From Eledone cirrhosa (lineage: Eukaryota): a stretch of DNA of 64,000 nucleotides. The notes under the pieces are model-generated. The model did no database searches. It saw nothing but the letters and a program-made list of their open reading frames with translations, and was not told where the DNA came from. Positions within the stretch are counted from its first letter, which is position 1. Each line of letters starts with the position of its first letter. The stretch is taken from contig OZ024741.1 of NCBI GenBank assembly GCA_964016885.1, positions 362,638,001 to 362,702,000 of the forward strand. The letters run 5' to 3'. Made by a program: the position numbers and the translations under genes. Shown piece by piece: positions 1-64,000 of the stretch.

Positions 1-152
1 CAAGATGATTGGATACCATCCATGGGCTTGGCTGGTCTAGTTTGAAAATCCAGCCGGATCAGTTGGTAATGGTTGCTTCCGACAGGACCTGCTGGAAGGA
101 GTGTCTGAGGACTCTGCTACTATGAACCTCTCAGGAATAAGTGGGCGAAGAA
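1..152 (+). mobile_element. 3' end of a LINE family that also occurs inverted at 49415-49850 and 57260-57540
   Basis: Shared caagatgattggata...tcaggaataagtggg sequence across three copies. Confidence 0.6.
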
Positions 153-1339
153 GTCTTCAAACATGTTTTCCGTGATGCAGATTACGATTAATACGTTAAC
201 GCTAGTTAATGTTTTGTACAACTCTAATCATTTCAGTGTATGCAGCATCTAGTTTCTTCTTAAACGCTTGTATCATGGTCCCTGTATCTGATCCATACAA
301 CAATACTGAGTCAACAGATATTCTGAAGAATGATATTAAATGTTAATTTAGTTGTGTTAAATCATTACTTACATATAAATTATAATAAAGCTAACGAATG
401 AAAAATAGTTTGTGGGGCCCTTGCTTGTGGTTAGTTTAGTATATCCTAAATACTACCTGGTCTTACACAGAGCGAGATTTATCTCTTATTTGCTTAATGT
501 GTGGATGCAGCATGACCAGGCGGAGAAGTTCATTTCACAATCGTAAGGTTGTGGATTCAATCCCACAGCAAGTGATATTATGTAGATGAAAACTGTTTGA
601 AAGGACTGTACCTGTAATTTGAAAAGGACACCCTTGCCACTGTGTCACGCTAAATCTCCCTGAGAATTACGTTAAGGGTACACGTGTCTGTTGAATGCTC
701 AGCCACTTACATGTTAATTTTTTAAGCAAGCTGTCCTATTGATCAAACACCTGGAACAGCCGTCATTGAAAAACAAGAAAAATCCATGCCATTCCATTTG
801 TTTAATACAACGAAACAACTAAGCACTGGCCCTTAATCTTCAGTGTACATCATCATCATTTATTGTCCATTTTCCTTGCTAGCACAGGTTGGATATGTCA
901 CAGACCAATCAGTACTCAAACAAACCGTCTTACCTCCAGGTGGGCTCGGAGCCCAACATTCAGTGCCGTACTATACTGAGTGCATTTCATCATGGTACTA
1001 ACACTAGAGAAGTAGTCATGTCTTTGATATAACTGATGAGTCTTCCTGATCCTTTGGTTGGCAGATTTTCTAAGGTTCGATGCCCTTCCTATCACAAACC
1101 ACTTTACAGAATATACTGGGTGCATTTATTGTGCAGATCACCAACACTAGAGAGGTTGTCATGTCTATAACATGAAAAGTCCTCCTAACACTTTAGCAAG
1201 ATTTCTACAGATGAATGCCTTTCCTATCACCAACCATTTTACAGAGTGTATTGGGTGCCTTTATAGTATACCTTGTTGAATAATATGATGTCATTTGTAC
1301 AAGACTACAAATTTGTATAATTGATTGAATATATGAGTA

Positions 1340-2450
1340 CAAGACTCGTGGTTATCTTATCAATTCCTGAAGGGTGAAGTCTATCCTGCTAGGGCTTCAA
1401 CTGAGCACATAGAGGCTCAAAATAGAATACTGTAATTTTCTAGCTTTTTTAGAGGAGGGTGTAATTGATTTTAATTGTCTGCAGTACTAGACTGATATAT
1501 TTTTTCTTGGCCACAAAGGGATGAACGACAAAGTTGATCTCACCAACATTTGAACTCAGAATACAGGAGAACAAAACAAAATACTGGTTATAATTCATTT
1601 TAGGCCTTAAGACCAGCATTATTGAGGGAGGTTACTTGACAGTAACTTTATTTTATTGACCTGAAAAGGATGATGGACAAAGTTGACCTTGGCAGGATTC
1701 GAACTCAGAATTTAGAGAGCTAGAACAAATGCCTCAAAGCATTTTATCCAACACTCTAATTAGTCTGCCAATCCTCTACTCTTATGATAATAATAATTTT
1801 TTCTACATTTGGCACAAGGCCAGTAATTTGAAGAGAAATGTTAATTAAATCAACCCCCAGTGCATTATTAGTGCTTTATTTTACCCCATAAGGATGAAAG
1901 GCAAAGCTAACCTTGGCAGGATTTGAACTCAGAATGTGAAGGGTCGCAACTTTATGCTGCAAAACATGTCTAGTGCTCTGCCATTACTGCCAATCTACAA
2001 CCCTAATAATATTAATGATTTCCAACTTGGACACACAGTCACAAATTTTATGGAAGAAAAAAGTTGATTGATATTTTATTTAGAGAGGTTTAAAGGCAAA
2101 GTTGATCTCAGCAGGAATCAAACTTAGCAATGTAAAATAACAGGATTAAATGCTGCAAGGTATTTTGTTTGATGCTCTTCCGATTCTGCCATCCATCTTA
2201 CAATAATAATAATTTCTTACAGAGGCACATGGCTAGAAATTTTAACAGAGGGCTAAAGTTAATTCAATCAATCCCCAGTACTTGACTGATACTTATTTTA
2301 TCAATACTAGAAAGATGAAAGGCAAAGTTCATTTTGGTGGGATTCAAACTTAGAAATATATATAAGAACACTACTAGATGCCACAAAGTATTTTATCCAA
2401 TGCTCTACAAATTCTGCCAACACTCTTCCCTCTTATAATAATAGTAAACA
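1340..2450 (-). mobile_element. Head-to-tail cluster of about 6 tRNA-derived SINE copies
   Basis: Recurrent GGATGAAAGGCAAAGTTGACC...GGATTTGAACTCAGAA (B-box complement) near 1395, 1550, 1700, 1922, 2118, 2342, mostly separated by TAA-rich tails. Confidence 0.75.
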
Positions 2451-3177
2451 TTGAAATAACATTATGAATTCAATACATCTTTTAGCAATATAGTGCAATA
2501 ATCAAAGTTCCCTAGTAAACCAAATCTGCAACCTAGTTTGAATTCATAGTTGGAGCAGATTTGTTTGTGCAATGTGGGTTCTACAAAAAATATTAGGGTT
2601 CTGTGAGATAAGGTATCTTTAAAAATTTCAATAAAACTTTGTTGTTGTTGTTTTCTAAGGAACAAATTTTCTCTGTAAGACTTTTTGTTTCTTTTAATGT
2701 CATATTAAAATTAGGGTGCCTGTAAAATATAAGTATGGATTACATGCTTTTTTCTAAAAAAATCATATAAGGGTTTTGCAACAAAGATAGGTTTGGGAAC
2801 CACTGCACTAGTGACTACCATATCTTCTATTCCTTTCCTTATAAATCTTATATTCTATTTCTATTTAACCCTTTTGATACCAAACTGCCTGAAACTGCTT
2901 GGATTGAAGTATACAAAGCTGTTTATATTTATCAAGAAACCTTCCATCATAATTTCATATAATTTTTGTTACGTTATGCCTCAAACACCAACTTAATAAT
3001 GATAGAATTAGTTATATAACTAAATCCCTGCAAATCCTTGATTATTTAAAAAAATATTTAAAAATCATAGGCAGTATTTTTGTTAGAAATAAAGTAATGA
3101 AAGTATTAACGAAATCATTATTTTAATAATGAAAGCTATAAATTTTCTCATTTTTTTCAGGCATCAGACTTTATTAA

Positions 3178-3337
3178 ATGGCTGACACAAATAGCTACAG
3201 TTCTTCAACTGGGCTGCATAGGGGAGGAAATCGGGGTTCATGGAGAGGACGAGGGTCTTGGAGTGGCAGATGGAGAGGTGCTAGAGGAGGCACTTATTTT
3301 AATCACTATGGTAACAAAGGAAACTATGGAAATAGAA
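3178..3337 (+). CDS. MCM8: MCM8 coding exon 1 (RG/RGG-rich N-terminus)
   Basis: Acceptor tttttttcag ends at 3160, ATG at 3178, MADTNSYSSSTGLHRGGNRGSWRGRG..., donor GTATGT at 3338, phase matches exon 2. Confidence 0.85.
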
Positions 3338-3392
3338 GTATGTTTCTTCTTATATATTCTACTTTTTACATCATTTTCCATTTCATTATTTT

Positions 3393-3726
3393 ATCATCAT
3401 CATCATCATTTTTACGTCTGCTTTTCCCTGCTTGCAAGGGTGGGACGGGAACTGATTCTGGCTTGATTTCTACAGCTGGATGCCCTTCCTAACACCAACC
3501 TCATTTACAGTGAGTGCTGGGTGCTTTTTTGCCGTGGCACCTCCACGACCACTTCACAGTGGAATGATATGGACCCAGTCCCTATCATCTCATTTCTACA
3601 GCTGAGTAAACTGGAGCAATGTGAAATAAAGTGTCTTGCTCAAGGAAACAACACATCACCCGGTCTGAGAATTGAACTCACAACTTTCGATTGCAAGGCC
3701 AATGCTCTAACCACTAAGCCATGTGC
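3393..3726 (-). mobile_element. Young tRNA-head SINE with CORE-like middle and RTE-derived 3' tail
   Basis: Minus strand starts GCACATGGCTTAGTGGTTAG (A box)..GAGTTCAATTCTC (B box), then TTGAGCAAGACACTT, and ends in (ATG)n; near-identical to 6696-7030. Confidence 0.75.
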
Positions 3727-4525
3727 TTTCATATAAACATATTTTTATTTAAGGTATTTGAAATGGAAATGTGAAAAATCTTTTCCTAAGCTCTGCTGCC
3801 TTTAACTTTTTGGTGTCAACCTATCTAAAATTGCCTCTGATTCTATAATATGAAATCTGTAATTTTAAAGTGTTCATATTTAAATTAAACCCTTCCATTA
3901 TAATTTCATTTAACCCTTTAACATTTAAACTGACCGAATCCAGCCAGAATTCTCTCACCTTTGGCTGCTCATACTTATGTTAAGGTATTGATCTCCAAAT
4001 AAATAACATCAAAATCTCATGGATTTGATATGTGAGATAATTATGTGAAATAAAGTGTTTACCGTGAAAATACAATAGTAAATATAGAGTAATGTTAAAG
4101 AGTTAAGAATATTTTGTTAAGTTGCAAACACTGACTCAATAAGAATGAGATCAGTTATTTTACTCAATTCTTCCAAATTTTTTATTATTTTCAAAGTTAG
4201 TTTGAAAAAAATGCAGTGTATTTAATTAGGAATATGGTTAATACTTAACTCAAGTTTCCTAGTGTGAATAAGAAATCAATACATATAGTGTCAGTCCAGT
4301 ACTAGAATCTTTTCTCTCTCTCATCAGTTGTGTTCAGACCTGGAAAGAAATGAGCTCTACCAGGTTTAAAAAAGCCAAAACATTTTTGATCAATTAATGC
4401 TCCAATTATCACCAACTATTTTGCTATGTATTTTTGATCTTTCACTGGCTTCAAATTATGAATTTTTATTTTTAAAACTAAAGAGTGGTATGCCTTTATC
4501 CATTAAGCCACTGGAACATGTACTT

Positions 4526-5611
4526 TATCATCATCATCATCATTTTACGTCTGCTTTTCCCTGCTTGCAAGGGTTGGACGGGTCCTATTCAGCACAGCAT
4601 CTCTCCACTTATCATGGTCCTTCATCATCTCCTCCGTGAGTTTCAGCGATCTGAGGTCTGCTCTCACCACCTCCGCCCATGTTTTTCATGGTCTACCTCT
4701 ACTGCACCTTCCTTCTACTGTGCTTTCTTGGCACTTCTTTACCCAGCGGTCATCCTCCATGCTCATCACATGTCCATACCATCTCAGCCTTCTTTCCTGC
4801 ACACCACAACTTATCCCTCTTATACCAAGTTTCTTTCTCAACTCGTCTATGCTTGGCCGTTCACGCACATTAACATTGCACATCCAACGGAGCATACTTG
4901 CTTCATTTCTCTCCAGCCGCGCATATCCTCTGCAGTTGCTGCCCATGTCTCACTACCATGCAACATCACGCATCTCACACAGGCATCGTATAACCGTCCT
5001 TTCGTACGCAGGGAGAAACCCTTCTTTATCAACACAGGAAGCAGCTCCCTAAACTTCTTCCAACCCGTCCTTATTCTAGATACTATGGCCTCAGAACACC
5101 TCCCCCCCTCCTCTGCTAATCTGATCACCTAGGTACCGGAAGCTATCAACCACTTCTATAGAACCCACCTGCATTGGAAAATGTGTCTATGACTGTGATT
5201 ACTACTGCCAACTTTCCCTGTACATTTACTGCATACGTAGTTTCCCCTACTTTTTAGTTTGCCTGCTATCCCACTACATCTCTTGTGTACCCAAGATCTG
5301 CATTGCATACATTTTATGGAATTTATACCAGTTCCTTTCCTACATATCGAACATGGCCATTTCCCTGATGAAATCAGAGTATTGTCCTCTCTTCTACTTA
5401 TCAACACTTTTGTCTTAGCTATGTTCACTCTCAGTCCTCTTGATTCCAACTGCTGTTTCCATAGCCAGAATTTATTCTCTAACTCCTCTACTGATTCTGC
5501 TATAAGAACCAGATCATCAGCATAGAGAAGTTCCCATGGGCATCCAGTCTTAAACTCCTCTGTTATGGCTTGGAGGACTATAATGAACAAGAGCGGGCTG
5601 AAATTCCTCAC
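4526..5611 (-). mobile_element. 5'-truncated RTE-clade LINE (RT C-terminal part, Cys-rich finger, (ATG)n tail), frameshifted
   Basis: SPLLFIIVL, ELLYADDLVL, WPCSICRKG..WVHKRCSG, RRLRWYGHV. Confidence 0.88.
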
Positions 5612-6133
5612 TAAACTCCAGCAACGATATCTATCAGTCCTACTTCTGTAACTTCAAGCTAAACTTCTTTAAAGAAAGGAAAGCAGCTGATCATCAGATC
5701 AGACCAAGAAAAGTATTTTTGCATTGTTTTTCTTTTCTTTTCATTGATACTATCCGCTGGTCGCAACTCCTGTAATAAGTAGGCTGGATTTGAACTCAGA
5801 ATACACAAAGCCAAATTAGATACTGCAAAGCCTCCTGTCCAGCTCTTTAATTATTCTGCCAATCCATCAGACCTGGGCTGACACTTTATTTATCAACCCC
5901 CAAAAGATGGAAGGCAAAGTTGACCTGAGTGGGATTTGAACTCTGAAAGAGCTGGAACAAATACTAAAGCATTTAATCCAACACTCTAACAACTCTGCCA
6001 ATTCGCGACCTTATAGATGGCAAGCAAACATTAAGAAACACATACATCCAGGCTTAATCAATAAAATATTTTTTTATAAAAACTCAGTCATTTCAAAGAA
6101 ATTGATTAAATTTTATATTTCCTTGTATTCCAG

Positions 6134-6244
6134 ATTTTTCTGAAAACCCTTCACAAAATCATCGCTCACAACCCATAATAGTTCAGAGCAAATTAGCATT
6201 TGCTTCACCTTATAAAGGATGGATTTTGTATTTTCCAGAAGAAG
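6134..6244 (+). CDS. MCM8: MCM8 coding exon 2
   Basis: ttccag acceptor; ...SPYKGWILYFPEE; GTATAA donor. Confidence 0.9.
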
Positions 6245-6695
6245 GTATAATTTATTTTAGATTTATCTATGTATGTCTAAAGACCAGAACATATCTGTTG
6301 TTTTCACCAGTTGGTTTAAAGGTCAGATCTACTCCAATATTGCAGTTTCTATACTTCCCCAAATTTCAATTACTGTATATACTCGCCTATAAGCCAAGTA
6401 TGAAGAGGCAGAAGACTAATAGGGTGATGGTTTGAATGATCAGATGGTTACCCAGAGTTCTTAAAAAGTGGAACATAAATATATTATCATAGAAATGATA
6501 ATGATTTCTTACCTAGGCATCGAGTATCAGGCTTGTTGAGAATGTTTATTTAATATAATTGACCCCAGTATATTAATGGAAAAGACAAAAGGCAAAGTGA
6601 TTGACTGGTACTTACTTTATCAATCCTAGAATGACGAAAAGCAGAGTTGACACTAGTGGGATTTGAGTGCTAAACAAAATGGAAGGAAACTAACT

Positions 6696-7030
6696 ATCAT
6701 CATCATCATCATTTTACATCCGCTTTTCCCTGCTTGCAAGGGTGGGACGGGAACTGATTCTGGCTTGATTTCTACAGCTGGATGCCCTTCCTAACACCAA
6801 CCTCATTTACAGTGAGTGCTGGGTGCTTTTTTGCCGTCGCACCTCGACGACCACTTTGCAGTGGAATGATAGGGACTCCAGTCCCTATCATCTCATTTCT
6901 ACAGCTGAGTAAACTGGAGCAATGTGAAAAAAGTGTCTTGCTCAAGGAAACAACACATCACCCGATCTGAGAATTGAACTCACAACCTTTCGATTGCAAG
7001 GCCAATGCTCTAACCACTAAGCCATGTGCC
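6696..7030 (-). mobile_element. Second copy of the same young SINE
   Basis: Near-identical to 3393-3726. Confidence 0.75.
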
Positions 7031-7646
7031 TACTGTTAACTATTTCCTCTGACATCCATAACCTTAATATATAAATAAAGATTTCTAACATAGGTACAAA
7101 ACCACGGGGGTGTGCAGGGATCAGTTGGTTAAATTGTCCCTGTACCCACCTTGTAATTATTTTAATAACTTTAGAAGGGTGAAAGACAAAGTCAACTCCA
7201 GCAGGATTTGAACTCAGAATGTAAAATCATCATAACTAAATATTACAAAGCATTTTGTCCAGCACTTTATGGACTCCACCATCAACCAACTTTAGTAATA
7301 ATAGCGAGTTACAACAACAAAAATAACTGTTTTAAGGCCATTTTCCCAGCCAAAACTGGGATTAGCCATGACGGTCTTAATACTTATCATGGAGTCCTTC
7401 TTGAGGCAGTATTTTACGACCAGATGCCCTTCCTTGATGCCAACTTTTTTTAGTCGCCTCTTACAACATGCAGGGATATGATATACCCATTCTAAATTGG
7501 ATACACACAGACTTTAAGAGAACAACCAGATATAGCAATGTATTTTGCCAGAGGATTCAACAAAACAACAACAATAATATAATAATCTTTATATGCTCCA
7601 GAGAGAGAGAGAGCTTTTTCTCAGTAGTTTTCAATTTTGATTTCAG

Positions 7647-7729
7647 CTTATTCAGCAGAGTCACCTACTGTGAAGAAATTGAAAGTTTTTGAGGATTATT
7701 TTTCAAAATATGAACAACTTTATGATTTG
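7647..7729 (+). CDS. MCM8: MCM8 coding exon 3
   Basis: tttcag acceptor; AYSAESPTVKKLKVFEDYFSKYEQLYDL; GTGAGC donor. Confidence 0.88.
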
Positions 7730-8510
7730 GTGAGCTTTATACTTCATATTTATAGTGTGTGCACACTTACTGTTTGTACTCGTATATAAGCCGAGAAATA
7801 TGCGCCGAAAAAAATTGATGGTAAAAAAGCTGTCATATATATAACATGATTGAAGAGTACTTTCAATTCTGCCTTCTACAAAATTAATATTTTGCCTAAA
7901 TAATAATTCAATTTAGATAAGTACAATAATAAAATAATTGTTTCTACTTTAGGCACAAGGCCAGCAATTACTCAGTACATTACTGGTACTTTATTTTATC
8001 GACCCCGTAAGGATGAAAGGCAAAGTTAACCTTGGCGGGATTTGAACTAATAAAATAATGCCTGTTAAAATGTATAAGGATCGGTTTATATTCAAGGTCA
8101 ATATTTTGCTAATTTTCAACAACTTCAAATTCTACATAAATGAGGTGCTAAAATATTTTCACTTTGGAGGTGAATTTTACACTAGTTTTACTTTGGAAAT
8201 GAATATTTCACCGGTTTCACTTTGAAGGTGAATATTACCCCAGTTTTACTTTTAACGAGAAATTCATATTTCATATTGTTTTTGATGTTTTGAATGAATA
8301 TGGCTTCAAAACATTCAGAAATTGGTAAAAAATCATTACATAATAGATTTGTGAAAGAGTCTTCAGCCTAAATTTTACTTTTTCCTTTATTCTAATTAGT
8401 TCATCAAATATCAAACTTTTTTTAGAGAGACAAAAGTTTTGTTTAAAACATATTCCAATATTTACTTCCATAAGTATTATGATTATTTTTAATTTGTTTT
8501 ATTTCTGTAG

Positions 8511-8571
8511 AATGATATTGAAACCCAGAGACATTTCTGTGTCAACTTTGTTGATATAACATCAGATAATA
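8511..8571 (+). CDS. MCM8: MCM8 coding exon 4
   Basis: ttctgtag acceptor; NDIETQRHFCVNFVDITSDN; GTAAGT donor, phase fits exon 5. Confidence 0.85.
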
Positions 8572-10169
8572 GTAAGTAAGAAATTTTATTTTTTGTATTT
8601 TGTTGAACATCCATCAGTTTCAACGATGAAATATCCAGCTATTTGATCAATAATACAGCCTGCTTATGAAATTAACATGCAAGTGGCTGAGCATTCCACC
8701 GACTTGTACGGCCTTAACATTCAGAGTGACACAATATGTGACAAGGCTGGTCCTCTGAATCACAGGCACAACTCATTTTTTCCAGTTGAATGAACTGGAG
8801 GAACAGGAAATAAAGTGCCATGCTCAAAAACACAACACGCTGCTGGGATTCAAAGTCAGGACTTTACAATTGTGAACCAAATACCTAATCACTATGTCAT
8901 GTGCCTTCACAAGTAAGAACTAAAGTGTTATGTTTTCAATAGATATTTTCTTTATATTAAACTGTTGTGTGTATCCAGTTTGTAATGGGTACACCATATC
9001 CCTACCTGTTGTAAAAGGCACTAATTGAGTTGGCACCAGAAAGAGCATCTGGTCATAAAACATTGCTTCAAAAAGGGTCCCAATGTGTGTATGAAGCCTT
9101 TCATGTGGCCTATAAGACTAACTCCTGCTTTATCAGTGGAAAATGGCTTTAAAACACTTGGTGCATTAATCAATAATGAAAGCTTGAGAGTGGCAGTATA
9201 TATTCTCCTGTAACATATTTATATTAATGTTCATATCTGAAAACCCCATATTAACTGAACAAATTTCATATCCCTCAACTGTTATGCAAAAGTCTTCTCT
9301 AAATGGAGACAAAAAATATCCTTCCTTTTCAAGCACAATAATAATACCAATAAAAAATCAGTTTTGTTTTGTAAATACACAAAAATTATTTTACAAAACT
9401 GATGGTAAAGGTGTCAGGGTAAAATGCACCCAACCCACTTTGTAATGTGGTAGTGCTGGTGCTAAGATAAAAGTACCCAGTCCACACTGTCAGATGGTAA
9501 TGCTGTTGCCACAAGAAAACAAACCTAATACATGCCATGATATGGTTGGTGTTAAGAAGGTCATAGAAACCATGCCAAAATGGAATGTATGAACAATATT
9601 CAGTCATCTGATCTGCCTGTTTAGCTTCAGAGTTTGATAACCCATTTAATCCATGCAAGTATGAAAAATAAACGTAAAACAGTGACAATGATGCTAAAAG
9701 AAGCCCACACTCAGATTGCATCAAGAAAATAATGTTTCCATTGGTTTTTTCATTTCTGATACTATCTGCTGGTTGCAACTCTTAGCAAAAAGATGTGGGA
9801 TTTAAACTCAGAATACACAGAGCCAATGCATCCTGTCTGAATCTTTAACAATTCTGTCAAACCACCACTCTGGACTAGTACTTTGCCTTTCATCCTTTCA
9901 GGTCTGGTAAGTAAAATTGACCTAGGGATTTGAAATCAGAGTGCAGAAAGCCAGAACAATTACCTAGGCATTTAATTCTATGCTCCAATTGTTTGTGCCA
10001 ATGATAGGTCAAAGATTCCATGAAGGGGTTGTGGTCTAAAATTTAGACGATCCTTGGTATCGTGAATGCTTACGAATAAAAATGACCTGGATCAAGAACA
10101 CAAATAATTCATGTCAGCAAGTGAAAGAAAATGTAAAAATATCTCTAAATGTTCAATACAGTCCTCTCT

Positions 10170-10480
10170 ATAGTATTGCTCTGTCTCATTTCTTTGTCAT
10201 CTTTGTGAGGTTCAGTATCCTAATATCTGTTTTTACCACCTTTACTCAAGTCTTCCTTGGTCCATCCCTAACACAGACTCCTACTGGGATTTCTTAGCAC
10301 TTATTTACCCAACAATCATCATCCATATGAATTACATGTCTGCACCAGCGTAATCTTTTCTTGCACACTACATCTGTTTCCTCTTTAGCCAATTTTTTTC
10401 TCTGTCGCATCATTCATGCATGGTATCATTACAGATCCAATGGAACATACTTGCTTTATTTCATTCTAACCTTCACACAT
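10170..10480 (-). mobile_element. Degraded RTE LINE fragment
   Basis: Similar to the 3' coding end of other RTE copies in the window. Confidence 0.5.
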
Positions 10481-10528
10481 ATGTAACAATATCTTTAAAG
10501 TTCAAACTCTTTTTTTATTTCTTTGTAG

Positions 10529-10617
10529 TTATCTCCTCAAAATTTCCTTGTTTCCAAAAAGAACTACAAGATTCTCCTGAAAAGATTATTAAATGTTTAG
10601 GATTAGCAATGCATCAG
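10529..10617 (+). CDS. MCM8: MCM8 coding exon 5
   Basis: ctttgtag acceptor; ISSKFPCFQKELQDSPEKIIKCLGLAMHQ; GTATTA donor. Confidence 0.9.
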
Positions 10618-10849
10618 GTATTACTTAATCCCTATCTTTTCTTTCATATTTTTTTGTTGTTATTTTTTTTTTAGGCATGGTTCTGTGGTTAAAGAGTTTG
10701 CTTCACAGCCACATCATGTTTTCGGTTTCACTCCCAATACATGGCACCTTGGTCAAGTATCTTAATATATCCTGGGGTTGACCAATGTCTTGTGAATGAT
10801 ATTTAGTAGATGAATCATCATAATCATTTAACATCTAATTCCCATGTTG

Positions 10850-10883
<34 letters not shown>

Positions 10884-11217
10884 GTGTGTGTTTATGTCCT
10901 GTAACTTAGTGACTCAACAAAAAGAGATCGATAAAATAAGTAACAAACTTGAAAAACAACTATTGAGGTTGACATGATCGACTAAATCCCAATCATGGCC
11001 ACAATCTAATGACTGAGACTAGTAAAAGTATTAAAGAATTGTAAGACGTATTTTTCATATCCTTTCTAAAGCAACAGTTTTATATCAAAGTACAACAGTG
11101 TATCAGTTAAGTGTATAACCATTACCGCCCTACACACACTTATTTTTTTTTTTTTACCATTAGTTGAATGTTCTATTGTAAGTCACTCATCGTCAGTAGA
11201 AACAGCAGCATCTTTAT

Positions 11218-11670
11218 TATCATTTATACATCCATTTTTCTATTCTTGCATGAGTTGGTCGAGTCTCTCCAAAACAAAGTTCCTCTACTTGTTTTGTTTT
11301 GTTCCTTTGTCACCCAATTTCTGAGGTTCAGCCTTTTGAGATATACTTTCATCTCTTCTGTCCAAGTTTTCCTCAGACTGCCACTATAACATCTTCCTTC
11401 CATTTGGAACACCTGGTACAGTTATTATCCAAACACATTACATGCCTGTACCAGCACAATCTAATTCTTCTTATACCTAGTTTTTCTCTCAACTCATCTA
11501 TGCTTTGTCATTTATGCATGCTAACATTTCTCATCTAATAGAGCAAACTCATTTCATTTCTTTCTAGCATTCATACATTCAGTGCCCATGTCTCACTACC
11601 ATGCAACATCACAAATCATATATAGGCATCATACAATATACCCTTCACTTGGATAGTGAAGCCCTTCATT
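11218..11670 (-). mobile_element. Degraded RTE LINE 3' fragment
   Basis: MEGRCYSGSLRKTWTE; gcccatgtctcactaccatgcaacat is shared with the 4526-5611 copy. Confidence 0.65.
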
Positions 11671-12600
11671 GAACCTGCTAATATAGGAACCAAGAACCCC
11701 ACCCCCTTAGGAAGACCCTTTTATACCATTAGATGAACACTTTAAAATATGGAAATAATTAGAAAGTTGAACAACAAAATAGAATCAAATTTTAAAATGA
11801 TGAAATACTAAATTAGATTGTTTAGTAACTTACATTTCCAAGATGGAATCTTGTCTGTTAATTTGTCATTCCACTAATTCTGTAAAAAGTATGTATAAAA
11901 TTTACACCTTTAGTTAACATAAAATCAAGCTTTTTTTACTTTGTTTCGTAGTTCCAAAACAGCAGAATCTCATGACGATAGTATTGAAAAGTCTTAAGTA
12001 ATATCTAACTTGCTACATCACATTGTTATATTCAAATCCAGTTGAGTTCAGCTTCGTATTTCTTCCTTCAGAAGTCAGTATATTAATCATCAGATTAGAT
12101 TGAGAAAATTGTTTCCATTGGTCTTTCCATTGCTAATGCTATCTATCAGTCACAAATCTTGGAAGAAGTGTCACCACTTTTCCCGTGACAGGAGGCAAGT
12201 TTTGAACTCAGACTGCACAGAGCCATAACAGAAAAAATAAAGAATCCTGTCTGACTCATTAATAATTCCACCAATCCACTGCTGAACTGGTATTTTGTTT
12301 ATCAGCCTCAAAAAGATGAAAGGTAATGTTGAATTTGATGCACAGAGAGCAGAAACAAATTTAATTCAATGCTCTACTGACTCTGCCTATTTGCTGCTAT
12401 ACTAATAACGAGCAGTAATACACAAAGTTGCTCAGGCAAGGGATGACTTTTCCTTTTATATATACAGATAATAGAAATAGTCTTTGTTTTAAAAATGTAA
12501 ATTAACTGAATGTTGGCCCTTTAGACTTATCATATCAGCCACTTTAACACCATATTGCAGAGTTCACTCTATTTTAAGCATTTGGATCTGAACTTTTTAA

Positions 12601-12818
12601 CCCTTTAGCATTTATACTGGTCATATCCAGCCAGAACTTTTTCACATCTTTCTGTTCAAACTGGCCATAACTGGCCATTCATACTGACGATAAAGTATTA
12701 TTCTAAAAATAAATAACTTCAAAATCTCATAGATTCGATATTATGTGAGATAATTATGTAATATAAAGCTTTTACTGTGAAAATACAATATGTATAGAAT
12801 AATGTAAATGCTAAAGCG
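12601..12818. mobile_element. piggyBac-type MITE
   Basis: TTAA-CCCTTTAGCATTTA ... TAAATGCTAAAGCG-TTAA. Confidence 0.78.
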
Positions 12819-13018
12819 TTAATTGTGTCAAAGATATGATAGCCCCACTCATGCTAGGATTAAGTACCCAGTACACTCTGTAGAGTGCTTAATCATGGCA
12901 CATCTAAGAGTTCAGTGTAGCTCTAAGTACTGACTTGGTCTGTGATGACCTGTCCAACCATTACTAGCATGGAAAAATGGATGTTAAATGATTAAGATGA
13001 TGATCTATACAATTTTAG

Positions 13019-13148
13019 CTGATTTTAACCAAACGAAAGGAAGAACAGGAGACTCCAGTGACTGATAGTTATCTGCCAATGATACATGCCAGAATTAAAG
13101 AATGTGACAATGTTGTACCATTGAAAAATATCAAGGCTAACTACTATG
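13019..13148 (+). CDS. MCM8: MCM8 coding exon 6
   Basis: ttttag acceptor; LILTKRKEEQ...PMIHARIKECDNVVPLKNIKANYY; GTATGT donor. Confidence 0.85.
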
Positions 13149-13544
13149 GTATGTCTTATAAATAATCTTTTTACATTACTTTCTTTTTCCTTCTATATCT
13201 GTGGAAAATATTCAAACTTGCCATGCCATCAGGGATAGCCACTAAGATACTGAAAAAATCCAGTGAGGTATGGCTTAAGCTAATCACTTACATAGTCAAC
13301 CAAGTAGTAAAGGAAGATGTCATACCCAATGGTGCCCAACAACACCAAATCTGAGTCTGAGGTTAAAGGTTGTACATTTATTTGTAGAGCATACTATTAA
13401 TACATTTCTATGCTATTTCTATCTGTTTCACATATTCTGTGCTATATATAACACTGTTTATGTACTGTCATTACACGACATGTCTCTTATTTTATAAAAT
13501 AATGTTTGTGCCTCTATACTTTATTGAGGTATAATTTCTTTTAA

Positions 13545-13770
13545 CCCTTTAACATTTAAACTGGCTGTATCCGGCCAGAATTCTCTCACCTCTTTCTGTC
13601 CAAACCGGCCGTAACTGGCTGCTCATCCAACATTAAAGTATTGTTCTCAAAATAAATAATATCAAAATCTTATAGATTCCATTTTATGTGAGATAATTAT
13701 ATATAAGATAAAGAAAGCCTTTACCGTGAAAATATAATAGTAAATATAGAGTAATGTAAATGTTAAAGGG
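13545..13770. mobile_element. piggyBac-type MITE (family also at about 3914-4102, 12601-12818, 27399-27605)
   Basis: TTAA-CCCTTTAACATTTA ... TAAATGTTAAAGGG-TTAA, i.e. perfect TIR and TTAA target duplication. Confidence 0.8.
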
Positions 13771-13814
13771 TTAATGGCAATGCCCCGGATAGCCATAGCA
13801 CATAGGCTTAAACA

Positions 13815-14072
13815 GGTAAAAGAATAATGTTATGGTGATGTGTATGGATGATGATCATTGGGTGAAGAAGTCCCAGGAGTTCACAGTGAAAGGAAATTGC
13901 AGTAGAAGACCAAGGAAGATCTTGGCAGAAGTAGCAAGAGTAGATCTTAAATCTTTGAACCTCACAGGGGAGATAACAAAGGAATGCAACAAATAGAAGG
14001 AAACTTTGCTGGAAAGGACTTGTCCAACCCATGCAAGCATGGAAAAATAAACATAAGATGATGATGATCATA
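13815..14072 (+). mobile_element. RTE LINE 3' end fragment
   Basis: WVKKSQEFTVKGNCSRRPRKILAE-like; ccaacccatgcaagcatggaaaa + (GAT)n tail. Confidence 0.65.
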
Positions 14073-14235
14073 ATGTTGTTCTGTAATCCCTATTACAACA
14101 ACCATGGTTCAACACAGTGTACACATTTTGTTTATGTGTCATAACTTTTTTTTATTGAAAAACCATTCCTTGTGTGATGATATATATGACAATAACAAAC
14201 TACAACTATTAAATATAATTTGTTTATTTCTGTAG

Positions 14236-14336
14236 GTAAATTTGTTTCAGTGAAAGGAACAGTGGTCAGGGTTGGCAATGTGAAACCACTTTGTATTAAA
14301 ATGGAATTTGAGTGTAACAGCTGTTCAGAACTACAG
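14236..14336 (+). CDS. MCM8: MCM8 coding exon 7 (OB fold, first Zn-finger CxxC)
   Basis: GKFVSVKGTVVRVGNVKPLCIKMEFECNSCSELQ; tgtag/GTACTG. Confidence 0.93.
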
Positions 14337-14838
14337 GTACTGTTTTATTTTGTTAACCCTTCCAATACCATATTTCTAATGAAAGACACTGTCTGATTTT
14401 CAAATTATTTTGAAAATAGTCAAGAATTTGAAGAGATTTATCAATATAACAAACACAGTTATTATATAGGGTGGTGGATTGGCAATATTTGTATTGCATC
14501 TGACACCATGCTTCGTGGCATAGGGTCATGACCCTTTATATTCATCCTTTACCTTTCATCCTTATGAGGTCGATAAAATAAAGTACCAGTAATGCACTGG
14601 GGTCGATTTATTCGACTTTCTCCCTCCCCCAAAAAATTGTTGCCCTTATGCCTATAATAGAAACAATTATTATATAGATTTTGCACTGAATTAAATATAT
14701 AAATGTAAGGGTTACTGTCATATGCCCTGTAATAATATTTTATATATCAGCATGTCCACAACTTGCTAGCTTAAAATAGTGAAAGCGACTCATGTAATAA
14801 ATTGTATTTTAATGTAAATTTCTTTATATTTCTTCCAG

Positions 14839-14880
14839 ACTATTTTGCTGCTTGATGGCAAATATATTACACCCCAGAAG
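14839..14880 (+). CDS. MCM8: MCM8 coding exon 8
   Basis: TILLLDGKYITPQK; ttccag/GTAAGT. Confidence 0.9.
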
Positions 14881-16691
14881 GTAAGTATTTAAACATTCAT
14901 ATATACATATATCATCATTATAATCATTTTATGTCTGCTTTTTCATGCTGGTAAGAGTTGAATTCCTATGAATCATGGTCAATGACAATACCTATTGCCA
15001 AAGTTTTAGATGGTTGCTACACCTGAATGCTAAGAAAGATAAAAAACATCAAACCTCTTGACTGTGTTGCAAACAAAATTATCTATGGCAACCTCCTACC
15101 CATTAGCTATACCATCTGTATTAGGTGTCTCCAATTTGCAGGTGATGTCACAAGAGGCTATGGACTTGCTAGAAAACATTTACTATGGAAGCCCACTACT
15201 GTGAAACACAAACGTGAAAGACTTCTCAAGATATTAAAAATAGTAATTGAGGAAGATACAGAATTATCCAATGAAGAACTGAGCCAGTTCGTGTTGGATC
15301 GTGTGAGATGGAAAAGTTTTATCATGTCACCACCAAGAAGTGGATGAATTTAATATTAGTATTATGAGTTGAATGGGCCATTACAGACCAAGTCAATACA
15401 TAATCATAGCTACTATTATCCTTGCCAGTTTGGCGGATTACATCTCACCCAATGCATTCCTTTTTGGCATGGTTTCTCAGGCTGAATACCCTTCTTCCTA
15501 ATACCAACCATTTTACAAAATATACTAAGTGCATTTTATTATGGCAAGTGAGAGATATCAGGCCTTGAACAACCAATTATGATACATGTTGATACAGAAT
15601 GTTTGACTGAATATCATACCACAGACTAGTTCAATGAATCATGATTTTGAGTGCCAGTGCAGTTAGTGCATGTTGCTGATTTGGCAGAGTCATTAGAATC
15701 ATATATAGAATGCTTTGTAGCATTTGTTCCAGTTCTCTGCATTCTGAGTTCAAATTACACCAAGGTAAACTACTTTACCTTTCATACCTTCAGGCTTCAT
15801 AAAGTACTAGTCCAGTATTGGAGGTGGGGGTCGATCCCCCCTCTCTCTCTTTCAGTCACACAAATCAGCTGTTCTGACTTAGAGAGGGATGAGATCCATT
15901 GGGTTTAAATGCCTATATGTTACGACAATGCCTTTATAACTTTCTCAGGAGTTAAGGATCTAACAGTTAGTGCCAATTGATATACGAGTCCATTCAGTTG
16001 AATCTCTTTCAGAAGATGGCTATGTACCAAGGATTGGTACATAGACCAAATACTTTGCAGCATTTATTCCAAAATTTTTAACTTTTGTGCCTATGTTAGA
16101 AACAACCATTATTGTAAATCTTGCCTTCCATCCCAAGTAGTGGGATCAATACAATCGAATTATTGGCCTTGGATTAAGAGAATCATTTGAGTGCCAGACA
16201 AAATTCTTTACAATATTAGTTTTAGCTCTTTACATTCTGAGTTTAGATCTGCTGTAGTCAGCTTTAACTTTCATTCTTCTGCGGTTGATAACATAAAATA
16301 CCAGTCAAGTATTTGGATTGGTTTAATTGACTTTCTCGTCCTCTCCAAATTTCTGGCTTTATGCCTAAATTAGAAACCATCTAAGTCAGTGGATTAGCAG
16401 ACTCATTAAATTGTTGTCTTTAACCCTTTTGTTACCAAACTGCCAGAATGTTTATTTTAAAGTCCTTATATTAATCTAAAAAACCTTCCATCATAATTTT
16501 AGGTAAGAACCTTAAGTTATTCTCTAAACACCAGATAAATAATGAAAAAGTTAGTTACATTACAAAATCCATCCAAATTCTTGATCGTTTTCAACATTTT
16601 TTGAAAATCATAGATAGTGTCTTTCATTAGAAATATGGTAATGGAAATATTAGTTTCCCTCTTTTATTGTAATATTTCTGTGTAATTTCAG

Positions 16692-16777
16692 TGCACTTCA
16701 TCAGGATGTCGTAGTCGAATATTCCATCCCAAACAAAGTTCTCCACAGACACAGTCAATAGACTGGCAAACAATAAG
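16692..16777 (+). CDS. MCM8: MCM8 coding exon 9
   Basis: CTSSGCRSRIFHPKQSSPQTQSIDWQTI; tttcag acceptor, weak donor GTTTTT. Confidence 0.9.
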
Positions 16778-16838
16778 GTTTTTATACATTTTTATATGTT
16801 TATCTATCATAGCCATGTAATGTAACTCATAAAGTTTT

Positions 16839-17205
16839 TAATAATAATAATATAATAATAATGAAATTATTGTGTACCGTGCTCAGGTGCACTACAACTC
16901 ATCAAAGGTGCATGTATAGTACATAGAATAATATACAAATGTCAGGGAAGTGAATAGTGTATGAGTCATGATATACATGTGTGCATGTGTATGGAGGGGG
17001 AATATTAGGTGTAGTGTTGGCGAATCTCAGGAAGCATGGAGGTTTTAAAGGGTGCAGTGTCTCGACAGCTAATAACAGGTAGTTTGTTCCATGCTTCAGC
17101 AACTCTGAGCGTGAAAAAATGTTTCCAAAAGTCATGGGAGCTGTGCCGTTTTCTGACTTTGTGGGCATGCCCACATTTGTTAGACACATGGAAATCAAAA
17201 AGGTA
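16839..17205 (-). mobile_element. CR1-group LINE 3' end
   Basis: HFFTLRVAEAWNKLP; same 3' UTR as the 40.7-kb copy. Confidence 0.8.
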
Positions 17206-17213
17206 TTCACTAA

Positions 17214-17367
17214 CCCTTTTGATACCAAACTATCTGAAGCGGTCCATGGTTTTATTATCTAAAGTTGTTAGCGGAAAGTGTTTATATTTCACTAAATCTT
17301 GATTATTTTCAGTATTATTTAAAAACCATAAGTAATGTCTTTCAATAGAAATATGGTAACAAAAGGG
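17214..17367. mobile_element. Second piggyBac-type MITE family (many degraded copies, e.g. near 2868, 16424, 19520, 45270, 47880, 60860, 61440)
   Basis: CCCTTTTGATACCA ... TGGTAACAAAAGGG-TTAA termini. Confidence 0.65.
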
Positions 17368-18003
17368 TTAACACGAGAACTTCATTTGGACTGGCCAGTG
17401 TTAGAAACAAGAGGCTGCCTTTGGTAGAACCAATGAGGGAGAATCTATGTGGTTACTCAACCCATTAGCTATAGTAACACAAATCTCTATCTGCTATCTT
17501 GAAAAGTAAGCAAAAGACATTGGATGATATAATCCTAGATACACGCATCATCACCATCCTCATTTTATAGCCATTTGTCATTGCTGGCTTGGGTTGCTGA
17601 ACAGATGAGTACATATTACTATTGTTCTTCTAGATGGACTGGGTGCCAAATCTTGCTTACATATATTCTAGTCTTAGTATGATTTCTTGAGCTAGATACC
17701 CTTCCTAATGGCAACCACTTTACAGAGAACTAGATTCATTTTATGATGTCACTAATGCAAAAGAGGTTTGTCATATCCTTGCCATAACTGAGGTGTTCTC
17801 TCAACACTAAGTAAAAAAAAAAAAAGATGTCCTAACTGGAATACCTTTGATTATAGATCTCCTGTGATGGCAATCTGAAAGTATCGTATGAAAAACATAT
17901 GATACGTTTATAAAAGGTCTTGATAAAATTGAACCTGTTAATTTGTTTGTTTTGATTAGCTACACATGTAGATAAATGATAATTTCCTAACTGTTATCAT
18001 CCC

Positions 18004-18292
18004 AAACTGCATTAGCAAGACATTCTTGAAAAGCATAAAACTATGACAGTATCACATTAAATATTTATTCTAATACTGTAAATTTTCACAATGATCTGTC
18101 TATTAATAATGTTACTATAAACACTTGAATTAACAAACCAGATGAAACTGCATTAGCAAATCATTCTAAAATGTACAAAAACAGCACTATAACTGCATCA
18201 CATTAAAAATTAATGTCGTTACTTTAACACTGTAAATTTTCACAATGATCTGTCCACTAGTAGAGACACTATAAACATTTAAATTAACAAAC
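18004..18292. repeat. Diverged tandem duplication of about 140 bp
   Basis: aaactgcattagcaa...ctgtaaattttcacaatgatctgtc...aattaacaaac occurs twice. Confidence 0.75.
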
Positions 18293-18415
18293 TAGGTTTT
18301 AGATGTATTCTACTAAATCATTACAGGATGTTAAGAGTTAATATCTTGAAATTTAAATCAATTAACAAAATGTATATTTTTTTCCTTCCTTTTCTGTTAA
18401 CTTCTCTTGTGATAG

Positions 18416-18495
18416 ACTTCAAGAAGTTATGGGGGATCAGAATGAAACAGGCCGAATTCCTCGAACAATTGACTGTGATTTAACATATGATCTAG
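18416..18495 (+). CDS. MCM8: MCM8 coding exon 10
   Basis: LQEVMGDQNETGRIPRTIDCDLTYDL; atag/GTAAGA. Confidence 0.93.
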
Positions 18496-19318
18496 GTAAG
18501 AACTAAAATTCCTTATCTTGTTTCTGTCTTCTTGTGTCTTATTCAAATATATTCAAATTTCAAATATATAGACACAAACGTGGTTGTATTATCATCGTCA
18601 TCCTATGTCCACTGTTCCATGCTTGCATGAGTTGGACAGGAATACTACATGGTGAAGTATGGTGAAGTAATTTGCTTCACAACCAAATAATTTTGGTTTC
18701 AGTCAAACTGCATGGCACCTTCAACAAATGTTCTTTGTCCTTGAAGATATTATATATAAAAGACACATATTACAGTGTTACCCTAAAGGCTATAGATGTA
18801 CTCTATAGTACAGTATATCATTAAAACAAAACACTGTTAACACCAGTAATTTATTAACACAGGTTCAGGATTCTGGTTTTGTGAATAATTTGCTGATTTA
18901 CTTGAGTCTGTTTTTAAGATAATCATCAAAAATGTGAAAACAAAATATAGTTTTCTTAGTTCTAGACAGCTTTATCTTCATCGATAAACCAGAAAAATAT
19001 AAGTACCCCTTGAGATATGACCTACATCACTTACAACTATTCACAGTTATGATTATTTATATTTCCACATGCACGCATGCATTTTCTCTCAGTCTCAATT
19101 ACAAAGTTAAAGACCGAAATACTTGCATGAGGAGAGTTTTTTCTCTGAAGACATTCTGCTGTCTAGCGCTCCTGAGAGTTTCTTACTATTTCTTCAACAC
19201 TTCTACCAGTTAAGTATTGAGGTTGATTTAATCAACTTTGCACTTCCCTCAAATTGCTGACCTTGAGCCTAAATTAGAAATCAATATCAAACATTACAAT
19301 GTTGCTTTCTATTTACAG

Positions 19319-19387
19319 TGGATAGCTGTGTCCCTGGAGATACAGTTTCAATAGCTGGTATTGTCAAAGTGAACACTTCTAATGAAG
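19319..19387 (+). CDS. MCM8: MCM8 coding exon 11
   Basis: VDSCVPGDTVSIAGIVKVNTSNE; ttacag/GTACGT. Confidence 0.93.
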
Positions 19388-19862
19388 GTACGTCTAAACT
19401 TTTCATTTCAAAGTACCAATATAAATATTAAGAATATAACAATATTAAGAATATAACAATATTAAGAAATAAATGTATCCTACACCTCTATGCTTAAGCT
19501 CTAGTTTAAAGGTGTGAATTAACCCATATGATATCAAAGCACCTGAAATTGCTTCTGGTTCTACAATACAAAGATCTTTTACTTAGCCTTCAGTCAAGGC
19601 ATGTCAAAGCTATTCTATGATTTCACAATGCTGTTTATTTGAAAATGTTTATATGTATTTAAAACCCTTCCATTATAATTGCATGTAAGAAACTTTAAGT
19701 TATGCTCCAAACACCAAATAATTAATGAGGAAGTTGAAGGTCATAGTCTCATTCATTAGAAATAGAGTAACAAAAGGGTTAGAGGTGTGCTAATTAACAA
19801 TATAACATCTTCAAATTTAAATCTTTATCAATCAATTTATAACTTACATATCTTATTTGTAG

Positions 19863-20043
19863 GTAACCCAAGACATAAAGACAAGTGTTTGTTCCTGCTT
19901 TACATCCAAGCTAATTCTGTATCAAATTCTAAAGGTAAAACCACTGGAGAATCAGCAGGCTTAGCTATGGATTTCACTATGAAAGAATTATATGCAATCC
20001 AAGAAATCCACAGTGAAAAACATCTTTTCAGGCTTCTAGTTGG
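19863..20043 (+). CDS. MCM8: MCM8 coding exon 12
   Basis: GNPRHKDKCLFLLYIQANSVSNSK...YAIQEIHSEKHLFRLLV; tgtag/GTGTGT. Confidence 0.92.
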
Positions 20044-20266
20044 GTGTGTACCATCACTAAGTTTTTTTCTGAAATTGAATTAAGCAAGAGATAGCAAAAG
20101 AGCGAGTTGTATATGTATTATGCTAAGAGAGCGAAAGTGAAATTTATTATGAGTTCTATATATGGGCTTTGTATATATATATTATCATCATTTAACGTGC
20201 ATTTTCCATGGTGGTATGGGTTGGATGGGCCATATATAAATATATATATATATATGTGTATATATC

Positions 20267-21422
20267 ATCCTGCAGGCTATAACAGAAGAGTTTAAGACTG
20301 GTTTCCCATGGGAACTCCTGTATGCAGATGATCTAACACTTATAGCTAATCTATGGCAGAATTAGAGAAGAAAATCCAAATCTGGAAGCATGGCCTAGAA
20401 TCAAACGGTCTTAAAGTCAACCTGACAAAGACAAAGGTAGAAGGGAAAATAGGGTTCTAATCCCCTCAGGGAAATGGCCTTGCTCAGTGTGTAAGAAAAG
20501 CGTAGGTAGAGATTCCATCCTCTCACAAATGCAAACTATGGATACACAAGGGATTTGAGATCTGAGGTAGGTTAGCTAAGAAGGTAGGTTTTACATGTTG
20601 CCATTACACAGGAGCAGTAAGCAGTAAATACCCACAGGAAACAAGTGCTATCAAATTCTTTGAGGGTTCTGTAGAAGCAGTAGACAGCTTCTGCTACCTG
20701 AGTGACCAAATCAGCAGTAGAGATGAGTGTTCTGAAAATACAGTAGCCAGAGTGAGAACAGGATGGAAAAAGTTCAGGGAACTACTAGAGGTTTTTCCCT
20801 CAAAACAAAGGGCATATTGTACAATGTTGCATGGCCGCAAGACCTGGGCGCTGTGTACAGAGGACCTGGAAAATTGGAAAGAAATGAAGCTTGCATGCTT
20901 CAATGGATGTGTAATAGTTATATACATGAATGGCAAAGTATAAATGAACTGAGAGAGAAACTGGGCATAAGAGGGATCCAATGCAATGTGCAGGAGAGGA
21001 GATTGTGTTGGTGTTGACATGTGATGTGTATGGAGGACCACAGCTATATAAAAAGATGCAGAGTGCTCAAAGTTGATGGAAGCTATGGAGTAGGAAGACT
21101 TGGGATGAGGTGATAAAAGCTGTTCTTGCACAATTCTAACTCAAAGGTCACACTGTAAAGTGGTTGGTGATAGAAATGGCATCCAAAGATAGAAGTCTTG
21201 TTAAACAAAGGGTTTGGAAGACCCTTCACTTGTGTCAAAGACATGACAACTTCTGTTGTGCACTTGGTAGAACATAAGACCGTACGTAAGCAAGATAACT
21301 GACCCCTAGCCTGTATGGGAGGTCAGTAACCCCGCTTCAGTAATGACTTGGTCTATATATAGACCTATCCAACCCTTTCTAGCAGGCAAAGTGGACGTTA
21401 AAACAACAATGATGATGATGAT
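20267..21422 (+). mobile_element. 5'-truncated degraded RTE LINE with 3' UTR
   Basis: QAITEEFKTGFPWELLYADDL, RTGWKKFRELL, (GAT)n tail near 21410. Confidence 0.85.
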
Positions 21423-21430
21423 ATATATAT

Positions 21431-22477
21431 ATATATCATAAAACATGTCTATAGAATCACAAGATAAAATATATACTATTTCCTCTCCCAATTAGCATAA
21501 TTAACTATATAAAAAATCGAATAGACCAGGCTATACGAATGAGGCTTCTATGAGGGAATCTCCGACAAATAACCAAAACTAGCGCTTCGCGTCAGCCGTA
21601 GCAGAATATTTATTGAATATTTCGACAGCGTAATCGCCTAGATACAGTCAACTAAGCAGAATTAGGTTTAAAATAAACTAGGAGAAAATAGAATACATTT
21701 AAATACCTCTACCATGGTTTCGTCCGTGTTTTGAGTTTTCCAATAATTATGTAATAATTATATAAACTCGAGCGCCAGATTCTTCAGGAAGCTCGCTCAT
21801 ATCTAGACATTAAATTTTCCAAAACGATCGCGCCAAGAATTCATTTTAAAATGGCTAAAAATCGTGACGTAGTCGCGGTCAAGTTGGAAGGGGTGTGGTA
21901 GTTGCTTATGACTGGTGGCATTTTTGCTAGAAAGCACAGCACAATACAGCCAAATTTGTATCTCAACCTAGTGGGAGATTATTACATATAAAAGTTTACA
22001 TATATATATACATACACATACATATACGTGTTTTGCAACTGGTCACTTTGTGGCTCAATGAAAAATTAATAAATTAAACAATCAGAGCTATATATCATAA
22101 AACATGTCTATAGAATCACAAGATAAAATATATACTATTTCCTCTCCCAATTAGCATAATTAACTATATAAAAAATCGAATAGACCAGGCTATACGAATG
22201 AGGCTTCTATGAAGGAATCTCCGACAAATAACCAAAACTAGCGCTTCGCGTCAGCCGTAGCGGAATATTTATCGAATATTTCGACAGCGTAATCGCCTAG
22301 ATACAGTGAGGAAATAGTATATATTTTATCTTGTGATTCTATAGACATGTTTTATGATATATAGCTCTGATTGTTTAATTTATTAATTTTTCATTGAGCC
22401 ACAAAGTGACCAGTTGCAAAACACGTATATGTATGTGTATGTTTATATATATGTAAACTTATATATATATATATATA
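21431..22477 (-). mobile_element. Penelope-like non-autonomous element / retrozyme: partial tandem with 5' inverted segment, in (TA)n
   Basis: Direct repeat 21437-21648 = 22096-22307 (offset 659); 22308-22460 is the reverse complement of 21992-22144; TA microsatellite at both ends; internal hammerhead motif; no long ORF. Confidence 0.7.
21705..21792 (-). ncRNA. Minimal type I hammerhead ribozyme motif
   Basis: Minus strand reads GCTTC-CTGAAGA-[long stem II: ATCTG..CGGAC, GAGTTT..AAACTC, ATAATTAT hairpin]-GAAA-C-CATG-G-TA-GAGGT. Stem I is GCTTC/GAGGT and the stem III loop is the palindrome CCATGG. Confidence 0.72.
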
Positions 22478-23587
22478 GGGAGATAGTGACAAAGAGATTG
22501 GTATTTGTATCTTTGTTATAAAAAGCAGCATTAGGATGGCAAATCCAGCCATAAAACACTTCTTCAAAAATTCCTGTCCAACCCATGCCAGCATAGAAAA
22601 CGAAGCATACCTCATGATATACATCTATATACAACTCACTCCCTTCAAGACCACACCCATGATCTGACACTATCTCATTTTTGTATGACCCCTCCTCCCA
22701 CTCCTGTCAATGTCTCCCCTGTAGTGGTGCGATGATAAAAATGCATTCAGTTCACCCTGTAAGGTGGTAGTTCTGGAATCAATAAAATCTCCCAGTACAT
22801 GCTATAAAGTAGTTGGCATTAGGAAGGGTATCCAGCTGTAGAAACCAAACCAAAACAACATATGAGCAAGACGTGGTCACCTGACCAGTCTAGCCTCAGC
22901 ATGCAATAACCCGTCTAACCCAAGCATGGAAAATAAATGATAAATGATGATGATGATTATATATATATATATATGTGTGTCATCATCAACGTTTAATGTC
23001 TAGCATGGGTAAGACAAGTTGTTCTGTTGTGAGACAAGCCAGATCAGTTAACCATGTCTTGCTCATACAGGACTGATTTTGGCTTGGTTTCTACAGCTGG
23101 GTGCCCTTCCTTATGCCAACCACATTTACAGTGTGTACTGGGTGCGCCAAAACAACCACTTTACAGTGTGTGCTAGGCACTTTTTGTTGTGACACGTACA
23201 TGGCCACTTCACAGTGTGGAGTAGGTGCTTTTTGTTGTGGTCCCAAAATAACCACCTTACAGTGTGGAATGGGGATTGTAGAGGTAAATCTAGGGTGTAG
23301 GGCTTATCGGATGAAGGGTGGGGGTATTAGGACGTGGGAGGTATGTGGCAGAGGGGAGGGGAAAGTGGAGCATACTAGATGTATGCTTCAACCCATGCAC
23401 ATGGGAAGGCAGGTCTTCTGTACTACTGCTTAACACCAGAGATCTCAATCTTGTCTCTGTATATGAAAAAACTTATGGAACTCAATTTTAAAAGGCTAAG
23501 TTCATCGTTGAGATTAGAGTTGCTGATATATGTTTGAAAGACAACCCATGAAAATATATTATTACTGGCTTCATTTTCCCCTTGTAG

Positions 23588-23618
23588 GTCCCTGTGTTCC
23601 AGTATATGTGGGCATGAG
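23588..23618 (+). CDS. MCM8: MCM8 coding exon 13 (31-nt small exon)
   Basis: SLCSSICGHE; ttgtag/GTAAGT; phases match both neighbours. Confidence 0.9.
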
Positions 23619-24180
23619 GTAAGTGTTTAGCAATATACTTTTGTTAATATTCCTTTAGTCCTAGATTTCAGACAATAAGTGTAAATTACTAAACCAGTCA
23701 TGCACATCAGAAACATTTTTATTATAGCTGTCTTCTAATTTACAGCTAGGTTACAGTATATCAATATTTTATATGGATCTGTTCATCCAACTTAAAACAT
23801 TGCCTGAAAATAGACCCCATGATGAGTATGATTAAACCTGTTATAAGGCCTGTATGGTTAACCCATGCTTTAGCAAAGAAAATGGCCCTTAAAACACTTA
23901 TTGTGTTGTGTATTGTAAATGTATGTAAAAGATATTATTATTAATCCCCACCACTCCCACAGTATTGATTGCTTTGTGACATTCAACCTTCTTTGAAATT
24001 CTGCCCTCACATCCTCTACCTCTAGAGACCCAAATATCAAATAACCTCTTTGTAAATCAGATTGGAACCATCACCCATTGTCAAATGATGATTTCTTCTC
24101 TATTACAAAGCTCCTGCTTTACATCTGTCTTTTGTACTGCTAATGACATTATATGAAGTAACTTGATAATATTTTCAAAG

Positions 24181-24243
24181 ATGGTCAAGGCAGGCTTGGT
24201 TCTTGGTCTTTTTGGAGGAACACAACGTTTTGCAAATGACAAG
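24181..24243 (+). CDS. MCM8: MCM8 coding exon 14
   Basis: MVKAGLVLGLFGGTQRFANDK; AAG acceptor, GTAAGC donor. Confidence 0.92.
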
Positions 24244-25107
24244 GTAAGCATAACTTGAATGTTCTACATAGAAATATTTGCCTTGTAAATTAAAATTTTC
24301 CTTATACAATTATATTGTACAAAATTTAATTTGTTTTTTATTATTTTGTCTATTTTCCCATGTGGCTAGTGAAAATATGGACCTTGGTGATAGTGAAAAT
24401 ATTGATTTCTAATTTAGGTCCAAGGTCAGCAAATTTGAGGGAAGGGCATAGGTGATTAAATCAACCCCGTACTAGACGGGAACTTATTTTATTAACACTG
24501 GAAGTATGAAAAAACAAAGTTGGCAGGATTTGAACTCAGAATGTAATGTGCCAGAACAAATATCGCAATGACATTTTATCCAGTGCGCCACCACATCTTC
24601 CAATCCACCACCATTTTAATAAAAATATAAATGTTGGGAGTAGTGAAAATATTAACCTTGGGAATAGTGAAAATATTGACCCTGTCGTTATCATTATTTT
24701 TATGTTGACTTTTCCATGCGAGCATGAATTGGACAGAACCTTGTGAGGCAATGTTTTACAGCTGGTTGCCCTTCCTGGCATCATCCTTTTTAGACTCTTC
24801 TTACGACACACAGGGATACAGTGTACCTATTCTAAACTAGATACACACATCTAATGAAACTATTAACCTTGGAGATAATGAAAATATTGACTTTGGAGAT
24901 AGCATAGGAAGTAGAGTAGCTGTTTCAAATGAAAGCAACCAGTACACTTGGCTGACAAATAGGCTCCACTCCTACTTCATGATTGAGTGGTTAGTGAAGC
25001 ATGCAATATGTAAATTCTAGCAAATATATTCGGTCTCAGCTACCATAAAATATATATGAAACTGTTTGTTTTTTTAAATATCCAATGAAAATGTTTTATT
25101 CTTACAG

Positions 25108-25176
25108 AACTGTGTTGCCATTCGTGGGGATGCCCACATTTTGATGGTTGGAGATCCCGGTTTGGGAAAAAGTCAG
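25108..25176 (+). CDS. MCM8: MCM8 coding exon 15 (Walker A)
   Basis: NCVAIRGDAHILMVGDPGLGKSQ; ttacag/GTAAAT. Confidence 0.95.
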
Positions 25177-26773
25177 GTAAATTTTAATTTCCTTTGCACA
25201 AAACTTGTTTGATATCATTTTATATCCATTTATCGCATGCTTGTATGAGTTTGATGAAGCCTGGAGTTTATCCAGGATTCATGGACAGTAAGCAACTAGT
25301 GACTAACAATACAAGACCTTGGATGGGATGCCAGTTCATTGCAGGCCTAACTTCCAACTGCTTGCTGCTGCTACTTTCATTTGAATGAACTGGAGTAACA
25401 TGAAATGACGTGCCATTGCTCAAGGACGCAATGCATCATTAGGTCTGGGAATCAAACTCACTACCTTATGATTGTGAGCCTAATACTTTAACCACTAGGT
25501 CACAAATTTCACACATAATTTGGTTATAAAAGTATGGTATTGTTTTTAGTTTACTCCTTGACTTATTATAATCATCATTGTTTTACATCCACCTTTCCAT
25601 ACTTGCATGAGCTAGACAGGTCTTTTCCAGCAGAGCATCCCTCCATTCATTGCAGTAATTTTTGGCCACTTTTTTTCTGGCTGAATACTCTTCCTATCAC
25701 CAACCACTTTACAGCATTGAGGTTATCCGATGGGACTGAAGGGTCCTCTCTACCCTTTATCAGTTTTTTATTCAGAGTTACTATTCTCTTAAATGGGGTG
25801 CTTTCACTATGGCTTACAGAGTCCATGTCTGTCCTTTCTATTAAGAAATATTTCTCTAGTTTCTCTTAATCTCTTACTGCTATATATACTTTAAAGGTCT
25901 TCTTTGCTTTTCATCTTTTTGGGGGGGAGGTTGATAAAATAAAGTACTAGTCAAGTGTACTGGATTGGCAGAAATGTTAGAGTATCAAAGGAGATGCCTT
26001 GCAGTATTTATTCCAGCTCTTTGTGTTCTGAGTTCTTAGGTGGTAAACGAAATCCGATGCCTGATGTAACACCACCAACTGACCCTTGGGTGTTTTTAAC
26101 AAAGTTCACTCTGTTGCAAGCATTCAAGCCATGTCTCTAGTTTGAGGATATTTTCCTTGTTTCCTCCTACTACTCTTAGGCCCTGAAAAAATAATGGATC
26201 ATGGATTTTGCCCTTCTCTCCTTAACTAAGTGATTAAAAAAAAGAAGATTCATTCTAATTCAAACGAAAATCTTTTTAATAAACAAAAAACTACAACAGC
26301 GGTTCTTGAAAAATTATTATGGTGAATTCTTAGAACTACCTCAGTCCTATACAGAAATAGTAACTGAAAGAGAAAAGGGATAAAAATTAATTAATTAAGG
26401 TGATAGGAATGATATCTAACCACAGAAAACCTGTCAAACAAATGTTTGGAGGATTCTTCAGCTGTGTCAAGGACATGACAACTTCCCGTGTTGGCGTCAC
26501 AATAAAATGCGGTTGGTAATGAACTGGATTGTATGTAAGCAAGTCGTGGGTTGGCAGCCCATCTCAGCACTCAATAGGGTGCAGGAATGTAAGCATGATG
26601 CAGGCTCCCAACCACCTAAGGAAACAGTACCTCCGCTTTGAGTACCAACCCAGTCTGCTGACAACCTGTCCAACCCTTGCTAACAAGGAAAGCAGACATT
26701 GATGATGATGATAATGAATACATGTACATGAAAGTAAATATATGTTAAATTTATTTTTAACACTTTGTTACAG

Positions 26774-26851
26774 ATGTTGCAGGCAGTTAGTAATGTTGCT
26801 CCCAGAAGTGTGTATGTCTGTGGAAATACAACCACTGTGTCAGGTTTAACT
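26774..26851 (+). CDS. MCM8: MCM8 coding exon 16
   Basis: MLQAVSNVAPRSVYVCGNTTTVSGLT; ttacag/GTAAGT. Confidence 0.95.
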
Positions 26852-28874
26852 GTAAGTAATGGAGTTGTTTTCTTTTCTGTGCTAGTATGGTTTTGACAAG
26901 TCGTCACATTATGAAACTAGGCAGGTCAAATGACCACATCATGGTCAGGCAATCCACTTTTGGCTTGGTTTTCTATAACTGGATGCCCTTCTTAATGCCA
27001 ACCACCTTACATGATGGACTGAGTGCTTTTTGTCATGTCATCAGCATTACCACCTTACAGGGTGGGTTGAATACTTCTTTATCATGACACCCATACAAAC
27101 ATCTTACAAGGATGACTGGGTGTTTTTGTTGTAGCACCAGTACAACCACCTAACATGGTGGACTGGATGCTTTAGATACGCCGCCAATATTCTGGCACCC
27201 TTAGTTCCAGACTTATTTTGCTAGACTAACAGAGATGTTGTAATTATAGTTCAGGGTAAATTCTTAGATTTTCACCACATTAATAACTTTTTCATAACCA
27301 AACCTTCAAGACACACCTTTGTTTATTCACTAAAAACATATTATGAAAGCAAAACTCTTCCTACACCACTTTTATAACATGGCAGCACAAATGTTTAACT
27401 CTTTAGCATTTATATTTCTCTATATTTACTATTGTATTTTCCCGGTAAAGGCTTTACCTCATATGATTATCTCACATATCGAATCTATGAGATTTTGATA
27501 TTATTTATTTTGAGAGCAATACCTTAACATCCGTATGAGTGGCTGGTTACAACCAGTTTGAACAGAAAGAAGTGAGAGAATTCTGGCCAAATACGGCTGG
27601 TTTAAAACTAAATCTTACACCACACTCTAACTTCTTTAACCACTGAACCTAATACCATACATTTCAAACATCTTTCACAACAGAACACTATGGCCCAGGA
27701 ATCTCACCACTTTTATCTTTTCCTGTATCAATCACCATTAACATTTGCACTATGTATTGTAGTCATAACTAGGGTTGAATCTAAACAAAATAAACGAAGG
27801 ATTTACCAAAATTATTGGTGCTGCAATAACTTCCGATATTCAGACAATTGCAAATAACTGAGTGCTGTTTGTAACCACCCAGTGAAATAATCAAGTAGGT
27901 CATGAGAAATTCAAGTGCCCACTTATAATTATGTTCAAATTAAGAGGTGTTGGATCATCAGTTGCCAAAAAACTGGTAGTGTACATGTAAATATATTTTT
28001 TTTATGTTAACATATATCTATCCAGTTTAGAATAGGTAGGTACACTGTATCCCTGCATGTCATAAGAGGTAACTAAAACGGTTGGCACCAGCAAGGACAT
28101 ATGACTGTAAAATATTACCCCAAAACAAACCCACAATAAATAAAACTTGTCATAAGACCTGCCAGGCTAAACCCCGCTCCTTAGCAGAGAAAATTAATTG
28201 AAATACATTGGTAGTGGTTTTTATTGAAAATATGACAACAAAAGGGTTAAATATTCCATATTTCAGTTGTATATATTAAGATTAAAATGTTAGATTGGTG
28301 TTAGCATGCTTTTTTTATTTTTTTAAGTGAAATGTTTTTGTGATTAATTGAAAGTTTTATTAAATACTTTTGAATAAAGTACCATATATACTTATGTATG
28401 TGTTGCACTTTTTCCAGTGAGACAACTAACATACGTGTATGTGGGCCGACAAAACTTTATATTTATATACAAGTACTGAACCAAGAATGTTGCATGTAAC
28501 CTGATAGTGTGCAATTTTTACACATTCTACAGCAAGTTCTACTCTTATTTGTGGTTTTCTTGGTCTTCACACTACATACACTCCATATATATATATATAT
28601 TTCGATAGCTAGTTCTGACTGATATAGTCATACTCTACTATTCCAAGTATCAAGTATATATATATACTTTTGTATAAGATGCACCTTTTCCAATAAAAAA
28701 AAAAGATGTAAAAACAACAGCATCTCATTTTCTGGGTTTATAAAACCTTATATACGAGTCAGGTATTGAGCCAGAGATTTTTTATGTGTAGGTTGGGGAG
28801 TGTGACTTATACAGGAGTATAGATGGTTATTAAAAGGTTGAATATTCAAAATTCTATAAATAGTTATTTTTTTA

Positions 28875-31337
28875 TCACCAAATGGTATAGCCCAATTTGT
28901 TTTCTGATCTCAGTACATTCTTTGGTTGTTCAGTGCTGGCATTTGATTTACCAGAGGAAGAAGAAAAGTCATCAGAATACTCAACTTGATCTCCACTTGT
29001 TTGCCACCAGATATTTTCATCACTAGGTTTATAAGAACTCACCGACTCTGTATTTATTGATTCCCTGTTCATCATTGGTAGAATTCTTTGAGAACTTTTC
29101 TTAGTTGGAAAGAGGATTTGAGATAATTTACTATCTACACCGAGGTTATCATGGTCATCTATGGAACTTTTCATTCTTTCTAACTTTGAAAAAGGCATGA
29201 TTATTTCTTCTTGGTTAATTTCCTTATCTATAATTTCTTCCTCTGAGGAAACAATCCCAACTGTTGATGTTTCTTTCCTATCATAATGATTGCTCATTGA
29301 GTTAGCTTCAGATTCTGCTTTCAATTTCATTTGGGATATAAAGGATTCCATTTGAGAAAATTCACATGACTCAGTTATATCCTCAATGTTTGCAATTTTA
29401 GTATTATCTCCCTCATCAATTTTATTCTCAATTTTTGGAGTTTCTTCAGCAGAAATGTTAGATTTATATTCCTCGTAAGTTTTACTAAGGCCCCCACCAG
29501 CAGTTAAAATTGTAGTCTGAGCAACTTGGATTGATTTTTTCTCATTATCACTTAATGAAATGATAATGGGGTCTTCCTTCAAACTGTTGTCATCTTTTCC
29601 CAAATCTACAACTTGTTCTTCCTCAATTATAATTTTATCTTGTGCTTTTATTGTTATAGTTTCATATCTTTTAAAATCTTTTTCTTCTTGTGTTTCTACT
29701 TCTATGCTTGGTGCTTCCACCGCTATTCTTGGCGATTCAAATTTTGTTTCTGGTGCTACCACTTCTAATTCATGTACTTTAAACTCTTCTGTAGATTGTT
29801 TCTCTACCATGACAGTATTTGTGTCACTTACATTCTTGCCGATATCAACAAATCTAGCTTTCTGACAAGTTCTACTAATGCTCTTCTCAGCAGACAAGTC
29901 TTGTTGTGAGTGAAGTCTTTCTAAACGCAAAGTATAGGTTTTTGTTAGACCATATGTCAATAAAGATTTTGTGTTTGCAATTCGAGGTGTGGTCCGTATC
30001 CAATTTCGATGTTTGACATTCTTTTGTTTGTTTGGCATTTTCCTCTTCACCTGCTGAGCTTTATTTCCCTTAGTAGTCTGAGTTCCTTCTGATAAGTAAT
30101 TCTCTCTGGGATCCTGCTGTTTGATGTTACAACAAATTTGGTTTGTTAAAGAAGGAATATCTATAGTACTAAGTTCTTTAAGAATACTAGTTAATACAGG
30201 AAATTTACTTTCAAAATTGGATTGGTTGCTTATATTATTTTGTGCAATGGGCAAAGGAGAACTGCCAGATTTTGTAGCTTGGTGTTCCTTCACATCATAT
30301 TCTATGGCTTCTTGAGAAATATCTGACTCTCCATCAGCTTTGCTCATGTAAAGCTGGTCTAGCTCTTCATGTGATGGCAAAGGAATATGAAAAGATGGTT
30401 TTCCATCATTATGATAAAACATTGGTGGTGGTGAATAAGGCTCAAAAGATGTTTCATCATTTGAAGTTTCCTTAACCCACTTGTGTGTCCTATCTGGATT
30501 TTCAATATTTTCTATGTTATTCTGTGTTAAGTTCTTACTTTCTGAAGGTTCACATAAATATATACTGACATCCTTCTTTTCTGTTATGTTAGCTTCTATC
30601 CCTGCATTTGAGTCAGTTATTTCTTGTTCACTCTCGTCAGATTTGTCACTGTTAACAGTGGTTGAAGAATACTGCTTGTCTGTCTTTGTAATATCTGTTT
30701 GGATTTCTACTGACTTGGTATTTACATCAGTCTCACAGTTGTTCTCATTGGTAGTGTCTGCTGCCATATTTCTTGGTTCGTTCTCTGTGATGTGAGTTAA
30801 AAGGGTTGATCCCAAACACAAAAGACGGTAACCAACGGTCATATAACCAACTTCTTTGCCCATCAGACTGTAGATTCGCAACAATCCTTTATTTGCAAAC
30901 ACTTTGGGAACGTTAAACCTGTCCTCTTCAAATTCCGAACAGACTCGTTCCACAGCCGTATCCAATTTAATAGATGCACTACCCAATAATTTAGGAGTGT
31001 CAGGGAAACTATCTAATATTAACAAATACAAAGGGACATTACATAGATGATGTTTAAGATTCTCCGGAGACATTTTAAACAGACAAGACTTACCACGTTT
31101 GAAGGCAAACGTGTCTTCGGGGTCCTTAAGGCAGTCTAACTGGTTCGGTATCGACCACAAAGGGTCCGCTGTTAGAGTCTTTCTCACTTTATCAGCCGAC
31201 TTAGCATCAATAATATCTATTGTAATAGCAGGGAAATCTAACAACTTACAAGCGATACTAGGTATTCGGCACGTTACTCCAGGCACATATAACTTTTCTA
31301 TAACGACTTCTAATGAAAACAGTGCTAATGTTTCCAT
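28875..31337 (-). CDS. MAP10: Microtubule-associated protein 10 (MAP10/KIAA1383)-like, single coding exon, about 820 aa, nested antisense in MCM8 intron 16
   Basis: Uninterrupted 2.46-kb ORF; first ATG at 31337 (AAAATGG context) with an in-frame stop upstream. Motifs recalled from the MAP10 family: LFSLEVVI, KLLDFPAI, FKRGKSCLF, PKLLGSASI, GYRLLCLGSTLL, PPPMFY, FPVLTSILKELS, LTYGLTKTYTLRL. Confidence 0.85.
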   Translation of the reverse strand: METLALFSLEVVIEKLYVPGVTCRIPSIACKLLDFPAITIDIIDAKSADKVRKTLTADPLWSIPNQLDCLKDPEDTFAFKRGKSCLFKMSPENLKHHLCNVPLYLLILDSFPDTPKLLGSASIKLDTAVERVCSEFEEDRFNVPKVFANKGLLRIYSLMGKEVGYMTVGYRLLCLGSTLLTHITENEPRNMAADTTNENNCETDVNTKSVEIQTDITKTDKQYSSTTVNSDKSDESEQEITDSNAGIEANITEKKDVSIYLCEPSESKNLTQNNIENIENPDRTHKWVKETSNDETSFEPYSPPPMFYHNDGKPSFHIPLPSHEELDQLYMSKADGESDISQEAIEYDVKEHQATKSGSSPLPIAQNNISNQSNFESKFPVLTSILKELSTIDIPSLTNQICCNIKQQDPRENYLSEGTQTTKGNKAQQVKRKMPNKQKNVKHRNWIRTTPRIANTKSLLTYGLTKTYTLRLERLHSQQDLSAEKSISRTCQKARFVDIGKNVSDTNTVMVEKQSTEEFKVHELEVVAPETKFESPRIAVEAPSIEVETQEEKDFKRYETITIKAQDKIIIEEEQVVDLGKDDNSLKEDPIIISLSDNEKKSIQVAQTTILTAGGGLSKTYEEYKSNISAEETPKIENKIDEGDNTKIANIEDITESCEFSQMESFISQMKLKAESEANSMSNHYDRKETSTVGIVSSEEEIIDKEINQEEIIMPFSKLERMKSSIDDHDNLGVDSKLSQILFPTKKSSQRILPMMNRESINTESVSSYKPSDENIWWQTSGDQVEYSDDFSSSSGKSNASTEQPKNVLRSENKLGYTIW

Positions 31338-31480
31338 TTTCTGCACCGTTTTATGTGAAACTCATTAAACATTACTATTTAATTAATCTCTATGCCATTC
31401 TGGAAAGTTAACATTTTACAAAAAGAAAAAATAGAGCTAAAAATGTTTGAAACGTATTATTAAAAGAAGTCCATGCGTTT

Positions 31481-31497
31481 GGGCGGAGGCGGGGGGG
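31481..31497. promoter_or_regulatory. GC box (Sp/KLF-type)
   Basis: GGGCGGAGGCGGGGGGG in AT-rich DNA about 145 bp upstream of the MAP10 ATG. Confidence 0.35.
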
Positions 31498-31657
31498 TAA
31501 TTTATAATAATAATAATAATTGATGTGTTGTTATTTTTTGCTGCTTTTAAATATCATCAGTTTCTACATATCCAGAATAGTAATGATGAAGAGACTGTTT
31601 TAGTGTTATAATGGTGATGGTAGATATTGTGTAACTGGTAATGCAAAATAATACCAA

Positions 31658-31680
31658 GTTGCACGGCAACCGGTAAACAA
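31658..31680. promoter_or_regulatory. RFX X-box-like palindrome plus adjacent forkhead motif in the putative MAP10 promoter
   Basis: GTTGCACGGCAAC (31658-31670), then GTAAACAA (31673-31680), about 320 bp upstream of the MAP10 ATG in a CpG-enriched stretch. Confidence 0.55.
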
Positions 31681-33869
31681 CAGGTTTTCTCTAAACTAAA
31701 ATTATTTCCCTTCGATTATGTTAATAACATACGCGGTTCCAGTGGTTTGGTTACTGCCTTGCTTTGTTATTGTTGTTTTTACGGAGGTGTGCCTTGTCTT
31801 ACATTATCAACACAGACGTTACTCGACAAAATTCTTCTTTACGTTCGAGGGAAGTTGAAGTATAAAATTTACCCAAATGGAGGGAAATTAGCAATATGAA
31901 TTAAAAGGGGAATAACTTGCAGTTTTTGGAGTTACGTCCCTTTAGGTATTAAGTTGAGGTGTGATATTAAAAATGTAGCAGAGGTGTTAGAAAGTCGGAT
32001 AGAGTGCTTTGTGGTATTCGGTCCGGCTCTCTGAGTTCAAATCCCGCTGAGTTCAACTTTGCCTTTCATCCTTTCGAGATCGATAAAAAAAGTATCAGTC
32101 TAGTCCTGGAATCGATTCTTCTATATCTCTTTCTCAGAAGAAATCTACTGCACTCAGGCTTTTAAAAAAATGCCCAAGAGTTACGGGATCATACCATCAA
32201 GAATGGAGTGTGCAACAACAAAAGTTGCTCAGAAGGCAATTCTTAGCAACTCTCCTTTAGATTTTAGATAATAAAAGAACTAAGTGAAAATTTTGTTGTC
32301 ATTATTAAGATCAAAAGCATAGTGAGGGAATACAATCAACCTTGGGCGCAAGTATAAATTGGTGCGAAATTTTTTCTGGTATAATGCTTGTTAATGGGGG
32401 GGGGGGTCTTTGCTCACAGACTTCATTACTTCTTATTACGCCATTGTTACACAGTAGTTATCAGACAAAATACTTTGCGGAGAAGAAGAAAAAACATCTT
32501 GTTTATATAATATATTTGATTTACAAAAGAAACAAATCAATTTAAATGATAGGCTACAATTGAATGTGTGTGCGTTTTCTCTCTCTATTCTGGCTAATTT
32601 ATAATGATATATTTCTTTTGTAAAGTATATTTATTGTATAAATTGTGTTTATCATCATCATCATCACCGTTTTACATCCGTTCTTCCATGCTAGCAGGGG
32701 TTAGACGGGTTGTCCTGTTGTGGGCAGTGTCTGGTCGGCTGACCATGCCTTGCTCATACAGGAACTGATTTTGGCTTGATTTCTACAGCTGGATGCCCTT
32801 CCTAACACCAACCTCATTTACAGTGAGTGCTGGGTGCTTTTTCCGTGGCGCCTACACGTCCACTTTACAGTGTGGGCTGGGTGCTTTTTTGCCGTGGCAC
32901 CTCCAAGACCACCTTGCAGTGGGAGGGTGTGGGGGCATATTGTCTATATGCTTCAGCTTGTACCCATGGGCGGTCGGGTACTCTGTATTACTGCGTGACG
33001 CCAGAGGTCACGGTATGTACAGTATTTTTATGAAAAGAGAAATTTTACACGAAATGTTCTTTCTTCTCTCTATTACTTGGCAATTTATTTATTGAATAAT
33101 ATATGTGCATCCTGGCCACATGTATTTGATTCAGAATAGGTACATACACTGTATGCCTGCGTCGTAAGAAACAACTAAATGGTTGGTGTCAGGGAGGACA
33201 TCTGGCTCTAAAACATTGCCTCAAAATTCCTGTCCAACCAATGCTAGATTGGATAAGTCGATATAAAAACGATGGTGATCGTATAAATGTTCTTGAGTTG
33301 CATTTGTTTGGCAACTGATTCTATCTAAGATTGTATGTTATGGAGTTGTTGATTGTAGAGTTGTTGTTGCCAATAAAACGCATAATGTAGATGGTATCAG
33401 TAAGGGCATCCAGCTATAAAACCTCAGCCAAATTTACAGTCCCATCAGAGCAAGTTACAGCGTGGCCAATCCTGACCAGACTTGTCTCGACGTGGACGAC
33501 CCATCTGACCCATGCAAGCATGGAAAAATGGACGTTATATGGCGATGATGATGATCATACATTGTTTTATTTACATTTACTTTATTATTATTTTGTAATT
33601 GTAAATATATATTATTAGGTGTCAAACGTTTTGGGTGTGCATCTACAATCGGGTCACTGATACTCTATTTCAGTGAATGTAGCAATACAGGAGATTAGTG
33701 GATCAGTGGCCAATGTGTGACAAAAATATTTGACAGTTAATATCATCATCATGGTATAGTTTGGACAGGTTGTCATGGTCTAAGACTAGACAAGTTGGAG
33801 AACAACGTCTTGCTCATACATTACAGTTTTTGGTTTGGTTTCTATGGCTGAATGTACTTCCTAATGCCA

Positions 33870-34200
33870 ATGGCTTTACAGAGTGTACTGTGTACATTTT
33901 ATTATGGCACCAGCACGTGTTCTACAGAGTAGAGCACATGCTTTTTATCACGGTACCAGCACTACCACTTTACAGAGCAGACTGGGTGCATTTTATCTTA
34001 GCACTAGCAATAATACTTAACAGATTGTACAGGGTACATTTTATCATGGCACCAGCATTACTGCTTTACAGAGTGCAATGGGTTTATTTTATCTTGGCAT
34101 TAGCATTAAAATTTAACAGTGTGTACTGGGTACATGTTATTGTGACACCAGCACTGTTACTGTACAGAGTAGACTGAATGCATTTTATCAAGGTACTAAC
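33870..34200. repeat. Degenerate minisatellite of about 41 bp (about 8 units)
   Basis: Unit resembles tttacagagtgtactgggtgcattttatcatggcaccagcactaccac. Confidence 0.7.
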
Positions 34201-34303
34201 ATTAGAATGGTCATTATTATTACAAACTAAATATCTTAACTGTATGAAACTTATTAGCAATGTTGAAATGTTTGTGGAAAATAAATATAAGAAAAAATAT
34301 GTA

Positions 34304-34823
34304 CGAGGGCGCTCCAAAAGGTTTGTGGAAAAAGTACATAGCTGATAATCATATGCAGGGATTTTGATCTCAATGCACCTGTATGTTCTCATATTAACAT
34401 GTCATGTTCTAATATAAATCCTTAAATGCATGTTGCAACATGGTGCTGCCAGTTGGAAGTTAGCACCCGCTCGAGCAACTTGGCCTTCATCTAAACATCA
34501 AATTCATAGTGGAAGAGCAGCCAAATCATTGACGCACTGGAGCAAGTTTATGGGGACAATGCCCCAAGCAAATCAACAACCTACAAATGGATAAGTTGTT
34601 TTAGAAGTGGAAGAGATGAGGTTGAAGATAATCCCCAGATAAAGATGTGGAAAAAACTACTTTGACATGGTTTAAATCACATAGCACTCAGTTTTACACA
34701 GATGGTCTTAAACGCTTGCCGAAGTGTATTAACTTAGATGTAGCATATGATGAAAAATAGACATCATAACTAAACTGTTTTTTCCAACTGTCCTTTTTCC
34801 ACAAATTTTTTGAAACCCCCTCT
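34304..34823 (+). mobile_element. Internally deleted mariner of a second family
   Basis: TA-cgagggcgctccaaaaggtttgtggaaaaa ... tttttccacaaattttttgaaaccccctct-TA; remnant LEQVYGDNAPSKSTTYKW. Confidence 0.75.
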
Positions 34824-34878
34824 TATAATTTATTAAATTGGATTTTTTGTTTTTTTTTCAAATTAATGTTTTATTCAG

Positions 34879-35016
34879 GTGACTCTCTGCAAAGAAGCAG
34901 GTTCCAGTGATCATGCATTAGAAGCTGGTGCTCTTGTCCTTGCTGACCAAGGCTGTTGTTGTATTGATGAATTTGATAAGATGAAAAATCAGCACCAAGC
35001 ATTATTGGAAGCTATG
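34879..35016 (+). CDS. MCM8: MCM8 coding exon 17 (Walker B)
   Basis: [46 protein letters not shown]; attcag/GTAAGA. Confidence 0.96.
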
Positions 35017-35062
35017 GTAAGATCTTATCCATTTTATTTCATAGAATATTACAATGACAAAT

Positions 35063-37822
35063 AAGCTCACGACAATCACTTGATCACCTATAGATCAGGG
35101 GAACATGCCAGTCAGATAGATTATATCCTTCCCAGAAGACGTGACAAAGTGTTGGTTGCAAACACTAAATCCCTCTCCCGCGAAGAATGCACCTCCCAAC
35201 ATAGCCTCATAGTTAGTGACCTCATAGTCAGGACGAGACGTACTCGACAACAGAGGAGGACTACTCTAAGAAGAAGAATATGGAAGTTAAAGGACCCCAC
35301 AGCCAGTAACAAATTTAAAAGCATACTACTCGATGCTTTTGACAGTAAGGAAGAGCAATTAGAGACGTACAGTATAGAAGAACAGTGGGAATTCCTGAAA
35401 GTTAACCTGCTGAAGACGACAAATGAAATCTGTGGCTGGAGCAGACCTATAGGCAGGAGGAGAGTAACATGGTGGTGGAACAGTAAGGTGGAGGAGTCAA
35501 TCAAGGCCAAGAAGCAAGCTTGGAAAGTATGACGGGATGGGGGAAGTAGAGAACACTATCAAATGGCGAGGAGGGAAGCTAGGAGACAAGTGTACCTTGC
35601 AAGAAGGGAAGCAGAGGAAAGAAAGTTCAAGCATGTTCTACAACGCGAGGACCAAAAATGTGAGGTGTTCAGGATTGCTAGACAATGTGTCAAGGAAAAT
35701 CGTGATATTGTCGGGGAGAAGTGTGTACGTAATGATGATGGTTTACTTGCTGTCACTGATACTGATAAGAAGGTAGCTTGGAAATGTCACTACGAGAGGC
35801 TACTAAATGAGGAGAATAAGTGGGAAAAAGATAGTCTGCCCCAAATCGATCCAATAGAGGGAGCAGCAGTGCAAGTTGAAGGTAGTATAATAAGTAAAGC
35901 AATCAAAGAGATGAAGACAGGCAAAGCAGCTGGGCCTTCGGAGATAGTTGCTGAAATGCTGAAAGCATCTGGATCGGTGGGACACTATGGTCTCCCAGAT
36001 AGTAAACCAAGTCATACAGAATGGGATTATACCAAATAACTGCTACAAGGGTAAAGGAGATGCCTTAGACAGGGGAAACTATAGAGGCATTAAATTAATT
36101 GACCAGGTCATGAAGGTCACAGAAAAAGTTATAGCGCAACTAATCAGAGAGCGAATTGATCTAGATGAAATGCAGTTCAGGTTTGTGTCAGGTAAAAGTA
36201 CGACAGACGCTCTTTTCCTTGTACGACAACTACAGGAGAAGTACCTAGCTAAAAGTAAACCCCTATACTTAACTTTCGTTGACTTGGAGAAAGCCTTTGA
36301 CAGAGTCCTCTGCTCCATTATCTGGTGTGCTCTCAGAAAACTAGGTGTTGATGAATGGCTCGTGAGAGCTATACAAGACATAACAGTCAGCAAGTTTAGA
36401 ATTAACAACGAATATAGTGAAGAATTTAGCGTAAAAGTCAGTGTTCATCAGGCCTCTGTCCTTAGCCCCCTCCTATTTATTATTGCCCTTCAGGCTATAA
36501 CAGAGAATTTCAAGACCGGCTGCCCACGGGAACTTCTATGCGCAGACGATCTAACGCTCATAGCTGAATCAATGGCTGAACTAGAGAAGACCTTAAAATT
36601 AACTTGTCTGAGACTAAAGTTCTAGTATGTAGGAAGGAAAATAGGGCACTGGTCCCCTCTGGGAAATGGCCATGCTCAGTGTGTAGGAAAGGAGTAGGCA
36701 GAAACTTCATTTTATGTCCCAAATGCAAAGAATGGGTGCATAAAAGATGTAGTGGGATCACAGGTAAACTAACCAAGAACATAGATTTTATATGTGGCCA
36801 GTGCTCAGGTGCAATAAGTAGTAGCAAATTCCCACAGAATACTAGCTCCTTCTATTGCCCAAATGTTTCTACAGAAGTAGTAAACACCTTCCGTTACCTG
36901 GGTGACAAAATCAGCAAATCAGCAGTGGTGGTGGGTGCTCTGAAAGTACAGTAGCTAGAGTCAGAATGGGATGGAAAAAGTTCAGAGAGCTTATACCACT
37001 ATTGGCCGCTAAAGGTTTCTTCATAAAAATGAAAGGCAGACTGTATGATGCCTGCATACGAACAGCAATGTTACATGGCAGTGAGACATGGGCATTGTGT
37101 ACAGAGGATCTGCGCAGACTGGAGAGGAACGAAGCTTGCATGCTCCGCTGGATGTGTAATAGTAATATACGTGAACGGCAAAGAATAAATGAACTAAGAA
37201 ATTAGGAATAAGAGGATCAGATGCTGTTTACTTGAGAGAAGACTACGTTGGTATGGTCACGTGATGCGCTTGAAAGACGACAGCTGTATAAAAAAGTGCA
37301 GGGCGATTAAAATAGACGGAAACTACTGAGTAGGTAAACCCAGAAAAACCTGTGACGATTTGATAAATTCCGACCTTAGACACTTACACCTCTCCAAGAC
37401 AATGTCACTGAACCGAGATCTTTGGCGCTACGCAGTAGTACAGAAGACCCGTCTTGCCTAAGTACAAAGTGAAACCTACAGTCAGTAGGCACCTCCTAAC
37501 CAAAAATACACCCCCACCCCCATCTACACCTAAAGTTATGTTGGTGCCACAACATCCAGTCCTAAATAAATGAGGTCGTGTAGGTGTCAACAAAAAAACA
37601 CACAGTTCACGCTGTAATGTGGTCATGTAGGTAACACAGTAAAAACCTCCCAGTCCACACTGTAAACGTGGTTGGTGTTAGGAAGGGCATCCAGCCGTAG
37701 AAAACCCGCCAGACAGTCCTATACGAGCAAGACAACCAATTTTGCCTCAAATTGGGAGAATTCCCATCTAAACCCATGCTAGCGTGGAAGATAGACGTTA
37801 AACGACGATGATGATAATGATG
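35063..37822 (+). mobile_element. RTE-clade LINE (end of endonuclease, RT, Cys-rich finger, 3' UTR), frameshifted
   Basis: SQIDYIL..SQHSLIV, NYRGIKL, FVDLEKAFDRV, LSPLLF, LCADDL, WVHKRCSG; tail gacgatgatgataatgat. Confidence 0.92.
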
Positions 37823-37891
37823 TTATTCAACCATTTTAATTCCTACAATAAATATTCATATTTGTTATTTTTCTTCCATTCTTTGATATTT

Positions 37892-38167
37892 TAATAATAA
37901 TGAAATTATTGTGTAAAGTGCTCAGGTGTACTACAACTCGTCAAAGGTGCATGTATAGTACATAGAATAATATAGGGAAGTGAATAGTGTATGAGTATGG
38001 AGGGGGAATAGTAGGTGTAGTGTCGGCGAATCTCAGGAAGCATGGAGGTTTTAAAGGATGCAGTGTTTCGACAGCTAACAACTGATGCAAGTAGTTTGTT
38101 CCATGCTTCAACAACTCTGAGCGTGAAAAAATGTTTCCGAAAGTCATGGGAACTGTGCTGTTTTCTG
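37892..38167 (-). mobile_element. CR1-group LINE 3' end
   Basis: DFRKHFFTLRVVEAWNKL; TAA-rich tail. Confidence 0.8.
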
Positions 38168-38188
38168 CCTAGTTGAAATCTTGCTGTA

Positions 38189-39334
38189 CAAGAGTCAGTG
38201 GAAAATTTCATAGGCTGGCCAAAATACTCTCATGGAATGTGACCAAATGAGGTTTATTTTTCGCCATAGTCCCCCTTGCAGTTCACATACTTCTTTCATC
38301 CCGTTGGTAAAAAAAGTCACCAACAGCAGATATGACATCATCATTACTGCGATACTGGTTCCCAGCCAATTGTTTTTTCATGATGATATTCAGAGGGGGC
38401 CAAATCATGAGAATAGGGAGGGTGATCAATCAGTTCAAAACCAGTCACGCACAACAGCCATTGAAACCAAGAACATGTGCTACAGCATTGTCCTAGTGAA
38501 ACACCCTTTCATCAATTTTTCTTGCCATTTGTTCTTGATAGCTTGTCATAACTGCCTCAGCAAGTTGGCATAGTACTTTTGAAGATGGTCAATAAACACA
38601 ATGCCTTTTGCATCCCAAAAAACTGAGGCCATCACCTTCTCTGCAGATGAAATGACCTTCGCTTTCTTTGGAGCAAGTGAGGAAGAATGTTTCCACTGCA
38701 TGGATTGTCTCTGTCTCTGGCACAAAGTGATGAACCCAACACTTATCCTGGGCTAGGAAATGTTCAAAGAAACCAGCCTGGTGCACTTTTGATCAGGTGT
38801 CAGAAGACATGGCTCTCACCAACCAGAAACCTTCATCATGCCAAGTTCATTGTGCAGAATATTCTCAACTCTCTCATGGCTATTTGATTTATAGTCAATT
38901 GCCTATCTACTATCATCATACGGTGTACACGATCAATGTTTTGCTCAGTGGTGGCAGTTGCAGGATATCCAGATTTTAGGTCATCTTCAAGACTCTTCCT
39001 TCCCCTCCTAAACTGAGCTGCCCACTTTTGCAGTGTTGATAAATCTGGAGCATAATCCCCTAATGTAGCAACTATGTCAGCATGATAACACCACAATGCC
39101 AAATTTTGTCCATTTTCAAGGGAAGCCGCTTCTAGTTACTTTTGAAGTCTTCCTTGAACAGTCAGATGTCAGTTTATCTGGAAAGATACAATGTTATTAT
39201 TAGAAAGAGATTGCTGGCCTTGTGGCTAAAGTAGAAACAATTATTAGGAAGGGATGAAATTAATGCATGCAAGATTTCACAGCTCTAGCATCACTCCTTC
39301 ATAGTCAGCCTATGAACTTTTCAACTCACCCTCG
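38189..39334 (-). mobile_element. Decayed mariner, same family, opposite orientation
   Basis: Matching TIRs with TA flanks; LSTLQKWAAQFRRGRKSLEDD, WVHHFVPETE. Confidence 0.88.
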
Positions 39335-39780
39335 TATAAATATGAACATTTTTAGAGAAACTTTTCTTTGGGGATGAAGACTGACAGCATTATTATCATC
39401 ATCATCATCATCAGAAGCCATGATTTAAGTCAAATATTATTCACAGTTACAGCCCTCCCTGATGGGTTGGGGGACCACATTGCACACATGTTCCATTGTT
39501 TGGTTGGGTTTTTACAGCAGGATGCCCTTCCTAACACCAGCTACTATATAGAGCATGTCAAATACATTTTATCATGACAGCAGCACTAGAAATGTTGTCA
39601 CTGTTCAATTGTCAACCACTTTTACAGAATGTACTGGGAGCATATTTATCTTGGAACTATTACTAAAAAGGTTGTGCTGTTCCCACCAAAACTAAAATTC
39701 TATGCAGTTTCCATTATCTGTTCATAATTTCACATTAAATGAAGAAAATCTTTCCTACATTCATTTATCTTTTTCTTCAG

Positions 39781-39824
39781 GAACAACAAAGTATAAGCAT
39801 TGCAAAAGCAGGTATTGTTTGCAG
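39781..39824 (+). CDS. MCM8: MCM8 coding exon 18
   Basis: EQQSISIAKAGIVC; cttcag/GTAAGA. Confidence 0.95.
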
Positions 39825-40652
39825 GTAAGATAATCTTATTTCTCATTTACATTTTAATATTTTATGGGCATGGCTGCGTGATTAGGCAATTTGCTTCATA
39901 AGCACATGGTTTCAGGTTCATTCCCAGTGTGGCACTTTGGGCAAATGTCCTCAATTATAACCTCAGGTTGAACAATGACTTGTGCGTGAAATTTGGTTGG
40001 TGGAAACTGCAGAGCTTATCATATAAATATATATCATCATCATCATTTAACATACATTTTTTTATACTTGCATGGTTTCGTTGGGTTGTCACATTATGAG
40101 ACAAATCAAGTCTGGAGACCAACATGTTCAATGCACATCTGTATTTTGGTTTGGTTTCTACGGCTGGCTGCCCTTCCTAATATAAACCACATTACATTGT
40201 AGACTGGGTGCTTTTGATCGTGACATCAAAACGACCATCTAACAAGTTGGAGTGGCTGCTTTTTGTAGTGTCAACAACCACCTTACAGGAGGGACTGGGC
40301 ACTTTTTCTTTTGTCAACAGCATAACCACCTTACAGGATGGCCTAGGCGCTTTTTCTTGTGTCACCAACATGACCACCTTATAGGATGGACTGGGTGATT
40401 TTATTGTTGTGGTACCAGATCAGCATACAAAGAAGACTTATTGCTCTTTGTTGAGGCAACAGCATTATGGGAGATCAGATATAGAGCATGTCCAGCTTTC
40501 ATGCTTGTAAGCATGGATTCCTCTTTTTTTTTATCAAACCACTAAGTTACATGACATAAATACAGACACTGACACAATCATAAACACATACACAAACATA
40601 GACCCATATGCAAACATATATCTGTCATCATCATCATCATAAACGGATGTTA

Positions 40653-42300
40653 AATAATAATAATAATAATGAAATTATTGTGTACAGTGCTCAGGTGCAC
40701 TACAACTCATCAAAGGTGCATGTATAGTACATAGAATAATGTACAAATGTCAGGAAAATGAACAGTGTATGAGTCATGATATAATAATAACAATAATGAA
40801 ATATTGTGTACAGTGCCCAGGTGCACCACAACTCATCAAAAAAGTGCATGTACAGTACATAGGGCAATGCACAAACATCAGTAAAATGAACAGTGCACGA
40901 GTCATGATACACACATGTGTGCATGTGTATGGAAGGGGTACATCAGGTGTAATTTTGGCGTATTTCGGGAAGCATGAGTGTCTTAAAGGATGCAGTGTCT
41001 CGGCAGCTAACAATTGACGCAGGCAGTTTGTTCCATGCTTCAACTCTGAGCGTGAAAAAATGTCTGCGAAAGTCATGGGAGCTGTGCTGTTTTCTTATCT
41101 TGTAGGCATGTCCACGTGTGTTAGACACATGGAGATCAAAGAGGCGCTCAGGGTTGCAGTTGGCGAGATGGTTAAAAACTTTGTGGGTATTCACCAAGTC
41201 CATTGCCAGACGTCGGAGCTTCAATGAATCCATGCCCAGGGAAGCAAGGCGTTCAGAGTATGGTAGGTGTCTGATGGAGGGTATGCGCTTGGTTGCACGT
41301 CTCTGAACAGTTTCCAGGAGGTCAATGTTCCGAGCAAGATAGGGGTTCCAGACTGATGATGCAAATTCCAAGTGTGGTCGCACCATAGCTGTATACAGTG
41401 ATCATGATAATATATATACAGTAAATCCCCAACTTACGAACTAGTCACATTCCAAGAAGCCATTTGTTAATCCCTGTGGTACACCAAAAGACATTTCATT
41501 CAGTGAAGAATGCTGTCCTAGAACCGTGACTACCTCTCTTTGACTGAGAAAGAAGGACTTCAACCAGTTAAAAAGATCATCCTTCACACTCATTGCAGAG
41601 AGTTTTGCCATAAGTGTTTTGTGCGGCACAGAATGAAAAGCTTTAGCAAAGTCAAGGTAAACAACATCCACCCATGAGCCACCATCAGTGATCCGGGTGA
41701 TGTCTTCAAGAAATTCGATAAGTTGATCACAGCAGCTGGAGTTAGGGATATATCCAAATTGCGAGGGCCGGATAAGACTGTGAGAATTCCAGAAGTTCCA
41801 GAGTGTTTCTCTGACACAGGATTCCATCAGTTTGGCAATGCCGCTAGTAAGACTGACTGGACGATAGTTGACTGATGACGTGCGGTCACCCTTTTCGAAC
41901 AGAGGAATGACACTGGTAGTTTCCGACTGCTCCGGAGTAGCACCGTTGTGAAGACAGAATTGAAAGAAGAGTGAAAGCTGGTGCAGAAGGAAATACCCAC
42001 CACGTTTGAGAAGCAGGTACGTAACACCATCAAGACCAGGAGAGGCATGGTTGCATTTATTCTTAAGGTGATGTCACAGCATTGCAGGTGTAAATTCCAT
42101 AGTTGTTATAGAATTTGATGTCAGAGGTCGTGGAAATGGTACGTTTTGGTTTTCAACAGTGAAAATGCCTGCATAGCATTCAGCAATGAGTTCTGCACAT
42201 TCTTTGGGATCGTCAGTAATCTTGCTTGTGTGGTGATTGTGAAGAGGACCAATTGGAGAGTGAGGTCTCTGCTTTGAATGTACATATTTCCAGAACACCT
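40653..42300 (-). mobile_element. CR1-group LINE, internally deleted, with duplicated 3' tail
   Basis: NYRPVSLTS, DVVYLDFAKAFHSVPH, VRPHLEFASSVWNPY, ETVQRRATK; (TAA)n tails at 40653 and 40781. Confidence 0.85.
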
Positions 42301-43136
42301 GGTTAAGATTATTCTAGATTAGCAAACTAATTGAGAACCATAAAGTTATAGCAAAAAGATTGGTTTAACTATGTTTGGTAAAACCACACAAGACCACTTT
42401 CCCTGCTAAAACAGAAGTTAACTCTAAAGGCCTATGACAGGCTTCATACTCAGTATGGGGTCCTTTTTAAGGCAATGTTTTATAGCCAGATACCCTTCTT
42501 GGTACCTACCCTTTTAGTTGCCTCAAATGACATGTAGAGATATGGTGTACCTATTCTAAACTGGATACACTCTGCGTATTAACTATATTTAGTACCTCAT
42601 AAATAAAAGTAGTAAGTACCCTAAATTTATTGTCTAATATTGTTTACTGAAATTTACCAGTAAAGGAAATTATCAACTGGATAAACTAAAATAAGTGGCA
42701 TGTTGACATGTAGTCTCTCTTTTCAAACAACATAAATATGTATGGTTGCTTAACTGTTGATAACATCAATATAATTTAGAATCATCATTATCATACATCC
42801 ACTTTCCATGCTGGCATGGGTTGGAGGAGGTTATCACTAAATAAGACTAGAGGCGTTTGAAGAACTACATCTTGCTAATATGTTCCATATTTTGGCATGG
42901 TTTCTATGGCCGGATACCCTTCCTAGCACCAACCACTTTACTGTGTACTGGATGTATTTTATTGTGACGCTAGTACTACTACTTTACAGTGTACAGGATG
43001 CATTTTATTGTGAGACTAGTACTACCACTTTGCAGTGTGTACTGGGTACATTTTATCGTAGTATTGGCACTAGAAAAGTTGTCATGTGCTTGGCAAGACT
43101 GAAGAATCTTCTCTGTCCTAAATTTACTGACTTACC

Positions 43137-43750
43137 ATCATCATCATACATCTGTTCCATGCTTGCATAGGTTGGATGGGTCCTCAGTACAGCATCTTTC
43201 CACTTGTGTTCCTTTGTCATCTCCTCTGTAAGATTTAGTGATCTATTATTAGCTCTTACCACTTCCATATAGGTCTTTCTTGGTCTCCCTCTACCATAAC
43301 CTCCCTCTACTGGGATTACTTGAAACTTCTTCACCCAGCGATCATCATCCATTCACATCACATGTCCATACCAACACAGTCTCCTCTCCTGCACAGTAAT
43401 TCTGATTCCTCTTATACCCAGTTTCTCCCTCAGTTCATTCATGCTTTGTCATTCTCACATCCCTCAAAGCATGCTTACCTCATTTCTCTCCAGCCTCCGT
43501 ATGTTCTCTGTGTCCACTGCCCATATCTCACTACCAAGTAGCATAGCACTTCACACACAGGCATCATACAGTCAACCTTTCATTCATGAGGAGAAACCTT
43601 TTGTTGTTAGCAGGGATAGCAGTTCCCTAAACATCTTCCATCCTGTCCTTATTCTAGCTACTATGTTCTCCAAGCACCCGCCTCCATTGCTAATTATATC
43701 TCATAAGTAGCAAAAACTATCAACCACTTTTATGAATCCATCCTGGAATT
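43137..43750 (-). mobile_element. RTE LINE 3' fragment
   Basis: MDDDRWVKKFQVIPVEGGYGRGRPRKTY; (CAT)n at 43137. Confidence 0.8.
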
Positions 43751-43771
43751 GGAAAAGGTTTATATTATTTA

Positions 43772-44025
43772 CTAGGAAAAGAGCCCATCGCTGCTGGGTA
43801 CACCTTTCGCCATTGTAAATAAAGACCCCCTTTCTCCTCAACATGGCCGTTTTTAAATAGCCCCAGAACTCTGCTATTTTAGTGGAGAGAAAGATTTAAA
43901 CTATATGTTGACATGCTCTGTGAGCTAAATAACCTATGTATCAAATTTGAACAAAATTCGGTGGAAACTGGAAATGCATTGCCTGCATACAGACTGACAG
44001 ACATTTTCATTTTTATATATAGAGA
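43772..44025 (-). mobile_element. Non-autonomous Helitron (about 254 bp)
   Basis: Minus strand: A|TCTCTATATATAAAAATG..TCTGTCAGTCTG start, subterminal hairpin CCCA-n7-TGGG, CTAG|T end. Confidence 0.7.
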
Positions 44026-44394
44026 TTTTATTATTATTATTATTTTTGGCACTCTACCAGCATAGGAATTTATCACCCGGATAAACTGAATTAAGTGGTG
44101 TGTAGGTGTGTAGTTTGTCTTTACCAACAACATAAATATGTATGATTACATGACTATTCATAGCATCTGTATAATCTGTAAATGTAAGAGTATGAAGAAC
44201 ACATTTCTGCTAGCATTTTATCTTTAACACATTCATAACTACATTTCTAACAAGAATAAACATCCAAATGTTTGGAATGCTTCCTAACCTTTCATTTTGA
44301 TTTCCATGTGTCTAACACACGTGGGCATGCCAACAAAGTCAGAAAACAGCTCAGATCCCAGGACTTTTGGAAGCAGCACCCACTCAAAATAGTC

Positions 44395-44740
44395 TATCAA
44401 CGACCGCCATCAACAAATCTGGTGTAGTCATTTGCATCCATTCTTTGACATTGTCCAACCAGTTTTTGCGTTGCTGTCCCCTCCTGCATCCACCTTCAAC
44501 AGTGCCTTGCATGATGATCTTGCACAGACCGTCATGTCATGTGACATGGCCAAACCATGCCAGTTTCCTCCTCTTGACAGTGGCAAGGAAGGGTTCCTGG
44601 TGACCCACAAAACTTTTAACCTTACTCCACACATATTCATTGGTTTTACGTTCCCAATAGATAATACGAAGGAGTTTTCTCATGCATTTGTCCTCAAATG
44701 CCTTGATCTTTCACTCTGTTTCTGCCAAATGTAAATGTGA
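44395..44740 (-). mobile_element. Fragment of a different RTE (BovB-like) LINE family
   Basis: Minus strand reads RRKLAWFGHV..IIMQGTVEGGCRRGQQRKNWLDNVKEW-like. Confidence 0.65.
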
Positions 44741-45659
44741 ACCTGTTAATATGGGTGGTTTCAGAAGGGGTTGTTAACAGGAAACCAGAGAGTAGTTATG
44801 TGTAGATTTGTCATGAAAGAGTCAACAGATGTTATATTTGGTTTTGGCAGGAAAAATTAGCAGATCATTATAGCATCAGATTAAATGTTTTTGTATTTGT
44901 TCCAGCTCTCTGTTCAAATCCTGTCTAGGTTAACTTTACCTTTCGTCCTTTCAGGTTCAATAATGTACCAGTCCAAGGGTGGTAGATTATGGGAATTGTT
45001 AAAAAAAAAGTTGAACTGATCTAGTTCTGTATATTCTAAGTTTAAATCATGCCTCCTTTTGCCAGGTGTTGAAACCAGTAGATAATATCAACCATGGAAA
45101 GACTAATGGAGATGTTGTCTTTCATATATTCTGATGATATGTTCCTTTCCTGCATTTTTTTTAAACAAGTGGATCATATGTAGCATAAAGTTTTACTATT
45201 CTGATGGTTTGTCTAGTGATCATGGTTTTGACACCATCAGTAGCAATAAGTGTGTTTGTTTGTTTTTTACCCTTTTGATATCAAACTGCTCCTGATACTA
45301 CAGTACTAAGCTGTTTATATTTATCCAAAAACTTTCAATTATAAATTTTATGCTTAAAACATTTAAGTTCTCCAAGCACCAGCTTAATGAAAGAGTTATA
45401 CTAATTAATCCCTCCAAATTCTTGATAATTTGCAAAATTATTTGAAAATCACAGTCAGTTTTTGATTAGAAATATGGTACTGAAAAGGTTGGTGGAATTT
45501 CTTAAAATCTTATTTTCCAATCTTCATTTTGATAATTCACAAGTTTTTTTAGTTTATCTTTGGACAACTACCTGTGTGCCACAGGTCTGCCTAACCACAG
45601 CTCACCTGAGGTTACACAACAACTTTTTTTTTTTTTTTTTTATTTCAATTATTTTGTAG

Positions 45660-45746
45660 TTTACCTGCCAGAGCTTCCATAATAGCAGCTGCTAACCCGG
45701 TAGGAGGACACTATTCAAAAGCTAGAACAGTCTCAGAGAATCTCAA
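45660..45746 (+). CDS. MCM8: MCM8 coding exon 19 (sensor 1)
   Basis: [29 protein letters not shown]; ttgtag/GTAACT. Confidence 0.95.
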
Positions 45747-45799
45747 GTAACTCTTTTAATATAGTTTTGTTTTTGTGATTTTTGTGTCTCATGTTAGAA

Positions 45800-46562
45800 A
45801 CCATTGCAGCATACAATTACGTCCCTTTACATTCTGAGTTCAAATCCTGCCAAGGTTAGCTTTGCTTTTCATCCTTACAGGAGTCGATAAAATAAAGTAC
45901 CAGTAATGCACTGGGGTCGATTTAATTGACTTTCCCCTTCCCCCAAAATTGCTGACCTTGTGCCTATAGTAGAAACCATTATTAGTTCTTTGTTATGATC
46001 TTGTGTTTCATGTTCTTTAAGCCAGAGGAATGGCAGTATTGATAGAATATTGGACAAATTTCTTTGCAGCATTTATTTATGGCTTTCTACCTTCTGAGTT
46101 CACATCCCATTAAGGTCAACTTTGCCTTTCATCCTTTCAGGGTTGATGAAATTAAGAACCAGTTAAACATTTGGTTCAGTATAGGAAAACAAAATGAAAA
46201 AAAAAATGCATGCACACTCATACACACAGACACACACACTACAAATAACAGCAGGTCTCCTTCTTCTGCTTGGAACTTTTGGCACATATTCACCCAAATT
46301 GCTGGCCTTATACCCCATATTAGAAATCCTTATGGGGTTGATAAAATAAAATACACTGGGTAATTGCTGGCCTTGTGCCAAAAGTAGAAACAATTATTAG
46401 TTCTATGCGGTGGATTGGCAGTATCAGTAGAGAATTGGACACCTTTACGTTCTGAGTTCAAATCCTGCCATGGTTAGCTTTGCCTTTTACTCTTACAGGG
46501 TCGATTAGTCAACTTTTCTCTTCAAATTGCTAGCCTTGTGCCGAATGTAGACACAATTATTA
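45800..46562 (+). mobile_element. Cluster of tRNA-derived SINE copies
   Basis: Repeated TTCTGAGTTCAAATCC..TTTGCCTTTCATCC..GATAAAATAAAGTACC. Confidence 0.7.
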
Positions 46563-47299
46563 GTGCTTTACTCTTTCAGAGCAATACACTTTCAGGCTGG
46601 TGATATTGATGTAGCTTATGCTCAATATGAAGATCTATAATTCTAGGGAGGCTTTCGGAATGCTTAAGAGTACACAAGGACCAGGCTATAGTATTAAACC
46701 AGGTGTTATGTTAGGCCTACCTTATACACTGAGAAAGTTTGCATTATGTATCTTGCCTATAAAAACTTTAACTCACACCATGTGATCAATTTCTCCCTAC
46801 CTGACCCTCCCAGCAATGCTGACTCATTGTATTTGTTAACAGAATAAATTTATATCTGATGTTTACATGTCTGGGCATTTAGCGCCCTAGGCTGGCCCTA
46901 CAATGTATATCCCATTCTCCCAAATAAAATAATTTCAACTTACACTTTGGCAAGCTGATAAACATAGTTTTTTACATTTCTTGCTCTGACCACATTAAGA
47001 AAATTAATAAGCCTGCATATTCTACTTTTCAGTCCACACTCACCCACCTCAAATACCATGACAAGTTATAACACCTTACAATTCTCTCCACAACACTGCT
47101 AGGCAGCAAAGATGTTTAGTGATATATTTACTGGTAGCTGGAAATTTGTATAAAACTGTGATCCTTTAAGGTTCAGAAATATGCCCTATGTGGCTGCTTA
47201 GTTGGCCTAATGGTAACACCAGCCCTGGATGTTTTAATTGTGTAGTTAAATGTATGCACAACATGCAAATTAGACTAACCATTTCAGGTATTTTCTATC

Positions 47300-47483
47300 C
47301 AGTGAAATTCTGTTATAACAAAATTCATGAGGTATAAAAAAAATTTTGTTGTAATGAAAAATTCTTTATAACGAGCTCAACCAAAACAAATCGATCGTTT
47401 GTTTGTTACCTCAGGGATTGAAAAAATTTCTTTATACTGAAAAATTTGTTATAATGGTATTCGTTATAACAGAATTTTACTTG
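47300..47483. mobile_element. Tc1/pogo-like MITE
   Basis: Imperfect TIR CAGTGAAATTCTGTTATAAC / GTTATAACAGAATTTTACTTG-TA. Confidence 0.6.
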
Positions 47484-47550
47484 TATTCTGTATGACATAT
47501 ATAGCATTGCTCTAGCAATATTCTTCCATATACATAAATCATAAAAATAG

Positions 47551-47597
47551 TTATTCTCTGATGAGTACACAATAATGTTTGAAATGCATAAAAATAA
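47551..47597 (+). ncRNA. Decayed minimal hammerhead ribozyme motif
   Basis: TTATTCT-CTGATGA-GTACA caataa TGTTT-GAAA-TGCA-TA-AAAATAA. Stem I pairs at 6 of 7 positions, stem II is partly broken, stem III is the palindrome ATGCAT. Confidence 0.5.
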
Positions 47598-47748
47598 AGA
47601 TAATCTCTTATGTCTTCTGTGTACAGAGGAATGGTTGAAAGTATTTACACTTCTTTTCATGGTGAAAGCTTCTAATTCAAAAAACAGTAATTATATTTAC
47701 CTTAAGTTTACCTGAAAATTTTATATCTGATGATACATTCCTTTTCAG

Positions 47749-47812
47749 GATGGGGAATGCCTTACTGTCCAGATTTGATTTAGTGTTTATTTTGTTGGAC
47801 AAACCTGATGAG
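47749..47812 (+). CDS. MCM8: MCM8 coding exon 20 (arginine finger)
   Basis: MGNALLSRFDLVFILLDKPDE; tttcag/GTAAGA. Confidence 0.95.
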
Positions 47813-49109
47813 GTAAGATAAACCAGAACCTGCAAACATTTCTCCATAATTCTATCAAAGTGTCTTTATATTTTACTGAAACTAGCTGTGATTCTACAAT
47901 ACTAAGCTGTTTATTTTAAAGTGCTTATATCTATTTAAAACCCATAATTTTATGTAAAACCTTTTGTTAAGCTATGTTTCAAATCCCATATAAATAATGA
48001 AAAGGTTAGTTATATTATTCAATCCTTCTAAATTCTTGATTATTTTCAAAGTGATTTGAAAGTTATAGACTGTCTTTCATTAGAAATATGGTAACAAAAG
48101 GGTTAATATATGTATGAGCATTAATTTTGCTTCCATGTTATCATAGATGTGAGTTTTCAATGGCACATGTATTAACACATTTCTCAATGTAGATACCAAC
48201 AAGCATTTTATGACCATTTTTCTCTGCTAAAGCAGGGGTTAGCCATACAGGCCCTATAACAGATTTCATATTGATCAAGGAGCACTTTTCAAGGCAATGT
48301 TTTACATTTAGATTCCTTTCTTGGTGCCAACCCTTTTAGTCACTTCTTACAACAGAAATATGGTGAACCTATTCTAAACTGGATACACACAGAATTATTG
48401 ACTTATTCTTAATATATATCATCATCATCATACATCACACTTTCCATTCTGGCAGGGGTTAAACAGGTTGTCATAATCCAAGACTAGACAGGCTGGACAA
48501 GACCACTCCTTGATCATATTTTGGCATGGTTTCTGTGGTTGGATGCCCTTCCTAATACCAACCACTTTACAGTGTACTGGGTGCAATTTATTGTAGCACT
48601 AGCTCTACCACTTTACAGAATAGATTAAATTCATTTTAATCATTGCCCCAAGGTGTACTGTGGAGACTATATACAACAACAAAAAACATTTTAAGGCCAT
48701 TTTCCCATCTTATGCATGGATTAGCCTTATAGAGCCCTATTACAAGCTTCTCCATTTTACCCTATCATCTGCATCACCCACTCCAACCCCCCCCCCCTCC
48801 GACTTTTTTCCTCCATCATCTTTAGCTATGTCTTTCTTGGTCTTCTCTTTCCTCTGCTTACTTCCATTTCTTATATCCATTTCCATCACTCCTCTCATCC
48901 AGTCACTCTTATCCTTCCTCAACACATGACCCAACCATCTTATTCCATTTCTTTTTACAACATTCATTTTGATTCTAAGATTAGCATTTTACCAGACCAT
49001 TTTATATAATCTGGTTTTCTCTTAATTCACTTTAGATTTAAATGTTGCTTTATTTCTTAGAGTTCCTCAAAAGAAATCTACGTTTTGTCAATGTTTTATA
49101 TTTTTCTAG

Positions 49110-49165
49110 GTGAAGGACAACATGCTGTCAAATCATGTTATGGCAATGCATGCTGGGAAAAAATG
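49110..49165 (+). CDS. MCM8: MCM8 coding exon 21
   Basis: VKDNMLSNHVMAMHAGKK; ttctag/GTAATT. Confidence 0.9.
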
Positions 49166-50619
49166 GTAATTCTGATTTTGTTATTTATTTATTATTCTTT
49201 GTTGGGGGTTCCACATAGGTCGCCCATTGTTGTGAAATGAAAATACTGTTGCTTTCTATGAGGTCTATGTACTTCTTACAGAAGTTTCTAATGATATTGG
49301 CAGTGCCAGATGTCTCAGTTGTTTTAGTACATGGTATTATTTGTAATAGTTAAGAGCGATGGATCGATAAAATAAAGTAGAGTAATGCACTGGGATCGAT
49401 TTAATTGACTTTCCCTTCTTCTACTTTGCCCACTTATTCCTGAGAGGGTCGTTGGGGCAGAGTCCTCAAACACTCCTTCCAGTGGGTTCTGTCAGAAGCA
49501 ACTGTTTCAAGCTGATCCAGCTGGATTCCCAAGCAAGACCAACCAAGCTCATGGATGTTATCCAACCATCTTGCTCTGGGTCTCCTGCCAGATGGTTTTA
49601 CCCATAAAATCTGTCAAGCCATTCTTTCCTGAGACATTCTAACCACATGCCCATTGTACCGGAGTTGTGATCTCTCAATAATGAGAAGTAACAGCTCTAC
49701 CTGGAGCAGCTCTGTGATCTCCAAGCTATGCACTCTATTGAGTAACATTACTCCAAAGACCCTTCAGAGGAACCCCATTTCAGCCACTTGTATTTTTGAT
49801 CATATTCTTTTGGTCATTACCCCAAATTCGTGACCATAGATAAGGTTTGGCATGATTACCTCCTTTCTTCTGATTACTGAAACTGGTGCATTACTGCACA
49901 AGCTCCTGCATTTCTTACTCTCAATTCAGCTTCCTGCCTTCTATCAATCGCCTTTCCCCTCCCAAAAAATTGTTGGCCTTGTACATAATTCAGAAACCAT
50001 TATTTGTAATTGTTCAAGATTAAAAGAAGTGGTGTATTGACAGAGTTATTAAAACGTTGGATTAAATATCTTTTGTGCGGTGTTTGTTCTGAGGTCAACT
50101 TTGCCTTTCATCCTCTCAGGATTGATAAATAAAGTTTCAGCCCAGAGCAATGGATTGGAAGTATTGTCAGAACATCAGTAGCTTTAATAGTAAAATATTT
50201 TTGCTCAAAACTTCAAACGTTCTGCTCAGTGATTGGAAGGAACATTGGTGACATGATAGTCGAAAAGTCTCTAAAGTCTAAAGTCTGTTAGACAGAAGCT
50301 CGTTAGGCCAGTGCTTATGCTGGTTTCTTTGGTATTAAATGACTGAGCATACAAAACTTCCCCTTGAACAGGACACCAATCCATCACAGGATTAAACTCC
50401 CAGCTACTACTGGTACTTATTTTCAGCTGAGTATAATGGAGAAATATGAAATGAAGTGTTTGGTCAAGAACACAACACACAACCTGGTCCAGGAATCAAA
50501 CCCACGACATTATGATCATTAGTCCAACACCCTAACCACTAAGCCACATGCCTTTGCATGATAGTACTAGGGACCCTACTTTTAAAACACCCAAGAAATC
50601 TCATAGGAGGTTAGTTAAA

Positions 50620-51440
50620 CCTGTATGATGCCTGTATATGAACAGCAATGCTACATGGCAGTGAGACATGGGCATTGTGTGCAGAGGACTTGCGCAGACT
50701 GGAAAGGAACGAAGCATGCATGTAATAGTAATATACGTGAACAGCAAAGCATAAATGAACTAAGTGAGAAATTAGGAATAAGAGGGATAAGATGCTCTTT
50801 ACTCGACAGAAGACTACGTTGGTCACGTGATGTGCATGAAAGACGACAGCTGTATAAAAAAGTGCAGGGCGATCAAAATTGATGGTAGTTATGGAGTAGG
50901 TAGACCCAGAAAAACCTGGACGATTTGATAAATTCCGACCTTACACACTTACACCTCTCTAAGACAATGTCACTGGACCGAGATCTTTGGCGCCACGCAG
51001 TAATGCAGATGACTCACCTTGCCTATGTACAAAGCGAAACCTACAGTCAGTAGGCACCTCTTAACCAAATATACACCCCAATCCACTACTCCTACTCCAT
51101 CCTCCCACTCCCACCAACACCACCCTCTCTCTGTAAAGTTGGTACCACAACATCCAGTCCAAATAAATGAGAAAATGAGATCGAGATTGTGTAGGTGTCA
51201 CAACAAAAAAACACACAATCCACGCTGTAATGTGGTCGTGTAGGAAACACGGTAAAAAGTTCCCAGTCCACACTGTAAATGTGGTTAGTGTTAAGAAGGG
51301 CATCCAGCCGTAGAAAACCTGCCAGATAGTCCTATATGAGCGAGACACGGTCACCCAACCAACCTTGCCTCAAATTGGGACAACTTCTGTCTAACCCATG
51401 CTAGCGTGGAAGATGGACGTTAAACAATGATGATGATGAT
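50620..51440 (+). mobile_element. RTE LINE 3' fragment, same subfamily as the 35-37.8 kb copy
   Basis: High similarity to 37041-37820. Confidence 0.85.
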
Positions 51441-52281
51441 ATGCAAGTATTAACCGTATTGACGAAAAATATAAATCTGTGATCTTTCTTCCCTTTGCTG
51501 AGCATTCCCTAATTTTTCACTAGTAAAATAATTGTTTCTACTTTTGGCACAAGGCCAGCAATTAACCAGTACATTACTGGTACTTTATTTTATCGACCCC
51601 GTAAGGATGAAAGGCAAAGTTAACCTTGGCGGGATTTGAACTCAGACCATAAAGAGACGTAACTATGCTGGAAAGCATGGTGTCCGACCCTCTACCGATA
51701 CTGCCAATTCACCGCTGAGTGTTGGTCAGTGAAATAAATAGCAAACTGGATGCAGTGACATGGTAAAACTCTAGTCACCAATCAGAATTTATATGTCACA
51801 TGGTAATTCTGAGAATAATGAGGTGCTCATCTAAGGTGTTGAAAAATGCATCACACAGGATGTAAAACTGCAAATGATGAAGTGACTGGAAACTGATAAT
51901 TGTCAAGCATATGTGCATACTTCTTTAAACTTGCCCACAATAATGATTAGAAATATGTAGTCAAAATAAAAGCTTCTGCCATCATGTCATCAGCAAATAA
52001 GAAGCTGATTTGTTCAAAGAGAGTAAGTTTTGGGGAAATTAATGATTATTCCTAACCCTTTTGCTATCATATCTCTAATAAAAGAAACTGCCTGTGATTA
52101 TCAAATAATTTTGAAAAACAGTTTTGCATTATAATACCCAAAGTGGTTTCAGGCTGTTTGGGTTAAGGGCATTGGTGAGATAAATAAAACAGATCCAACT
52201 AGAAATCAAAATATCATTATTCAACATTTCATTTGTCTTAACCAATTATAGTAGCTTCTGATTTTCTTCCTTTCTTCTCAG

Positions 52282-52327
52282 GAATATTTCCCCATACTTT
52301 ACTAAATCACAAGACACATCTTTTGAG
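52282..52327 (+). CDS. MCM8: MCM8 coding exon 22 (poorly conserved linker)
   Basis: Strong pyrimidine tract + cag, NISPYFTKSQDTSFE, GAG/GTAATG donor. It supplies the phase 2 to 0 switch needed between exons 21 and 23. No motif support. Confidence 0.7.
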
Positions 52328-54586
52328 GTAATGAACCATTTCCTAATTATTTTTTAAAAATTTGGTAAGATATATTGATGACTTAACATCACATCAATAA
52401 TATTTATAAAATATATGTTCTGACAAAGTAATTTATGCAAAATTATAGAGAAAATTAGTTGCTTAATTCTGTATTAGAATACAGGCATGGCTTTGCAGCC
52501 ACATGGTTTTGGGTTCATTTCCCACTGCATGGCACCTTGGGCAAGTGTTCTCTACTATAGTTAACCAACGCTTTGTAGGTGAAATTTGGTAGGCAGTATA
52601 TGTGAGGAAGCCCTTTGATTATATATATATATATATGTGCGTGTGTGCATATGATGACATTTTTGTCTGTCTTTATGCCCTGTAAACTTAGCAGTTCAAC
52701 CAAAAGAAATTAATAAAATAAGTGCCAGACTTGAAAAAATAAATATTGGGTTGAATATGATTGACTAAATCCCTTCAAAGCAGTGCCCCAGTATGTAAAA
52801 GAATAAAAATAGAAAATGTTCTGATATTAAATCACTTACCAAACAAGATAAACATAGGAATAAATATATATATATACACAATGGCAGTGTCCCAGCATGG
52901 CCTCAGTCAGCCGACTGGAACAGGAACAGGTAAAAGAGTATATGTAACTGATCTCTCAGACTTTTACGAAGTGCTGAGAGGATAAAGTTAATATGAGTGA
53001 TGTGCTCATGCACAGAGATGCTATAAAATAGACAGAAATAGAAGTTCCCATTGGCTGCTACAATGACTTCTTTTTCCATTTCTAAGGATCTTCACCCTAT
53101 TTTATAAGCTATTTAAGGATATATAGGGAAGTGGTGTAAAAGAGAAAGAGACTGTGTTAATATGCTGCAGTTTTGGTGACCAAAAGAAAAGGAACTGATC
53201 TCCAAATCAGGCCAAGGAGACCACATGTTCATTGCTGGTACTATTTGCTGGTCACAACTCCTAGTAGAAAGAGGAAGAATTTGAACACAGAATGCACAGA
53301 GTCAGAACAGATACTACAAAGCATCCTATCTGACTTTAATAATTGTGCCAATCCACCATCCCTTGGACTGGTACCTTATGTATCAACCCTGAAAGGATGG
53401 ATGGTAAAGTTAGTTTTGACAAGATTTGAACTCAGCACACAGAGCCAGAATAAATGCTGAGGTATCTAATCTGACACCTCTAACAACTCTGCCAATTTGC
53501 CACCTCTTGGCGACCAAAGTATCATCATTTCTAGCCACTTAGGTCTCATCAACATTGATATAATAGTTAAAGTTGTCTGCACTCTGATAAGATTATATAT
53601 AATCTATAGATAGCCAGTGTTTTCTATTTTCTGATTTGTAAATTTGAAAATATGGCATTAATTACGTACATATTTCAGTGTCCTAGTAGATAACATTAAT
53701 AATATCTTTAGTTTAGAAATATAGACTTCCTAGTTCTAAACCAATCTGGTACTATGTACACATCTGGGAATAAGACACTCAATGCCACGTTGTGCATTTA
53801 TAAATCTTTTTCTTCTTCTCTCTTTCCCTTCTCTCTTTTTCTCAGGTTCAGCATGCCATAGTGTTATGAAGCTGGCCTTTAGAATTGCAAGGACAGTCCA
53901 TCCAATGGGCTTCCAAATAGTTTCTGACTACCCAATTCACTCACAAGGTTGAGTCAACATGTGGCTATGGTAAATGACATGCAGTAGGAATGAATCTGGA
54001 ATCATAACTGTTCAATCATGCTACATCCACATTATCATTTTACTACCATACTAATTGCTCACATTTCTCTTCCATATCAATACTCACATGCTGCTTCACA
54101 CATATAACCAGGGTCAGTGCTACCTGTAAAGCCAACTAGGTAGCAACTAAGGATGTAGACCTCAGAGAAGTACATTACTGAATGTTGAAGGATTGCGGTT
54201 TTATAATAATTTGTATAATTAAATTAAATATATTATTTCCTATGATCAATAAGTAAATCACTAAGTATTTTTGCAGCGTAGCAACATTGTTGAAATATCC
54301 AATACAGTGAAGAGGGCTGTATGGTGTTATGACCTGTTACTAGCTTCGGTGTGGGTTGTGTGTTGGCTGTATAGTGGAAAATGCAAGCTTAACAATTTTC
54401 TTCGTGTGATCAGAGCAAGAAGTGTTAAAAACTAGGTTTGTCAGCTTACCAAACTATAAGTTGAAATAATTTTTTTGAGAGAATAGGGTGCACATTGTAG
54501 AGATAACCAAGATTACTAAATATCCAAGCACCAGCCCTACATGTAACACACTTATATATGATGTAATCTATTTGTCATTCAAACAG

Positions 54587-54673
54587 GATCTTTCAAGTAT
54601 GACATTACAAGAAAGACTTATTATACACCCATCTGAAAAAGTTGATCTAATTCCTCCTCAGTTGTTTAGGAAG
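54587..54673 (+). CDS. MCM8: MCM8 coding exon 23
   Basis: DLSSMTLQERLIIHPSEKVDLIPPQLFRK; aaacag/GTAGAG. Confidence 0.88.
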
Positions 54674-55627
54674 GTAGAGTGCTGTTTTTAATTATTGTTG
54701 TTTTTTTCTTTACCATTTTAAAAATGTTCTTACTGTTTAGTCAGATGAGGGAAGATGCAGTACTCATGGCGTTTTATTATTTTTTCAGAGTCTTTGAGAC
54801 TGGTGAAGGGGAGGGAGAAAGTTATACTCACACCAGTGAAGGGAAGGAGAAAAGTATATTCACACTAGCAACCTGGACTGAATGCTTATTGATGAACTCC
54901 ATAGAAATAAATGGCGAAGTTGATTCCCAAAGAATTTTGAAGTTAGAATGGAGAAGGGTAACATTAAATATAGAATAAGGCATTTTGTTTGACAGTCCAT
55001 CATTTCTGTTATTCCAGTATCCTAACAAAACATATCATCATCATTTAACGTCTGTTTTCTCTGGTAGCAAGGGTTGGATGAGTCTTCACAGACCAAGTCA
55101 GTCTTCAAGCGAGGCTCCTCACATTTCAGATGACCCAGAGGCCTGCATCTTGTTTACATATGATCAAATGCTCTACTGAGTGCATTTTATTGTGACATCA
55201 GCACTAGGGAGATAGTTATATCCTTAACACAGCTGAAGAATGTACTAGATGCATTGTGTAGATTACCACCACTGGGAGGGTTGTTATGTCTATGACACAG
55301 AAGAGTCCTCCTCAGCCTTTAAAGTATATATTAGATCTACAACAATACACAGAAGATGGGACTTTATTTTTTGTCAAGGAGGGAAGAGTAATGCCCATGG
55401 GACTTTATCATTATTGAAACTATATGCTGGCATGGGTTGTCTGGGTTGTCACAGTCTGAGACTATCTTCCAGTTTGACATGGTTTCTATGGCCGGATGTC
55501 TTTCTCACGCCAAACATTTTATAGCATACACTGTGTGCATTTTATCATGGCACCAGTTTATAGTATGTGTGTGTGCACATGTGTATGTTTGTGTCTCGTA
55601 ACTTAGCAATTCAACAAACTTGAAATA

Positions 55628-56872
55628 AGAGTATGGACTAAAAAGTTCATAGGCTAACTATGAAGGAGTGATGCTAGAGCTGTGAAATCTTGCATGCAAT
55701 AATTTCAACTCTTCTTATTAACAACTGTATTGTTTCATTCCAGGTAAACTGACATCTGACTGTTCAAAGAAAACTTTAAAAGTAACTTGTAGCGACTTCA
55801 CTTGAAAATGGACAAAATTTGGCATTGTGGTGTTATCAAGTACCCACAGAAAAAGGGTTTAGCTCCCAATGCTGACATGGTTTCTACATTAGGGGATAAC
55901 GCCACAGCTTTATCAACAGTGCAAAAGTGGGCAGCTGAATTTAGGAGGAGAAGGGAGAGTCCTGGAGATGACCCATGGTCTGGATGTCCTGCAACTGCCA
56001 CCACTGAGCAAAACATTGATCATGTTCACCACATGGTGATGGATGACAGGCAATTTACTATAAATCAAATAGACAATGCTATTAGCATATTCCATGAGAG
56101 AGTTGAGAATATTCTGCACAATGAACTTGGCATGATGAAGGTTTCTACTTGATAGGTACCACGTCTTGTGACACTTGATCAAAAGCACACCAGGCTGATC
56201 ACATCATGGGAAAATCTGACATTGTTTGAAGCAGATCCAGCTGGTTTCTTTGAACATTTCCTAACCCAGAATGAGTGTTGGGTTCATCACTTTGAGCCAG
56301 AGACAAAGATCAATCCATGCAGTGGAAACACCCCTCCTCACCTGCTCCAAAGAAGGCCAAGATCGTTTCATCTGCAGGAGAGGTGATGGCCTCAGATTTT
56401 TGGGGATACAAAAGGCATTGTGCTTATTGACTATCTTCAAAAGGGCCACACCATCAATGGAGAGTATAATGCCAACTTGCTGAAGCTGTTACAAAAGGCT
56501 ATCAAGACCAAAGGCCCAGGAAATCTGACAAAAATGGTCTTGTTTCATCAGGACAATGTTCCAGCACACAAGTCCTTGGTTTCAGTGGTTGCTGTGCACG
56601 ACTGTGGCTTTGAACTGGTTGATTACCCTCCTTATTTTCCTGATTACCATCTATTCCCCAACATGAAAATCAATTGGCTGGGAACCAGTATCGCAGTGAT
56701 GATGATATCATATCTGCTGTTGATGAATTTTTACTAACCGGATGAAAGCATTGTAACACCGATGGAAGAAGTATGTGGGCCACAAGGGAGACGATGATGA
56801 AAAATTAACCTCATTTGGTCACATTGCATGAGAGTGTCTTGGTCAGCCTATGAACTTTTTAGCTGACCCTCT
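55628..56872 (+). mobile_element. Full-length decayed mariner transposon (about 1.25 kb)
   Basis: TIRs aaaagttcataggctaac / gtcagcctatgaacttttt, TA flanks, transposase fragments STVQKWAAEFRRRRES, WVHHFEPETK, LFHQDNVPAH. Confidence 0.9.
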
Positions 56873-58289
56873 TAAATAAGTACTGGGGTTGATATGTGAT
56901 TGATCTGTGCCCCAGCATGGCCACAGTCTAATAACTCCAGTAAAAGAATAAGCTGTCTAGATTTCTAAAACATTCATGTTCTGATTACATGCTTACAAAT
57001 CATACTTAGTTATTGAAAGGCATAGTTTTTGGCCTTTCAAGCTGATATCATACAAGTGAACTTGTAAAGTGTTTTATCAAGCAGTTCTATGATACAGTAA
57101 CCTTGATTAAATGCATTACTTAATGAACTTCCTCTATGAAGTCATTCTCAGTCTTATCATTTTACAAGTTGTTTTTTATTTTATTTCAAAACAACAAATA
57201 AGGTTTCAAAATCAGCTTATCTTAACCCTTTTTGTATTAAATCGCCTGAAACTGTCTTTACCCACTTATTCCTGAGAGGGCCATTGGGGCAGAGTCCTCA
57301 AACAATCCTTCCAGCTGATCCTGTCAGAAGCAACCGTTACCAACTAATCCAGCTGGATCCCCAAGCGTGACCAGTCAAGCTCATGGATGTTATCCAACTA
57401 TCTTGCTTGGGGTATACCCCTGGGTCTCCTACCTATTGGTTTCGCCCGTAAATCTGTCCAGCGATTCTTTCCTGAGACATTCTAACCACATGCCCATAGT
57501 ATCGGAGCTGTGATCTCTCAATTCGGAGAAGTTGCGGCACTACCATCATTTTACATCTGCTTTCCAAGCTGGCATGGGCAGGACGTCATGATCCAACACT
57601 AGACGGGTCAGAGAGTCACATCTTGCTCATATGTTCCATATTTTGGTGTGCCCTTCATAACACCAACTTCTGTGCAGAATGTACTGGATGTATTTTATTG
57701 TGGCACCAATACAAGTTATGTTTCAAATACCAGTTTGATAATAAGATAGTTATATTACTATATCTCAAAATTCTTGATTATTTTCAAAATTATTTGAAAA
57801 TTATAGGCAGTGTTTTCATCAGACGTATAGTAACGAAAGGATTAAGGCAATTAAAATATCCCTTACAAAAACAATAACAGCTATACAAACTCCATTCACA
57901 AAATGAAGTTTCTAATTGCTGTTATTTAACTCCAAGTCAGTCTTGATTCAGCAGAACTATGATCAAAGGCATTCAACTATTACCAGCCCACCTTGTTGTT
58001 CAGACATGGTGTATCTAGGACTAAATTATCCAATATGTCCTTCCATTTTTCTTAAATTGTAGGGTGTGATTAAAGGGATATTCTAGCAGGTCGAGTGAGA
58101 TATTCTAGCAGTAAGAGTTTCTTCATTGACTTGTTGATAATATAAAAAATAGGCTGTTGCAGCTAATCATTTAACGTTTTAGATATCACTCCATTGAAAA
58201 CTAACCCTGGTTTGATGGTTCCAAGCTGTTTACTTTAAAGTGTTTATCATCATCATCGTTTTTACATCCATTTTTCCACTTATTTAACC

Positions 58290-59540
58290 CCATAACTGTC
58301 AACTTTAATAGCTGGTCTTTCTGTTGGGTAAGTTGGGGTAGTCTCTCCTCCCATTCATTCTCTACATTCATCAGCCTCTCGTAGTAACATTTCCAGGCCT
58401 CTTTCTTTTGAGCATCAGTGGTACTAAGTGCACCAGTGTCATTTCTAACACACCTTTCCCCAACAATATCCCGATTCACACTGATACATTGCCTTGCAAT
58501 GCGAAACACTTCATGTCTCTGATCCTCGCATCTTTGATCCTCATGTCTTAACACATTGGCAAACTTTTTTCTTTTTTTTTTTCAGCATCTCTCTGAGCTG
58601 TGTATACCTGTTGTTTAACTGCTCTCTTAGCTACCTAGTACCAGCTTCTGCTACCCCCATTTTCCCAGTCTTTCCACACTTGTAACTTGGCTTTAATGGC
58701 TCTATTCATTGTACTGTCACCCTCTGTTTGACTGGCACTTTACTCCAACTACAAGTCTCATCAGTAGTTCACAGAAGGTTGTCATGCTAGAATTTCCAAT
58801 TATCCTCTCTGTTATATGCAACTTGTGCTGGATGGCACATTCTTCCCCAGGGAAGGCCTTAGTATTTGTTACAATCCGTCTATCTTATTGTCTTACAAGT
58901 AAGAAATCAATCTGGCTTGTGTATTCACCTGATTGGTATATCATCAGATGGCTAGCCAGTTCCTGAAATTTGTGTGCAAATGGTTAGTTCATTTGAGTCA
59001 CAAAATTTCAGAAGCGTCACTCTCCTCTTCATTTTTTTTAGCCATAACCATAGCCACCATGAACTTCTCTGAATCCACCCTCATACTGTCCAACATATCC
59101 ATTGAAGTCACCTGCCAGGCTGATGAGTCTCTTTCATCAATACCTGAAGTTGTCTGTAAAAGTTCCTCATAGAACCTGTCCTTTTGTTCTTTACCCAGTC
59201 TTGCTTGTGGTGCACAGGTAGATGTAATTGTCATCATTCTATTTCCTACAGATATTCTAAGCTTGATAATTCTGTCATTTACTCTAATTACCTCTATCAT
59301 CTTATCTATCCATGCCTCAGCTAGTAGGATGCCCACACCACCTACCCCATCATCATTTCCTACTCAGTAAAGTCTTTATTTATGTTGTTTACCTGTGAGT
59401 AGTCTCACTGAAGCACCTCTCTATCTCACCTCATGTACACAACATACATCCACTTCTCTCTTCTCTAACAGCTCCACAATTTCACCTGATTTACCTTTCT
59501 GGGTGCCAACATTGAAGGTGACAGTCTTGAAATTTGTATC
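58290..59540 (-). mobile_element. RTE LINE 5' part (endonuclease region), degraded
   Basis: GILLAEAWIDKMIEVIRVNDRIIKLRI, EVFRIARQCISVNRDIVGERCVRND. Confidence 0.8.
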
Positions 59541-60278
59541 TTGACAGTTGTTCCTTAAGTAGAAGTTCTATGAACCTGTAAGGGGAAAAGGCCGTGTGAT
59601 TACTTGATGACTGTTGAAGGGTTCTCATACATGACTACTCTAGCCACCCCCACTACCATGTGCAGCACTAACATGACTAGTGTTGGTCCTGTATACACAA
59701 TTAGTGTGGATATTATTTGTTGTGCTTTCCATAATTTTGGCAATGTTTTTTTCTGGCTGAATGCTCTTCCTATTACCAACCATTTTATAGCGTGGACTTG
59801 GGGTGATTATTCGTGCCACCAGCACTAGAGAGGTTGTCTTAGTGGACTCAAGAGTCCTCTCCACCCTATATCAGTTCTAGATGGGTTTATATTTATCAAA
59901 AAAACCTTCCATGATAAATTTATGTAAAAACCTTTGTTAAGCTATACTTCCAACACCAGCTTAATAATGAGAAACTTATATTATTAAATGCCTTCAAAAT
60001 TATTTGAAAATTATAGGCAGTGTCTGTTATTTGAAATATGGTAACAAAAGGATTTAAGTGTGCAGGCTTCCATCCCAAATTCCATATGTTCAAAATATGT
60101 TGTGTAAGCATGAATATGCTCTTAAGAAGTTCTCTTCGCAATCACCTTATTTTGGGGTTCAGTCCCACTGTGCGTTACTAATTGTTTTTAAATATCTTCA
60201 TTTCAAAGCTTAGTTACTAAAATGTACCTTTAATCCCAAACTTAAGGACTGATTTATTTGTTTATTATTTATTTTCAG

Positions 60279-60344
60279 TATGTGGGGTATGCTCGGAAAT
60301 ATGTCCACCCAAAGATTGGAAAAGAAGCTGCTGCTGTTTTACAG
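60279..60344 (+). CDS. MCM8: MCM8 coding exon 24
   Basis: YVGYARKYVHPKIGKEAAAVLQ; tttcag/GTAATG. Confidence 0.92.
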
Positions 60345-60469
60345 GTAATGTATGTATGGACCTCTAACTCCTGGCAGAGTTGTAGAGACACTGAAGTGGT
60401 ATACAGCATGACTTGAACATTTAAATCTGATAAAGCCCATCTTCTCTCCAGGTCTGAAGACAGTGATTT

Positions 60470-60471
<2 letters not shown>

Positions 60472-60504
<33 letters not shown>
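60472..60504. repeat. (GA)n microsatellite
   Basis: Perfect GA run. Confidence 0.9.
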
Positions 60505-60507
<3 letters not shown>

Positions 60508-61997
60508 AAGTGAGAAAGAAATCTAGAGAAAGAATTGGCCCTAATACTGGACTGGTATTCTTTTAACGACCTCAAAAGGATGAAAGGCAAAGTTGACCTC
60601 AGCATGTTTTGAATTCAGAGTGCAGACAGCTGGAATGAATACTGTAAAGCATTCTATCCAATGTTCTAATGACTCTGCCAATTTTCCATCTTTTACAAAT
60701 AATACCTCCATGTATTCGCTGTAGTTGGCACTTACAAGGACTCCCAGCTATCAAAAATAAATGGTCAACTAATTTGCAAAGGTAACCTACCAAATGTATC
60801 AAATGATCATTGTTTTAAAATTAATATTTGTCTATAACTAAACATGATCACTGGGATTGAACACTTTGGTACCAAACTACCTCTACTTTTACATACATAA
60901 CAGTTTCTTTTAAAATGTTTAAATTTATATAAAACCCTTCCATCATAATTTTATTTTAAACATTAAAACTTTTGTTAAGCTTTACTCTAAACATCAGCTT
61001 AATAATGAGAAAGTTGGTTATATTACTAAATCTTTCCAAGTACTTAATTATTTTCAATATTATTCAAAAGTAATAGATAATGTCTTTCATTGGAAAGAAG
61101 AGTTAATATCTCTCTAGTTAAGGTTTGCAAAGGTAACCTACCAAATTAATCTGTCATTGCTTTCCAGTTAATATTTGTCTGTAACTAAACAAATCATTCA
61201 GAAGACCCACTCTCATCGCCACTGTAAAATCATCATCATTAACATCCTTTTTCCCATGTTAGCATGGATTGGTCAGGTCATGGTAGACCAAATCAGTATT
61301 TAATTGGAAATACTGTCCTCCTAGATGGGTCAGAAGCCACATCTTGTTTACTTACATTCTGGTTTTGGCATCCACAGCTGGATACCTATCTTAATGCCAT
61401 TCACTTTACAGGAAATAGGTTGTTACATCTGACCATTTAACTCTTTTGATACCAACCCATCCAAAATTATGTTTCTACAAGAAAAAGCCACCTATTTTAT
61501 ACGATTACTATTTAAATTAAAACATTCCAACAGAATTTGTTATAAGGACATTTTATGTTGTAAATACCATCTTAATAAAATGATTAATGATTTTAGTAAA
61601 TCCTTCCAAATTCTTCATGAATTGATACAGTATATTTCATTGGAAATATGGTCTCCTGTTGCACACACTTGTAAATAATAATAATATTTTTTATACCAGC
61701 TTACCCAAAACTGCCTCTGGTTCTATGAAACAAAATCACTCATTTTAAAGGGATTCTATTTAAATTAAAATCTTCCAACATAATTTTATATAATAGCCTT
61801 TTGTTAAGTCATGTTACAAATGCCATCTAAATCTCTAATATATAATAGCTGATGTGTTGGTTAGTCTGATGTCACATTTAACAACATATAGAGAGAGTGT
61901 TAACATATGGGTTGAGGGAGGAGTATACATGCTGACCAGAGTGGTAAGCAAAGCATGAAAGAATATAGAATTTTGTTTAAATTGCTACAGTAGAACG

Positions 61998-64000
61998 CAT
62001 CATCATCATCATCATCGTTTAAAGTCCATCTTCCACGCTTGCATGGGTTTGGATGGGAATTTTCCCACTTGAAGCAAGATTGGTTGTCTTGCTGGTATAG
62101 GACTGTCTGGCGGGTTTTCTACGGCTGGATGCCCTTCCTAACACCAACCACGTTTACAGTGTGGACTGGGAGGTTTTTACCATGTTACCTACACGGCCAC
62201 ATTACAGCGTGGACTGTGTTTTTTTTTTTTGTCGTGACACCTACACGACCTCATTTATTTCGAACTGGATGTTGTGGTACCAACATAACTTTACATCGAA
62301 AGAGGTGGTGTGGATGGGTGAGGGTGGTGGGACAGGGGTGTATTTTTGTTAGAGGTGCCTACTGACTGTAGGTTTCGCTTTCTACTTAGGCAAGGCGGGT
62401 CTTCTGTATTACTGTGTAGCGCCAAAGATCTCAGTCCAGTGACATTGTCTTGGAGAGGTGTAAGTGTGTGAGGTCGGAATTTATCAAGTCGCCCCAGGTT
62501 TTTCTGGGTCTGCCTACTCCGTGGCTACCGTCTATTTTTATTGCCCTGCACTTTTTTATACAGCTGTCGTCTTTCATGCGCATCACGTGACCATACCAAT
62601 GTAGTCTTCTCTCGAGTAAACAACATCTGATCCCTCTTATTCCTAATTTCTCCCTTAGTTCATTTATGCTTTGCCGTTCACGTATATTACTATTACACAT
62701 CCAGCGGAGCATGCAAGCTTCGTTCCTCTCCAGTCTGCGTATATCCTCTGCACACAATGCCCAAGTCTCACTGCCATGTAACATTGCTGTTCGTATGCAG
62801 GCATCATACAGCCTGCCTTTCATTTTTAGAGAGAACCCTTTAGCGGCCAATAGTGCTATAAGCTCTCTGAACTTTTTCCATCCCGTTCCGACTCTAGCTA
62901 CTGTACTTTCAGAGCACCCTCCACCACTGCTGATTTTGTCACCCAGGTAACGGAAGGTGTCCACTATTTCTATAGAACCATCTGTGCAATGGAATGAGCT
63001 AGTATTCTGTGGGCACTTGCTGCTACTTATTGCACCTGAGCACCAGCCACATATAAAATCTATATTCTTAGTTAGCTTACCTGTGATCCCACTACATCTT
63101 TTATGCACCCATACTTTGCATTTGGGACATTAAATGGAGTTTCTGCCTACTCCTTTCCTACACACTGAGCATAGCCATTTCCCAGATGGGACCGGTGCCC
63201 TATTTTCCTTCCTACAAACTAGAACTTTAGTCTTAGGTTAATTTTAAGGCCTTTTGATTCTAGGCCATGCTTCCATGTTTGGAATTTCTTCTCTAGTTCA
63301 GCCATTGATTCAGCTATGAGCGTTAGATCATCTGCGTATAGGAGTTCCCGTGGGCAGCTGGTCTTCAACTCCTCTGTTATAGCCTGAAGGGCAATAATAA
63401 ATAGTAGGGGGCTAAAAACGGAGCCCTGATGAAGACCTAATTTTACACTAAACTCTTCACTATATTCGTTGTTAATTCTAACCTTGCTGACTGTTTCTTT
63501 ATACATAGCTTGTATAGCTCTCACAAGCCATTCATCAACACCTAGTTTTCTAAGAGCCCACCAGATAATGGAGCGGAGGACTCTGTCAAAGGCTTTCTCC
63601 AAGTCAACAAAAGCTAAGTATAGGGCTTTACTTTTAGCTAGGTACTTCTCCTGTAGTTGTCGTACAATGAAAAGAGCGTCTGTGGTACTTTTACCTGACA
63701 CAAACCCGAACTGCATTGCATACGCAAACAAGTAATTGTCATCGACTTAAAGTCCAGCAACTTCACCATTTTTCATCTCCTTGATTGCTTCTTTCACCCT
63801 GTAACTGTCAATTTTGATAGTTGGATTAGTTGGGGAGGGAGTGGCAGTCTCCCTACCTCCCATTCATTTTCCACAAAAATTAACCTCTCTGTAGCATTTC
63901 CATGTCTCTCTTTTTTGAGCATCAGTGTCCTTTCAAACACACTTTTCCCCAACAATATCTTAATTCACACTGACACACTGCCTTGCAATGCAGACCACCT
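61998..64000 (-). mobile_element. RTE LINE (RT, Cys-rich finger, 3' UTR) plus an upstream older RTE fragment running to the window edge
   Basis: QFGFVSGKSTTDA, FVDLEKAFDRV, LLYADDL, FRYLG, (CAT)n tail at 61998; inverted relative to the 35-37.8 kb copy. Confidence 0.92.

Follow-up and report, generated by a model that had tools for sequence, protein, structure and literature searches.

A 659-nucleotide hammerhead-bearing repeat family of the octopod Eledone cirrhosa, probably a non-LTR retrozyme copied by a Penelope-like element

Our analysis of a 64,000-nucleotide (nt) stretch of the Eledone cirrhosa genome (assembly GCA_964016885.1, contig OZ024741.1, forward-strand positions 362,638,001 to 362,702,000; here called the window, with position 1 as its first letter) revealed a noncoding 659-nt repeat that carries a hammerhead motif and belongs to a large and young family. 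The repeat is very probably a non-LTR retrozyme that is copied into (TA)n tracts in trans by the reverse transcriptase (RT)/GIY-YIG protein of an autonomous Penelope-like element (PLE), with priming on two DNA strands and at two sites. The element works like a PLE insertion and has the sequence-level attributes of a non-LTR retrozyme: a type I hammerhead motif in the unit, genomic tandems with at least two hammerheads, and a noncoding body with a G+C content below 50% that is not tRNA derived. Retrozymes are known as a class; what is new here is the host group and the insertion statistics. The pattern of ends, the TA target, and the single haplotype of each insertion are direct observations.

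The copy in the window is built of two arms that meet head to head. Arm 1 (871 nt, with the RNA sense on the minus strand) comprises a full noncoding monomer (21437-22095), whose left edge is a fixed 3′-end site, S1, and a partial second unit (22096-22307, minus strand, monomer positions 1 to 212). Arm 2 (22308-22469, plus strand) is inverted and runs from monomer position 49 to 1 and then through a 113-nt tail, positions 659 to 547, the right edge of which is a second fixed 3′-end site, S2. This tail between S1 and S2 is terminal only on arm 2 (22357-22469, plus strand), and its other copy is internal to arm 1 (21983-22095, minus strand). The direct repeat with a 659-bp period described in the first-pass annotation is present (21430-21648 and 22089-22307; spacing, 659 nt; 219 nt including TA or 212 nt without it; 3 mismatches), and so is the inverted copy, which measures 162 nt (21983-22144 and 22308-22469, 98% complementary) instead of the 153 bp originally given. 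The left flank (21409-21436) consists of (ATG)n followed by the (TA)n target microsatellite, while the right flank (22461-22477) is (TA)n that overlaps the TA-rich end of the tail. Both these TA boundaries and the CpG-rich, noncoding nature of the unit had been recognized at first reading: the CpG observed/expected ratio of the monomer is 1.19 versus a median of 0.23 in 97 tiles of the window, one of which reaches 1.18. The G+C content of the unit (31 to 36%) is not higher than that of its surroundings. No stop-to-stop frame of at least 120 amino acids overlaps the unit, and no tRNA was found in it.

Several other repeats lie in the same window. Broken fragments at 4482-5653, 35533-36625, 41441-42073, and 62431-63746 read like LINE reverse transcriptases, judging by their motifs. 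A 48-bp tandem (2.5 copies, 23147-23268) lies within a high-copy SINE-like repeat, and two inverted copies of the SINE-like repeat that holds this tandem occupy 22806-23126.

A search of the genome with the monomer returned 2,862 first-look candidates, and among the 40 that were scored, full-length matches were mostly 96 to 99% identical and included several tandem dimers or trimers. An exact 30-mer tag specific for the subfamily of the window copy (subfamily A) occurred 219 times and an exact 30-mer from the S1 end 2,268 times, compared with 0 to 1 occurrences of the reversed controls. At least four subfamilies can be told apart, with sisters at approximately 80% (B), 67% (C, with a 690-nt unit), and 68% (D) identity; intermediates exist. 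Position-ordered A copies differ from the column majority by a median of 1.9%, and subfamily A is therefore young. The exact hammerhead core, described below, occurs 2,661 times. The earlier view of a young, multicopy, nonautonomous element with a monomer of about 659 nt that resides in TA repeats is supported. The longest array contains approximately 15 units over 10.2 kb between TA tracts (L172 9685 to L173 9917, G000:C12:24329686-24339917); its units are 4.8% apart, and it bears signs of local duplication.

To describe the anatomy of the insertions, we mapped 124 distinct A loci, 51 found by similarity and 73 by the exact tag taken in genome order, with duplicates and the long array excluded. 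On the hammerhead strand, 3′ ends fall at two sites 113 nt apart, S1 (monomer position 1) and S2 (position 547), and the 5′ ends of the arms are scattered. Of the single-arm loci, 55 have their 3′ end at S1, 10 at S2, and 2 elsewhere, and (TA)n adjoins that end in 65/67; TA is found on both sides in 33/44 two-arm loci. The head-to-head architecture of the window copy recurs at 47/124 loci. Where both outer ends lie at defined sites, 35/37 of these loci pair S1 with S2, and one each reads S1/S1 and S2/S2 (P = 5e-9 against 0.5); the remaining 10 have one end at neither site. Loci drawn from the sister subfamilies and from mixed samples showed the same asymmetry in 15/16 classified cases, including two A loci sampled a second time. 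With a strict regular expression, subfamily D gave three S1/S2 and two S1/S1 loci out of 5, one of the latter two reading S1/S2 by eye. Arms longer than one unit are common (69/182), and this frequency, along with that of the inversions, bears out the partial tandems and inversions of Penelope type that had been proposed. The expectation of many permuted or tandem copies in TA repeats held for the tandems and for TA; random circular permutation is not what we found, as the 3′ ends lie at two fixed sites.

The point at which the two arms join differs from locus to locus. At 32 clean junctions the overlap averages 2.7 nt versus 0.76 nt at random (a BLAST overlap, hence approximate), and 15 other junctions contain inserted or unmatched bases. 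A second primed 3′ end, with the tail on it, accounts better for the inverted segment than an L1-style 5′ inversion does. A one-sided tail of 30 to 40 nt has been described as a trait of PLEs (PMC3846280, PMC8557442), and the purified PLE protein of Anolis (PAc) makes nicks in AT-rich DNA and extends both strands; its reverse transcription begins at two internal sites, which mark the limits of the tail (PMC11167929). Autonomous PLEs of this genome bear a one-sided tail too: among 34 loci screened, two clean cases and one three-ended case have it, and L072-type elements carry a 44-nt tail of their own on one arm only. The tails of the autonomous families seen here are 38 to 44 nt long versus 113 nt in the unit.

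These ends also bear on a purely DNA-based origin, in which the repeat would be a satellite or a Helitron/MITE-like element that owes its spread to recombination or to rolling-circle replication of DNA, and its inversions would be fold-backs or assembly errors in TA tracts. Such tracts are error-prone, the 10-kb array shows local duplication, and none of the listed contig records (four runs, high summed depth) bridges the inversion junction of the window locus. We nevertheless hold this origin to be highly improbable: it accounts neither for fixed 3′ ends combined with scattered 5′ ends nor for a strict S1/S2 asymmetry that is common to autonomous PLEs, the junction is different at each locus, and the unit has G·U covariation specific to the RNA strand (see below).

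Next to their ends, the insertions are marked by internal uniformity. At 11 diagnostic sites, alleles agreed in 110/114 comparisons between tandem units and in 46/52 comparisons between inverted arms, compared with 9,067/58,143 (16%) between loci. Variants private to a locus were shared in 42/203 tandem and 12/125 inverted cases. Sharing of variants within a locus could also stem from later gene conversion, from duplication at the locus, or from polishing of the assembly. On these counts, the units and arms of one insertion share one haplotype, which fits either a circle or a homogeneous multimer as the template. Among the mapped A loci, we found no convincing parent-daughter pair that would separate the two.

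The genome also contains PLE open reading frames (ORFs) of 800 to 1,100 amino acids with RT and GIY-YIG domains, some of them unbroken; intact frames include one of 938 amino acids in L062 and others of 800 to 900 amino acids in the L072-type family. The unit itself has no ORF with an RT and a GIY-YIG endonuclease and is nonautonomous. No partner PLE emerged from the approximately seven families that our incomplete sampling covered. An alternative is that the unit is the pLTR or 3′ end of an unsampled autonomous PLE and that its copies are 5′-truncated products of that element. The promoter-like motifs, the hammerhead, and the AT-rich end do resemble the 3′ untranslated regions (UTRs) of resident PLEs, the approximately seven families were drawn from more than 10,000 GIY-YIG candidates, and retrozymes of Xenopus are reported to be often homologous to pLTRs (bioRxiv 10.64898/2026.07.22.740005). 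However, a profile of 28 units had no match in the UTRs of 80 PLE-bearing loci from these families, apart from neighboring insertions, and the first-pass idea that the unit may simply be the pLTR of a known autonomous element does not apply to any PLE sampled; nor did the ends shared with a PLE ORF that had been expected turn up among these loci. The sequence upstream of a unit is in every case a further unit, an inverted arm, TA, or flank not shared between loci, and pure arrays extend to about 15 units. No PLE ORF match lies within 1.5 kb at any of 23 distinct position-ordered clade loci. PLE matches do occur near 5/86 A-tag and 2/30 D loci, where they belong to different families, a scatter that fits shared TA targeting. 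Relatives of the unit beside PLE ORFs in L061 and L072 were considered as pLTRs and rejected, since further copies of these PLEs stop short of it and TA is the target of both elements. Taken together, we think it improbable that the unit is a piece of such a PLE, and we continue with a nonautonomous repeat that is copied in trans.

A number of further PLE-related observations were made along the way. A young and abundant PLE family (L357, L358, L359, and L360; 26,337 first-look candidates) has open frames of up to 905 amino acids, many copies that are 95 to 98% identical in the endonuclease region, and a 44-nt one-sided tail; it is a candidate helper. Atypical or degenerate hammerhead-like motifs lie 110 to 200 nt before the 3′ ends in PLE 3′ UTRs of L062/L063, L072-type elements, L080, and L060, for example with CAGAAGA replacing CUGANGA and with a palindromic stem III. 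One A-family trimer is immediately adjacent to a broken, GC-rich PLE (L178 6400-8100) whose family is distant, with approximately 30% identity to the others. In the window, the 828-codon ORF at 28875-31361 (minus strand) was examined as a possible PLE ORF and rejected, as it encodes the host microtubule-associated protein 10 (MAP10; PF14924). It is 61 to 62% identical to Octopus proteins, its nearest named relatives, after which named matches are less complete and score far lower, in agreement with the cephalopod host that had been suggested from the letters.

The single hammerhead core that had been read on the minus strand of the window copy is indeed there, as a type I motif (21705-21792). 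It consists of a 5-bp stem I, CUGAAGA (21787-21781), a long stem II, GAAA (21721-21718), and a palindromic 2-bp stem III, with the predicted cut between 21710 and 21709. Rfam models did not detect it, either at gathering scores or at E values of up to 10. The 15-mer core has 2,661 exact occurrences in the genome compared with 1 for its reversed control, and 135 distinct copies that retain an intact core show covariation in stems I and II; this conservation argues against a chance motif. Stem I is paired in 81 to 99% of these copies at its five positions, with C-G/U-A exchange at the fourth, and positions 2 to 5 of stem II are paired in 84 to 97%. The first pair of stem II (10.1-11.1) is A·C in 65, U-A in 26, and G-C in 21 of the 135 copies across subfamilies; subfamily A has A·C where G-C is usual, and subfamily D combines G-C with a longer palindrome. 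A G10.1-C11.1 pair and an additional base following position 9 characterize the minimal hammerhead of PLEs (Cervera & de la Pena 2014, PMC4209133). This combination is not found in the unit, whose stems pair without an extra base, while the palindromic stem III/loop 3 of the minimal hammerhead is present; hammerheads with a short palindromic stem III have been proposed to cleave as dimers (PMC4209133). Axolotl HHR_Amex2 is a similar case: it too has a two-pair stem III with a tetraloop, the basal pair of its stem II is mismatched, and its cleavage is weak in the monomer and better in the dimer (PMC7229834). It differs in being a 350-bp amphibian unit and in having U·U as the mismatch, compared with A·C here.

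Other hammerhead-like motifs were encountered as well. A pattern with a short stem II and the same palindrome gave 33 matches versus 3 in the control, many of which look like deleted units or chance. A different noncoding tandem unit with a period of 459 and a hammerhead-like motif of its own lies between TA tracts at L063 6510-7419 (G000:C5, approximately 100.722 Mb) and, judging by these features, is probably another retrozyme family. Unrelated hammerhead-like motifs were also seen in short TA-associated repeats (L064 8828, L069 603, L077 2990, L079 3639, and L080 1156). They suggest that the genome contains many more small parasites of PLE type.

Two further segments of the unit may be functional. 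The approximately 250 nt between the hammerhead cut and S1 (21460-21709, minus strand) form a conserved, long, irregular hairpin in which 96% of cells are paired and 8 pairs are changed on both sides, a result above all 500 shuffles. One set of 16 related sequences served both to derive the structure and to test it, and the comparison lends support without amounting to a probability. Taken by itself, the sequence of the window copy folds there at a z score of −2.0, and the G·U covariation within the hairpin is specific to the RNA strand. The hairpin may be a protein-binding element. Folded as a circle, the whole A monomer is no more stable than shuffles (z scores of −1.0 and −0.1), and the corresponding score for subfamily C is −4.4. 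Upstream of the hammerhead, a candidate internal Pol II promoter region (21826-21960, minus strand) contains one motif in 18/28 units and a second in 12/28, counts that carry no background rate. We presume the former to be E2F-like and the latter, seen in sister subfamilies, to be CCAAT; a CRE/E-box-like motif presumably accompanies them.

How the observed arms could arise may be pictured as follows, with an enzyme, a promoter, an RNA form, and a ribozyme activity that we infer. A tandem or partial-tandem copy would be transcribed on the hammerhead strand from its internal promoter. A PLE protein, probably as a dimer, would bind the RNA near the hairpin and the tail and would nick both strands of a TA tract, so that cDNA would start from S1 on one strand and from S2, 113 nt further 3′, on the other. 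The two cDNAs would then grow inward and join via a few matching bases to give a head-to-head insertion, with arms of 871 and 162 nt in the window copy; if one arm survived, a single-arm copy would result. Arms longer than one unit would require a template that repeats one sequence, either a circle released by the hammerhead or an uncut multimer, and we regard these two forms as roughly balanced. Several observations weigh against the picture as a whole: the absence of a partner among the sampled PLEs, a tail far longer than those of PLEs, the A·C pair of subfamily A, arm 5′ ends that show no excess at the cut, the ordinary stability of the A circle, and the less clean ends of subfamily D.

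The uncut form is the core of another reading, in which the unit is a PLE parasite whose hammerhead serves no purpose in mobility: the templates would be uncut multimeric transcripts of homogeneous tandem loci, and no circle would be formed. Such transcripts could come from the 19/124 A loci with at least two hammerhead regions in one arm, and PAc in vitro uses uncut RNA and still inserts hammerhead mutants (PMC11167929). The A·C mismatch at the base of stem II points the same way, as do the 5′ ends of the arms, which are not enriched at the cut: 4/180 fall within positions 266 to 282, in a sample biased toward copies that hold the hammerhead region. Against this, the core and the palindromic stem III have been kept across subfamilies that are approximately 33% apart, with covarying stems, and subfamily D has both the longer palindrome and the G-C pair. 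Moreover, private variants are homogenized within an insertion, yet the units of the examined array differ by their 4.8%, a divergence that a multimer would reproduce. We give this circle-free route a substantial chance, somewhat below even. The 5′ end of the array mentioned above lies within approximately 15 nt of the predicted hammerhead cut.

The unit shares much with the metazoan non-LTR retrozymes described so far (PMC7229834; bioRxiv 10.64898/2026.07.22.740005): a noncoding, low-GC unit with one type I hammerhead, an occurrence as monomers, dimers, and multimers, a short palindromic stem III suited to cleavage as a dimer, and coexisting PLEs. Its 659 nt exceed the 150 to 450 bp of Cervera & de la Pena 2020 (PMC7229834). 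Lengths of 51 to 972 bp, with a mean of 650 bp in ray-finned fish, have since been reported (Li, Clavereau & Pollet 2026, bioRxiv 10.64898/2026.07.22.740005), and the unit, which the first-pass annotation had considered long for an animal retrozyme, falls inside that range. It differs from those retrozymes in that its copies are mostly dispersed partial tandems or head-to-head pairs and not arrays, in its very long stem II, and in having no pLTR homologue in the approximately seven sampled PLE families; a match to a known transposable element is reported for 24/57 retrozyme families of Xenopus (bioRxiv 10.64898/2026.07.22.740005). With the EN+ PLEs (Penelope/Poseidon, Neptune; PAc of Anolis, PMC11167929; the Penelopes of Adineta, PMC3846280), it has in common partial tandems, head-to-head inversions, a tail at one end, two 3′-end sites, AT-rich targets, a hammerhead in the terminal repeat, and microhomology at junctions. 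Unlike them, it lacks an RT/GIY-YIG ORF, has a tail of 113 nt instead of 30 to 40 nt, and has formed at least four subfamilies through a diversification of its own. The nonautonomous Chlamys elements such as MRC1 (Craig et al. 2021, PMC8557442) are comparable as noncoding PLE parasites with pLTR-like and multicopy head-to-tail insertions. The literature that we searched yielded no cephalopod retrozyme, and ribozymes go unmentioned in the main text of the O. vulgaris repeat paper (PMC13282606). The family or its relatives may already be catalogued as "Penelope" or "unknown."

Earlier arguments that PLEs mobilize animal retrozymes drew on hammerheads common to both, on their co-occurrence, and on homology to pLTRs (PMC7229834; bioRxiv 10.64898/2026.07.22.740005). 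In the present retrozyme-like family, the integration signature of PLEs can itself be counted, across many young copies: each of the two sites has one arm, both arms come from one haplotype, and microhomology joins them. This signature fits the in vitro behavior of the sole purified PLE protein (PMC11167929). As a natural 659-nt template with mapped start sites and a conserved hairpin, the unit could be used for testing how PLEs produce head-to-head insertions and whether a hammerhead or a circle is needed. A bolder reading, which we put forward tentatively and consider rather unlikely, is that the family is an independent lineage of circular-RNA parasites with a ribozyme, which diversified in the genome of an octopod where no parent PLE survives; the two subunits of a PLE dimer would both copy one RNA circle, with a separate fixed start for each DNA strand. 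If that were true, the genome would hold hundreds of natural records of the unsolved integration step of PLEs, and they would be direct structural evidence that PLE proteins move animal retrozymes.
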